DNA of 64,000 bases from Selaginella moellendorffii (Eukaryota; Plantae; Lycopodiophyta), in assembly GCF_000143415.4 (NCBI RefSeq), contig NW_003314272.1:55144-119143 (forward strand). The letters are read 5' to 3'. A model generated the notes under the pieces. It had not been told where the DNA came from. It saw only the letters and a program-made list of their open reading frames with translations, and searched no databases. Numbering within the stretch: position 1 is the first letter of the stretch; each line of letters begins with the position of its first letter. Shown piece after piece: positions 1-64,000 of the stretch. Position numbers and translations under genes: made by a program.

Positions 1-433
1 GTGCTATTGGCATATGGCATCTGGCATCTTTTATTCCATTTTTAGAATATTATTTATGAATATGCTTATAATCTACCGGTTCAAATTCAAAAACGTCAAA
101 TAGATGGCATAGATGAAGGGCCAAAGGGGTGGCAACACTTCAATGTGATTTTAGTGATGCTCCAAATCAAGTGAAATTTGTTAGGGCAATAGGGCAGATT
201 GTGAGCTACAATCTGTGTGTGTGTGTTAACATTGCCTTTAGTTGGAACAAGGTTTTGGAAATGAAGATCGTGTGCCCAGATGAGCAAGCCATTTGCTGCT
301 TCTCACGTCTTGCGCTTGTAGTGGAGAAGTGGGCCATTGACTGAAGCATGCGGCTCTTCTTTAGAACCTTGAAAGTAAGTTTTCAATGTTTTTTGAGAGT
401 TTCCATCTATTTATCTTTGCAGGAACAAGATCC

Positions 434-640
434 AGACTGGTAGTCAAGTCGCCAGGGAGAAAAGCTGAGGAAATTGGTGAAATGGCTTTATACTTTTTCA
501 TTTTTGTGTTATAACTAAAACTTTGCAGCATTCTTTCAGCCTATGCAAGACAATGATTTAAATTCAAGTCTTCAGGAGGAGGACATCCCTACTGTAAACA
601 ACTTTCCTTCATCCCTCTTGCTGCCATCAGCAAATGGTGG
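434..640 (+). repeat. Left arm of a ~205-bp inverted duplication (partner at ~2998-3203)
   Basis: AGACTGGTAGTCAAGTCGC...GCTGCCATCAGCAAATGGTGG aligns with the reverse complement of 2998-3203, with scattered substitutions. Confidence 0.85.
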
Positions 641-972
641 GCTTGTCACGGAGATGAAAATGGAAGAAAATTATGTCAAGTACTCCACTATTATGGAGAG
701 ATTGATGTTTGCAATGAATGGTTTTCACCTCTGGTATCTATCTACCTCGATTGTCCACATGGTGGAGAACAACCTCTGGCCAATCGGCATGGACCACTTT
801 CGAGCTACATTAGTGCCAGAGATCTGGAAGAAAAGAGAGCCTTTTGTATGCATGGAGTTCATGTCAATGGAATGGACATGCTCAAAGTCGGCGAGGTGGC
901 CAAGGAAGCCATTGCGAGAGCTCAGAGGGGTGATGGCCCAATATTAGTGGAGTGTGAGACTTACCGGTGTAT

Positions 973-1282
973 TGTTAGGCACCAGGTCAGGATAATAGGA
1001 TAAAGAAAGGGCCCTGCAATTAAGTGATCACCCTTTTAGCCAGTTGGCTTAGGGTATAAGGGATAGGATCCTAACATTAGCCCAGTTCGATTCTCGTGGC
1101 TGACGAGTGGGGCAAGAATATTCTGAAGGAATATTTAATATGGTGGATCTAGAGGGAGAACCAAGGTTTGGTAGACCCTAAGAGAAGGACCATGATAACC
1201 GGATGGTGGCCTAAGGGCCCTACAATCAAGTGATCACCCGTTTAACCAGTTGGCTTAGGGTGTAAGGGATAGGATCCTAACA
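973..1282. mobile_element. 310-bp non-autonomous LTR/TRIM-like insertion in the PDH fragment
   Basis: Begins TGTTAGG and ends CCTAACA (7-bp inverted termini, TG...CA). Flanked by TGTAT/TATAT, a 5-bp target duplication with one mismatch. Contains a 68-bp direct repeat (1009-1076 and 1215-1282) and splits the ETYR|RGH codons. Confidence 0.65.
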
Positions 1283-1901
1283 TATATAGAGGTCATTCTC
1301 TCGCCGATCCAGACGAGCTCTACAAGCCTTGTAAGTGCCTTGCTTTGTTCTTCGCTCTCTTCTGGTTCTTTGGAAGCTAAACTTTGTTCTTTCTTTCTGT
1401 CCAGAGCAACCAGTTGGCTTAGGGTGTAAGGGATAGGATCCTAACATATATAGAGGTCATTCTCTCGCCGATCCAGACGAGCTCTACAAGCCTTGTAAGT
1501 GCCTTGCTTTGTTCTTCGCTCTCTTCTGGTTCTTTGGAAGCTAAACTTTGTTCTTTCTTTCTGTCCAGAGCAACCAGTTGGCTTAGGGTGTAAGGGATAG
1601 GATCCTAACATATATAGAGGTCATTCTCTCACCGATCCAGACGAGCTCTACAAGCCTTGTAAGTGCCTTGCTTTGTTCTTTGCTCTCTTCTGGTTCTTTG
1701 GAAGCTAAACTTTGTTCTTTCTTTCTGTCCAGAGCAACCAGTTGGCTTAGGGTGTAAGGGATAGGATCCTAACATATATAGAGGTCATTCTCTCGCCGAT
1801 CCAGATGAGCTCTACAAGCCTTGTAAGTGCCTTGCTTTGTTCTTCGCTCTCTTCTGGTTCTTTGGAAGCTAAACTTTGTTCTTTCTTTCTGTCCAGAGCA
1901 A
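1244..1901 (+). repeat. Tandem repeat, 4 x 164 bp, near-identical
   Basis: CCAGTTGGCTTAGGG recurs at 1246, 1410, 1574 and 1738. The unit is the element end plus a PDH exon piece plus a complete intron. Confidence 0.95.
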
Positions 1902-2409
1902 AAGAGCAAGCACGCCGCTTGCAATCCCATCCCTCCTTTCAAGAAGTACTTGCTAGAAGAAATTCTAGCCAGTGAGGTGGAGTTGAAAGCCATCGAAAAG
2001 AAGATCAAGGAGATTGTGGAGGATGCCGTGGAGTTTGTGGATGCGTTGCTTCTTCCACCTCACAGACATGATACGAGAGGCTGATGATCTATTGGTTCCT
2101 TCAAAATTATTGAGCTCTTGGGCACATTTGCAGATTCTCCAACCTGTGTAAACGGCTTCCACCAACACTCAGAGTAGGAGACACCTCTGATTGGTTTTTG
2201 CATGTCTTCAGTACATGCATCTGATAGCTTCCACCTCAATACAAGTCACAGTCTCAAAAACAACCAAGGCTATTAATGTTTCTTTGCCATTCAAACACAT
2301 GAAGACGAGACTCAATCCCTAGGCAGGACAGAAAATGACAAATGGAATCGGAGTAAGGCCTGCAAGGATAATCAAAATAGCATACCTCACATGCGATATA
2401 CGTCCGTGC

Positions 2410-2940
2410 TGGCTTATATTGCATTGACAGCTTCCCATGTCATTGTTTCCAGATCAAAGATGTTGAGGTCATTGAGCAAACACCTATTGGAGTCTTCTCC
2501 ACCAAACATGACTCCACTAAGCAGGATCCGATCAGCAAAACAGACTGGCCCCTCAAACAGCAAATGATCAATCTCAGGTTCATACAGTATGTCACATGCA
2601 CAAGAGCTTGTCCATATGTTGGAAAAGCAACCAAGTGAAAGTCTGCATATCAAAAACATGAACTGGAGATAGAGAGCACTGAAGTGAGACACTGAAATGC
2701 ATTATATTAACCTGAGACAGAGTCAATGGTTTCTCAAGTGGCCACCAACAAACAGCATCCTGTTCTTCAGAATCTGAAAACACTCGGGAATATTGTAAGA
2801 TGAAAGTATAAAGCTATAAAAATTACCAGGCTATGACTGGCACAGGGTGGGATCAGTGGCATGGACAGGGACAAAAGGAGACATTGTGAGCTTTTGCTCA
2901 GCTTTGGACCAGGTGAGCATTCTTAGATTGAGCACCTATG
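2410..2940 (-). pseudogene. Kelch-repeat protein fragment (ACBP4/5-type Kelch repeats)
   Basis: VMFGGEDSNRCLLNDLNIFDLETMTWE and VLNLRMLTWS resemble plant Kelch repeats. Fragmentary. Confidence 0.65.
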
Positions 2941-2997
2941 GCAAAGGTGCAACATCAGTTATTAAAGAGCAAAACACTACATACCTGGACATCGTTC

Positions 2998-3203
2998 CAC
3001 CATTTGCTGATGGCAGCAAGGGGGATGGAGGAGAGTTGTTTACAGCAGGGATGTACTCCTCCTGAAGGCTTGGATTTAAATCATTGTCTTGCATAGGGTG
3101 AAAGAATGCTGCAAAGTTTTAGTTCTAACACAAAAACGAACAAATACAAAGCCATTTCACCAATTCTCTCAACTTTTTCCCCTTGCGACTTGACTACCAG
3201 TCT
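2998..3203 (-). repeat. Right arm of the ~205-bp inverted duplication
   Basis: Reverse complement matches 434-640. Confidence 0.85.
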
Positions 3204-6200
3204 TTTCTGCAAGTGAAAGTGAAAGTCCCCTTGTCAAAAGCATGAACTTGAGATAGAGAGCACTGAAGTGAGATGGATCTCAAAGCTCCTCTGCATTACA
3301 TTAACCTGAGACAGAGTCGGGGGAGTTTTTTTAGTGGCCACCCACAACAAACAGCATCCTGTCTCTAAACATTTTTGCTGTGTGAAGGCTGGATCCTCGC
3401 CCCTGTATTTCCCATCTGGCCAGATTCCAAAGCCTCAACGATCCACAAACGTTCTCCAGGATCTGTTTTGTGCGTCTCTTCCTTGTTTGATAATGTTATT
3501 TTACTTCTTTCCAGGAGAATGGCAGCTACAACACACAAAATTTGCTGGAGCTTAAATAGGAGCTTGAGGTGGCTCTAGCATCACTCTAAGATGAAATAGC
3601 ATGTACAGCTATGACTGGTCAAATATGGAGAAACCCTTAGCTTTTGTGAATTGCTTTAATGGAAAGGAGCTTATGCAGCATGATAGTTCATGGCAGAATG
3701 AAGTAGAGGCACTCCAAGTTTGGCAATCTTGTTGGATGTCTCTATGCTTCTCTCTGAAAGTGACAAAAAGAATGAGATTGCTACACTCCAGGTCGTGTCG
3801 ATGCTGCTGTTGTCCACCAGCAGTGACATTCCTGCCAGTGTTGCTTGCAGCAAGATCAAGATCATCGTTGAGTTTTAGGCAAATTGATGAAGATGCCTGG
3901 AAAATGAGAGATGAAAACAAGAATAGAAAGAAAAAAAAGAACCAAAAAGGCTCTGGAAATATCTGTATAGCTGAGGGCAGAGGCTCTGTATAGCTGTGAG
4001 AAGATGCTCTGGAAATGGTTGATGAGAAACTTGGTCTCTTGATTAAAATCTTGGAGGGGCCAGGAAAACTTCCTAGCAGAGAGTAGAATTTTAAACCTTG
4101 GGAGAAAAGAAAGATTGGATGACAAAAGCAAAGTACCTTGAAAATGTTGCATTAGATAAAATCCTGTCTTGGCTTCTTAAGACAAGAGGACATTGTGCAC
4201 ATCCAAAATGTTCAAGTCATGTCAAAAGTGTTTCTAAGAAGGATTTTCAGATAGAGACAGACTTGGATAGGACATTTAGATTCATACCTTGTCAAGATGC
4301 TCTCCATGTGCTTGAAAACTTTGGGAGGACGTAACGAGAAGGATTCCAAGCTGATGGCATTACTTGCATGTGCTTCTTGATGGCTTACAATGATTGGCCA
4401 TCGAGTGACAAGGAGTGGAAGAAATGGTGACAAAATAAATGGAAAGTGTGCATTTCAATGGTAAACCTTATTGTTTTAGTCATTTTCATGCAAAAGAATT
4501 TTGAACTAGAGAGGATAAATGTTGGTGATTTAGTGTTCTACATTCTTTTTCAAGTCTTTTAGGTTTTGGTCGTGATGAAGCAAGAGTAGTTACAACATTT
4601 TACAAAATTCAAATAAGATCTGGAAGATGATAGTGGTTGAATTTCTATATTTATGGGAATTTATTTTAGGACTTGGAGCATTGTTTCTTGGTAGACATTT
4701 TTGAAAGAGTCATGTGTTAAATGTTCATCACAATAGTGAAATGGATTGTGCTCCCTATTTTCAACTAAGAAAAAAATTACATAAGAGACCACTATATCTC
4801 ATTACCAAGAGAATCACAATAAATTATTCTTCTATTGTTTTATTTTTTAAAGATGTGTTGTTCTATTCCAAACTATGTCCAACTACATCTTCTCAAATTG
4901 AAATGGTCTCTACTTCTCCCAGTGGAGTTGGGATCCCTATTAATGTGTGTGTCCATGAGCCCAGTGTTAGAGTTGGCAGTAGGATAACAGAGGCTTTACC
5001 ACAATGGCCTGCAAGTGGAGGTGTAATTGGCAGCTTCATTCTCATTCACTGTGCAGGCAGGTTCCCACGGTCTCGGAAGGATGCCCTTCGCAGCATGACT
5101 CATCAGCTCAATAGCGAGAATGTCTTGGTAATTGTTATCAGAGGTGGCCAGCACTAAGCGAGTAGGTTGTTATTGGTGACATGGTATGCAATGTTCTACT
5201 AGAGCCATCACATTGCCTCTTGCAATGACCAGAGCTGACTGCTTGGAAATGCACACTCCAGGTGAGGGATGTGAAGCCAATGCTGGTGGTGTAGGCACCA
5301 AAGAAAAGGCTAAACAACTGACTGCTGCTGATGTTATTGGCCTGCCCACCACCATTTGTTTTTCGTGGCTTCCAGCTCACAACTAGGAAAGGAAGTTAAA
5401 GTTCTGCTGTGCATTGCTGAAAGACTGAAAGTCTTGATGGCATAGCCTACATTGACATGGTAATCCAGACTTCCTTCCTTGCTCTTTGCTACTAATGGAT
5501 CCTCTACTTTGCTATTCATCTTGGTCGAGAGATTGCAATAATGCACTTGAAGAGGTTGCTTGAATCTATCTCTGCTGCTATATGCCAAGCTCGGCACTAC
5601 CTCTAACGGAAGCAGCTCACTACACACCATCTTGTCAAGTTCGCTGCAGACTGAACATTGTATTAACTCGAGGTTTCATATGAGGATCATGATTCCCCAC
5701 GCAACATATCTATTCCATTCAATCTGAAAACATTCCACATTGAATTGTTGCGATGGAGATCTTTCAGTTCTTCATGCCAAACAATGGTATGGCACTCTTA
5801 AGTTTGAGGTAAAAAGCTTTCACATATTGTTTGTAGCCAAACTGAATGCATTCTCATGTGGAATGGCTCAGTGACAACAAGCTGGATCCCATTCTAGAGT
5901 CACTGGCCAAGCTACCTTGGTTGGCTTGCACAGGCTTAACCTCAGCGAGTCCATCTATCCACTGGCAAGTTCTCAGTGTTGAGAATAGTGAGCCAAGTGG
6001 CAGTGACTGAAGAGGTGAGTTTTCTATTTTTATGCTTTTAGCTCTCTGGCAAACATCTGTATTCTCTTTTCTTCTTCTCTAGATTACTGACAACCTTGCT
6101 TGAAATGTATTACAGTCATACACATTGGAGATTAAGTTTCTTGAAGCTCTCTGATGCTTCAAACAAAATGCAAGCACTGCCACCGTCAAGCATACATGAC

Positions 6201-7169
6201 GATTGGCTTCAAGAAGATGATGGCTAAGTTTATGAGTTTTGCAGTTGTCAAATTTTCAGCTGTTCTTGGCTCTTCTGGATCTGCCAAGTGAGTATTTCCG
6301 AGCTATGACTCGATTTCTGATGTTGAAGCATGTGAAGTTTTTATGCAGTTTTGGTCAGAGTGTAGAACAATGCACTGGATCTTTGAACGGAAACACGGGG
6401 AACATTCGAAAAAACCCAGCACTTGAGGTGATATGCTCATTAACATTTGTGATTTGTTTATCTCGAGGCACATTTTTTTTAGGCACTTCGAGCATTGACT
6501 TAACGGGAACTTTCATTGGTAGGGGCAATGATTCTAGCAAAGAAGGCTCTGGAAGAAGCTTATATTACGAAGCAGATGATCTGTTTTCAGACCTCTTGAA
6601 AGATGAAAATGAAGGTTTAGCATTAACAAGGAGCAACTATATCGCTTTTAAGGTTACAAAGGTCCATCTTGCAGGAACATCATTGGTTGTAACCTGGAAT
6701 GAAGGCTACGTTGGAAGCAGCAATGGGGTATATGCTCTAAAATTTATCCCACAGCTTTTGCAAGTCTATTTCGACATTGCATTGCAAGATATGAGCAATT
6801 ATAAGTTCCAAACCGTTGCATTTAATCCGCTGCTCTTTGTATGTTTAGCACTACTCTGCGCTCTTTTACCTATGGTCTTCTTCAGAATCAATGCCATGCT
6901 TCCGGATAAGGCATTTTCAATCAAGGTAAGCAAGATTAGTTTACTCATAAGCTGACTCATGTCTTAAATCAGGTCCAACAAATGTGTTGTCAGTTTGTGC
7001 ACACTTTCTTCAAGAAATCTCCTTAATTCATTGCTCTTTTGAAGGTAAGCCTTTCTTATCTAATGAAGTTGTTATCCCAAAAGAAGTAAAAACATTGCAG
7101 AAGCCCATCACCAGTCAACCTCAAACAAGTGACAGTAAAGTAAGATGGATTTCACAAAGCCTCCTTTGC

Positions 7170-7550
7170 AATTATGCTGAGTGGTTGGAGACCATGGGGG
7201 TGGTGGTACTTGTTTCAAGGATGGTGTAAGAGAGCTCTTTGAAACTCTGGAGTTGGTTCTCTACAAAAACCTCTCCTTATGGTAATCGAAGTTTCTCACT
7301 GTCTATATTGTGTCTAATCTTCACAAACATCCAGGCATAAAACTTCTGCCATCCCGGCCCTATTTTTTGTCATAACTGCCATAGCAAAGCTTGCAACGTG
7401 CCATCGAGAGCTCTTGCCTAGAGCTTGAGTCCTAAGGTTTGCTTTTTTTTGTCTTCTCTAAGGAACTTTTTTGAGTTTAAGTTGCTGTTCTTGATGAAGG
7501 TGGCACAATCACATCAACTACTCAATAAGATTGTCTGGAGAAGAATTGAA
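7170..7550 (+). pseudogene. AP-5 complex subunit zeta fragment
   Basis: LC*VVGDHGGGG..KDGVRELFETLELVLYKNL, FVITAIAKLATCHRELLPRA and VWRR resemble the plant AP5Z C-terminal region. Has in-frame stops and retained introns. Confidence 0.7.
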
Positions 7551-8864
7551 GATCACCATTGCTGCCTACGACTGAGTCCCTGGAGTGGAGAAGCTGGTGA
7601 TGACTGCAAAGATGGACCTTGCTTCGCAGCTTATACAGCATGAGAAGCCCGAGAGCTTGCTGCATTACTACAAGACCATGGAGCTGTCCACAAAGTTTGA
7701 TTTGTTTCTCACATGTCTAAGAAGATTTGGCCCCCCATTGATCTCAACATGGTCAGATGCTACCAGCATTTTGGAAAAATATTCACAGGTTATACTTCCC
7801 ACCAAAGGATCAACTACAAGGAAATAACTTCAAAAAAAACAAAGAGAACTCACAAGGATCTGGCTCACACAAATTGAAACAAAACTTTGGAAATTGTTTT
7901 GGAATTTAATTCTCCTTGAGAGTTTTCAAGAAGATCTGTCCACTAGGATGAATGTTGCAGTGATAGATTCACGTTTTAAACACCACCTACATTTTCCAAC
8001 AAGAGATAAGATCTTTGAATTCTTCCTCCTTTCCACATTATCTTGAGAGGCTTTAATGGATAATCACTGGGGAGGCTAATGTTGACCTTATAAAAGGGAT
8101 CCTATGAGAAGAAGAAGAATTTCTTCAAAAGTTGAGAATTGAGCTAAGAAGTCTAATCGATGGACTGACGATTGTGGAGACCCACTCATAGAAATTATTG
8201 GCCTTTGGACTGGCAAAGCAATTCTCTAGTGGATTTCTATGAGCTCCTTCTGGATCTGCTTCACCCCACTGTGCCAAACCACTCATAACCTTTTGGAGTA
8301 GATTGTAAATCAGCTGTTTACAAACATTTTTAATTCATTAATTATTTTATTAATATTATTATTGAATTAATAATTAATAAATTAAATAGTTATAATTAAA
8401 TATTAAATTAGCTGATTCTGCTAATTTACAATCTTTTATTTCTATCCACTCAAAACCTTTATGATATACATGCTGCAATGTGAACAATACTCAGCCAAGG
8501 ACATTCAACCATTCCCTACTTGGAGCATGTCGGGATCTGAAAGAGAGAAGCTTGAGAAATTTATGCAAAGCCAACCGTTGATCTCACCGTTCCAGCCTCT
8601 AGGATGCCCACAAATTGTTGGCATCCACTAGCAACTCTATACTGCAAGCAAAACTGGTCATAGAAGGGAAATAAAAGAAGAGCTAAGAGAACTTTATCAT
8701 GGCTATATGTCTTTAGTGATGTCTGTCAGCTATTCACATACTTCCCAGCCCACATGGTTGGATGATCTGCTCAATGTGGATCTCAAAAGTACAAGTAGTG
8801 ATCTGGTCAAAATTGCTGGAAGGTAGAGAGTTCTTTTTTCCAATGAATAGCTTATCATCTGTAG

Positions 8865-9240
8865 ATGTTTTCCAAGAGAATGACTTGTAAATGCCACTGA
8901 GTGGCTTTAAAGGGCCACGAGTTTCAAAACACAGGTACAGTAAACATGCTGATTTTGTTCCATTTCAATGTGTCAATTGAGTTATTTCTTCTTGTATAGG
9001 GAGTCAACTATTTCAAGTACGACAATTCCTTTCACAAGAAAAATCAGCCTTCTCATGCTCAGTACACAAACAAAGTTTGCATCTCAGGAATGGAGCAACA
9101 CCACCACAAAACCCGGTGAGTGAGGCTCTCAACAAAAGCAAACATCCTATCTTCTATGAAATGTGTGAATGGTAATTAAATTTTTTTTTCTTGCTATCTT
9201 TTGTGATATAAGAGCTCATGTTTCTGTGCATAGGGGAGAC
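8865..9240 (+). pseudogene. Alpha-galactosidase (GH27) fragment
   Basis: GVNYFKYDNS and EALNKSKHPIFYEMCEW correspond to GH27 WGVDYLKYDNC and ALxxxGRxIFxSLCEW. The segments are flanked by introns. Confidence 0.7.
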
Positions 9241-9379
9241 CTTTTGACTTTCCTATCACTACCGCATCCTTGATCTCTTTATGGACAAAAAAATGTTTTC
9301 TATTCTATATCTTCTTCCACAATCATACAACTGACATCTTCCAGAATAAGATGTGAAGCTAGTTTAGGGTTTAGGGTTT

Positions 9380-9465
9380 ACCATATTGGTGAGGATTTGA
9401 CACTATTTTGAATGGTTTGTGTGTGGCAAGCTCTTTTAAGAACAGGTAATCCTCACCAATATGGT
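9380..9465. repeat. Perfect 18-bp inverted repeat (hairpin) next to two TTTAGGG units
   Basis: ACCATATTGGTGAGGATT (9380-9397) pairs with AATCCTCACCAATATGGT (9448-9465). Confidence 0.85.
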
Positions 9466-9585
9466 CTAAACTCCTAAAGTTCTCATTCCATACATGCAAG
9501 TGAACCCAGAAGAAAAAGAATGGTCAAGATGGCTTGTGAGCCAAGGAAATGACAATCTCCCTAACCAATCAAGGTTTAACCAAAT

Positions 9586-10010
9586 TTACATTGCCAAGTT
9601 CACACCCCATTGATCGAAGGAGTTGATTCCCCAGATAAATCCCTGCACCACGACCCAGTGATCATACAAAGGTAGAAGCTGGCCAACTGTATATGGCTTT
9701 AGAGTTGGTAGCATCATGCTCAAGGCTGGATGGTTGCTGGTGAATTCTTGCAGACTTTCACCTAGCATGCTAGGTAACTGTAGAGCAGCAAGGAAAGAAC
9801 ATTCATGAACTTACTTTGTGAGGAGTCAAATAATCTGGGACACCTTCCACTTGAAGTTCCTCGAGGATCTGAAAAAAGAAATATTTAGACCATGAAAGAA
9901 TACAAGAGATTCCTTACTAACCCTGCCATAAGCCAATGTGTCTGCTTGGAGAAAAAAAGTGCACAAATTTCAAACTAAATGCCCAATTCTGAATGGTTAA
10001 CTACACCAGG
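9586..10010 (-). pseudogene. Cytosolic glucose-6-phosphate isomerase C-terminal fragment, copy 1
   Basis: [30 protein letters not shown] and [15 protein letters not shown] are PGI signature region matches. Introns are retained. Confidence 0.85.
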
Positions 10011-10094
10011 TTAGTGCACACACCACTGAAAGAAGCGCCACACAATGTAGGTTAAATGTAGTGCTACAACCATTATTGCTGTATTCAATTTATA

Positions 10095-10852
10095 TCTTCT
10101 TTTCAATTCAGTCTTGTGCTTCAAGTTTAGCATTACAAAACTACCAAAACAGCATTAAAGGGAATAAATTATCTCTGAAATTTGAGAGATCAAGATTCTT
10201 GTGTGATTGGTAGGGACAAAAGATATGTTATTCCGGAGAATATGGAATTTATCAAATAAGCAAGTTCTTGGCAAGTTTTGTTACTCCTTTTAAAACTTTC
10301 TAACCTTTCTAATTCTGATGATTTAGGAGTTTAAGAGGCAAATTTTGTGGATCCTACACATAATAAATAATAATTTTAAAGAATACTTAATCTTTAACGA
10401 CTAGAACATCACTTCACTTTAAAATTATAATCTTACACTTATTGTTTATTTAGGTGCAGGAAATAACTATAAACATGGAGAGGAAAAATAATATTATTAA
10501 ACGCTCTAATTCAAAGCTTCACAAATATCTTCTTTTCAATTCTGTATTGTGCTTCAAGTTTGGCACTTCAAGACTATGAAAACAACATATAAGGGATGAA
10601 TTCTTTCTAAAATTTGAGAGATTAAGGTTCTTGTGTGACTTGGTAGGGATAAAAGAAATGTTATTCTAGAGAATATGGAATTCATCAAATAAGCAAAAAT
10701 ATGGTGTTCTTGGCAAGTTTTGTTACTTATTTTAGTACTTTCTAACATTTCTAATTCTGATGGTTTAGGAGTTTTAGAAGCAAATTTTGTAGATCCTACA
10801 TGTAATAAATAAGTATTTGAAAGAACACTTAATCTTTAATGACTAGAACACC
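10095..10852 (+). repeat. Diverged local direct duplication (~330 bp x 2)
   Basis: ATCTTCTTTTCAATTC...GACTAGAACA occurs at ~10095-10410 and again at ~10527-10850. Confidence 0.75.
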
Positions 10853-13800
10853 TCTTGCAAGTTATACATAAAAGATTTTGATTAGAATTCTTTTTATAAT
10901 TTTAAATTTCTGTAATAGCTTCCTATACAGTGATAATAATTGCAACAATATGGGATATGAGGGACTATCTGCTTATATTACTTTTGTTACCAATAAAAGA
11001 AAGGGTATATACACAGACAATGTTCCATTGTCATAAAAAGTATTTGTGGATATTGATGATCTCCAAGGTATAACTATCAATCTCTACACTAAAATGACAA
11101 TTATGAATTTCAGACAAAGATGTGAAAGATACATATCATCACTACTAGATGATGAAAAGAAACAACTAATTCTCTAGGATTCATGTCACCTATATAATAG
11201 ATGTCCTATCTATTCCAGCAGAGCTGGATTTCCTGCTAGTATTAATAACAATTTTTTCATAAACTAATATTACTTTTATTCTATAAATTCTATTCTACAA
11301 CAATTCTTTCTTCATACATATGTCAAGCATATCTTCGGCATCATCGAATGGATTGTATTTGAATATTTCCTTAGCAAAGTCCGGATTAATTTGCAGCACA
11401 ATGCCTTCAAGATGGATTGGCTTCCAGTTTTCCACCCCTTGCTTTGGATGGTACTCATTCATACTATTAAGTCCTCTTGTGTTTCTATCAAATACCTTCT
11501 ATTCTTTTACTTTGTTTGGTAGGCTGTTCTTATTATACTTCTTGCCATTTAGAATCCATACTGTGAATACAGTCAATCCTGCATGTGATAGACTGTTTTT
11601 AAAAAAGAAGAAGTAGAGAACAAAGAATATAACATCCACACTTACCTAGTGTAACATTCTTTCTCCTATTGATTCTCTTGAACTATTTGACTTTGCTTAT
11701 ATATGTTGTAATCTTTCTTGAGACCCACCATCACTGCTAGTGAAGCCATATATGTATTTTGATGGTGGACACCCAAGCACATCAAGTTTTCATGCTTGAT
11801 TGTCAATTGGAAAGAATTTATCACGTACACAAGGTTTTATTAACCATCTTTTTGAATCTAAATCTAAATTACCTTCTATTTATCATGAATTCATGATGGC
11901 ATACATGCTTAATTCCCTTTTTTCTATTTCACTTTTAGCCTTCATCCACTTCTCCATTTTTTTTGCTTCATTGCTTTTCTTTGCCATTTCCTCAAGAAAG
12001 TATTTATTAACCTAAGTGCATGTGAAAATGTTTTGAAGCTAGTCTTGTTGTAACTGTTTTTATAATAGAGAATACCTCTTTCATAAATTTAAATTCAAGG
12101 TCTTTTTATTGCTCCTTTGTGGTAACAGAACTTGAGCAACAACGGGATTGCTATGGCAGCATTTGCCTCAAAGCTTTGTGCATACTCTCGGCTATTGTTT
12201 TGAACTTGGCAAGCTACTCGGTATTGAAGATGGACTTCTTGCTTTTCTATTTTACAGTTTTATGATTAAGTTTGTTGTTGGAAGACATCTCAACAACATT
12301 GCAGCAATTTGCATTTATAATTGTGAGTTCTCATAACTGTAATGAACTTCCTTACAATTGAAAAGAATTTCTTTCATGCTTACTATGGATAAATTTTGAG
12401 TGATTTTCTTTCTTTGGACTATAGTCTAATAAATGCTAAAAAAATGCATCAGAACCCCAGAGCATGAAAGACTTAATGTTCAATGGATGCTGTGAGGAGC
12501 TTAGTCTTTTCTTGGATAACACACAAATGCTAGGTTGCTTTAGGTTTGAGCAATCTATGGCTTCCTTGTAGCTATGCTGGCTTAAGTCTTTTCGTTCTTT
12601 TTGTATGAAGCTCTGACCAAATAGAAATATGTATTTAAAGATTTTTTAGATTTTGTGCAGCAGTTTGACTACAGTAAGCATCACATTACACGAGTCTGCA
12701 CATGGATCAATAGAGTCCTGGACATAGGAAAATAGGGCATAATTTCAGTTTTTAGCGGGTATTCAGAAGCCAACTATAACCCTTTCAGGAAGTTGAGAAA
12801 CTCCATCAAGTCCTTGTGGTCGCTTCCTCACAGCATTAACGACATCCACCATGGCCTCATCACTGTCGTTGCTGCATGCTAGCTTTGTCTAGAGAAATGG
12901 AGAGCCCAGTTCTGCTACAGTGACGTTATCTTTGGGATTATCGTGAAGTGCCTTGTAATGCTATCCTGGAACAACATGCGTGACAATGTATAGTAGTAAA
13001 GAGTTGTACCTTTGCAACCGGAATGATCAGACGATAGAGCTTCCTTAAACTGGCCAAATCTGTTTGGCAGATGAAATGCAGTGGTACCAAGTTATTATTT
13101 CGAAATGCAACAAATCTCTGGTTCAAATTTCTCCTTTTGATTCTTTGTCATGATTTTCACCAAGACCGCATACTGACAATACTGAATTTTTCAGCAGTAT
13201 AAAAACCAAGAACAAGTAAACAACAATAAAATTTCTCACAATTTATTATCTGACGTTGGAGTTTTCTCTGGTCCAATGCAAGAACAGAAACTATGTAGAC
13301 AATCCTCTGAGGAGTCTTTATTACAAGGTTAATTGACCTCTGTTAAGGTCTCCATATCTATTGTTTGTGATCTTGGACTCAAGCAAGCATTCTGCATGAG
13401 CCATTCCGTCAGACAGGTTAGTGCCTTGGAGAGATGCAATATCTGTGGCATCCAACACATAGATACAGCTACTCGTGTGCATCACCATTTCCTGAGGCTT
13501 GGCTCTGGCTGCAATCCTGTCTCAGAAGAAGGCATGGCATTGCTTCAGGCAGTGCAAGATGCTGTTCTGTCCAAACAAGATGGCTTCTTTGAGAGCACAC
13601 TTAGCACGATTAGCAGCATGACACTAGAGAGCTGATGACAATGCCAATGAGTACCACAGTGGTTGTAGTGAGGACGAGGGCAATGCTTTCAGCTGGAAGA
13701 CCACCCCAAAACATGTCTTTTGATCAAGACAGTCGTGTTTGTTCTGATAGGATCCAACACCAATAGTGCTCCCGCTGGTGGTGGTGGTGCTGCTGGAGGT

Positions 13801-14559
13801 GATGATTTGGGAGCTTGAGAAGGAGAGAATTTGCACAGGAACTATTGGTGATCAAGCAGCAACTGACAATATGGTGAACAAACACTGGAGCAAGTATCTT
13901 CTTTCTTCTGTAGTAAAGAGCCAGATAATGAAGTTTTTTCTATATATATTTATTTTTGTTCTAGAATTTGCAAAAAGCATTGTTTAGCCCTACATAGAGA
14001 AAGAATAGAGCTAGTATTTATGTGTTTGTATAAGCAAAGATTCTTCTAGCATTGTCTAATTTTATGTATCATTGCAACAATCTGTTCATCTTCACATTTT
14101 ATCTTACAAATGTCTCCTACATTTGCTTGCTGTTTGCACAAGAATTCTTGCCATTTTGTATCATCTGAAATTTGAAACTTCTATAGTCATGGTTTATAAG
14201 TTCAAACATGAATTCACTGTTTTCCTTAAACACAAAAAAGACTTTATCACCATTTTTGCATGAAAAAGAGCACTCTATTGATCATTGAACCCAATCATGA
14301 GGAAGCTATATAAAGAAAAATTTATTCACAATTAACATGATGAGTAGTATGTGTTCGTACATGTAGCCACATATCCTGGAAAAGTGGAAGGGTCTTAAAA
14401 TGAATGCTGTTTCCATTTTTTTAACCTAAACTTCAGTTATGGATTACTGTGGGCACCTTCTTTTTATTCCATTTGAGCAAGTGTACAAGATTGCCACTAC
14501 CAATGGCTACAACAACACTATTTTTTCTTGCCTATCTAAACAATTCTATAGGAGGTGTA

Positions 14560-15620
14560 ATACGGAAACAAACAGGAAAAAGCGTTGTCAATGGGATTTT
14601 GCATTATGCTCACCAATAACCTTTGAAGGCCTATGTGTTGGAACATATAAGGTTTATTTTGTTCATATTCTGTTTTAATATTTAATTTTTTTTTCAATGC
14701 AGAAGGCTTACAAGAGCTGGTATATGACATTTCGAAGATACAACTTTGACATTGTTGTGCAAACCAGGAATATTGTCACTCAATTGAAATCCTTTATACA
14801 TCTCAAGGCACATGAATCTTTCCCAACAATATTGGGAAGAATGCCAAACCAAATATTAGACAAAGCTGAAAGCGAGTTATATGTGCCATTTCCACAGTCA
14901 GTGAGGTGTTTCTTACTATCGATGAATGGACAGTGTAGTCATTCTATTTTTGAGGGTCTTATAAATCAGGAATATAGAGGTTTGATTGGGTGTTACTGGA
15001 TAAACAACACGTTTATGTGTTAAAAAATGCTGCATATTTAGGAGATTTGTTCCTTAATTTTAAAATTGCACACACATTGGTTTTGAATTAAGAATGATTC
15101 CATTCAAAAGTTCATTAAATAATAAAAAGTTATATTTTATCAATATTTCTTCAGGAGACATTTTTATTAGCTCCAAGAATTTTTGGAACAATGGTGAAGT
15201 TATGTCTTGCACTCCTCCAATAGTTAGAAGACATATATCTCTGATATAGTGGTTGAAAAATCTATTAATGAACCTACATAAAGCATCATTTTGTTTTGTT
15301 AAAACCCTATTAAAGCAATTTTACAGGGTCATCTAAGACATTTAAAAAATTACCATGTATGGTGATTATTTAAAAAGATCCTTTTTTGTTACTGATTATC
15401 TTTTGTTTCTCTATTTGCTTAGCATGGTTGCATGCCAGTTCTAGAATTCTTGTCCTTCAGTGGAGATCCAAGCTTTACATATATAACATTTGTGTGTATG
15501 GAACTTCAATTCATGGAACAACTTGATTGTGTCAAGCTTTTTGTATCTACAAATGAAAGTGAAGACCAAGACATATTAATTCATCAATATAACCTGTGGT
15601 GTAATCTCCAAGAGGTAAGA
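14560..15620 (+). pseudogene. SKIP16-like F-box (SMI1/KNR4 + ApaG) fragment
   Basis: KAYKSWYMTFRRY..LKSFI..ILDKAESELYVPFPQSVRCFLLSMNGQ..GLIGCY resembles the SKIP16 SMI1 region. Stops occur downstream. Confidence 0.6.
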
Positions 15621-17169
15621 TTATATGTTTTAGAGTTGAGAGATTAACAACTTCCATTTTGTAGCAGGATGGAATGACATACATTGTTATGATAAAGAAA
15701 TTTACTCTAGATGTGCCTATTTGCTACCTGTGGTTGGAAAGCATTAGCACCACTTATACTTTGAGAGCAAAGCATTTTGGAGTTTCATTTTTTGACTATC
15801 TATATTGATATTAATGTTTTCTCTGAAAGGAAGATATTACAAGACTTTAAAATGTTTAGAACTAAACTTTAATGAATTATCTATCTCAATAAGATGTGAG
15901 GTGTTCATCTAAAATATGCATTAACTTTCTATGATCCTTGTTGTACTTCTGAAGAGCGCTATGAACATGGGCAACTCAATAATCCTCTTGAGCCCATAGA
16001 GCACATAGCCACCATTAATACTCCAAAGTTCAATTCTACTACAAGATCCCATAAATCCCCTAGCATAACCATAATTCACATGCTTTAATAAATCTCTTAT
16101 ACAACAAAAACAATGACATGGTTTAGACTCTGTCCAAAACAATCTCAAATCCTTAATTTGTTTTGAAAAAGAACAAAAGTAACCCAAGTGAACAATTTCG
16201 GTCACTATGTCAATGATAGATATGGGCATAGAGTGACATGTTTCAGAATAATAGATGTCATTTTTTAAGACTTTTTTCATTCACATCAATATCTAGTGGT
16301 GTAATAGCAAGCAAGAGATTAAACAATAACATGGCAAAGATCAATTTTAAATCATTCATGGAAAAATTAATGTGTATACAACACCATTATTTAATGAATG
16401 GTAATTTTTAACATTGAATGAATTAAAAACTCATTCAGAATAATATAGCTCACTGACTGATTAGAGCAATTGAAGTAGGGGACATGTTGTGGAACACTTT
16501 GATCATAATTAATGTCGGGGTTCATTTATTGAGAATTCTATTAGCCATTTTATCTTCCAATATTTGTCTGTTTTGGAAGTTATAATGTAGAAAGTGTATT
16601 CATATTCTAGGGTTTGTAGCCATGGCATGCATGCCACATGGAGTGAGGCTTGTCAGAGAGAATTCAAAAGATGAATTTGTGCTGTGCATCATCAACATTC
16701 TTCTGCTGGAAACTAGATCATACAGGTGTATCATAGTTACTAGGCATAGACAAAATCAAAGCTGTAGTTTTGTCTCATATTATGCAAGCCATGAGAATGA
16801 AAATCATATGACCAAACACGTTTTTGAAGTTCACATACTACGCATTTTATGCAAACAATGGAAAAGAGTATGCATGTGGTTTTTTCAATTCTATGTTTTT
16901 ACTTTTCTACAGGAATTTAACTGTTTTGGATGTAATGTATCTTCATAACAATATCTGGAGTCCAATACCAACTTACAATATTCAACCTGAATCAAGTAAA
17001 GTGAGTAAAATGTCAAAAACAATTTCAGCAATCCTTTTCATTGAATTTTTTCTTTCATTGTTAAAACAAAAGGGTGTAGGCATCTAAGCATCATGGTGGT
17101 GTAAGTATTTTTTCTTGGAACCAATTTCACAAATTTTCTGTTTTTTTTTTAAAAAATTATTGTAAATGT

Positions 17170-17880
17170 AGGAGAACGAGTCAAAGCAGCCATTAATTGC
17201 TCAAATTGCAATCACAAGCTTTACAAACCGTTCGTATAAATGGTCATTTAAGGTGAGAGTCACTCAGAAGGACACTATTAGACAACTCACTATGAAATGC
17301 ACAGGTTGGGTCTTTTAATTTTTATGTGGCTGATTCTGCAAGCAGTGAGATTCATATAGTTAGCTACAGTGAAACTGCACATGCATTGTTAGAAAAAGCT
17401 ATCCAAGGGGCTATTTATATATTTTCTGGAACATGTGGTCTTTGTTCTGCTAGTGAGCTCTACATGCCTTTTCCTGCAACTTGGGAGATACTTGGAGATA
17501 AAAAGATGAGGTTATGCCTACAGAAGATGATGAATGTATACCATGTATTGTTCTTCACCAAAAATGTATTGCTGAAATACTTGATATCGCTATAAATAGT
17601 TACATAGATCTTGTTGGTGTGGTGATATGGGTAGGATTGTAACCCCTCGTGGTGTGGAAAGTTCTAACAAAAGGGGGATGAGGACAATATGTGACAACTC
17701 TTTTCATAGCGTTGATGTTTGCTTGTGGGGTGACTATGCCAATGAAGAAGGTAGCTGACTGCTTGAAAATATATCAATTATGTGTATCAAAGATGGCTGT
17801 ATCTGTGAGTTCAACGAAAGATCAGTATCTGTTACAAATGTTTCAACCTTAGCTATTGATGCCAACTTGGATTTAAACAA
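17170..17880 (+). pseudogene. Degenerate RPA70-like OB-fold (DBD-A/DBD-B) sequence
   Basis: KWSFKVRVTQKDTIR, F*FYVADSASSEIHIV, IDLVGVVIWVG, VDVCLWGDYANEEG and IKDGCICEFNERSVS match RPA1 OB folds. Multiple stops and frameshifts. Confidence 0.75.
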
Positions 17881-19164
17881 GTTCTGAAATATTTAAAGTC
17901 CCCTCAATAGGCATGCTCCATGAGGAGTTAGATATTCGTGTAATATTTGCATTTGCATACGCATTCTGATACCAAGAATGTATCGTTTGCACTCCCTTCA
18001 GCTTAAAGTCTCAGAGCATTCAACCATATATATAGTTTATGCAAATATCAAAGAGATTAAAATTGAAGATTTCTGCTATGCTTCTTGCAAACAAATATCA
18101 AATGGAAGGACATGTGGTAAAAAAATGACAAAAGTATCCAAGAATATATAGTATTGGAGGTCATGTTCATCCGAGAGTGACAAGGTTGAATATAAATATG
18201 TTTTAAACTTGTGTTGAAGATAGCACAGCTCATGTTTGGGCCGTTGCATTTCATGATGCTGCTAAAGAAATAGTTTGTTTACCACCAATTGAATTTGAAC
18301 AACTCAAAACACTAAACATACCTTCATCAGTTACTGTTTTCTTTTCTTCCTCAACACTATGTGATTTCACTATTGTATCTAAAATAATGATAGCTTTAGT
18401 CTTTAATATGAATTTCACTACGTTTGTCATCAACTTCCATATCACAACCATTTCTTGAGGTCTCATTTACCATGTCTAAAAGGAAATGTTACAAGTAGGA
18501 AACTTTTATTATTAATTTTTGTTTGGATAACTCTTACCCTTTTCGCTTTGCTCTTTTGTAATCTCTTCTAGTCCCACTTCTTCTCTGCTTTTATAATCTA
18601 CAGGAATCATTTTACACACATTTGTAAAGCATTTCAAATTTATAATAGGCAACTGAGCTGTAAATCTCACCTGAAACTTCTTTCCGAGGGGTTCTCAAAG
18701 GTTGATGTAAATGCAACTTGCATGTTTTCTGGCTCTCACCATTTCCAAAGAGGTAGTCATTTCTTTCTAAAACCATGTATAAAAAGATAACCCTAACCAA
18801 CTTTTATCTTGCAATACTTTACTTTGTCACAAATATCTTAAATCATTTTCCTTTGTTACATTGTGCAACAAGATATTATTATTCAGCAAGCTGGGTTGTG
18901 CTGCAGCACGGAGTGCATGTGTTCTTTAGCTGTGATGTACCTACAAAGCTCAGGAGCTCACTCATTATCAAAAAGCTATGGGGTCATGCTCCGTCCAAGT
19001 TCTCTCACCTTTAAATAACAGTTGAGCAGCATTGTGGACTGTGATTAAATCCTTCTATGGGCTTTCGTTTGTTTGTGAAGTGTTCATCTGTATGCAAACT
19101 CGGGATGTAAACATCTGAAAATGAAAAGGTTGGATTTTCAATTAGTTTCAGATGATGGAAGGCC

Positions 19165-19570
19165 AAGTTTAAGGAGTTGATTCCCCAGATAAATCTCTGC
19201 ACCAGGACCCAGTGCTCATACAAAGCTGGAAGCTGGCCAACTGTATATGGCTTTAGAGTTGGTAGCAGCATGCTCAAGGCTGGATGGTTGCTGGTGAATT
19301 CTTGTAGACTTTCACATAGCATGCTAGGTAACTGTAGAGCAGCAAGGAAAGAACATTCAAGAACTTACTTTGTGAGGAATCATATAATCTGGGAAACCTT
19401 CCGCTCGAAGTTCCTTGAGGATCTGAAGAAAGAAACATTTAGACCGTGAAAGAATACAAGAGATTCCTTACTCACCCTGCCATAAGCCAACGTGTCTGCT
19501 TGGGGGAAAAAAGTGCATAAATTCTTGCCAAACCAGATGCAAAATTCTGAATGGTTAACTACACCAGGTA
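19165..19570 (-). pseudogene. Cytosolic glucose-6-phosphate isomerase C-terminal fragment, copy 2
   Basis: Direct duplicate of 9586-10010 ([35 protein letters not shown]). Confidence 0.85.
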
Positions 19571-20232
19571 AAGCTGGCAAACCTGGTAAGCTGTAGAATA
19601 CACAAATTGGAATCAAAGCTGTAAGTCTCATTAGCAACCTATAAAACAAACATGCTAAGAGAAAGAAAAATAAATAAAGAAATATATTGAACAATTACAA
19701 CTACAACTACATCTTTTCAAATTGAAAAATTCTCTACTACTCCCAGCAGAACTGATATCCCTGCTAGTATATCATATGAAACTCATCCAGATAAAAAAAA
19801 GAAGAAAAACAGACTGAGCAGAAATGCAGAAGCCTTTCAAGATCCTACTCTTTATTTTGTAGGAAATTCAGCATCTGGCTCTCCAAGTTTGCAGCATGCC
19901 GGGACTGCATTGCAACGTGTTGGGATTTCTCCTATCCAGTGCTTCAATTCAATGATTGCTGATTTTGTATGGTGATTCCAGGGCAGCAGTAGGGAAGATG
20001 ATGATGGAGAGAACAAGGAGAGAATCAAGGGAAGAGCCAGCAAGCTGGGGACAAGATGTGTGCAAGTATGCACAGATTTTGAGGAGGTTTAAAAGGTAGT
20101 GGATCTACTCAAACTACAAGTGATAGACACTGCTTGATTCTTATTATAACGAGACTTATAACATTAACATTAGCAGAAACTGGCTCATGGCTCCAAGCTT
20201 GAACCCGATGTATCTGGTGATGGCAGTGCCGG

Positions 20233-20415
20233 ATGCGGAGAAGCATGTGCAACTCCAGTGAGGTTCTCATCACTGTCAACTTCCAGAAAGCTCGCAAGGA
20301 CAGAAGCATCAAGTTCTACACGTCAGAGAATGGCTTGATCTTCAGCAGTGGCTCCATACTGGTCAAGTACTTCAAGCAGTTGGTGGAGCTGCCAAGCAAC
20401 AAAGTGCTGCTCTAG
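20233..20415 (+). pseudogene. tRNA 2'-phosphotransferase (Tpt1/KptA) C-terminal fragment
   Basis: EVLITVNFQKARKDRSIKFYTSENGLIFSSGSILVKYF resembles the Tpt1 motif IxFYxSxNxVxL...IPxxYF. Confidence 0.6.
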
Positions 20416-20645
20416 CTCCGGCCAAGGGGCCTCTGTTCTTGAGAGTAGTTAGATCTTTTCTCAAGTCTTGGAACGAATCTATAAGAAAGTTTTCTAGATA
20501 TTTAATCAATCAGTCCTTTTTTGGCTTCCAAAAAAACAAAACATAAGAGAAAACACGTCCTCATACCATAAGCTACTCTTCCTTTGCAATTGTCCCCTTC
20601 TCGCACCATCCAAGAACTTTCTGATGTCCTTGTTCTTCACATGGC

Positions 20646-21106
20646 ATTTCTGGCAGCAAAAAAAGAAGAAACATCACCACGAGATAGATCTAAAAAACTC
20701 ATCTCATACCTGTTGATGAGAGCAGCAAACCTCATGGCTTGCAACCGTGGTGAAATGCCAAAATACGTAATTTCTGGGAGCAAAAAATGAAGAAACATCA
20801 CCATGAGATAGATCTTAAAAACTCATCTCATACCTGTTGATGAGAGCAGCGAACCTCATGGCATGCAACCGTGGTGAAATGCCAAAATACATAATTTCTG
20901 GCAGCAAAAAAAGAAGAAACATCACCATGAGATAGATCAAAAAAACTCATCTCATACCTATTGAGAGAGCAGCAAACCTCATGGCGTGCAACCATGGTGA
21001 AATGCCAAAATATGTAATTTCTGGCAGCAAAAAAAGAAGAAACATCACTATGAGATAGATCTAAAAAACTCATCTCATACATGTTGATGAGAGCAGCGAA
21101 CCTCAT
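20646..21106 (+). repeat. Tandem repeat, ~3.7 x 124 bp, moderately diverged
   Basis: ATTTCTGG recurs at 20646, 20770, 20894 and 21017. Confidence 0.9.
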
Positions 21107-21149
21107 AATATATAGCATAACCACTATGAAAATACAAAACACTTGGGAA

Positions 21150-23050
21150 AGAAAACCATAGAATAAAAAGGAAAGCTCATAAAAATAGGAGTTTTAAATA
21201 TTAAAAGACTGGTTTATATAAGCTTCTCAAGTGCTTTAAGCTAAAAAGCAGTATAAGAGCTCCTAATTAAATATCCAGATTAAAAAGATTAAAGTTGAAA
21301 AAAAACCATGCCTCATCTGGATTATAATTAGGTGATATCATGCTAGTAAGTTATATATGGAAGTTATGATTTCAAGAAAATTAAAAAATTTATTAATTTT
21401 CTATAAGATTGTCTATAGCCAAAAAAATTGAAATCATATATAGCTAAAAATCTACAAAATTCCAATTTAAACCTATATTACTATTAAATGATTCAACACT
21501 ACTTACTATCCAGTAATTATATAAAGAAGAACATGATTACAAATTAACATAGATTATAAAATATTAATGTTCTAAATATAACATGGATCTAATACATTAC
21601 TATGTACACATTAATATTATTATTTTTGTATATGATATAATATTCAATGGCATATAAAAATATTATAATATATAAATATTTTTTATGCTTTTATTTTAAA
21701 CAAAAATATTGTTGTATTAAGCTAATCATTTGTAAGAAAAATTTTGATACTTTTTTATTTACATGAATTAGAAACTACATTGTAGATACCTAAAGATTAA
21801 AGAACATAGAAAAATTTTAAAATTTTAAATTAGATCATATATTACTATATAAAAGAAATATATATTGATATTATTATATGTTTCAATATATAATACAATT
21901 TATTACTTAAATATTATAAATAGCTACTAATATTCTATTTTAAAATTTTTTAAATATATTTAAATTTATGATATATATTAATTTTACAATGAATTTTTTA
22001 TTAAACTCTACTATTTAAGGCTAAACATAATTTGTAATACTAATTATACTTAAAATATCCTCCAAAAACAATAACAATTTTTTATTTTTTACAAATATGT
22101 GCATATTTTATATATTTATCATCAAGGTTTTCTCTAAATAGAAAAAATAAAGCAGTTTGTCATATAATTACTAATTTATATTTCAAAATAGTAGCTTTCT
22201 TGATTCAAATACTCCATTATCTAGTTTTTAGCTAAGAAATGTGTATACTTTAAATATTATTATTTTGTAATATTCAAATTTACTATATGGTGATGGCTTA
22301 TATATTTGTCATTTTGTAAAACCCATCTATAACACTTTCATTCTATAACCATTATATACATCCTTTGGAGCTTAAAAGTGAAAATTCTAAAGAACACACT
22401 TTGTTTCAAAGTCCCAAATGAATATATATATAAATCATGTAATTTTTTATAAAACTGAACTAAAATATAATATTAATATAAAATAATTATATTTTAATAA
22501 TTTTTAATTAAATATAGAAAGAAACATAATGTAAAGTTTTGAGGAATTTCTTTCATAGTGGCTTTGATGTTCTTCTGATTTGTAAAAAAGCCATAAATTA
22601 TAGTTATTTTAAATGTTTGTGGTTATTAGTAAATTCCTTAGCATTTTTTTAATGTAATTTTATATAAATATTTCATTATTTATTATTCTAAACTATATTT
22701 TTATTTATCTTTAAGTGCTACAATAATGATATACTGTAATGTTGCAATAATATTAGAAATTTTTTTTTGATTTTTGATTTTTTTATTTTTTCATTATTTT
22801 CTTGTTTAAAAATTTAATTTGTTTCATCATATCTTTGAAATTTCATTGAACTTTCTTTTTAATTATGATCTTAAATTTTCTATAAATTTGCTATATACTA
22901 ATTTTGCACCAATTTGCCATTTATATTTTTAGTATTGTGAATATTCATGTGAGTTTTAAATGACTAGATAATGATGATTAGCATACCTCTTTCTATTTAT
23001 CCTAAGACCTTAGCAATGTACTAATAAAGAAAGCTTAACATGATTAATTT
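21150..23050. other. Extremely AT-rich non-coding tract
   Basis: About 1.9 kb with very few G/C bases and no ORF of 60 aa or more in the ORF track. Confidence 0.85.
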
Positions 23051-23057
23051 AATCACA

Positions 23058-23129
23058 AGAGGTGCTGGTACCATCTAGAGGTGCTGGTTTCGATCTAGAG
23101 GTGCTTTTAGAGGTGCTGGTACCATCTAG
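23058..23129 (+). repeat. Short imperfect tandem repeat (AGAGGTGCTGGTACCATCT-like x4)
   Basis: Seen directly in the sequence. Confidence 0.85.
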
Positions 23130-25453
23130 GCATTTCAGAGTATTTACTTAATAAATATTCAGTTTTAAATGGTGATTATTCAGGCAACAGTGATGCTCTG
23201 GCATGGAATTGAAGAGAACTCAACATTCTTCCAAGTGATCTAGCTTCTGGGCCTCAACAACAATTGGTTTTGTTGAGGCATGCTTCTAAAAAGCCTCCAT
23301 GCAGACCCATTACCAGTATGGAATTCCACATCATTAGCTTCCACTTTGGCATTCTTATGAAGACTGCCTTGGCTGCCACATGCCTAGAGCAAGCTTTTTG
23401 GATGTGATAAAAGAGATGCTTCAATACGTTTCCTAAATGGGCATGTAAGTTTCCACATCAAATCCCTCTCAAGCATCTCATCAAACACGCATAGAGATTG
23501 CCCTGTTTGGGCATATGCTGCCAATTGCCTTGCAAGACACTTCATGTCATCTTAAAGAAATACTTGGCTGCCATGCTCCCAATCAGATTTCCTGGTGGTT
23601 GTGGCCTCCAACACTCGCCATTGCTCTAACGCAGATCAAGGGCATCAAGATTCCAGTACTATTGGAATTGTTCATGCAGTCCCATTGGTGTCTTCTTTTG
23701 GCTTATGCAGTGTTCTTTTGGATAGAACTTTGGATCTTGGAGCTTTCAAGCCTTCTTATTCAAAGAAAGAGGAAATCAGTGAAGATTTCTACCTGGATGA
23801 AATGGAGAGTGATGATGGCACTCAAGAGACCAATCTTTTTATGCATTTATTTCCTTTGCTGCATTTGTTAATACTATGGGAAATTCCTGTTTCAGATAGA
23901 GTTTTGCTTAGGGAGATAGTGTGTCATGGAACACAGACTTGTAGAAAATGCCATAAATGCAAAGAGCACCTATGCTGACACCAGATTTCTTGGAACAGCC
24001 TCTTGACCGTCCATGCCAAGTCTGTGATTGTCTTTTCCACTTATGAAGAAATAGGATGTTATCTTCTGTAACATAACGCCAAGCAGGTAAATCAATGCAT
24101 GTTTCAAGAAAATTAGATTTCTTTTAATTCTATGATTTCTGTGTATGCTCTGTTGATGACCTAGTATCATGGAGAGCCATGCAGCACATGCCAACAATGG
24201 GCAGAATCCAAGAGGACATATAGGAAATGTCTTTCTGTCACTTCTTGACGTGGCAGGAGCTCACTCATTGTGAGGACACAAATATGCCTAAACATCATAT
24301 GCCTCATGCGCAGCACAGAAGAAATCTCCTCTCGGGGATCTCTCACAGAGGGGCTGGGATATTTTGCAAGGATGTAAATCTATTGTTTTGAGATATTTTT
24401 AATAATTTTGTAAATTTTAAACTTGTTAAATTGTTGTAAATAGAAATATGAATTTTACAAAAGTTGGATTTTTAGTACATGTTCTTTGCTTGTAAGCAAA
24501 CCATTTTTTAACTGCACTAACATGAGTTTTATTTCACCATTTTCAAATGATTCCTCCCATGCTCATTCTGATCTGTCCATATCCCATGAAAGCAGATGGA
24601 AACGTGGTAGTACTCCAAAACATAACATCTCCAGCATCTCATGGTGTTCTTCAGTATTGGGAGAAGCTTCTTCACGCTTGGCCTCAGCCTCACCTGTGGA
24701 GAGAAGAACCACACAGATCAAACAAATAGTAAAGCCATGAACATACCTCAAATGGTAGGAGTGTCTCGTCTTGCAGAAGGAAAGCTCGCACAACTAAAAC
24801 CAAGAAAAACAAAGTGAGCCAGTTGAGGAGAAAGAGAAGAGGAAAAAACTTGCCTCAAGCCGCTTGAGAAAAAGTTTGCGATTTTTTCTTCAATATTTTC
24901 ATTAGCACCACCTCCAGCCTTGGACATCATCCTGGCACACCCTGTGAGCAGCAGAACCAAAACATACAGGGTAAAAGAGAGAAAAAGTAATGAGCACCTT
25001 CCTCTGCGACGAAGACCCCATCTCTTTAGCGCATAGCTGAAACTTTTAACCAAAGGTCCTCACTTTTATTTCCCTTTATATAAGTTTTCTAGAGCACAAG
25101 GTGGGTAGTCTCTCTTGCCAACTGGCTCTTCAGTGGCCGAGCGAGACGATGATGAGCGTCTCTGAGCAACTGGAGCGCGGAAGAAACTCGTCATGTGAAA
25201 CATCTTCTAAGTGGAGGAATTCAAGGAGTTATGGGACAACGCCCACATTGCAATGATAACAATCTCATGTAGGACTTACAAGGTCCATCCTAGAGACTCT
25301 TTGTAAAATTTGGTCATGCTAAAACGCGTGTTTCAGTCAATGTCTTAGCTTTATAACTTGTTGATTGTCTATTCAGGAATATACCAAAACCTGATTTGGC
25401 GGGTTGGCAGCGAAGAAACGAGAGACCACGCGAAAGCGGCTAGACTTTGTCTT

Positions 25454-28400
25454 ATGGACTTGCTCCCAGATCTGGATCTATTTGATACTTCCACTGAACA
25501 GGTTTCCTTGTTTCAAGATAAAAAGCCGCCTATTGTTCTCTTTACAGCGGAGAGATGCTGGACTCACAAAAGAAGATGTTGAGAGATGTATTGTAGATGA
25601 AAATGTGGGCGAACTAGACCGTTTGAAGATGTTCCTTTCACCGACAGCTCATCAGGTTTACCCTCCCTAGAAGTGGTGAAAGGTTGTTGGAAATTTTGCT
25701 GCAGCTTCAACAAAGCTGCGCAGTAGCTAAGCTTCCGACAACGTTCCAAGAGTACGGACTACGTGCATATCACGCTCTGATTCCCACGATCAACAGTTCC
25801 CTGGAGCGTTTCAATGCACAAATGCAAGTGAGTGCTCTAATGATATCTTTGATGCATTGATCGGGCTGAGACACTGTAGGTCGCAGTAGGGGAGGCGGTG
25901 AATAGGATTATTCAAAATGGCACGTTTACAAAAGATGTATGCTCTGCCAGTTCCTCAAACATTCGTCTAAAAACATCACAGGTAGTGGGAAGACTCCTGC
26001 CTACAATAATGACTATGCTGACGTCAACTCGGCCAGATGCTGTTGTGTACGCTTGGCTTGAGGCTCTTTGCTCGTTAGTGCCTTTTCTACCTCGAAAGGT
26101 AGTGTGGACAAGGTTTCACCATTTTAGACATTTCGTTTTGACAGGTCCTCACTGAAAGTTTGCTAAAATTGGCTCTATCTAAAGGACAGCCTGACGAGTC
26201 GTCCCAGACAAAAATTCTTTGTGCTCGAATATATGGCTCAACCGCACCCTCCTTAGAAGGAAAATATGTCGAACAAACTTTCCTACAAAAAGCCATGGCA
26301 CTTTGTCAGGTTTGAAATACCAAACCAAACGGTATGGGTACCCCCAGAGCACACTGCCTACTGTGTGCAGGATACGGATTCAGAGGTTCGGGTCTGCATG
26401 TGTCGACAGCTGTATCCATTGTCACGGACGGTTGGATTGGACACAGCCGAGGTATGTTCGTTGAGCCATTGTATTAAGGAAGCTATATTTATCTTCTCTG
26501 CAGAGGGTCGTGCTGCCAGAGCTTTGTGAACTGCTAAGAGATGAGGAAATTCCTGTCCAACATGCATCACTTAAATGTCTATTGGAAATGCTGAGCATGT
26601 TCCCGCCAGAGACGAAACAGTTGAAGATCTTTCCAATCATTCGTTCGTGCGCACAGCATTTTCATTTCTGGTGTTTGCAGTTTATTTGTAGCTAGATGCA
26701 GGTTTTGTGTGCAGCAGGAATCGGAAATGCTTCTGTCTTTGCTGCCGTTTCTTGGAGAAATCCTTGTGAAGGTGCGACACCATCAACATAAAAATCTACT
26801 AAAATAAGAGTTGCAGATGGGACCAGAATTAAAAGAGGAGGATGTGCAGGTTCTTGTGGACTCGTTCAGGTTATTTTGTAGTCACGAAGATGAGAACATA
26901 AGACGAGTAAGCTTAAGTTTCTAAAGCGCGTACGTCTGTATTGACGAAGTTGTCTCCTTTAAGCTCTGTGCATACAATTTCCCAGCCGTGATGAAGTGCA
27001 TGGGCCCACGAAAGCATGTGTGGGGATTGCAAGCAATGTATTTGCACCTCTTTCATGATCCAATGCCCAGAGTTCGCGCTTCAATCGCGGCATCCTTTCA
27101 CGAGGTTGAGTTTGTCATGTCTGGTTTTGATTTTGTTTCGACTACCAATTTAGATTACGAAGATGCTGGGAAAGGACAAGACATCTTTGTATCTGAAGGA
27201 ACCGTTGATTCTTTTGCTTAAAGATACGTCACGAGAGGTACAAGGGTCCCTGCTACCAATTCTCCAGCATGTTTTAGGTGAGTAGAAAGATAAAGAGTTT
27301 CGTATTTTTTATGATGCAGGGATATATTGGTTCTTAACAGGGCAGTTCTCAAGTTCGGGTGAGCACCAAAGATTGGCAACATATGGTGCAATTATTCCAT
27401 ACTTGTTGCAGATGGAAAAGGCTATTAGTAGCACCCACCAGTGGCGTTTACAACTTGATCTTCTTAATGCGTTTCCTCAGCTGCCTGTCGGACTTTCGCT
27501 GGAGAATTATTTCTAGCTACTGAATCTCATATTGCTTCTGCAGGACTATGTTTCCAGCGACCAAATCTTTGAGTACTTCGTACCTATTTGCTTTAGATAT
27601 ATGTCGGACGGGGCGTTGCCAGTTAGATCAGCGGCAACGCTATCTCTTGCAATATTTATACGGTGTGTTTTGTTGCATGCACAAGAATCCTTGCTCACTA
27701 GTTCTTTCTGCAGCCATAATAAACGAACATCCCAGCGTTATGACTTATCACAAAGAGTGATAAAAGACTTCGCAAATGGGCAAAGCTACTGGTCGCGTTT
27801 GGTGTTTATAGAGTTTTGCGAGAGCATGTTGAAGTTCGTCTGCTGTGCTTAAGCCTTGTCATGCTTCATGAAGCTCGGGGTTTTGCAGGACATCAAGCTC
27901 ACAAATGTTCAAAGAACACTTTCTTGAATCAGCAATAGTTGTCCTACAGGTCTGCTCTATGATAAACGTGGAACATGGATTTATCCCTCGGTACAGGATG
28001 CCGTGGCCAGTGTTCGCATGCGAGCGTGCCTACTCATACCTTTGTTAAAAGCAGCCATCAAGCTTCCAGATGATGTCCAGGCACTAGAGCGAATAAACTT
28101 TTTTGCAACACAACGGCTTAATGACAACGATCGCCATGTTGCATCCGTCGCTCGTAGCATTGCGGACTGCCTGAAGCACGCGAACATCAGGCTCCCCGGA
28201 AACGAGAAGTTCTCGCAGGTGCGGAACACCCTAATAACTCCGTGTATTCATGAACGTAGACGCGCAGGCCGAATTTGAAGCCATTGACAAGCAAAAGGAA
28301 GAAGAGGAGTGGAACATGCTGAGCAAGGAAGAGCAAGTAAATTTTGTTTTATATTTGTATCATTGTATAGTTGTTTTGGCAGGATGAGAAGAGGAAGTTG

Positions 28401-28703
28401 GATGATGTACTTCATAGGATGAAGCTGGAACCTCACAAAAGGACCGGACATGCCACCGGTACGTCCACGGCGCGAATGCCCTCCAAAGTCACTGGCAGTC
28501 CCAGTGTCAAAGTAAAAGCTGCTGCACCTGGAGTGTTGAGCTCGGGCGGCAAGCAGAAATCTCCTCCTGCTGCCACCGCTCCTGGCTCGGTCAAAGCGCC
28601 CAACTCAGCGAGACTAGAGTCGGAATCCGAGTCGAGTGACGTCTTCTCTCTACCACAAGCGCGGCCTCAAAGCAAGGCCAAAGCTGGGGTAAGGAGAAGC
28701 TGA
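25454..28703 (+). CDS. HEAT-repeat protein similar to protein phosphatase 4 regulatory subunit 4 (PPP4R4-like), many short introns
   Basis: TKEDVERCIVDENVGELDR, AWLEALCSLVPFLP, QDTDSEVRVCMCRQL and VLPELCELLRDEE parallel animal PP4R4 (TPEEIERLTVDE, AWLETLLSVIEVLP, CQDVEYEVRSCMCRQL, VLPELIELSRDE). Confidence 0.75.
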
Positions 28704-29067
28704 AAATCGAACGGTCATAATACTAAAGCCTAAACCGGTGCGCCTCTAGCTAGGGTTATGCGACTGCAATGATTCAGTGGAAACGAACGCTTCGTAATGT
28801 TCCTGGCATTAGAGGCCTAGCCAGTAGAGTGGGAGGAGACGCTATAAATCATCCAGGTGCTTCTTCCAGCTCGGAGGACAGTGCCCTGCAAAGAGCTTGG
28901 GATGCTGTGGTTGACACCTGGAACTTCATTACCCGGAAGGCTAGGTATGCATTGCGGGGAGGGAGACTTCTTGTGAGCGGCGGGCGGCTTTTAAGAGGAT
29001 TCTTCTAGGAGCGACACAAATGGCCTGTGTGTTTCCTCCTTTCTTTCATCATCATTGATGAAGAGCT

Positions 29068-31011
29068 ATGGGAGACGCGTCGGATCCCTTTGACAAGCTT
29101 CCAGATGAGGTCTACCAGCTCATCTTCCACGCGATCTGTGACTGCAAAAGCCTGGTACGCTGCATGGCAGTTTCCAGAGCATTCAAAGAACAATCCGAGC
29201 GTGTCTCGACACTCTGCATCGTTTGCCCGGGCCAGTTCACATCTTATGTTGATAAGCTGCAGCGGATTTTCATGATGGTGAGACGATTCCACAGCTTGGA
29301 AGCTCTCGTTGTTAGAGTTGGGCAACCGAAAGACGAGCCTCCCTCGTGGGCGAGGTGCATGAGATATGCAGAAATTGGATCGTTCGTGGAGAAGTTTATC
29401 TTCATGGCGGCCAAAATTGGCGAGTTTTCAGAGTTTGATTCAGCCTTGCGGGGTCACCCTGTCCACAGAAAAGAGCGGGAGAGCTCGTCAGAAGGCGAAG
29501 GTGAGGCCGTTAGGATGGACAGAGACAGCGTGACGAGCGGCGGGAACAGCTCGACAACTCGCAGTCCTTTGGACGAGGAGGAAAAGGAAGATGAGGATTG
29601 CTCTTGGCCGTTGTCTGACGAGCAGATTTATCCGCAGTTGATCCTGAGGCAAGTTGTGGCTCCCAGCAACGACGTGCTGAAGAGGATGGTGCCCGTTATA
29701 GTATTTGCTATTGTGCAAGGACTGGATGAATTTCGTGATTCAGTGCCAGCATTTGTTCACAAGTTTAAGAAGCTCAAAATGTTTCTACTTGTGGACATGC
29801 TAGAAAGTGTGACGGTTCTCATGCGCGAACACCATATTCAGCAAATTAGAATACGGCAGCAACAAGTGGACGACAGTAAGGACGTAAAAGGCAAGAGTGT
29901 GAATGCGGGTGAGGAGTGTAGCAGCGACTTGATGCAGAAAGGAAAGGAGTGGCTTGAAAGCGACGAAAACAGAGCTTGCAGCTCACGTCGTAAACAAGAT
30001 CAAGGGGAGAGCTCAGGAAGCCAAGGAAATTATGAGGACGAAGAAGATAACGAGGAGGAGCTGAGTCACAGTTCCGAGGGCTGTGCCACGACCCTGGAAG
30101 GAGGAGATAACCAGAGGACTCCCTTTGACGACGCATCGGAGACGTGGAGAAACTGCAAAGGGATTTGCATTCATGGACCGGGCGATAGCAGGGGCGAGCT
30201 CGCTTTCAAGTATCCATTTAAGCGAACTGGTAGAGGGACCAGAGACAACAGGTCTGTTCGAATTGGGAGCTACCGTAGGCGAGAACGCAGTGCAGAATGG
30301 ATGGATGAAAGCGTGAGGAGGCGGCAAGAAAGCAGACACTACAAAGGGCTCAGTTTAAGGAGGAGAGAAGAAAGCAGAGCGTTCAAGACGTGGAAGCTTG
30401 GAAAAAGAGAGCGAGAAAATGGTGACGGCGACGGGAGTTACAGCGCTCAAAGTGTACTGGAGTCTTCCTGTGCATCGTCTTCTTCCCACGCTGACAGTGG
30501 AAGCTACGCTTCTGGAGAGACTTCGGACGGGGTTAGCGCTTCCTTGGATCATCCTTTAGCGTCTTCATGTCCTGCCGAAGGGGCGACGCGGGATTATCAC
30601 ATGGGAGAGAGGTTATCACACGGGAACATGGAGGCATGGAGTGAAACGTGGAACGAGAGACTAGGACGCAGAGCTCGTGAGCTTCCGAGGGAGATGGGGG
30701 GCAATGAGAGTGCTACTGATGTCGGCAGGGAAGCCTTGAGACGTGAGAGGCTACGGGAGGGCGTCCGGAAGAGGCAAATGGAAATTGAAAGAGAAGCGCT
30801 GAGGTTTGATATCACGTTCTGGAGAGCCGATGAGGTTGTTGCTCGCAGCAACTACAGTCTCACGGACGTTTCAATGTGCATTGCAACACATGACGCTAGC
30901 CCACTGTCCATCTCCGAATCGAAGACTCTAGTGTGCTCAGCCCTTGCTGGCCCGCTCCTAGCCGCCACCATTGCTCATGTAAATGAACAAGCAAGTTTCC
31001 ATAACTTGTAA
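29068..31011 (+). CDS. F-box protein (At4g18380/At5g46170/AUF-like family) with a long low-complexity insertion; possible extra 5' exon at 28769-28944
   Basis: 647-aa ORF. The N-terminal DPFDKLPDEVYQLIFHAICDCKSLVRCMAVSRAF is an F-box, and family-like blocks flank the insertion. Confidence 0.8.
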   Translation: MGDASDPFDKLPDEVYQLIFHAICDCKSLVRCMAVSRAFKEQSERVSTLCIVCPGQFTSYVDKLQRIFMMVRRFHSLEALVVRVGQPKDEPPSWARCMRYAEIGSFVEKFIFMAAKIGEFSEFDSALRGHPVHRKERESSSEGEGEAVRMDRDSVTSGGNSSTTRSPLDEEEKEDEDCSWPLSDEQIYPQLILRQVVAPSNDVLKRMVPVIVFAIVQGLDEFRDSVPAFVHKFKKLKMFLLVDMLESVTVLMREHHIQQIRIRQQQVDDSKDVKGKSVNAGEECSSDLMQKGKEWLESDENRACSSRRKQDQGESSGSQGNYEDEEDNEEELSHSSEGCATTLEGGDNQRTPFDDASETWRNCKGICIHGPGDSRGELAFKYPFKRTGRGTRDNRSVRIGSYRRRERSAEWMDESVRRRQESRHYKGLSLRRREESRAFKTWKLGKRERENGDGDGSYSAQSVLESSCASSSSHADSGSYASGETSDGVSASLDHPLASSCPAEGATRDYHMGERLSHGNMEAWSETWNERLGRRARELPREMGGNESATDVGREALRRERLREGVRKRQMEIEREALRFDITFWRADEVVARSNYSLTDVSMCIATHDASPLSISESKTLVCSALAGPLLAATIAHVNEQASFHNL

Positions 31012-31065
31012 TACTTTAAGAATCTGTCCTCAAAAATGAAGTGATAAACACGTGAGGACCTACGT

Positions 31066-32587
31066 TCAGGTGCCATAGTAAACGTAGCCGCTGCTGTATT
31101 GTGATCCGTAAGCACTGGGACTGTAGCTCATTCCCGACGCGTACAGGGTGTTTTGAGTTGTATAACTGTAGTCGGAGGTGGTGCAAGTGGTTGCTGCAGT
31201 TGTTCCTGCAGCTCCTGCCATGAAATTCTAGAGAAGAGAAAGCACGAGAGGCGTGGAATCTCAGTGACAACTTCAACGAACCTGAAGCAACTGTTGTGCT
31301 GTTTGAACTTGAGTCGACTGCCCGTGCACTTCGATTGTCATCTCTCCTGGGGCATTGGGAGTCTCTTGTATGCTAATGGTTGCTCCACTTGTCCGCCGCA
31401 TGTAGTTGATATTGGCCCCGGCAGTTCCAATGATTGCATCTGCGTACAAGAGGGGGACCTGGAGCTGCTGACTCACAGTCTACGATTGAACAAAAGGCTT
31501 TGTGAGCAAGCGAAACCTGTAAGTTGTTTACCTCGGCAGGTGCCGCTGGCGTGGTGCTTGTTACATCCACCCGACCAGGATCACCACCATACACGGAGAC
31601 AGCATAATGTTGGCTTTGCGCCTGATCCGCATAGTAGTCGGTTGACGAGTAAGGTGTGGTAGCAGCGACTGTGGGGGTAGCCCATGAAGTAGCAATAGCA
31701 GCAGCTTGCTGTCCTTGTACTTGGCTCGACATAGCGCGCTGTAATTCACCGTTATGAACTTTGTATCCAATGGATCTGGATCCAGCAAAACTCACATTGA
31801 ACTCAAACAGCTGGAGCACGGATCGGTCCACGAGAAACTTGCGCAAATGAGAGACCACAAGCTCCATGGCTTTCTGCACCTTCAAGATTTCGCCTTGGAC
31901 TTCCACCATCCTGTCGTCCGCTAACGCACAAAGTGGGAGCTCCTCTGAGACAACAAGGGTTAACAGCACGTAGCACAAAAGGGCACGAACCAACTGGCAT
32001 GATTCGGACTGTAGCACCCGAGGTCTCCTGTATGGACCTGATTGTCGCACCTTGTCTTCCAATCAGGCTACCAGCTTGTGTAGCGGTGACGAGAAGGCGA
32101 GACTGAACGAGGCCCGAGGGCAAAATGATGTGCTCAACAGGTTCACCGTCGCCACTGGAGCCCTCTGTAACTCGCCGATGGACCCGGAGTAGGCCGTCCA
32201 TTGCGGGTGAGATAGTTGCTTCGGGATCCTCCTTGGCGGAAACGAGCACCTGCACAAGTTGCATTGCATGGCTGGATGCCAAAACTGGCAAAGGCTACGT
32301 ACGATGCGCTCTAGCGTTCCTGGTACACCGTCGAGAATTTTGATGCGCGACCTTGTTTCCTCGCACATTCTCTTGACAAACTCGCCCTTGCGCCCAATAA
32401 TTGCACCAACCTTGTGAAGAGGGACAATGAGCCTAAAGACATTATCCCCTGGCCAGCCGGGCCATTTTCTCTCTCCCGGGGGCGTTTCCTCCTGGGAGCC
32501 AGCGACGGTGCTTGGTAGAGTTACACTGGCAGGGTCCTCGAAGTGTAGGAGGTCGACCGGCTCTCCGATAATCACCGAGCACGCCAT
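31066..32587 (-). CDS. Triple-KH RNA-binding protein, FLK/PEPPER-like
   Basis: [56 protein letters not shown] and [22 protein letters not shown]. Confidence 0.9.
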
Positions 32588-32789
32588 TCAGGCGCTCTAG
32601 CGAACTCGACAAGAGGAAATGGGAAGAAGAGGCAAACCATGAACAGTGCTATGCCGCCGGAGGCGCTCCATACTTTGCCCTCAAAACCTGGAGCACACAC
32701 AACTAACTTGTGCCACGCGAATATTCCCAGATCTTCATGTGTTTTTTAAAAGAGACAATATCACACAAGACAAGTCAGGACATGCCGGA

Positions 32790-34478
32790 TCAGATGCCCA
32801 ACCGGCAGTTGAGGTACCACAGATGCCATGCCAGCCCGACCAGCATTGCAAGATTTGCAGCAGAGCTGCAGAAGTGCAGCGCCCGGACCCTTGTCATCAC
32901 GTCCCCCAGCTGCGTCCTCCTGGCGTGATCGTCCACACCACTTCCTCCTCCTCGTTCTCCAGGGCCGGGATCCAAAGCCCTGCCTTCCTCCTTCTCTATC
33001 CGTACTTTGTCAAACACACACTGCAGAAACAAGCACAGGCTTAGCGCACAATTCGCAACAGTGGAGGCGCCCACCTTTGTCAGCCGTGGTTCCAGCAGGA
33101 AAGTGTTCAGCAGTGTCACAACCAGGCACCCCGCAAGGTTGTAGCACTGCAGCAGCTCCGACAGGTGGGCACCTGGCGGCGAGTGCAGCAGTATGTGCGT
33201 TGCAAGGAGAAGAGCAATCCCCGACCCAACAATCCTGAAGTAGACGGGGAAAATCTTACTCTGCACCAGGGCGAACTGGTGGCGGGATATGTTGTTGGAG
33301 AGCACGAATCCAGAGATGAAAGTCACCCACAGTGCACTGCCAAACGTGGACGAGAAGAGGAACAAGTGCATCAGGCGAATGAAGGTGGCCACCGACTTAT
33401 GGACCCACTGCTTGCAAATCCGGAGTGCCATCTCTTCAGACTGGTTGAGCTTGGCCATCTTATCGTGAGCCCATGCACCGGCCTGATTCCACGTTCGATT
33501 CACCTTCTCCCGCGCGCTGTTGCCCCACCTTGCCGCTTCTTCTTCAGCCTCGTGCACTTTGAGACAGAGCTTGTTCTTCTCGTCCACAACGGCGTCCTTG
33601 CCGCTCTGTATTGTGCTCATGCCGTAGTTGAAGACTGCCCCCCGTCCAGCATTGAGCTTGAGCCTCACCACGTCGACAATGTGTCCCAACTTCTCCTTTT
33701 GGTTTTCCAAGCTTTCCAAGGACGCCTGCTTGGCCTTGTCATAGTAGGCCTCAACTCGACGCTTGGAGGAATCGAGCGAGCTTCCCAGCTGCTGCTCCTT
33801 GTTGCTGAGCGCGTCGAGCACAGCGGCCTTGGTAACGTCGTAGTAGTCGCGAACCTTTCCCCTTGCCATTTCCAGGCTGGGATGCTCTTCGTGCGGCTCT
33901 AGCTCTGGAAGTTGGTTCCGGAGAAGCCCAAGCCCTTCTGTTGCTTTGTCCATTGCATCTCTGGCCGAGCTCCTTGCACCTTCGAGGTAGTCCTCCAACT
34001 TCTTGAGGTCTTGGTCCTCCGGCGTACCGTGGGAGGCGTCGTAGAAGCCAACGCCTTGGCCCAAGTTGGGCTGGTAGTGCGCAGCCTCCTGAACCCTCTC
34101 CGTGACAGCTCTCGCCAGCTTGCTGCCCAGAGATTGCTGCTCCTCAACGGCTTGATGTGCTACATCGCCGGCGGAGCTCAAGGAGTCGCCGAGCCTGTCT
34201 CGTGCACTGGCCGCTGACTCTGCGCCTCTGCTTGCGCCCTCGCTCACATAATCCGACAGCCTGTCCCGAGCCTCTGAAGCTGCGTCTTGGCCGCGCTTGG
34301 TCGCGGACAAGAGCTTGCCATTGTAATCCTCCTCCGCGTGTTTGTAGGTGGCCGAGACGCTATGGGCCTCCACAACAATCACGTCCTTGTTCATCTTGCG
34401 CACCGTAGGCTCCGGGGACAGAAACATGACGGCACCCAGGGACGAGAGTAACACACACAAGGCTCTAAGATTCATCAT
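32790..34478 (-). CDS. LEA-like helical protein with C-terminal DUF4149/TMEM205-like membrane domain (one probable in-frame intron near 33020-33075)
   Basis: Signal-peptide-like N-terminus, Ala/charged LEA-type helices, and WVTFISGFVLSNNISRHQFALVQSKIFPVYF. Confidence 0.8.
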   Translation of the reverse strand: MMNLRALCVLLSSLGAVMFLSPEPTVRKMNKDVIVVEAHSVSATYKHAEEDYNGKLLSATKRGQDAASEARDRLSDYVSEGASRGAESAASARDRLGDSLSSAGDVAHQAVEEQQSLGSKLARAVTERVQEAAHYQPNLGQGVGFYDASHGTPEDQDLKKLEDYLEGARSSARDAMDKATEGLGLLRNQLPELEPHEEHPSLEMARGKVRDYYDVTKAAVLDALSNKEQQLGSSLDSSKRRVEAYYDKAKQASLESLENQKEKLGHIVDVVRLKLNAGRGAVFNYGMSTIQSGKDAVVDEKNKLCLKVHEAEEEAARWGNSAREKVNRTWNQAGAWAHDKMAKLNQSEEMALRICKQWVHKSVATFIRLMHLFLFSSTFGSALWVTFISGFVLSNNISRHQFALVQSKIFPVYFRIVGSGIALLLATHILLHSPPGAHLSELLQCYNLAGCLVVTLLNTFLLEPRLTKVGASTVANCALSLCLFLQCVFDKVRIEKEEGRALDPGPGERGGGSGVDDHARRTQLGDVMTRVRALHFCSSAANLAMLVGLAWHLWYLNCRLGI

Positions 34479-34545
34479 GGCTACACACTATACCTCGTAT
34501 CTCTTTTGTTGGACGACGACAACGACGACGCCGATGCCTGCCTGG

Positions 34546-34645
34546 NNNNNNNNNNNNNNNNNNNNNNNNNNNNNNNNNNNNNNNNNNNNNNNNNNNNNNN
34601 NNNNNNNNNNNNNNNNNNNNNNNNNNNNNNNNNNNNNNNNNNNNN
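34546..34645. other. Assembly gap (100 N)
   Basis: Run of N. Confidence 1.
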
Positions 34646-35029
34646 GTTCTTGTTCTTGCTCGACCTAAAACAAAGTAGTAGAACCCCGCGCTGCTTGTGC
34701 GTGACAAGTGGCATAGGACGTGGCAACAGGAGAAGTGGCTACAGCCTTTGTTTTCCTTTATTATAGAAACAAGGGGCAAAAAGGAAAAGGCAAAAAAGGT
34801 GGTATTCACAATTATAATATATTTTCCCCTTTCCAGCTCAACGAACACCTCCATGTATTTAGCCCCAAGTTAGCGGAATTGAGTCAAGCAGCAGATCTCG
34901 CTGTGCCGCGACCAAACGTCCTCCCTCGCTTCAATTGCCCATTGCCGCCGCCTCCTAATCCCCTCCTCCTCCGGTGCTCGATGCTGCGACAGGTCAATTG
35001 TGTTGCAGCCGCGGCAGATTGTATCAAGG

Positions 35030-36391
35030 ATGGGCCGCCACTCGTGTTGCCAGAAGCAGAAGCTCAAGAAGGGATTGTGGTCGCCAGAGGAGGATGAGAA
35101 GCTGGTCAGGTACATTACCAAGTATGGCCACGGCTGCTGGAGTGCGGTGCCAAAGCAAGCAGGTGCTCTTGTGAAACTGGAGAGAGAGAGAGAACGAGAG
35201 GCATTGACAAAATCTGGTTTCATGGTGGCTTGGCTTCCAGGGCTTCAGCGATGCGGGAAGAGCTGCCGGCTGAGATGGATCAACTACCTCAGGCCCGATC
35301 TGAAGCGAGGTGTCTTCTCCGCAACCGAGGAGAAGCTCATCATTGAGCTCCATGCTGTCCTCGGTAACAGGTGGTGCACCTTTCTCTTCCTAGTATGCAT
35401 GCATATATGCCAATTCGTTGCTCATTACGAGCGTTGCCACAGATGGTCTCAAATCGCCACACAGTTGCCCGGGAGAACAGACAACGAGATAAAAAACTAC
35501 TGGAACACTTGCATCAAGAAGAAGCTCAAGCAAATTGGCATCGATCCCAACACGCACAGGCCGCTGGATGAAGCGGGGCTGGCGGTGGCATCTACAGGTT
35601 CCGCATCGCCAGCCGCAAGCATGGACATGAACGTGAGTGTCGAGTGTAATTTGCATCACAGAACGACGACCTTGTACCCTTGCGCGTTTGAGGACATTCT
35701 TTTCAACCCCACTTCCACTACTCGATCCATTGGTGTTGGACGCCACCACCTGCTCAAGCTCCAAGCTCTCGAGGGAAGCAGCATCAGCAGCAGTAGCAGC
35801 AGCAGTAGTAACATTCACTTGACGGACTCTCTGGTGGAGAAATTCCTGGCGAGTGGGCTTGATCACACCAGGCAGCCATCTGCATCTTCCTACAGCTGTT
35901 ACGACTCTGCGCTCATTTCCTCGTCCTACGACAACGAGCTGCACATGTTGCAAGGGCATGGGCCGGGGGATCAACGCCAGCCAGACCCATGTCTCTTCTC
36001 CTTCCTTGCAGCGGCTGAGGAAGGATTTGGGATGGTCAGTAGCAGGGGGGGGCTGGCGTACTACGGCGACTCTTTCAACTCCGGGGAAGCAGTAGCTGCT
36101 GCAGCAGCAGGAGCTGGCAGCAACACGGCGAGCAGCAGTAGCGCTACAGCCACGGGGGGCGAGGAGGTGGAAGCGGATGAGCACAGCAATGTGGTCCAGT
36201 GGTGTGAGCTAATGCCGGTGTCGTTCGCGGTGCACGAGTTTGAAAAATGTCATGATCAGGAGGTGGCGTTGAAACAAGAGGATCCGGGGCAGAGCCTGTG
36301 CTGGTCACAGCAAGCTGCAATGGGCATGGGCGTGGGCATGTGCATGTCTCCGGAACTGGAGCGGATTGCAGCGGTCATCGATGAGATGTAA
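35030..36391 (+). CDS. R2R3-MYB transcription factor, MYB61/MYB55/MYB86-like N-terminus
   Basis: [48 protein letters not shown] and [28 protein letters not shown]. Introns at the canonical positions (35163-35240, 35371-35442). Confidence 0.95.
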
Positions 36392-36405
36392 TCCCCATTT
36401 CCTGT

Positions 36406-36445
36406 GGTGTGTGTGTGTGTGGGTGGTGTGTGCGTGTGTGTGTTT
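36406..36445. repeat. Imperfect (GT)n microsatellite
   Basis: Seen directly in the sequence. Confidence 0.8.
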
Positions 36446-36767
36446 GTATTTTTGGTATCTAAGGTCTATAGAAAGTGTGACAATGATACGAGGAATGTTG
36501 ACCTGGCCGCAGGAATAGGATGTTGCCGTCCCTGACTCCTGCCCAACAAGCCAAATCCGCGAGAATGTTGGCATGATGGTGGCACTAACAGAGGCGGGAT
36601 CCTTGTTTGTTGCCGTGCGGTGGAATGGACGGATGGGGCAAGGACGTGACAAGCCCCTCTTTGTTGTTTCTTGTGTCGCGCCCAGCAAGCGAAACAATGC
36701 GAGGAGCGACTTCCTAAGCTCCCGACCTCGCTTGTTCCGTGCCTCACGCTCTGGGCAGGGCTGAATC

Positions 36768-39700
36768 ATGGCGACGCAACCGCGCAATGAGGCGCTGGAG
36801 CAGCGAATTGCGGCGGAGGTAATCGATCGCTTAGAAAATCCACGGCATGTAACAATCTCTCTTTCCGTGACGAATCCAATTCAGGGAAGCGAGCAAGCAT
36901 ATCATGCCATTGTCGTCCCAGCGTCAGATACGGGTGGTCCTGCTACCGGTAGAAGCCGTGTCCATCCACTTGCTTACATGGAAGGTAATGGCCGTTTCCT
37001 AGCCGCTGTGCGTGAAGGAGACATGCGTGTCTATGTGGTGACAGAGGCACAGGCATCATATGGTTATGGTACCGTATCTTGGAAGAAGAGGTTGGAAGGC
37101 TGGAGGCTACGAAAAGAAAGATATGAGATGATGACGGCTGAACCTTCTCATGCCAAAGCTGATGATGCCAGCGCCGAGAGCTTCTACTCACCAGACTTAC
37201 CAGTGTATGCTTTACACTCCAATTCTGTGGCTATCAGCAGCATTTGTTGCTACTTGCAGAATGGACCAGGCAAGGCAACCGCTGTCGAGGAAGGTTCCTA
37301 TTGCTTCGAGTTTGGTCAACCCTTACAGGATGGTCATTGTCATTCGGCTCGTAGCTCTGGCTTTCTACTTCCGCTTCCGCATTCTAAATCCAGTTGGCAA
37401 TGCATATGGCTTGTGGCTGACATCAGTTGTGTGCGAGATTTGGTTCGCTCTCTCTTGGATAGCTCATCAACTTCCTAAATGGATCCCAGTTGTAAGGGAG
37501 ACATACCTTGACCGCCTTGCCCTCAGGTATGTAAGACGATATCAGAGGTTTTGCTACGACTGATTGATGATTAAAAGGTATGAGAAACAAGGGCAGGTGT
37601 GCGGCCTGCCCGCGATAGATGTCTTGGTTGCGACGGAGGACCCGTTTAAGGACCCTCTTCTGGCCACAACCAACGCCGTCCTTTCCGTCCTCTCTGTTGA
37701 TTACCCCGTCGAAAAGCTCTCGTGCTATGTCTCGGACGACAGCGCTGCCATGCTTACGTTTGAAGGCCTTTGCGAGACATCGGAATTTGCGAGAAAATGG
37801 GTGCCTTTCTGCAGGAGCTTTAACGTCGAGCCTCGTGCACCCCAAGTCTATTTTGCCCAGAAGATTGACTATGCCGACACCAAGTTTCAATCGTCTTTCG
37901 TCAAGGAGAGGCGGGCAATGAAGGCATGCATACTTTTTTTTTTTCATCTTTTGTTCTGGCTGAGTAATATTTCAGAGAGAGTACGAAGAGTTCAAAGTGA
38001 GAATCAATGCGTTGGTGGAGAAGGCTGCCAAAGTTCCTGAAGAAGGCTGGAGCATGCAAAATGGAACCCCATGGCCAGGAACCAACAGCCGAGACCATCC
38101 AGGCATGATACAGGTAATTATTATTGGAAAGAGCAGGTGTCTAGTTAAACTTGTTCGCAAATTCACAGGTGTTTCTTGGTCACAGCGGGGGACACGACAG
38201 CGACGGCAATGAGCTACCACGTCTTGTGTACGTCTCCCGAGAGAGACGCCCCGGATTCAAGCATCACAACAAGGCGGGAGCAATGAATGCTTTGGTGAAA
38301 CCAATGTTTAAACTGTTTATATCACTCACTGATCACGCCTTGCTCCGTAAACAGGTGCGTGTGTCCGCCGTCTTGACAAACGCCCCGTATGTTGTGGACG
38401 TCAACTGCGCTGATTATGTCAACAACAGCCGCGCACTGCGTGAGGCAATGTGTCTTATGATGGACACAATGGTTGGGAAAAAGGCGTGCTTTGTGCAGTT
38501 TCCACAGAGATTCGGCAGCCATGACAATGAGCATGCTGTCTTCTTTGACGTGAGTTGGCGACCAGTTTCTCTTGTCTGGATTTCTGAGTTGCGCACGACT
38601 GTGTGACAGATAAATCTCAAAGGCTTGGATGGTATCCAGGGTCCCATGTATGTCGGGAGGGGATGCGTTTTCCGGCGACAGGCACTGTACGGCGTGTGTG
38701 CACCTGTGAGCGGCAAAGCGCGGCAGCGCTTGCATTGCCGGGTGGGGGACGAAGAAGGTGCGTGCCATTTTGCAAGTTTTTAGCACCTTATACAAACATT
38801 TGGACGCAGGTGACGAAAAAAGGTTGGAGAAGCGTTACGGGCAGTCACCGGTCTTTGTCGCGTCAACGAGGCAAGAAGCAGTTCCTAGTAGCCCCAACGA
38901 TGACGGTAGCCTATCGACGTCGGCTCTTCTGAAAGAGGCAATTCACGTGATCAGCTGCGGCTACGAGGACAAGAGCGAGTGGGGGAAAGAGGTAAAGAGA
39001 GATGAAAATTGCTGGGAAAAGGCCTGACGCTTGCTTGGTCACAGGTTGGTTGGATTTACGGGGGAGGCGATTGTGTGGCCGGCATGTTGATGCATGCCAG
39101 GGGCTGGCGCTCCACATACTGCATGCCTCAGCGACCAGCATTCAAGAGTTGCGGGCTGCTGGACGTGGCAGGGAAATTGGAACAATTGCTGGTGCAATCT
39201 ATGGCCAGCATGGAGCTTGTGTTGAGCAAGCACTGTCCACTGTGGTATGGCTATGGTGGTCGCCTCAAGCTGCTTCAGCGGCTGGCCTACCTCAGCAGCG
39301 CTTTCCATCCTCTAAACTCCATTCCACTCGTCGTCTATACCACACTGCCTGCCGTGTGCCTCTTGACTGGCAAGTTCATCCTTCCCGAGGTACGTGTGTC
39401 ACGTTTGTGCCATTGTTTCATCCAACGCTCGCATGCAGTTGGGAAGGTCAGCCAGCCTGTTGCTCGTGACAGTGCTCTTGTGCATTGGTGCAAGTGCCAT
39501 CCTGGAGATGCGGTGGAGTGGAGTGAGCGCGGAGGAATGGTGGCAAGACGAGCAGTTGTGGGTGATTGGAGGCGTCTCGTCGCACTTGGTTGCATTGTTC
39601 CAAGGCCTCGTCAAGGTTTTGGGTGGTGGTGACAGTTTCAGCTTTGAAGCCCCTACCTGCGTTTGTATCTCAACCGGAACCGGATGGAGCAGCCTTCTCG

Positions 39701-40005
39701 TCCCTCCCTTGACAATTCTGGTGATCAATATGGTAGGGGTGGCAGCTGGGCTGTCAGATACACTCAATAACGGCTACGAGTCATGGGGGCCACTGCTTGG
39801 CAAACTTCTGTTTGCCTTTTGGGTGATCTCGCACCTCTACCCATTCCTTAAGGCTACCATGGCTAGGCACAACCGCACACCCACAATCGTCATCGTATGG
39901 TCCATTCTGTTAGCATCCATCTTTTCGCTTCTCTGGGTGCGAATTAACCCTTTCATTCCCAAGCTGGTTGGTCCCAGCTTGGAGGAGTGCGGCATTAACT
40001 GCTGA
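36768..40005 (+). CDS. Cellulose synthase (CesA)-like protein lacking the RING domain, with degenerate catalytic motifs
   Basis: [82 protein letters not shown] and [28 protein letters not shown]. Confidence 0.9.
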
Positions 40006-40363
40006 CTGCGCTTCACGCAGGGGTTTGCATAAGGTTGGAGAAGCGTGGCTATGGTCTCTTCCTGTAGCTCCTCCTGTGAAGAAAAACAAACCAGAGGGCA
40101 CCTCGAGCTGCCGGGGCGATGGATTGAACGGGCGCTGTAAGATGCAACTTTTGTGCATTTCGTACGGGTAGCAATAAGGACGATCTGTGTCCATCGTGAG
40201 GCCTCCTCAGCTTTGTCTCCTGCTGGTTGTGTTACGGTATATCCAAGCGAGTGGTAACACCGGTAGCGTAGTAAGATTTTTGTGCGCAAGCCATGGCTTG
40301 AGACATTGGCGCAGCTTCAGGATGCCGCGGCATTGCAACCCTTTTACCCTAAAACTCCATGCA

Positions 40364-42312
40364 ATGGAGGGGGGCTCGGAGGAGTCATCAGAGTTGGCGC
40401 AGCCCCTGCAGCTCGGCTTGGATGGCGATGGAGGCGAGGTGGAGGACTGTTTTGGTCCTGCAACAGAGGTGGCGTGGCAACCGAATGCGGCGCTGTGCCG
40501 AAACTTTGACAAGGTACGTGGTGGTGCCCGAGGACTCTGCTTTGATATCCGGTGCAGTTGAAGCTCCTTTACATCCAGTCCACGCAGCTCAATTTACGAC
40601 TGCAAGCGACATGTGGAGTGCTGAGGAAAGAAAAGGTAAGGCGCTTTACCTCCTTTCATGCTCCCCGCTGTCTATAGGAAGAGATGGAGAAGAGATACTT
40701 CGCTGCTGCGGGTTTTGGAAGCGAGAGCGACAGGTGTACAGTTGCTCATTCTGTTTATTTACCTCCATCTGTGTCGTGTGTCAAGGCGTCCAGAAGATGC
40801 TGAATTGCAAGCCAGTCCGTCGCCTTTGCCCACATGCACTCGCTGACGTTTGTGTGTGTGCAGACGAGCGGAGGTTAACTCAACTTGAAGCATCCAAGAG
40901 AGCTCTCGAGGGGATGTAAGTCTCTTGCTCAATTGTTTCTCATGTCACTTTTTTGTGCTCCAGCAACGAGCCGGGAGGAATAGTAGGAGTCTGACCTGTA
41001 TCCTATGCGCGCTGTGCTGTTAACACTAGTGTCAATCATGGCAGTGTAAGCATTGCGACGGTAGAGTGTCCGTTATTTCCGGGCTGGAGCAAGCGGTGCA
41101 GCAGTTGAAGTAATATCGCCCCTCGTCTGGTGAAAGTCTCACTCGTTTTTCCAGGGACCGTTTACACACATTCGAAGTGAAACACGACAACGTCTCGCAA
41201 ATGGGAAAGTAACGGTGACGCAATCACGGACCGGTTCTCACATTGTGTGATACCAGGCAGGTGCAGGAAATGGAAGAGACCAGCGATGCGCTAGCCAGAG
41301 CTTGCCGTGAGGAGCAGAGGCAGAGGCAGATGTGTAAAGCCTTGGAAAGCGAAGTATGTGATCTTCGGGCTCTGCTTCGTGCCGTGGAGCAAACCAGTGC
41401 TGAAGCGGAACTCAGGCACCTGAACACAGTCAGTGCCCTCATAAAGGTGGTGTACACACGTGGAGCCTGTCACCCTCTTTGACTGCCTGAAGGATGCAGG
41501 AGAAAGAGGGCCTACATGAGGAGGTTGAAAACTTCCAGCACAAATGTAATGTGCTAGATGCAAGCTTTGGCAAAGTGCAAGAGGAGCTTCTGGACGTGAG
41601 CACGAGGCTAGAGGAATCACGAGCCAAGCTGGGAGAAGCCGTCTGTAAGAATAACGACTCACAGGCCGAAGCAGCTAGCTACAGGTGGACTTTTCCTTGA
41701 TTTGTTCCAATATTTCAACGTTTTAGAGCAGAGTTGAACGAGATGAACTCCAAAGAAAGCTAGATTCGGCGAGAGGAGACATGGCAGAACTTGCGAAGTT
41801 CAGAGAACTGGATCATGTAAATACCGTGGAACAAGTGAAAGTACGTCTTGTGGCTCGGAGGTGCCTTTTTAAAAAACTTACATGCAGAGAAGCTGCGAGT
41901 CGTCGTGGCGGACGCAAGAGAACTCTTCTCAACAGAGGATATCCTCTTTGCGCCGCAAGATACATCAGCTGCAAGCGGTAATCCTTGTGACAGAGTTGGT
42001 CTATTTTGCAACTCTGACATCAGGTGTTTGCAGAAAGTCAAGCAGGCACACAAGCAAATGGCGAGGCTAACTTTTGATAGGAACGAGCTCCTGATCCAGC
42101 AGCAGGAGTACGAAGCGCAACTAAGTGCATTGCGACAGGTACCCTCTTGGCTACAAGTTTGCCTGCTGAAATGCTCCCGTTGCAGCACTCCTCCCGCATT
42201 CGAGCACCAGGCTTTCACCTCTCCTCACCCAAATCGAAACTCATCAGTGCGGAAATTAGTCAGGTTGCAGCACGTCAAGCTAGATACTTTGCCGATACCG
42301 CGCTGTGAATAA
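40364..42312 (+). CDS. Uncharacterised multi-exon coiled-coil protein (3' end uncertain)
   Basis: Spliceable exons with heptad-like E/Q/L/K-rich segments (VQEMEETSDALARACREEQRQRQ; EKEGLHEEVENFQHKCNVL). Confidence 0.55.
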
Positions 42313-42992
42313 TGTCCAAGAGGGAGCAGGCCTTTTGTCTCTTACACGCAGATAGTGATTGCAGGTGGTAGCAGACAAGAATGTGTTTTCGATTGTTTCA
42401 TAGAGTTGAGCTAGAGTCAAATTTTATCCATTGTTAGACTCGTGCATGCAAAGTTCCCGCCACAAGCTAGATACTTTGCCGATACCGCGCTGTGAATAAT
42501 GTCCAAGAGGGAGCAGGCACACGCAGATAGTGATTGCAGGTGGTAGCAGACAAGAATGTGTTTTCGATTGTTTCATAGAGTTGAGCTAGAGTCAAATTTT
42601 ATCCATTGTTAGACTCGTGCATGCAAAGTTCCCGCCGCAAGCTAGATACTTTGCCGATACCGCGCTGTGAATAATGTCCAAGAGGGAGCAGGCACACGCA
42701 GATAGTGATTGCAGGTGGTAGCAGACAAGAATGTGTTTTCGATTGTTTCATAGAGTTGAGCTAGAGTCAAATTTTATCCATTGTTAGACTCGTGCATGCA
42801 AAGTTCCCGCCGCAAGCTAGATACTTTGCCGATACCGCGCTGTGAATAATGTCCAAGAGGGAGCAGGCACACGCAGATAGTGATTGCAGGTGGTAGCAGA
42901 CAAGAATGTGTTTTCGATTGTTTCATAGAGTTGAGCTAGAGTCAAATTTTATCCATTGTTAGACTCGTGTATGCAAAGTTCCCGCCGCAAGC
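42276..42992 (+). repeat. Tandem repeat, 4 units (187 + 3 x 175 bp), near-identical
   Basis: CAAGCTAGATACTTTGCC occurs at 42276, 42463, 42638 and 42813, with a terminal CAAGC at 42988. Confidence 0.95.
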
Positions 42993-43040
42993 ATTACAAA
43001 ATACAGTTCTGAAAGAGAGAGAGAAAAAGGCTGGCCTCCA

Positions 43041-45552
43041 CTATATGCTCCTATAATCAATCACTGTAACATCGTCTTCCGGCGCGTCAAGATCGTGATA
43101 GCTGCACGGCAGGGTTAGTTCAACAGAATTACGAAATGAGAAGAGAAACCTTCGCATGTGACGAGGGTCGTGCCTAACTGGAGGAACCATCTGCGGCGTC
43201 TCCAAAACACCCCGTCCCTTTCGTCCACGGTCACCACCATCAAATGAAGGATCAAATGGAGCGGGATGAAAAGGCTGCGGGCCGCCGCCGTGCTCTCTCC
43301 ACATGCGCATGGTCACGTCAGGAGGGGCAGGGACAAATGGACCCAAGGGCCTGGCCACACAAGCTTGAGAAGGAATGCACACGAAAACAAGGAAACACTC
43401 ACCCCGCGCCAGGCACAGGCATCAACACTGGAGGAGGTATTTCCGAACCAAATGCTCCCCCGTGAATGTTGGTCCCACCAAAAGGATCAAACATTGGCTG
43501 CTCCGATGACGCTGGTCCGGCCCCTTCATATGGATAATCTCCAGCCGGCGATTTATCCACGTCCTCGCCACGGCCTCGACTCCTATCCGAATTTCCCAAC
43601 AGACCGGGCCTACGCCTGTGCAGCCTGCTGTCCCTCTGAAACAAATACCACCACGTTACGGACGTCATCTAGGCGAGGCTTACCTGGTTCGCTTGCACGG
43701 AGGCCACGCCAGGAGCATTAGGATCACTGTTTGGACACGTTTGGACATTAAACTCGGTAACTCGAGCATGGACGACGTACCTCATGTAGTTTTGATAGTA
43801 GAGCTCTCGTCGGAGTTTGGCCATGGACTCGTTTACAATCTCAGGATGCTTCAGCTTGAGATGCTTGTGTACAAATTCTGGTCCATGGAAAAGCTTCGAG
43901 CACCCAGTAGCCAAGCACCCATACTTCCATCCATACTTTTCGTCCCTTATTTTTCGTACGTAGGGTTCAAGCGCTTCTGACATAGACGCCTCCGACTTGT
44001 CCTTGCCAAGCATAGCTTCTACGGGATCCTGGCCCTGCAATCGTGCCTGCCATGTAGAGTCCAGCTTTTTTTCCCATTCAGCCCGTGCGTTGTCATCGCC
44101 TGCCTTCTCCTCCCCTCTGAGGTGTCGAAACCCTTTCGGCAGCTCACGTAGCTCCATCATTCCGTAGTAATCCAAACCGTGGACTCTCCACAGGTACGTG
44201 AGCATTACGTCCAGCAGTTCGATGCCCTCGAGACCCTTCACCTGGTTAGCCCCTCGAACTATAACAATAGGACCACCGGTTTCACTGCTCAAGTTCTGTT
44301 GCTCAGAAGAAAAGAGGATGTTTCCTTCTACACCCTTTTCAGTGTCCAGCTTTTTAACCAGCGCCTGCGCCTGTTCTATATCTATGGCCACCCTCTTTAA
44401 ATCCGAGGAAGCGTGTTGTGCTCGTGGGATAGTATCCGCCTGACGGCCCCCCATTCTCTTGTCGTCGTCCGTTTCAACATCTGCGGTGGATCTGCTACCA
44501 GCAGCAGCAGCAGCCGCCGTCCTACACCAAGCAATGTCAGATACGAACGGGAACACCTCACCCGACTCACATGTCCAAACTTCCAGCCTGCAGCTCCAAA
44601 ATAAAGTCCCGTGCACTAGACTTCGCAGTTTCAATCCTCCTGCAACCACGAGCGCACACGTCAACAATAACTCTAGATTCCTGAGATCATACCGAACCTA
44701 GCCATAAGGGAGTCCAGCCGCGACGGATCGTACTTCTCCCGTAGCCTGGACCCGACGAAATTTGTGAAACGGATAACAATTGACAAGTCACGCGACTTCG
44801 TACCAGTCTTCCTCCTTGTGCTGCTCGAAATAGGCTCGCTTCTGAGTGGAGACGTATTCCGCTTTGTATTCCTCATACCTGCACAGCTAAAAGGTGAGAA
44901 GCTGCTACGGAAGCGAGGCAAAGACCTGCGCTCGGCTTCAGCGGGAAGAATGTCGTCCTCTAGCTCCACGATAAACTGCTTGTAAGACAAGAGTCCGTCC
45001 CTGCGCGCAGCGCACGATTAGAAAAAAAGGAGCGGCAGAGTTAGGCGAGGGAGAAACCTGCGAGGGTAGGCATCACCATACATGCTTCGCCCGGACCACT
45101 CTGGAAAAACAAAAGGTGACTGAGCATGTGGAAAGGAAAGGGGAGTATGAGAGCCCACCATTAGAACGATGCCGGCCGTAGTCACCACCATAGCCTCTAC
45201 CAAGAATACCATCCCTGGAGAAATGAGGCAAGCTGAGTAGCGCAAGAGCGGAAAGAAAAGGTCAAGTGAGTTACCTTCCGCCCTCATAACCTCCCCGGTC
45301 GTCATCCCGTCGAGAGCGCTTGTGGGCGGCAGGAGACCTGCGGGAGGGGGAATGGCGTCGGTCCCGGTGGGGCAAGGGAGGCGGGGACAGGCTCTTGCGC
45401 CGCTTGTTGTGCTTGTCGTGACGGCTTGCCTGCCTGCTCTCATCCTCACCTCGCCTCTTGCTGTCGCCTGCGTCGTCGGCAGCTCCCCCTTTGCGCCGCT
45501 CCGCGGTGTCCCTGGGGAGTGGCTCCGGAGGCAGATCCATGACATCCGCCAT
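43041..45552 (-). CDS. SE: SERRATE (ARS2) RNA effector
   Basis: SYKQFIVELEDDILPAEAERR, YLWRVHGLDYYG, DEKYGWKYGCLATGCSKLFHGPEFVHKHLKLKHPE (C2H2 finger) and YHDLDAPEDDVTVIDYRS. Confidence 0.95.
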
Positions 45553-46042
45553 GGCCAGACTACTCTAGGGTAAGAGTGCGGGAGATTAGGGCTCAATATT
45601 AAGGCTCTAAGATTTTGGTCCAACGGGATTGATACATTTGAGTTGCCGCTCGGATATGGTGGGAGCATCTTATTTCGGGATCTTCCCGCATGGATGGATG
45701 GAAGGCTGTCCACGAGTTGAGCAAGACGCCTTTCAAGCCTGTTGCTGTCTGAGCGGCTGGAAACAAGAGTCGAAGAACTTGATCTCACAGAAAGTCCATT
45801 CCAAGCGTTGCACGCCACCTTTCTCGTCCCCGCCACCTTGTCCGTTTGAAGGCATTCATGTGATACGCGAGTGGAAGAAGGCAAGTCATTTACAGTGGAA
45901 GGTCTTCCCGTTGGAAGAGGCCATGCAACTCTCGGAGTTGACGCCCTGATACAGCGCTGATATGGACCAGGACTTTGTTGCGTCGAGATATTGTGTATTT
46001 CAAAACGCTTTCTTCTCGACGCAGCTCTACTTGGCGAGATGA

Positions 46043-46993
46043 CTATGCCAAGAAGGTCCTCAATGTAAAAGACGCATGGAGGTCCTAAGAAGCGCATGAG
46101 AGAAAGGCAGAGAATGGGATGAGGCCCTACCTTTCCACCTTGCTCCTGCTGTAGCCGCTGAGAAACGAGAGTGAACTGCTGGAGAAGTCTCTCCATGGAT
46201 GTGTAACTGGGAAGCTTGCCATGGTCTGAAAGAAGGGACAACAAGAGGGTGAGGGGCGATGGCAGGGAAAGCAGCCGCTTGCCTAGGAGCGCCCGATTCA
46301 GCATGTCTGCGATGTTCTGCCTGTAGTCCACACTGAGCAACGAGAACAAGGGCGACGTCTCTGGTTCCGAGTATGCCAGTAATGCCATGCAGTCCTGTCA
46401 CCCTGGGCTCAACGCCTATCAAGGACAAACGGTTCAAGCTACCTGGAGTTTATCGACGTAGTGCTTCTCCTTCCCAAAAGGCGTTAGCTCTCGCTGTGCA
46501 AACTCCAGAGCACCTATGCTGGAGGTAGATAAACAAAAGAAGGACGAGAGAAGCGAAAGAAGAAGCTTACGCGTTTCTGGACCGCACGAGCTCTATAAAG
46601 TGGAGAGTGAGGAGATCGAAGTGCAAGTCCTTGTTGTCTAGTAAGAGGCCTGGAGCGACTCCATTGGTGAGATCAATAGCCTTGAGTGGCTCCCCTCCCA
46701 TAACGTGGTTATAGATTGCTGCGCGGGCACCAGCGTGAGTACGAGAGGAGCAAGTGGGGCTGGGGATGCCTTACGCTTTCTCCTGTCGATGTCCATGGAG
46801 AAGTCAGCAGAGCAATTCATTTCCGTGGACGCTATGAAAGCCTCGGCTGTTTCTTTGAAGCAATTGTGGACCAGGTAGCCGAGCAGGACTTTTTTGACAT
46901 CGTTGTCATCAACCTTCTGCAGCAGCGAGGAGTTAATAGCGCAGCTCGAGCCCTAGGCTAATCGAGAGGGCTTACCACGTTCTCCACATCCAT
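46043..46993 (-). CDS. LisH/CTLH/CRA protein, GID8/TWA1-like (CTLH E3 ligase subunit)
   Basis: Spliced translation includes VLLGYLVHNCFKETAEAF, DLHFDLLTLHFIELVR, ALEFAQRELTPFG and DCMALLAYSEPETSPL. Confidence 0.85.
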
Positions 46994-47101
46994 GACCGCG
47001 CCGCGCCGCGCCGCGCCTTTCCCCCCTTCCACACAACCTAAAAATTGCTCTACTTAGGTAACAAAAATCTTTGGCATTTTTTACACACAAGGCGCAGATA
47101 T

Positions 47102-48038
47102 TCAAATCGATGGAACAACCTTTGGCCCCCTGTAGTTCCCCCTGTGAACCACAAACTCGCTCGAAGGTCTGAACTCCTGGAGGTGAACGGGATGCGCCTC
47201 GGCGCTGTCCGTGGCTTCTGCACGCAAGTAACTGCAAGGGTTGGTTGCAAGGCGTACGTGTTTTCTTATGGAGGAGAGACCCACCTGGGGAGGTGGCGGC
47301 GGCCAGGCGGTAGTAGACGCAAGGGCGGCCGGCAGTGGTGTTGTATGGCGGCGCGAGGACGTCCAGAACCGCGCAGGAGGTGACCGCCGTGAAGGAGTGG
47401 ATGTTGCCCCCGGACGTCGGGTACAGGACGGCGGTGTCACAGGGCGCCACCAGTACATGGTCCTTGACGGGCATCGCTAATCTGGCTGGGGGGACATTAC
47501 ATGTAAGCTTGGAAATCGCAGATTGCCCTTACGTGTGGAGGAGGCCGTGTGGTCCGAGGGATCTACCCAGTCGTACGACTTGACGTGCATGGAGCCATAG
47601 ATCAGCTTGCTCAGCACGGTCATACCCGGATGGTTGTGGAGAGGAAGGGCTGCCGACTGCGGCAGGCAAAAGATTCCCATCTGTGCTACCACCATCACGG
47701 CTTAGCTTGCTCAACCAACAGCGCGTCTCAACGACTTACAGAGAACTTGTTGCACTCGTAGAGATGCAAGTAAGTGATTGCCGGGGCGGCCGATTCCGGT
47801 GGCTGGTCGGTGGAGCGCCCATTTCTCTGGCAATTGTCCTCTTGGAGGCCGAGATCGGAGCACTTGATGTCGTCTGGGAGCGGGGCAAGGCAGTAAAATC
47901 AAGGCGCAGCAGTGTGAGCAGCTTACCCAGAACAGCGCGTACCCGTGCAACAGCTTCGGGGGCTGACACGCCTTGGACGCACGAGAAGGAGGCCTTGCAC
48001 ACCTCGTACAGCTTCTGGACGGCCGTCATGGCCGTCAT
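47102..48038 (-). CDS. PCO: Plant cysteine oxidase (PCO/ADO family)
   Basis: [74 protein letters not shown] and YRGPKV. Confidence 0.92.
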
Positions 48039-48261
48039 GGCGGCGACCGCGCGAGGATGCGAGTGCCCTAAGCTGCTTACTTTTCCATGAATTCCACTGC
48101 TTTGCCTCTTCAGGCTACATTCCGGGAGGTAAACTCTTTATGTTTTATGTTTTAGGGCGGATCTGACAACGTGGCGGTGGTGGCGGCTCCGCCCAGCCGC
48201 CAATTCTCCCTCCCCTCGCTCTCTCGGTCGTGGCGAGTTCGATACCCATTGGCACCAGATT

Positions 48262-48300
48262 GTTCTAGAAGCATTTCATGGAATATTCCCAGGGTATAAA
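48262..48300 (+). promoter_or_regulatory. Heat-shock elements plus TATA box upstream of CDC48
   Basis: gTTCtaGAAg (48262) and gGAAtaTTCc (48280) are inverted nGAAn pairs, immediately followed by TATAAA at 48295. Confidence 0.6.
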
Positions 48301-48354
48301 GGAGACTGTGCTGTATGCGTGCTAGGGTTTGGGTCATTTCAAGGGTAGGTAGCC

Positions 48355-51234
<2,880 letters not shown>

Positions 51235-51544
51235 TGGAAAAATTCTCGTGAACGAAGTGATGATTTGTGAGTGGAAAACAGTCCTGAACGGTTTCAGGTG
51301 AGGAGGAGCACGAGCGGGATGATGGCGACGAGGGAGAAGGTGGCGAGGAATGAAGAGAGCTTGAGAAGCAAGTGGAGGGCGGGCGGTAGAAGCGAGACGA
51401 GGACGAGGGCGAGCACGAGGAGCAGCGAGAGGCGCTGGGAGGGAGGCATGGTAGCATTTAGGGCTTGTCCACGTGGCAAAAAGAGGAGGCGTGGTAACCG
51501 ACTGGCAACAAGGCGAGAGGTTTAAGCGTGTTAGATCGAATGTC

Positions 51545-53131
51545 ATGGAGCTTGCGAGCAACGTAATCAAGGACCGATTGGCGTCGCTGGGCATCTCCTT
51601 GGCACCCGTGGCCGCGGACAAGACGGCACCGGACGTGCTGCTGGTTGCCAGGAGAGCTGCCCACAGCTCTTGCCGCGATGTGGTGCGAGTACTGGCGCAC
51701 TCGAGCGTGCTCAAGGAGTGTGACTCCTTCCGGGAATGGTTCATCGACTACGACGTGCGCATGGCGGAGGAGCGGCGGCGCAAGGCGCTTGTAGCGGACA
51801 TGGTGCAGAGTGTGATGAGGAATGTGGAGGAGGAGGCGAAAGTGAGGCAGGCAATCTCCAGCATGCTGGAGGGCGTCATGACCAACGTGATTGAGCTCCA
51901 CAAAGGCGACGAGGAGGAGGAAGCAGCGCACGGAGAGGAAGCGGCAGAGCGTAGGCCTGACATCGCGGCGGCGGCGCCAGAGGAGGAGGTGGAGATGCAG
52001 CGGTATATAGTCATAGAGAAGCTCGAGTGGACAGCCCCTGTCCTGCACGCCATTCTGGAATGGCTGTATACGCGCTGCTGCCACATCGATGTGGAGCATC
52101 TGTGGGCAGTGTACGAGGCGGCGGACAAGATGGTGCTGAGCAGCTTGAGCGGAGCCATCCGCGACTACAGCAGTCCGCATTACCTCCGGTACGCACTGGA
52201 CAAGGAGGAGGATCGTAAGGCCCTCCTCAGGCTGTGCTTCAAGGCGCGGTGCGCGGAGCTTGGGAGCCTGCGAGTGCTGTGCGAGAGCCTGTCCCGCTCG
52301 CCCATCTCCTCCTCCTTCTGCATGCTCCTCCACACGGCAGCCATCTCGTACAGGCGGCCATCCTTTCTGCCCGAGGGCCTCTACACCATGTCGGGGCATC
52401 CCGTCTGCTGTCTCAAGGAGGCCGAGCCGCTGGAGCCTCTCAAGCCGTACATCACCCTCGTCCGGGAGTCGGGCTGCCGCTTCCGCAGGAGAAAGGTGGC
52501 GGCAGCGGCAGCGGCAGCGAGCGGAGGAGTGGCGTCGGCCAAGATGAAGGACGTGGAGTGGCGGATCATGGACCTGGGCAGCAATGCTGCTCGATGCTGC
52601 CACACCTTGTTCCGCTACTCGGCGGAGGTAAGCTTCGAGGCGGCCACAAAGGCTGGCATGCTGGTGAAGCCGGTGCGCAAGGAGACGTTTAGCCTGAGGA
52701 TGGTGACGGGCTCCATGGTGAGCAGCATCATCAAGTGCGCGCTGGGCAAGGCCATCCCAGCCGCGGAGCTCAAGGTCAAGGAGGAGAGGGGATCGGGCTA
52801 CTACATCCGCGGCCCCAGCTACTGCTTCTCGCTGCTGCTCCAGGGCGAGCCCTCCATGATCCTGGTGGGTGCCAAGGCCATCCCCCATGACATGATCGGC
52901 CGTGCGGCACTGCGGATCAGGAATCCCTCGGAGCGCACCTTTGCCAGATTCCTTCCCGCCATGAGGTCCTTCGGCGTCGACTTTGAGGCCAACACGCTCT
53001 ACATCATCAAGCCGCTGCACAGCATCATCCGCATTCTCGAGTTTGTGGCGGGCGTCAGCCGCGAGGCCTTCACCCCGCTCGAGTTCGAGAGGCATGTGGT
53101 GGAAGTTGTCGAGGCCACGGATCCTTTTTAA
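51545..53131 (+). CDS. Intronless protein with a divergent, split BTB/POZ-like domain (start uncertain)
   Basis: PDVLLV..VLAHSSVLKECDSFREWF and VLHAILEWLYT..VYEAADKMVLSSL resemble the two halves of a BTB domain. Strong GC3 coding bias. Confidence 0.6.
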   Translation: MELASNVIKDRLASLGISLAPVAADKTAPDVLLVARRAAHSSCRDVVRVLAHSSVLKECDSFREWFIDYDVRMAEERRRKALVADMVQSVMRNVEEEAKVRQAISSMLEGVMTNVIELHKGDEEEEAAHGEEAAERRPDIAAAAPEEEVEMQRYIVIEKLEWTAPVLHAILEWLYTRCCHIDVEHLWAVYEAADKMVLSSLSGAIRDYSSPHYLRYALDKEEDRKALLRLCFKARCAELGSLRVLCESLSRSPISSSFCMLLHTAAISYRRPSFLPEGLYTMSGHPVCCLKEAEPLEPLKPYITLVRESGCRFRRRKVAAAAAAASGGVASAKMKDVEWRIMDLGSNAARCCHTLFRYSAEVSFEAATKAGMLVKPVRKETFSLRMVTGSMVSSIIKCALGKAIPAAELKVKEERGSGYYIRGPSYCFSLLLQGEPSMILVGAKAIPHDMIGRAALRIRNPSERTFARFLPAMRSFGVDFEANTLYIIKPLHSIIRILEFVAGVSREAFTPLEFERHVVEVVEATDPF

Positions 53132-53169
53132 CCACAAAAGCAATACAAGTACACACCACCTTGCTTTGC

Positions 53170-55059
53170 TTAGAGCAGCCCCCGGCGGCGCTTGTAGTCG
53201 TTGACCGTGAGCGTGAGGCTGTGGCGCCGGCCGTCGTCGGCGTCGACGCGCACACCGTAGTGAGCTTCCATCTTCCGCTTCCGCTCCATGAAGGCCATGG
53301 CTGCTCCCTGCCCGCCTTTGAAGCGCTCCAGTGCGGCCAACGATATGGGCAAGTCGAAGTCGTGCAGGCTAAACATCTTGGAGAACTGGCGTCCCATCAG
53401 GCGGCCATTGCCAGCCTTGGTCAGCTCCTGCAAAAAGCCCGCCCCGTCTTTGCCCGCCTTATCACCCCCGATGGCTTCGCTGTGCTCCTCCGCTGCGGTC
53501 TTTGGAGCGTCCGACTTGTAGTAGTTTTGTGACCTTGTCCACCTCCGGGAGAAGGGATCGTAGCCCGCCTCGCCCATCTTGGCCGCTGGCTTGAGTTCCG
53601 ACGCGTTTTTAAAGTTTTCAAACCTGTTCCTCCGGTTCATCATCTCGATACGTTCCGCCTTTTCATTCTTGGTTTGCTGCTTGGACGCCAGAGACTCGAG
53701 CTCCTTGAGCTTCTCGTGCAGCCGCTCTATCTGCTCCTGGTCTCCCTTGCCTTCAGCGACGCTCAGGTCCTTCATCACTCTTTCCTTTTCCAGCGCCAAG
53801 TTGGACGGCCTCGCCGATGCCATCTTCTTCTCCTGCAGCATCTGCTTCACTGCTGCAGCCGAGTAGACGAAGGAGGCGATCTTCTCCAGGGCCTCGGCCT
53901 TGTCCCTCACCGCCGACTTGCTGATGCCGGGAGAGTCCGACTTGGCCACCTCCGCCTTCCATGCATCGATCTCGTCGTCTGTAGGGGCCTGGTCGGATGC
54001 TCGAACCATCTGCCAGCGAGCCGCCGAGGAGTCGTCCCCCCACGTACAGTTGAGATACTTGTGCGTGGTGCGGTTTTCAAACTTGTAGGGCTTGTCCGGC
54101 TCCGTAGCATCCACATTCTTCACGAGGCACAGGCGGTACATGCTTGTGCCGCTGTTGGACATGCCGATGCCAATGCGCACGAAGCATCCCACGATCACCT
54201 CCTCAAAAAACGGCTCCATGAACCACTTTGACAGCTTGGACCTCCGGATGGTGATCTTCCTGATGTCCTCGTTGTCGGGCAGGCTCACTCGCCCCCCCCG
54301 CTCGTCGTCGTCGTCATCCGAAGGTACGTCGCTGCGGTTGGATTCTCCTCGGCTGCTCTCCTCGTCGTCGTCGTCTTCGGAATCAGCATCAGAATTGGAG
54401 CTGGGGCTGGCGCTACGGCGGGGCGGAGGAGCAGCCGCACCACCTGCAACATTCTCCCGTCTCTTCCTCTGCTGGTGCTGGTGCTGGTGCTGATGCTGCT
54501 GCTGCTGCTGTAGCTGGCTCGCATCCTGCGACCTCTGCCTCTTGGCCACCAGCTCGCTCAGAGCGTTGGTCTTGGAGGTTTTGGTGGTTTCCCTGCCCGA
54601 GGACCTCATCCGGGACGAGGGTGGCCCGTCCCTCTTCCGCTCCTCCTCTGCAATGCGCGCCTCGGTCGACTTCTTGAGGCTATAGTTGTCTCGCTTCTCC
54701 GACCTCTCGTGCAGGATCATCTCCCTCTCCAGCTCCGTCATCGCCTCCAGCTTCCGCTTGTCCTCGTCGTCCTTGTACAGATCACTCCCAAACGACAGGT
54801 CGCTCCCAGAGCCCTCGTCCCTGTCCCCGCCATCAAACCTCTTCTTGAGTGGCATCTTGGAGCCGCCCTTGCCCTTTTTGTCGTAGTCGTCTTCATCCTC
54901 CTCCTCGTCCTCGTCAGAGCTGGAGCTGGAGCCTCTCCTGGAGCTCCTCTTACCATCTCTCTTGCTGGCGGCGCCGCTGCTAGCGTTCGTGTTGCTGCCG
55001 CTCTTGCGACCAGCAGCGGCCAGGAGCATGTGCTCCAGATCGAGGGCGTCGTCCGCCAT
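53170..55059 (-). CDS. VIP5: RTF1 homologue / VIP5 (Paf1 complex, Plus3 domain), intronless
   Basis: LEAMTELEREMIL, ITIRRSKLSKWFMEPFFEE..VGCFVRIGIG, YDPFSRRWTRS and LTVNDYKRRRGLL. Confidence 0.93.
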   Translation of the reverse strand: MADDALDLEHMLLAAAGRKSGSNTNASSGAASKRDGKRSSRRGSSSSSDEDEEEDEDDYDKKGKGGSKMPLKKRFDGGDRDEGSGSDLSFGSDLYKDDEDKRKLEAMTELEREMILHERSEKRDNYSLKKSTEARIAEEERKRDGPPSSRMRSSGRETTKTSKTNALSELVAKRQRSQDASQLQQQQQHQHQHQHQQRKRRENVAGGAAAPPPRRSASPSSNSDADSEDDDDEESSRGESNRSDVPSDDDDDERGGRVSLPDNEDIRKITIRRSKLSKWFMEPFFEEVIVGCFVRIGIGMSNSGTSMYRLCLVKNVDATEPDKPYKFENRTTHKYLNCTWGDDSSAARWQMVRASDQAPTDDEIDAWKAEVAKSDSPGISKSAVRDKAEALEKIASFVYSAAAVKQMLQEKKMASARPSNLALEKERVMKDLSVAEGKGDQEQIERLHEKLKELESLASKQQTKNEKAERIEMMNRRNRFENFKNASELKPAAKMGEAGYDPFSRRWTRSQNYYKSDAPKTAAEEHSEAIGGDKAGKDGAGFLQELTKAGNGRLMGRQFSKMFSLHDFDLPISLAALERFKGGQGAAMAFMERKRKMEAHYGVRVDADDGRRHSLTLTVNDYKRRRGLL

Positions 55060-55108
55060 GGCCACTCCTCTGACCTAATACTAAGATGAGCTCAAAAGAG
55101 CTCACTCG

Positions 55109-55118
55109 TTAGGGTTTT
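55109..55118 (-). promoter_or_regulatory. Telo-box (AAACCCTAA) in the 87-bp spacer between divergent genes
   Basis: TTAGGGTTTT on the + strand between the RTF1 and LRR-kinase start codons. Confidence 0.45.
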
Positions 55119-55146
55119 AGAGGAGCGTGCGAGTTCTAGGCGGCGT

Positions 55147-58100
55147 ATGGCGTCGGGGGAGGGCCATAGCGAGGGAGCGGAGGGGCACGGGGCGCCGGGC
55201 CAGGGCCCGGGCAGTGCCAACAAGGCGGAGGAGGAGGAGGAGGGGGAGGAGGGTGACGATGTGATCGATGTCTCTCCCTCAGGCTGCTGCGCCTCGTCGC
55301 TGGCGTGCGTCCCAGCTGCAAAGTCCCAGCGGGCCAAGCAAATGTACGTGTTTGACAACGTTTTCACCCTTTTGCCACGCTCTCTTCTGCAATTCACGAG
55401 CCTCCGGGTCCTCAAGGTCTTCTCCAACGCCGCGCGCTACTTCCCCGACCTTGACGACGACTGCTTCCCCCAGTTGGAGCAGCTCCAGGTGAGGGCATCT
55501 CCACTGGGACTGTCCAGCCTTTTGCCGCTTGGGAAAATGCCCGCTCTCAAGACGCTCGAGCTCCACCAGCTTCCGCTCCGCCCCTCTGCGTCCTTTCTAC
55601 CAGCCGAGATTGCCAACCTCCAGGAGCTCCGACGGCTTTCGGTCTGTCACTTCTCAATCTCGTAAGTCACTCCTCCTTCTCTGTTTCGCATCCAAACTCT
55701 CGCTTTTCAGGTATCTACCACCAGAAATTGGATCCCTTCACAGCCTCCAGGAGCTGGACTTGTCGTTTAACAAGCTCAAGCTCTTACCCAAGGAAATATC
55801 CGGATTGACATCACTTAAATCGCTCAAGCTCTCAAACAACAAGCTGGGGGAGCTCCCTTCGTCTATTAGTACAATGCTTTCACTGGCCACCCTTGATGTT
55901 GGCCATAATAGACTAACTTCGCTCCTCACACTGGATCTGCAAGCTATGACTTCCTTGCAAGAACTAAATGCTCAAGTAGGCTCTAGCGGTACTTCAAGCT
56001 TCCTACTTTGGTTCGTTTCTCATCTATCTCTTCTCCTCTTGTGCAGTTTAATAAGTTGCAAGCGACTGGAGAGATTCCAACATGGCTCAGGTGCAACTTT
56101 GAGGGTAACGAGTGGCTGCAATTTTATTCGGAGAGAAAAAAGGCTAAAGGTAATTTACTGTCTACTTTATTTTTGAAAGGAACGTAACTTGATGGATGGA
56201 ACAGGATCTAGGAACTCCGGCAATCGGTCAAAGCTGGGAGTTGAAAGCAGGCGGTGCAAGACATTGGGGTCTGCGATACCTGAGGAAATGGTGCTCCTGG
56301 ATTCTGGAAACTACCGGACTGTTGACAAGAGAGGAAGCGCAAACGAGCTTGGGGAAAGTACAGATTTGCCGCTACAAAGCAAGCAACTAACAGTGACAGA
56401 GAAGGCTGGCACTCATGCAGGTTCGACTCACAAGAGGCTTGGGCATTGTCCTGTTGAAGGTAATCCAAAGCCTAGCAAGCGTCGGAAGGCAGCTGAGAAG
56501 TTCTCTGAGGTGTCATACAAGTACAGCAAAGATTCCTTCTGTGGTTTCGATGACCATCTTGTGGATGGTTTTTACGACGCGGGCAGGGACCATCCTTTTC
56601 TTCCGCTGGAAGCCTTGGAAAATGAGCAGTTCAGTTTCAACAGGCGCGAGGTTATACTGGTCGACAGGTAGGCACGCGTTCTAAAGCTGCAAATTACAAG
56701 CTGCTGCTCTGGGTACCTGCAGAACCAAAGACGAGGATTTGGACGCGATGGCTTCATCCGCTAAACAACTGCTTGTTAGTCTTGGACCTGGCGGGGCAAC
56801 ATTTGAGCATGGTTCGAGTGACTTGTACAACGTTGCAATGCTGGCCTTGTTCGTGTCAGATTGTTTGGGTGGGAGCGACAAGACGTTGAATGTTAAAATC
56901 ATGCGGCGCACTGCACTTGGTTCTACGTCAAGTATGCCCTTCGTGTGTTCGTGCTGCGCAACAGGGCCAAGCGACAGTGGTGCCTCTTTTTCCGGTGCGC
57001 TTCCAAGCATGCGTACACTCAGTGACGAAGCAATAAGACATGTCAAGCTTAAGAGGAACTCCAACGTAGTACCTTTGGGATCATTGCCTTATGGCGTTTG
57101 TCGGCACCGGGCAATACTCATGAAGGTATGTTCTAAGCATTGTGTGCTTTATTCACGTCTTGTTTTGCAGTATCTTTGCGATCGATCGAGTCCCGTTATT
57201 CCTTGTGAGCTAGTGCGGGGATATTTGGATTATATGCCGCATGCTTGGAACGTTGTTCTTGTTTGTAGGGGTGGTGTTAACGTCAGGATGCTTGTCGACG
57301 CGTGTCGTCCTCTTGATATCAGGCTTGAAAGCGATCCAGAGTATTTCTGCCGGTTCGTTTCGAGGTTTTCCATTTTCGTTTTGTTTAAACAAAGTTTTTA
57401 TTTCCTCTCTAGGTACATTCCAACCCGGCGGATACATGTGCAGCCTAGGGTGGTGGAGCTAGGCAGCGGGACGTTTTTGCCTCTGTTTTACGAGGAGATT
57501 GGTTTTGGTGCTTCCGGTGCAGAGGTTAGGAAATGCAGCGTTGGAGGTCATACGGCAGCTGCAAAGGTAAAACGTGCATGGAGATTTGGTTTTTTTTTTT
57601 TTTTTTTGTTTTCTTTTTTCTCAGTACAAGCTTCTACCAGATCCGGCAGCTGGATTCTGCGGTTGTCAAAGAATCATCGGATGGTGGGTGGCTCAGTGAG
57701 TTGCGCATACACTGTAGCATCGGAGAGCATCCCAATGTTGTCGCGTTCTATGGTCATCAGCTATCGTTTGAATCCGCTGCGTCGAATGGCGCAAACAAAA
57801 AGCTGGACGCTCCCCAGCTGGTTATATTTATGGAGTATGTCAAGGGCGGGTCGCTAGACGTGAGTTGCTGGTTGCAAAATTTCCTGGTTTGCCGTACTAA
57901 TTTGTTTTTGCAGAATGTTATCACTCGCTTCTCAAAAGATGGCTGCCTCTATACACCGCCCCGATTAGCAATAAATATTGCTGAAAGTGTAGCTCAAGGT
58001 CTGGTTTGGCTTCACTCAAGGGGGATCATCCACCGTGACATCAAAAGCAGTAACATACTGGTAGATTTGGATTCTCCTGACAATAGACCGGTAGTCAAGA

Positions 58101-58659
58101 TTTGTGACTTTGATAGTGCCGTTCCTGTGGGTTCCTCGTCTATCCACACCTGTTACTTGGCACATCATGGTCTACCCCTTACTGATGTCTGCGTAGGCAC
58201 TCCTCGATGGATTGCTCCAGAAGTGCTGGGTGCTATGTATACTCGTCAGCAGTACGGGCTGGTAAGCATCCTCTTTCCAAACAATCGTAACAGACATCAT
58301 TCATGTCTGTGTGTCTACAGGAAGCAGATATGTGGTCTTTCGGCTGTTTCATCTCAGAATTGTTGACACTAAACGTTCCTTATGCGGGAATCGGGGACAA
58401 TGAAATTCACAATCACATCAAAGTAAGTGTAGTAGTGACGATATTGTCGTCTCCTTCTCATGCTTTGGTGGGGCAGGCTGGAGAGAGGCCCTCGTTAACG
58501 TGGAAGCTTGATGAGATTGTCCTTGAGCCAGCCGTTGGCGGCGACAAAGATTGCCTAGATGCTTTGATACGTCTGTATGAGTCATGCACAGAGCTTGATC
58601 CTGGCAAACGGCCAACTGCACAAGAAGCTTTGTCGTCTTTACAGAAGCTGGTGGAATGA
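55147..58659 (+). CDS. LRR + EDR1-domain Raf-like protein kinase (At1g04210-like)
   Basis: LRRs (LQELDLSFNKLKLLPKEI), DGFYDAGRD, GVCRHRAILMK, CELVRGYLDYMPHAWN, IIHRDIKSSNIL, KICDFD and GTPRWIAPE. Confidence 0.9.
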
Positions 58660-59024
58660 GGAAGATTCATCATCCGACCCCAAAAGGTATGCTTTGAGCT
58701 GCACTGGTATTGATCATATTCATGTTTTTTAGCAGGCATTTCTTGTGTCTTGCGAAAGGGAATATCGCACAGATTGTTATATACATTTGGAGGGTCAGTT
58801 TCTTTGCGTCTATATTTTATATTTTATACAACTTTCTCATTTTGTTTAATTACAACAGCTATCAACAATTGAAGTTGAAGCAAAGCAGGCATCAATGAAG
58901 ATGGAAAGGCAATCAACCGATGCCTTTGATTCGCGAGCTGCCTTTGCTGCAAGGGATACCCCGTTGGATCCGATTTATGGGTCTATAAAAGTTAGCTCTT
59001 TCATAAGACGTGAGAAGACAAGCC

Positions 59025-60179
59025 ATGGAGGGAGGCGGCAGTAAGGTGGCCAAGTTTGCTCCCCGGGTGGATATGATGGGAATGAGCTTGCAATCGTCAA
59101 CAGCCAACAGGGCGGTAGTAGATGTCCTCTTTGCGATCTTGAATCCTCACCCGGTGGAACTTAAGCTGGTGGAAGTTGAGTTTGCGTTTGAGAAGGAAGA
59201 CGACAGTGAAGTTGCGCTTGTGAAGCTGGTCCAGTATCCCAGTACAATTCAAGCGTGCTCCTCGACGCTGATGATGGTGCCAGTGGAGTTGAAGCAGGCA
59301 GATGTCAGTCACGTTGCATCGCACACAATGAAGGCTCAACTCAATTTTAGGCCGAACAGCATCAGCGATTTTTTCACGGTGAGTGTGGGTAAGGTGAAGG
59401 ACTTTTTCAAGGTGCTGCAACCAGAAGGTGGACGGGCTTCCGGGTACGTCAACGGGGTGCACATTTCGTCCCTTTCTCCCGAGGAAGTCAAATTCAGCAT
59501 CATTCTGCGAGTCTCCAACGGCAACACCATCCCAGTGGAGCTTGAAAGAGCGGAATTCGCTCTGGAGGAGGAGAGCAAGGTCAAGGTGGCTGATAAGGTG
59601 GTGCGCGCACTCCAGACCATCAATCCCAAGAGCCAGAAGCGAATCGAGATCGGCCTGACGGTCGGGAAGGAGGAAATGAAAGCGGCTTCTCTTCCAGCTC
59701 CAGGCAACATGCTGAGCCTGAAGCTTAGGATGGACTTTTGGTTCAAGGATTCCTCTCACGGCGAGTACAAGATCTCTCAGGACAAATCCGTCTCTTTCCC
59801 AGTGCTGGCTCCCGCAGCAGCCCAGGTGAAGGAGGTGGTGTTTGAGCACGATGCTTCTGGCGTCCCCGTTGCCAGGATGCAGCTGCAACTCAAAGTCGTC
59901 CCCATCAAGCTTAACGCCATACCTCTCCTCGACTACACGATACGCCACACCGCTTCTATGAAAGAGCCCGTGGCCAAACTCGCGAGCTGGTCGCTCCTTG
60001 GGCACGGTGACGCGACGACACTGGAAGAGGAGATGGCGGTGGAAGCTGTGTTGCAGCCCCTGGACGATTCAGCATTTGGCTCGGCACTGTGGGAGGTGTT
60101 TTGCGACAGAAGCACCAACTACACGTCCACCGTGACCATCGAGGGGAATTCCCTTGAGTATGGTACAGTTCGCATGTAG
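59025..60179 (+). CDS. Intronless LEA_2/WHy-domain protein with three apparent repeats
   Basis: LNPHPVELKL and SNGNTIPVEL are WHy-type motifs. The C-terminal FGSALWEVF..TNYT resembles FGSALWDMI..TGYT of two-domain LEA_2 proteins. Confidence 0.6.
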   Translation: MEGGGSKVAKFAPRVDMMGMSLQSSTANRAVVDVLFAILNPHPVELKLVEVEFAFEKEDDSEVALVKLVQYPSTIQACSSTLMMVPVELKQADVSHVASHTMKAQLNFRPNSISDFFTVSVGKVKDFFKVLQPEGGRASGYVNGVHISSLSPEEVKFSIILRVSNGNTIPVELERAEFALEEESKVKVADKVVRALQTINPKSQKRIEIGLTVGKEEMKAASLPAPGNMLSLKLRMDFWFKDSSHGEYKISQDKSVSFPVLAPAAAQVKEVVFEHDASGVPVARMQLQLKVVPIKLNAIPLLDYTIRHTASMKEPVAKLASWSLLGHGDATTLEEEMAVEAVLQPLDDSAFGSALWEVFCDRSTNYTSTVTIEGNSLEYGTVRM

Positions 60180-60223
60180 CTAGCACCTCTCCATTCTCGT
60201 TGAATAACAAGAAAATATTTCGT

Positions 60224-61611
60224 TCATGGTAACCTGGGAACCTTGGAAAAATTGGGCTGCCTGCCCTCCAGATAAGACTTCCTCCCTTCCTCGCCCTCTT
60301 CAGAGCCGTAGAACAGAAGCGTCGCGTTTCCAGCCAGCTCCTGCACATGCATCACGCATGCACTCGAGTGATCCAGCAACCAAGAAAATCGCGGAAAATC
60401 ACACCTGAAGGCCAGCATGCCCGTCTTCCACGGCGTTGAGCGCAGACTTGAGAACCCGGATGGCAGTGGGGCTATTCTTGAGCATTTGACGGCACCACTT
60501 GATTGTCTCCATCTCCAGCTCCGCGACCTTTTAAAAAGAAATGTATATAGCATGACCGCGGCGATTGCTCGACCGACTTACAGGCACCACCGCGTTGACA
60601 AGACCCATCTCCAGGGCTTGCTGCGCATCGTAAAATCTCGCAAGGAACCACATCTCTCTCGCTCGCTTCTGCCCAACCTGCAAAGTAGCAATTGTAGCAC
60701 CACTGGCATGGACGCACAGACTTACCAACCGGGCCATGATGCTACAGCCATAGCCAGCGTCAAAACTGCCCACCTTGGGCCCAGTCTGCCCAAACATGGC
60801 ATTGTCCGCAGCGATAGTTATGTCGCACACCATGTGGAGGACGTGACCTCCACCAACTGCGTAGCCAGCAACCTGCTCTAGAGATGATGAAGCATGCTTC
60901 CATCCAAACCAAAGAAACGAAATCGACTGCTCACCATTGCGACGACGGGCTTAGGGAGCCTCCGAATTTGCATCTGTGAACACAGGTCATGACTCTCAAC
61001 TGGAGATGTAACAGCTTGTTGCTTGCCTGCAAGTCCAAAACGTTGAGACGCGCAATGTTGTCTTGACCGACATAGCCATGCTTTCCACGCACTGATTGAT
61101 CACCTCCACTGCAGAATGCATCGGTCCCCTGCAAGAGACATACGTAGAGCTAAGTATAAGGGGAAAGCTACTACCTGGCCTGTTAGTATCACCACTCCCA
61201 CGTCCTTGTCGTCTCGAGCGGCAGACAATGCACGCTGCATCTCGGTGACTGTTCGAGGAGTGAAGGCATTCCTCTTGTGCGCTCTGTTGATGGTGATCTG
61301 AGCCAACAGTTGAAGAAAGGATGAGCACAACTAGTACTCCCAAGCCACTCCCAAGCCACTCCCAAGCTTACTTTTGCTATTCCTTCTCCAAGAGCCTTGT
61401 GGTATAGCACCTCCTCTAGCTCTGGGCCGTCGCCTACCCAGGACTTGAGCCACACTACCCTCTCGCAAGAGATATCCCCGTGACGGCGTTCATAGCTACT
61501 TTGGCTTCGTCTGCAAACCACAGCTTCCAGCCTGCAACTTGAATCCTCGGTCAAGGGTGGTACCAGATGAGAAGAAAGGCGAGCGAGGCGACAGCGTGAC
61601 TTGTCCGCCAT
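60224..61611 (-). CDS. MENB: 1,4-dihydroxy-2-naphthoyl-CoA synthase (peroxisomal, PTS2)
   Basis: [49 protein letters not shown] and [11 protein letters not shown]-terminal RLARLSSHL fits the PTS2 pattern RLx5HL. Confidence 0.95.
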
Positions 61612-61661
61612 AGCCAACTTACTGGACGTTATCCACACCAATCACTAAAAGCTTGCATTAC

Positions 61662-63351
61662 CTATGTTTCGTGATCATCGTTATTGTCAATACCGCCTGG
61701 CACTATTCTATACCAGATGCGCAGAAATACCGCGAGCATGCCTTCAATCGCGTCACAGATCGTATCGGTGATTAACGTGACTATATATGTGATCACCGTG
61801 ACGATGAAATTCCAAAACGAGCCCGGCCAGTAGTATGGATGGAGCAAGCGAAAGAGCAAACTGATGACAAGCCTCGGCTGCCTGCCCACCTGTATACCCT
61901 CCAGCCTATCAGAAACTCGCGTTGCTCGTGCAAAACCTTCAAGCCACTCACCGGGAACAGGCAGTCTAGTGTATCCCAGGCAGCGTGCCTCACGGGTCTT
62001 GTGGGATACATCGGCCCACCGGGTGAAGTAAAACTGAAGAGCGCTGTTTTAAGACGTGTACTTGTTGTCACTCTAAGCTCCTTCCCTATCAGACGCGGCG
62101 ACATTGTCAGGACAAGAAGAAAGCAGCACGGGTCCACACACCTTTGAGTGCCTTTGCGCTCCACAGGTAGTGAAGTAGCACCGGTTCAACCTTCACCTTC
62201 TGCAGCTGAGGAAAAACGAAAACGTAGCATACAGCTCCAGTAAGCATGGAAAGACGAGAATACCTGGTCCGTCAGCTCTATGACAAACACGTCGGCCGCC
62301 GCTCCATTGTACCCAGGCACAAGAGGAAACCTGCTTAAAAAATCATCCAGTCCATCGGCTGCAACTTACACACACGTTTACTAGGTGCATGGAGTGAGAG
62401 CGAAACAGATCCACCTGGCTCGTAGAAGAAGAAAAACCTTGCCAAAAGTAACGCGAGCTCCCTTCGACTCTAAGTGAATGCAGGCAAACTAATATAAGCA
62501 CTGAATTCACGCCAGCCATACTTGCTTACTTGTAGGGGAAACTTATTGAGTTGGTCAGACGACAGAGCTGCCTCCATTGTGTACTGCAAAAGGCAGGAAG
62601 AAGAAGAAGGAAAAAAAAAAAAAACAATAGAGATCTGGCACTTATACAAAGAAATCTGGTTACGTGATAGAGAGAATGAAATCGTGTCACGTTGCCCAAT
62701 AGATCAATCCTGCCATGCAGGGCATGAGAGAGAACGTGAGCAAAACAACGCAAAACGTACCAGAAGATGTTGCTGGCACCCTCGATGAATGCGGTGGTGT
62801 AGCGGAGCAAACCATCCGAGGCATCCGTTGGAATCTCGAATAGCTTGGAGCAGGCGAGTCACAATCGTCAGCAATCTGTCTAGGCGCAAAATTCATACCC
62901 ATTGGTAGAAGACGAGCGCAAAGATTTGCGATGCGAACGACTGGGTCCACAGCTGTACAAACAAGGGAAGGAGGGGCTTGGCATCCTCGGGGATTTGCGC
63001 GTAGTGCTCCGCGAGGACTTCATAAAAGCACTTCCTGCCCACGAACAGGTGCTCAGCATCTTGGCCATACAAGAGTTCTGTCCAATCCAAAAGAATCCAA
63101 GAGCCTGGCTGCGTAAACTAGAAGCGCGAACTCACTACCTTTTGCACGATCGTCCACTTCGAGAGCTACATCAGTGAAGAGCTGCCTGAGACAATCTCCG
63201 CGCTGGGACGGCAAGCTGATCGCCTGGATAGAGAGTGAGGAGCTCCTGCCGACAGTGAGCCCTGAGTTACCTTGTGCAGCTTGCGGAGGAGCTGCTGCGT
63301 GAGAGCCGTCCGGTAGGCCGACTTGGGGAGGGGGCGGTGGCGGTCCGACAT
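61662..63351 (-). CDS. Uncharacterised multi-exon protein, probably conserved in plants
   Basis: Spliceable exons: SAYRTALTQQLLRKL, EHLFVGRKCFYEVLAEHY, LWTQSFASQIFALVFYQW, FTSPGGPMYPTRPVRHAAWDTLD and RLLHPYYWPGS. Confidence 0.7.
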
Positions 63352-63546
63352 GACATCTCTCTCCGCCGTCCTTGCCCTACACACCTATATGTGTTGTGTT
63401 TGAGTGATCCTCGCAAAGTCATTAAAAAGCCATGCATGATATGTACAGAGAGTGAGTATCATCATCTCTAGCCGATCAAAAACCAATATCAGTGTTTGAT
63501 ATTGAGAGGGGGGGACACAATCTTGAGAGCTGGATTGGATCGCTCC

Positions 63547-64000
63547 TCAGTCGTCTTCGGAATCTGTGGAACCCAATGTGTAAACGGACCTGAAAGAGGA
63601 GAGGAGAGAGGTGTTTGATTACCTACCTGATCTTACATCGTCCCCCACGGTGCCGTTGTTCTGGAGCTGCCTCAACACCATCCGGCAGATGAGCACCCAC
63701 CAGTAGACGTGGAGCACCAGCAGCGACATGAGCATGGTGTTGAAGACATAGTAGATCTTGACCGTCTTGACGTTCCGGAAGTCGAGGAACTCCATGCAGT
63801 GGTAGCTGCGAGAGTGCGAGTCAGGAATGGCAACCGCAGGGAGCGTGCGTACCTGGTGCTCCAGATTATCCAAAACGGGAAGTAGATGAGTCTGAGGAGG
63901 AGCCACGAGAGCGCAAACAAGGCAAACGCAATGCTGGCCCCGACATCGCTGCCCGAGTACTTGAGCAGCTTGGCGGACTCGAGCAACACGTCGCTGGCAT
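63547..64000 (-). CDS. LAG1-family ceramide synthase, 3' part only (5' end outside the window)
   Basis: ASDVLLESAKLLKY, WLLLRLIYFPFWIIWST, YYVFNTMLMSLLVLHVYWW and GDDVRSDSEDD. Confidence 0.9.

Follow-up and report, generated by a model that had tools for sequence, protein, structure and literature searches.

To our knowledge, cellulose synthase complexes are thought to be made solely of catalytic CesA isoforms, and both the number of glucan chains produced per complex and what determines that number are debated. Canonical CesAs, among them SmCESA1-4 of Selaginella moellendorffii and the structurally solved PttCesA8 (6WLB), GhCesA7 (7D5K) and GmCesA1/3/6 (8VHT/8VHZ/8VI0), belong to Pfam family PF03552 and carry a catalytic signature of D, DxD, TED and QxxRW motifs together with the gating loop FxVTxK. 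For self-association and trimer-trimer contact these proteins use an N-terminal RING finger and a class-specific region, the latter mediating trimer-trimer contacts in soybean CesAs (PMC12077881). A less orthodox group is the grass-specific clade comprising BdCESA10, OsCESA11 and Sb10g023430 (also OsCESA10), whose members are short, lack the RING finger and part of the hypervariable region, and are missing parts of the D,D,D,QxxRW signature; they are present in all sequenced grasses, weakly expressed and uncharacterised (PMC3847494, PMC3022907).

The locus described here lies at positions 36768-40005 (+) of the window, a 64,000-nucleotide stretch of S. moellendorffii DNA, and is a CesA-derived gene. 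Scaffold GL377576.1 (GCA_000143415.2) is 100% identical to the window and its annotated product is EFJ29751.1 (D8RDI5); the allele on the second haplotype is annotated as EFJ08899.1. The gene is very likely SmCESA5, listed as the fifth S. moellendorffii CesA with identifiers JGI 235890 and XP_002989886 (Harholt 2012, PMC3342304), a match that rests on accession arithmetic and not on the XP_002989886 record itself: old XP and EFJ accession numbers have a near-constant sum in three pairs, a rule that puts XP_002989886 at EFJ08899.1. That allele is the sole CesA-like gene called within the 15-kb stretch fetched from its scaffold. We consider it reasonably likely that SmCESA5 is a protein-coding lycophyte CesA paralogue that has lost its catalytic residues, is maintained and acts via its retained scaffold. 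Rather than being dead, the gene probably encodes a non-catalytic relative of the enzyme.

SmCESA5 has attracted little attention. The 2012 study states that it was "not included in the tree" and gives no motif, expression or selection analysis of it (PMC3342304), and this listing was all that our literature search for a CesA pseudoenzyme or SmCESA5 returned. Later studies give Selaginella four CESAs (PMC13016765), the usual count, in which the fifth is ignored and which the present gene affects. XP_024 RefSeq accessions are present with SmCESA1-3 and none was seen for the SmCESA5 gene, so later NCBI annotation may not call it as a protein. Both JGI models (EFJ29751.1 and EFJ08899.1) are mis-spliced, having the wrong start, dropping VKERRAMK and adding ACHFAS, and that of EFJ08899.1 additionally keeps one intron. 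Exact look-ups of two long ORFs neighbouring the gene gave no match, and those ORFs do not correspond to annotated products. Already known, then, are the annotated gene and, in grasses, the RING-less kind; what is new is the evidence and the framing, not the class of molecule.

RNA contigs and reads define a gene of 12 exons encoding 874 amino acids. A 10-exon, 916-aa model was ruled out by RNA joints showing further introns: two extra in-frame introns (36819-36884 and 36985-37044) lie within what had appeared to be the first exon, hence the figures of 12 exons and 874 residues. The features, all on the forward strand, are as follows.

36620-36767 (+): 5' UTR, minimum extent; an RNA contig (set X5) follows the genome without a break from 36620 on into the coding part.
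36768-36818 (+): exon 1 (ATG, 17 codons); joint 36818 to 36885, GT..AG, in an X5 RNA contig.
36885-36984 (+): exon 2; both ends jointed in X5 RNA contigs.
37045-37204 (+): exon 3, a conserved N-terminal stretch containing YGYG..W; joined in RNA to exon 2 (36984 to 37045) and exon 4 (37204 to 37260), and aligned with canonical CesAs.
37260-37526 (+): exon 4, ARQPLSRK segment with TM1 and TM2; one X1 contig and 3 X12 reads show the joint 37526 to 37578.
37578-37923 (+): exon 5, opening portion of the GT core, with DDS in place of DDG, and beginning of the plant-conserved region (P-CR); E 6.5e-48 against PttCesA8 (6WLB).
37924-37975 (+): GC-AG intron, 52 nt; GC donor in both alleles, preserving the invariant VKERRAMK|REYEEFK.
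37976-38113 (+): exon 6, second P-CR helix; E 4.5e-23 against the rice CesA8 P-CR crystal structure 5JNP; joint 38113 to 38169.
38169-38294 (+): exon 7, HHNKAGAMN; joint 38294 to 38355 in X1, X5 and X11 RNA.
38355-38549 (+): exon 8, NCA at 38403-38411 and [10 protein letters not shown] with a 6-aa deletion at 38505-38534; alignment with 8VI0, joint 38549 to 38610.
38610-38757 (+): exon 9, VGRGC and the beginning of what is left of the class-specific region; alignment with canonical CesAs, joint 38757 to 38810 (X5 and X12 RNA) and an X1 loose end.
38810-38991 (+): exon 10, end of the class-specific remnant and [14 protein letters not shown]; alignment with canonical CesAs.
39045-39389 (+): exon 11, TED changed to GD (39057-39083), QLLVQ (39183-39197) and TM3; E 5.9e-42 against 8VHT.
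39439-40005 (+): exon 12, TM4-TM7, FSFEAP (39637-39654), ECGINC and the stop codon; E 2.2e-73 against GhCesA7 (7D5K).

The spliced frame is open throughout 36768-40005, bearing out on an RNA-based model the initial annotation's view of an apparently uninterrupted ORF. Splicing of the transcript, which that annotation had proposed as a check, was found at 8 of the 11 introns as RNA joints and at a ninth as a loose-end match, in which a 16-letter X1 loose end equals the end of exon 11 spliced onto 39439. The runs come from three studies and both alleles are represented, individual RNA contigs carrying the variants of one or the other. Among these contigs and reads there was no joint between exons 10 and 11 and no full joint across the GC-AG intron at 37924-37975; use of the GC donor is required for exon 5 to end in VKERRAMK, and an X1 contig aligns from 37974 with 5 unmatched letters ahead of it, consistent with AG at the end of the preceding exon. 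At the 5' end, the colinear UTR and an in-frame TGA (36762-36764), two codons upstream of the ATG, mean that no upstream RING exon is spliced on, and a tblastn search across the window with SmCESA1 residues 1-140 found no RING remnant.

Expression is very low, at ~0.5 RPKM or ~10 near-identical reads per 9.2 million, and lies at least 100-fold under that of the canonical cross-mapping paralogue in the same runs. Near-identical read pairs mostly have the orientation that a stranded library should give, one or two being opposite, and introns 9 and 10 are retained in some RNA contigs.

SmCESA5 is 60-67% identical to canonical CesAs overall, SmCESA1 being the closest (66.8%), and the tree places it within the land-plant CesA crown, adjoining SmCESA1 and two Diphasiastrum CesAs. 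It differs from the canonical proteins in several respects. There is no RING finger, a domain that takes up roughly residues 1-140 in canonical CesAs, and the class-specific region is reduced from ~80-100 residues to ~25 (ALYG to YGQSPVF). Whereas SmCESA1 matches all three of the Pfam domains Cellulose_synt, zf-UDP (at 153 bits) and Glyco_trans_2_3, SmCESA5 matches PF03552 Cellulose_synt only, at 917 bits, without PF14569 zf-UDP and without Glyco_trans_2_3. The DxD, TED, QxxRW and FxVTxK motifs are disrupted, expression is lower by at least two orders of magnitude and the branch is tenfold longer.

The motif changes were checked against solved CesA structures and an alignment of 34 canonical land-plant CesAs, and every change claimed in the initial annotation proved to be present where it had been placed. 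Those affecting the five catalytic motifs are listed here.

37732-37743 (+): SDDG replaced by SDDS.
38397-38417 (+): NLDCDHY replaced by DVNCADY.
39057-39083 (+): GSVTEDILTG replaced by GG--GDCVAG, with a 2-aa deletion.
39183-39197 (+): QVLRW replaced by QLLVQ.
39637-39654 (+): FTVTSK replaced by FSFEAP.

Further changes convert VGTG to VGRG and HKKAGA to HNKAGA. SmCESA5 does not therefore carry the CesA catalytic signature with its gating loop, and its key catalytic and substrate-binding residues are gone, as in a pseudoenzyme. From its sequence, the protein is predicted to be incapable of glucan polymerisation. It could instead be a still-active glycosyltransferase of altered chemistry, metal-independent or using another donor or making another product, since both Asp residues of DDG, the Asp aligned with the TED catalytic base and the Gln of QxxRW are all retained in a GT core that is otherwise well conserved, with purifying selection on the coding sequence (see below). 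We regard this as highly improbable, however, as DxD retains neither of its Asp residues (now N-C-A), QxxRW lacks its Arg and Trp, the TED finger-helix segment is 2 residues shorter, the QRFDGID...RYANRN loop has lost 6 residues and the gating loop FxVTxK is unrecognisable, all of these elements being invariant in the aligned active relatives (canonical CesAs, CslD3 and the Chara and Closterium CesAs).

Across the alignment as a whole, SmCESA5 keeps 326 of the 418 positions that are invariant among the 34 canonical CesAs (78%). The five motifs (DDG, DxD, TED, QxxRW and FxVTxK) account for 21 of these positions and retain just 8 of them, whereas the other 397 positions retain 318 (Fisher p=6e-5). 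By a permutation test the changed invariant positions also cluster along the sequence (p<5e-5). The losses thus fall preferentially on the catalytic signature motifs, as had been proposed from the first inspection of the active site. Outside the motifs 20% of invariant positions are changed too, indicating that constraint has also relaxed generally.

The remainder of the CesA body is well preserved, in keeping with the conserved scaffold noted at the outset. It comprises the membrane helices (two towards the N terminus and five towards the C terminus), the core of the GT fold, the P-CR and the C-terminal cysteines, and single exons give E values of 1e-42 to 1e-73 against solved CesAs. Exon 4 retains 25 of its 29 invariant positions. 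In the P-CR, the trimerisation region, 40 of 47 are kept (E 4.5e-23 against 5JNP), with an intact RRAMK|R that corresponds to R449, K452 and R453 of GmCesA6 (8VI0 numbering; cf. PMC12077881). The last TM helix is identical between SmCESA5 and SmCESA1, and the C-terminal CGINC is conserved.

What this scaffold might do is a separate question. The proposed route begins with a duplication, after which the RING finger disappeared along with most of the class-specific region and the UDP-glucose-, metal- and acceptor-binding residues, the rest of the CesA body being retained as the scaffold through which SmCESA5 would act. Most likely its P-CR and membrane domain would let it join other copies of itself, or the catalytic SmCESA1-4, as a silent protomer; in the few cells that express it this could cut the number of chains or change assembly, trafficking or turnover. 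More specifically, it might serve as a rosette subunit or as a dominant-negative modulator. Since the class-specific region mediates trimer-trimer contacts, its loss and that of the RING finger argue against ordinary rosette incorporation, and bridging of trimers into a rosette is less likely for SmCESA5. The same two absences, both regions being used in CesA-CesA contacts (PMC12077881), could point to a maintained protein unrelated to cellulose synthase complexes, such as a membrane channel, a receptor-like protein or a trafficking protein, in which the CesA fold is reused with no assembly with SmCESA1-4. Purifying selection and an intact scaffold would suit such a protein, and expression far below that of the canonical CesAs makes a stoichiometric partnership unlikely. 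Yet the 40 P-CR positions that are kept include the axis Arg and Lys residues, the identity of the last TM helix to that of SmCESA1 would be expected if CesA contacts still matter, and we know of no other function for the CesA fold. On balance a role outside the complex appears rather unlikely. A maintained non-catalytic CesA with a trimerisation domain and a membrane body, as we favour, would probe how far a complex tolerates silent protomers, and would show what the P-CR and membrane helices do without the RING finger and class-specific region.

Comparison with the second haplotype bears on whether the gene is maintained. The second allele is intact (881 aa) and is not frameshifted: the sole exonic indel between the alleles is a 21-nt in-frame tandem duplication after 38893 (exon 10) in the second allele, whereas the flanks contain 1-, 10- and 13-nt indels. 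The 22 substitutions that separate the coding sequences of these two alleles of one species comprise 13 synonymous and 9 non-synonymous changes, giving a dN/dS of 0.21-0.25 (binomial p=9e-4) where a value near 1 had been named as the mark of a young pseudogene. Allelic dS (0.022) equals the non-coding divergence, and exons, with differences at 22 of 2625 positions (0.84%), have clearly less than half the divergence of the introns and flanks (32 of 1476, 2.2%; p=5e-4). The coding sequence is now under purifying selection, and both alleles give low amounts of correctly spliced RNA. With its frame maintained in this one species and RNA expression detected, SmCESA5 shows these further properties of a pseudoenzyme.

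An expressed but decaying duplicate, that is, a pseudogene with a chance open frame and noise transcripts for which no protein function is maintained, might nonetheless be suspected from the very low expression and partly unspliced contigs, from the loss of RING finger, class-specific region and catalytic motifs together with the change of 20% of other invariant positions, and from a branch tenfold longer than that of SmCESA1 (1.3 against 0.12 substitutions per site). The omission of SmCESA5 from the 2012 tree, in a paper that mentions two pseudogenes in an earlier catalogue (PMC3342304), and the four Selaginella CESAs of later work (PMC13016765) fit this too. But despite that branch length there is still no stop codon, whilst neutral simulation to 20-30% amino-acid divergence, as observed, predicts 9-14 stops (P(none) 1e-4 to 1e-6). 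All indels against canonical CesAs are in frame by alignment, and all 22 splice-site dinucleotides are identical between the alleles, both of which are unbroken. Decay is thus unlikely, and the suggestion that the gene has been retained rather than left to random decay is supported by the spliced RNA, the allelic dN/dS, the intact second allele and the motif-focused losses.

No orthologue of SmCESA5 in another species was found in our searches. Those with exon 12 (against cluster representatives, and proteins of 104-329 aa) returned canonical CesA fragments only, at most 66% identical, and are uninformative on orthologues owing to the length limit and sparse sampling. A composite query of a distant CslD-like scaffold and five exon pieces, the scores of which are not equivalent to ordinary homology scores, returned the annotated protein and no intermediate-scoring orthologue.

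The closest parallel is instead with the grass RING-less CESAs. An LG+G4 tree pairs SmCESA5 with OsCESA11 (SH-aLRT 93), but the pairing was flagged as long branches meeting, and placement of SmCESA5 with the lycophyte CesAs is not rejected by the AU test (p=0.25); for these reasons the pairing in this first tree was not taken as evidence of orthology. The CESA10/OsCESA11 clade has itself been called grass-specific (PMC3847494), and SmCESA5 and the grass clade are most likely of independent origin. Even so, OsCESA11 resembles SmCESA5 in having deletions in the same two loops, TED and QRFDGID...RYANRN, in having lost QxxRW and FxVTxK, and in matching PF03552 only. The same 56 invariant positions are changed in both proteins (OR 4.7, p=3e-10), an overlap that looks convergent; none like it was seen with the active relatives CslD3 and the Chara and Closterium CesAs. 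Since these positions of lost constraint are shared, one testable hypothesis serves for both. Tentatively, a dedicated non-catalytic CesA may have evolved at least twice, in a lycophyte and in grasses, by the same route (RING loss, shortening of the TED finger helix and QRFDGID loop, loss of QxxRW and the gating loop, retention of the P-CR and membrane helices), to give silent protomers that would join or cap trimers and tune chain number, assembly or turnover in specific cells. The two proteins are not alike throughout: DCD and a longer class-specific region survive in OsCESA11 but not in SmCESA5.

The gene at window 36768-40005 (forward strand) encodes a maintained, transcribed CesA derivative without residues that are kept by every active relative aligned. 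A first model, built from listed ORFs and direct reading, had 10 exons and no stop. Public RNA runs placed on window 36460-40400 show GT..AG joints at eight introns, and RNA joints reveal two unexpected in-frame introns (36819-36884 and 36985-37044) within the first apparent exon, so that the 10-exon model was replaced by one of 12 exons (2625 nt, 874 codons) with introns of 49-66 nt. The exon 11-12 junction is matched by a 16-letter loose end in the RNA; no complete joint was seen in the placed runs for 38992-39044 or for the following intron:

37924-37975, forward strand: GC-donor intron; the invariant VKERRAMK/REYEEFK is preserved if this donor is used

A contig from the public RNA set X1 begins to align at 37974 with five unmatched letters ahead, the pattern that an upstream exon terminating in AG would give.

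The locus matches GL377576.1:86121-101148 (GCA_000143415.2) at 100% identity; there the annotated product is EFJ29751.1 (UniProt D8RDI5), a "family 2 glycosyltransferase" of 844 aa that is identical to the 12-exon model save in three mis-modelled places. GL377667.1 carries a second copy, EFJ08899.1, among genes in the same order; this copy is the other haplotype of the heterozygous assembly. Judged by the RNA evidence, both JGI models are mis-spliced (window 36978-38780): their start codon is an ATG within intron 2, ACHFAS is taken in from intron 9, and VKERRAMK is omitted so that no GC donor is needed. EFJ08899.1 additionally retains the 60-nt intron 8, which is stop-free in that allele because of an A>G change at 38606. 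In three pairs, the older XP and EFJ accessions add up to nearly the same number, a rule that places XP_002989886 at EFJ08899.1; by this arithmetic the gene is very likely SmCESA5, a name listed in 2012 (Harholt 2012). Full-text literature searches found neither a further mention of SmCESA5 beyond that listing nor any paper about a CesA pseudoenzyme.

Alignments with solved CesAs and 34 canonical land-plant CesAs bear out every motif change read in the initial annotation, each at its reported place (among them DDG to DDS, DxD to NCA, TED to GD with a two-residue deletion, QVLRW to QLLVQ, FTVTSK to FSFEAP). DxD, TED, QxxRW and the gating loop serve metal-UDP binding, the catalytic base region and the positioning of acceptor and donor. 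To gauge the loss, we used the 418 alignment columns that do not change across the 34 canonical proteins, 326 of which (78%) SmCESA5 retains.

Invariant positions retained by SmCESA5
Five classic signatures (DDG, DxD, TED, QxxRW, FxVTxK): 8/21
All other invariant positions: 318/397
Plant-conserved region (P-CR): 40/47
TM1-TM2: 25/29
Segment with TED and QxxRW: 45/69

The proposal that loss is concentrated on the active site thus holds, signatures differing from the rest with Fisher p=6e-5, and the excess of change at catalytic elements is real. The altered positions tend to be neighbours as well (41 adjacent pairs vs 20 ± 3.5 expected, p<5e-5). The scaffold is not untouched: outside the signatures, one in five invariant positions is altered too. 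The RING finger is absent, Pfam giving PF03552 alone where SmCESA1 also has zf-UDP and Glyco_trans_2_3, and a search for a RING remnant throughout the window found none; the 5' UTR follows the genomic sequence without a break from 36620 at the latest, with an in-frame TGA two codons ahead of the ATG. In alignment the class-specific region is reduced to about 25 residues and the QRFDGID...RYANRN loop is short by six. Exon 10 of the second allele (GL377667.1, L002:5324-9447), at the equivalent of window 38893, carries a 21-nt in-frame tandem duplication repeating NDDGSLS, within a six-residue insertion specific to SmCESA5 relative to canonical CesAs; repeat slippage appears to be lengthening this short segment.

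Such changes could mark a neutrally drifting duplicate, long-term or recent. The second allele, however, is intact (881 aa on the same exon model) and free of frameshift, the 21-nt duplication being the only exonic indel, with indels of 1, 10 and 13 nt in the flanks and all splice dinucleotides unchanged. The alleles differ at 22/2625 exonic sites vs 32/1476 non-coding sites (p=5e-4). The exonic differences comprise 13 synonymous and 9 non-synonymous changes where neutrality predicts 74% non-synonymous (binomial p=9e-4). Between the two alleles dN is 0.0045 and dS 0.022, the latter as large as the divergence of non-coding DNA; four methods put dN/dS at 0.21-0.25, not near 1, on only 22 substitutions between two alleles of one species. 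In our trees SmCESA5 belongs to the crown of land-plant CesAs, where it shares a polytomy with two CesAs of Diphasiastrum and with SmCESA1; its stop-free branch measures 1.3 substitutions per site vs 0.12 for SmCESA1. Neutral simulation on its CDS to 20-30% amino-acid divergence yields 9-14 stop codons, the probability of none being 1e-4 to 1e-6, and all indels relative to canonical CesAs are in frame. Taken together, the intact alleles, low dN/dS, stop-free long branch and in-frame indels make neutral drift unlikely.

Spliced transcripts exist, as the joints at eight introns attest. Expression is low: in X11 and in X12, both raw RNA runs, ~10 of 9.2 million reads match at 95% identity or above (~0.5 RPKM). 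Most near-identical pairs have the orientation that a stranded library predicts; one or two in each run are opposite (X12 over exons 2-3, 36856-37251; X11 over the end of exon 12, 39760-40023) and may reflect antisense transcripts, carried-over DNA or noise. Two other studies supplied Logan contigs with spliced pieces at word depth 2-7, some of the reference allele and some with second-allele variants (36691, 36751, 36782 and 36939 on one spliced contig), showing that both alleles are transcribed. Introns 9 and 10 are unspliced in two contigs, which may represent pre-mRNA or carried-over DNA. The patches of high depth at 37974-38010, 38956-38991, 39117-39259 and 39496-39518 reflect cross-mapping by a canonical CesA that is strongly expressed.

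Selection, spliced expression and motif-focused loss favour the suggestion in the initial annotation of a retained, putatively non-catalytic role over decay; judged by its residues, SmCESA5 is probably incapable of making glucan. Soybean CesAs trimerise via the P-CR, whilst trimer-trimer contacts run via the class-specific region (PMC12077881). Because its P-CR is conserved, SmCESA5 could still form trimers, either on its own or together with SmCESA1-4; RRAMK/R, matching R449, K452 and R453 of GmCesA6 (8VI0 numbering), is intact, and SmCESA1 has an identical last membrane helix. As the class-specific region and RING are missing, SmCESA5 would be a poor candidate for bridging trimers in the rosette. 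Two putative options are live: a silent or capping protomer, or a CesA scaffold with a separate role of its own.

A grass clade (BdCESA10, OsCESA11, Sb10g023430) of uncharacterised, short, RING-less proteins without parts of D,D,D,QxxRW is found in all sequenced grasses, with weak expression of OsCESA11 (PMC3847494, PMC3022907). Like SmCESA5, rice OsCESA11, which has an O. glaberrima orthologue, aligns with no RING, with deletions at the TED helix and QRFDGID loop, and with QxxRW and the gating loop FxVTxK gone. The two share 56 changed positions among the 418 (OR 4.7, p=3e-10), several with identical replacements (e.g. S358A, S777G, T958E, poplar numbering), whereas the divergent but active CslD3, Chara and Closterium proteins show no such overlap with SmCESA5 (OR close to 1). 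Ancient shared origin would fit one tree in which SmCESA5 and OsCESA11 pair, a pairing flagged as long-branch attraction; once OsCESA11 is taken out, SmCESA5 groups with lycophyte CesAs, and with both present the AU test does not reject that placement (p=0.25). Convergence seems the better reading, an ancient shared origin the less likely one. The gene was already annotated and is very likely the one listed in 2012, and the RING-less, motif-poor kind was noted in grasses; new here are the evidence for selection and for spliced transcripts of both alleles, a corrected gene model and the position-by-position parallel with the grass clade.

Upstream on the same strand, a multi-exon R2R3-MYB gene (35000-36391; two Myb_DNA-binding domains, annotated 429-aa product) ends ~370 bp before the CesA-like ATG, with a (TG)n microsatellite between the two (~36400-36450). 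A 647-aa open frame at 29068-31011 (forward strand) has an N-terminal F-box-like domain. Its relatives in Diphasiastrum, ferns, mosses and Ginkgo are 850-1050 aa long and have no further Pfam domain; it appears to belong to a conserved, unnamed land-plant F-box protein family. At 40280-40320, shortly before the next annotated gene (~40359-42308; a 399-aa product with no Pfam domain), X11 and X12 reads match over ~40 nt only and continue into unrelated sequence on both sides, which looks like a short element common to other transcripts.
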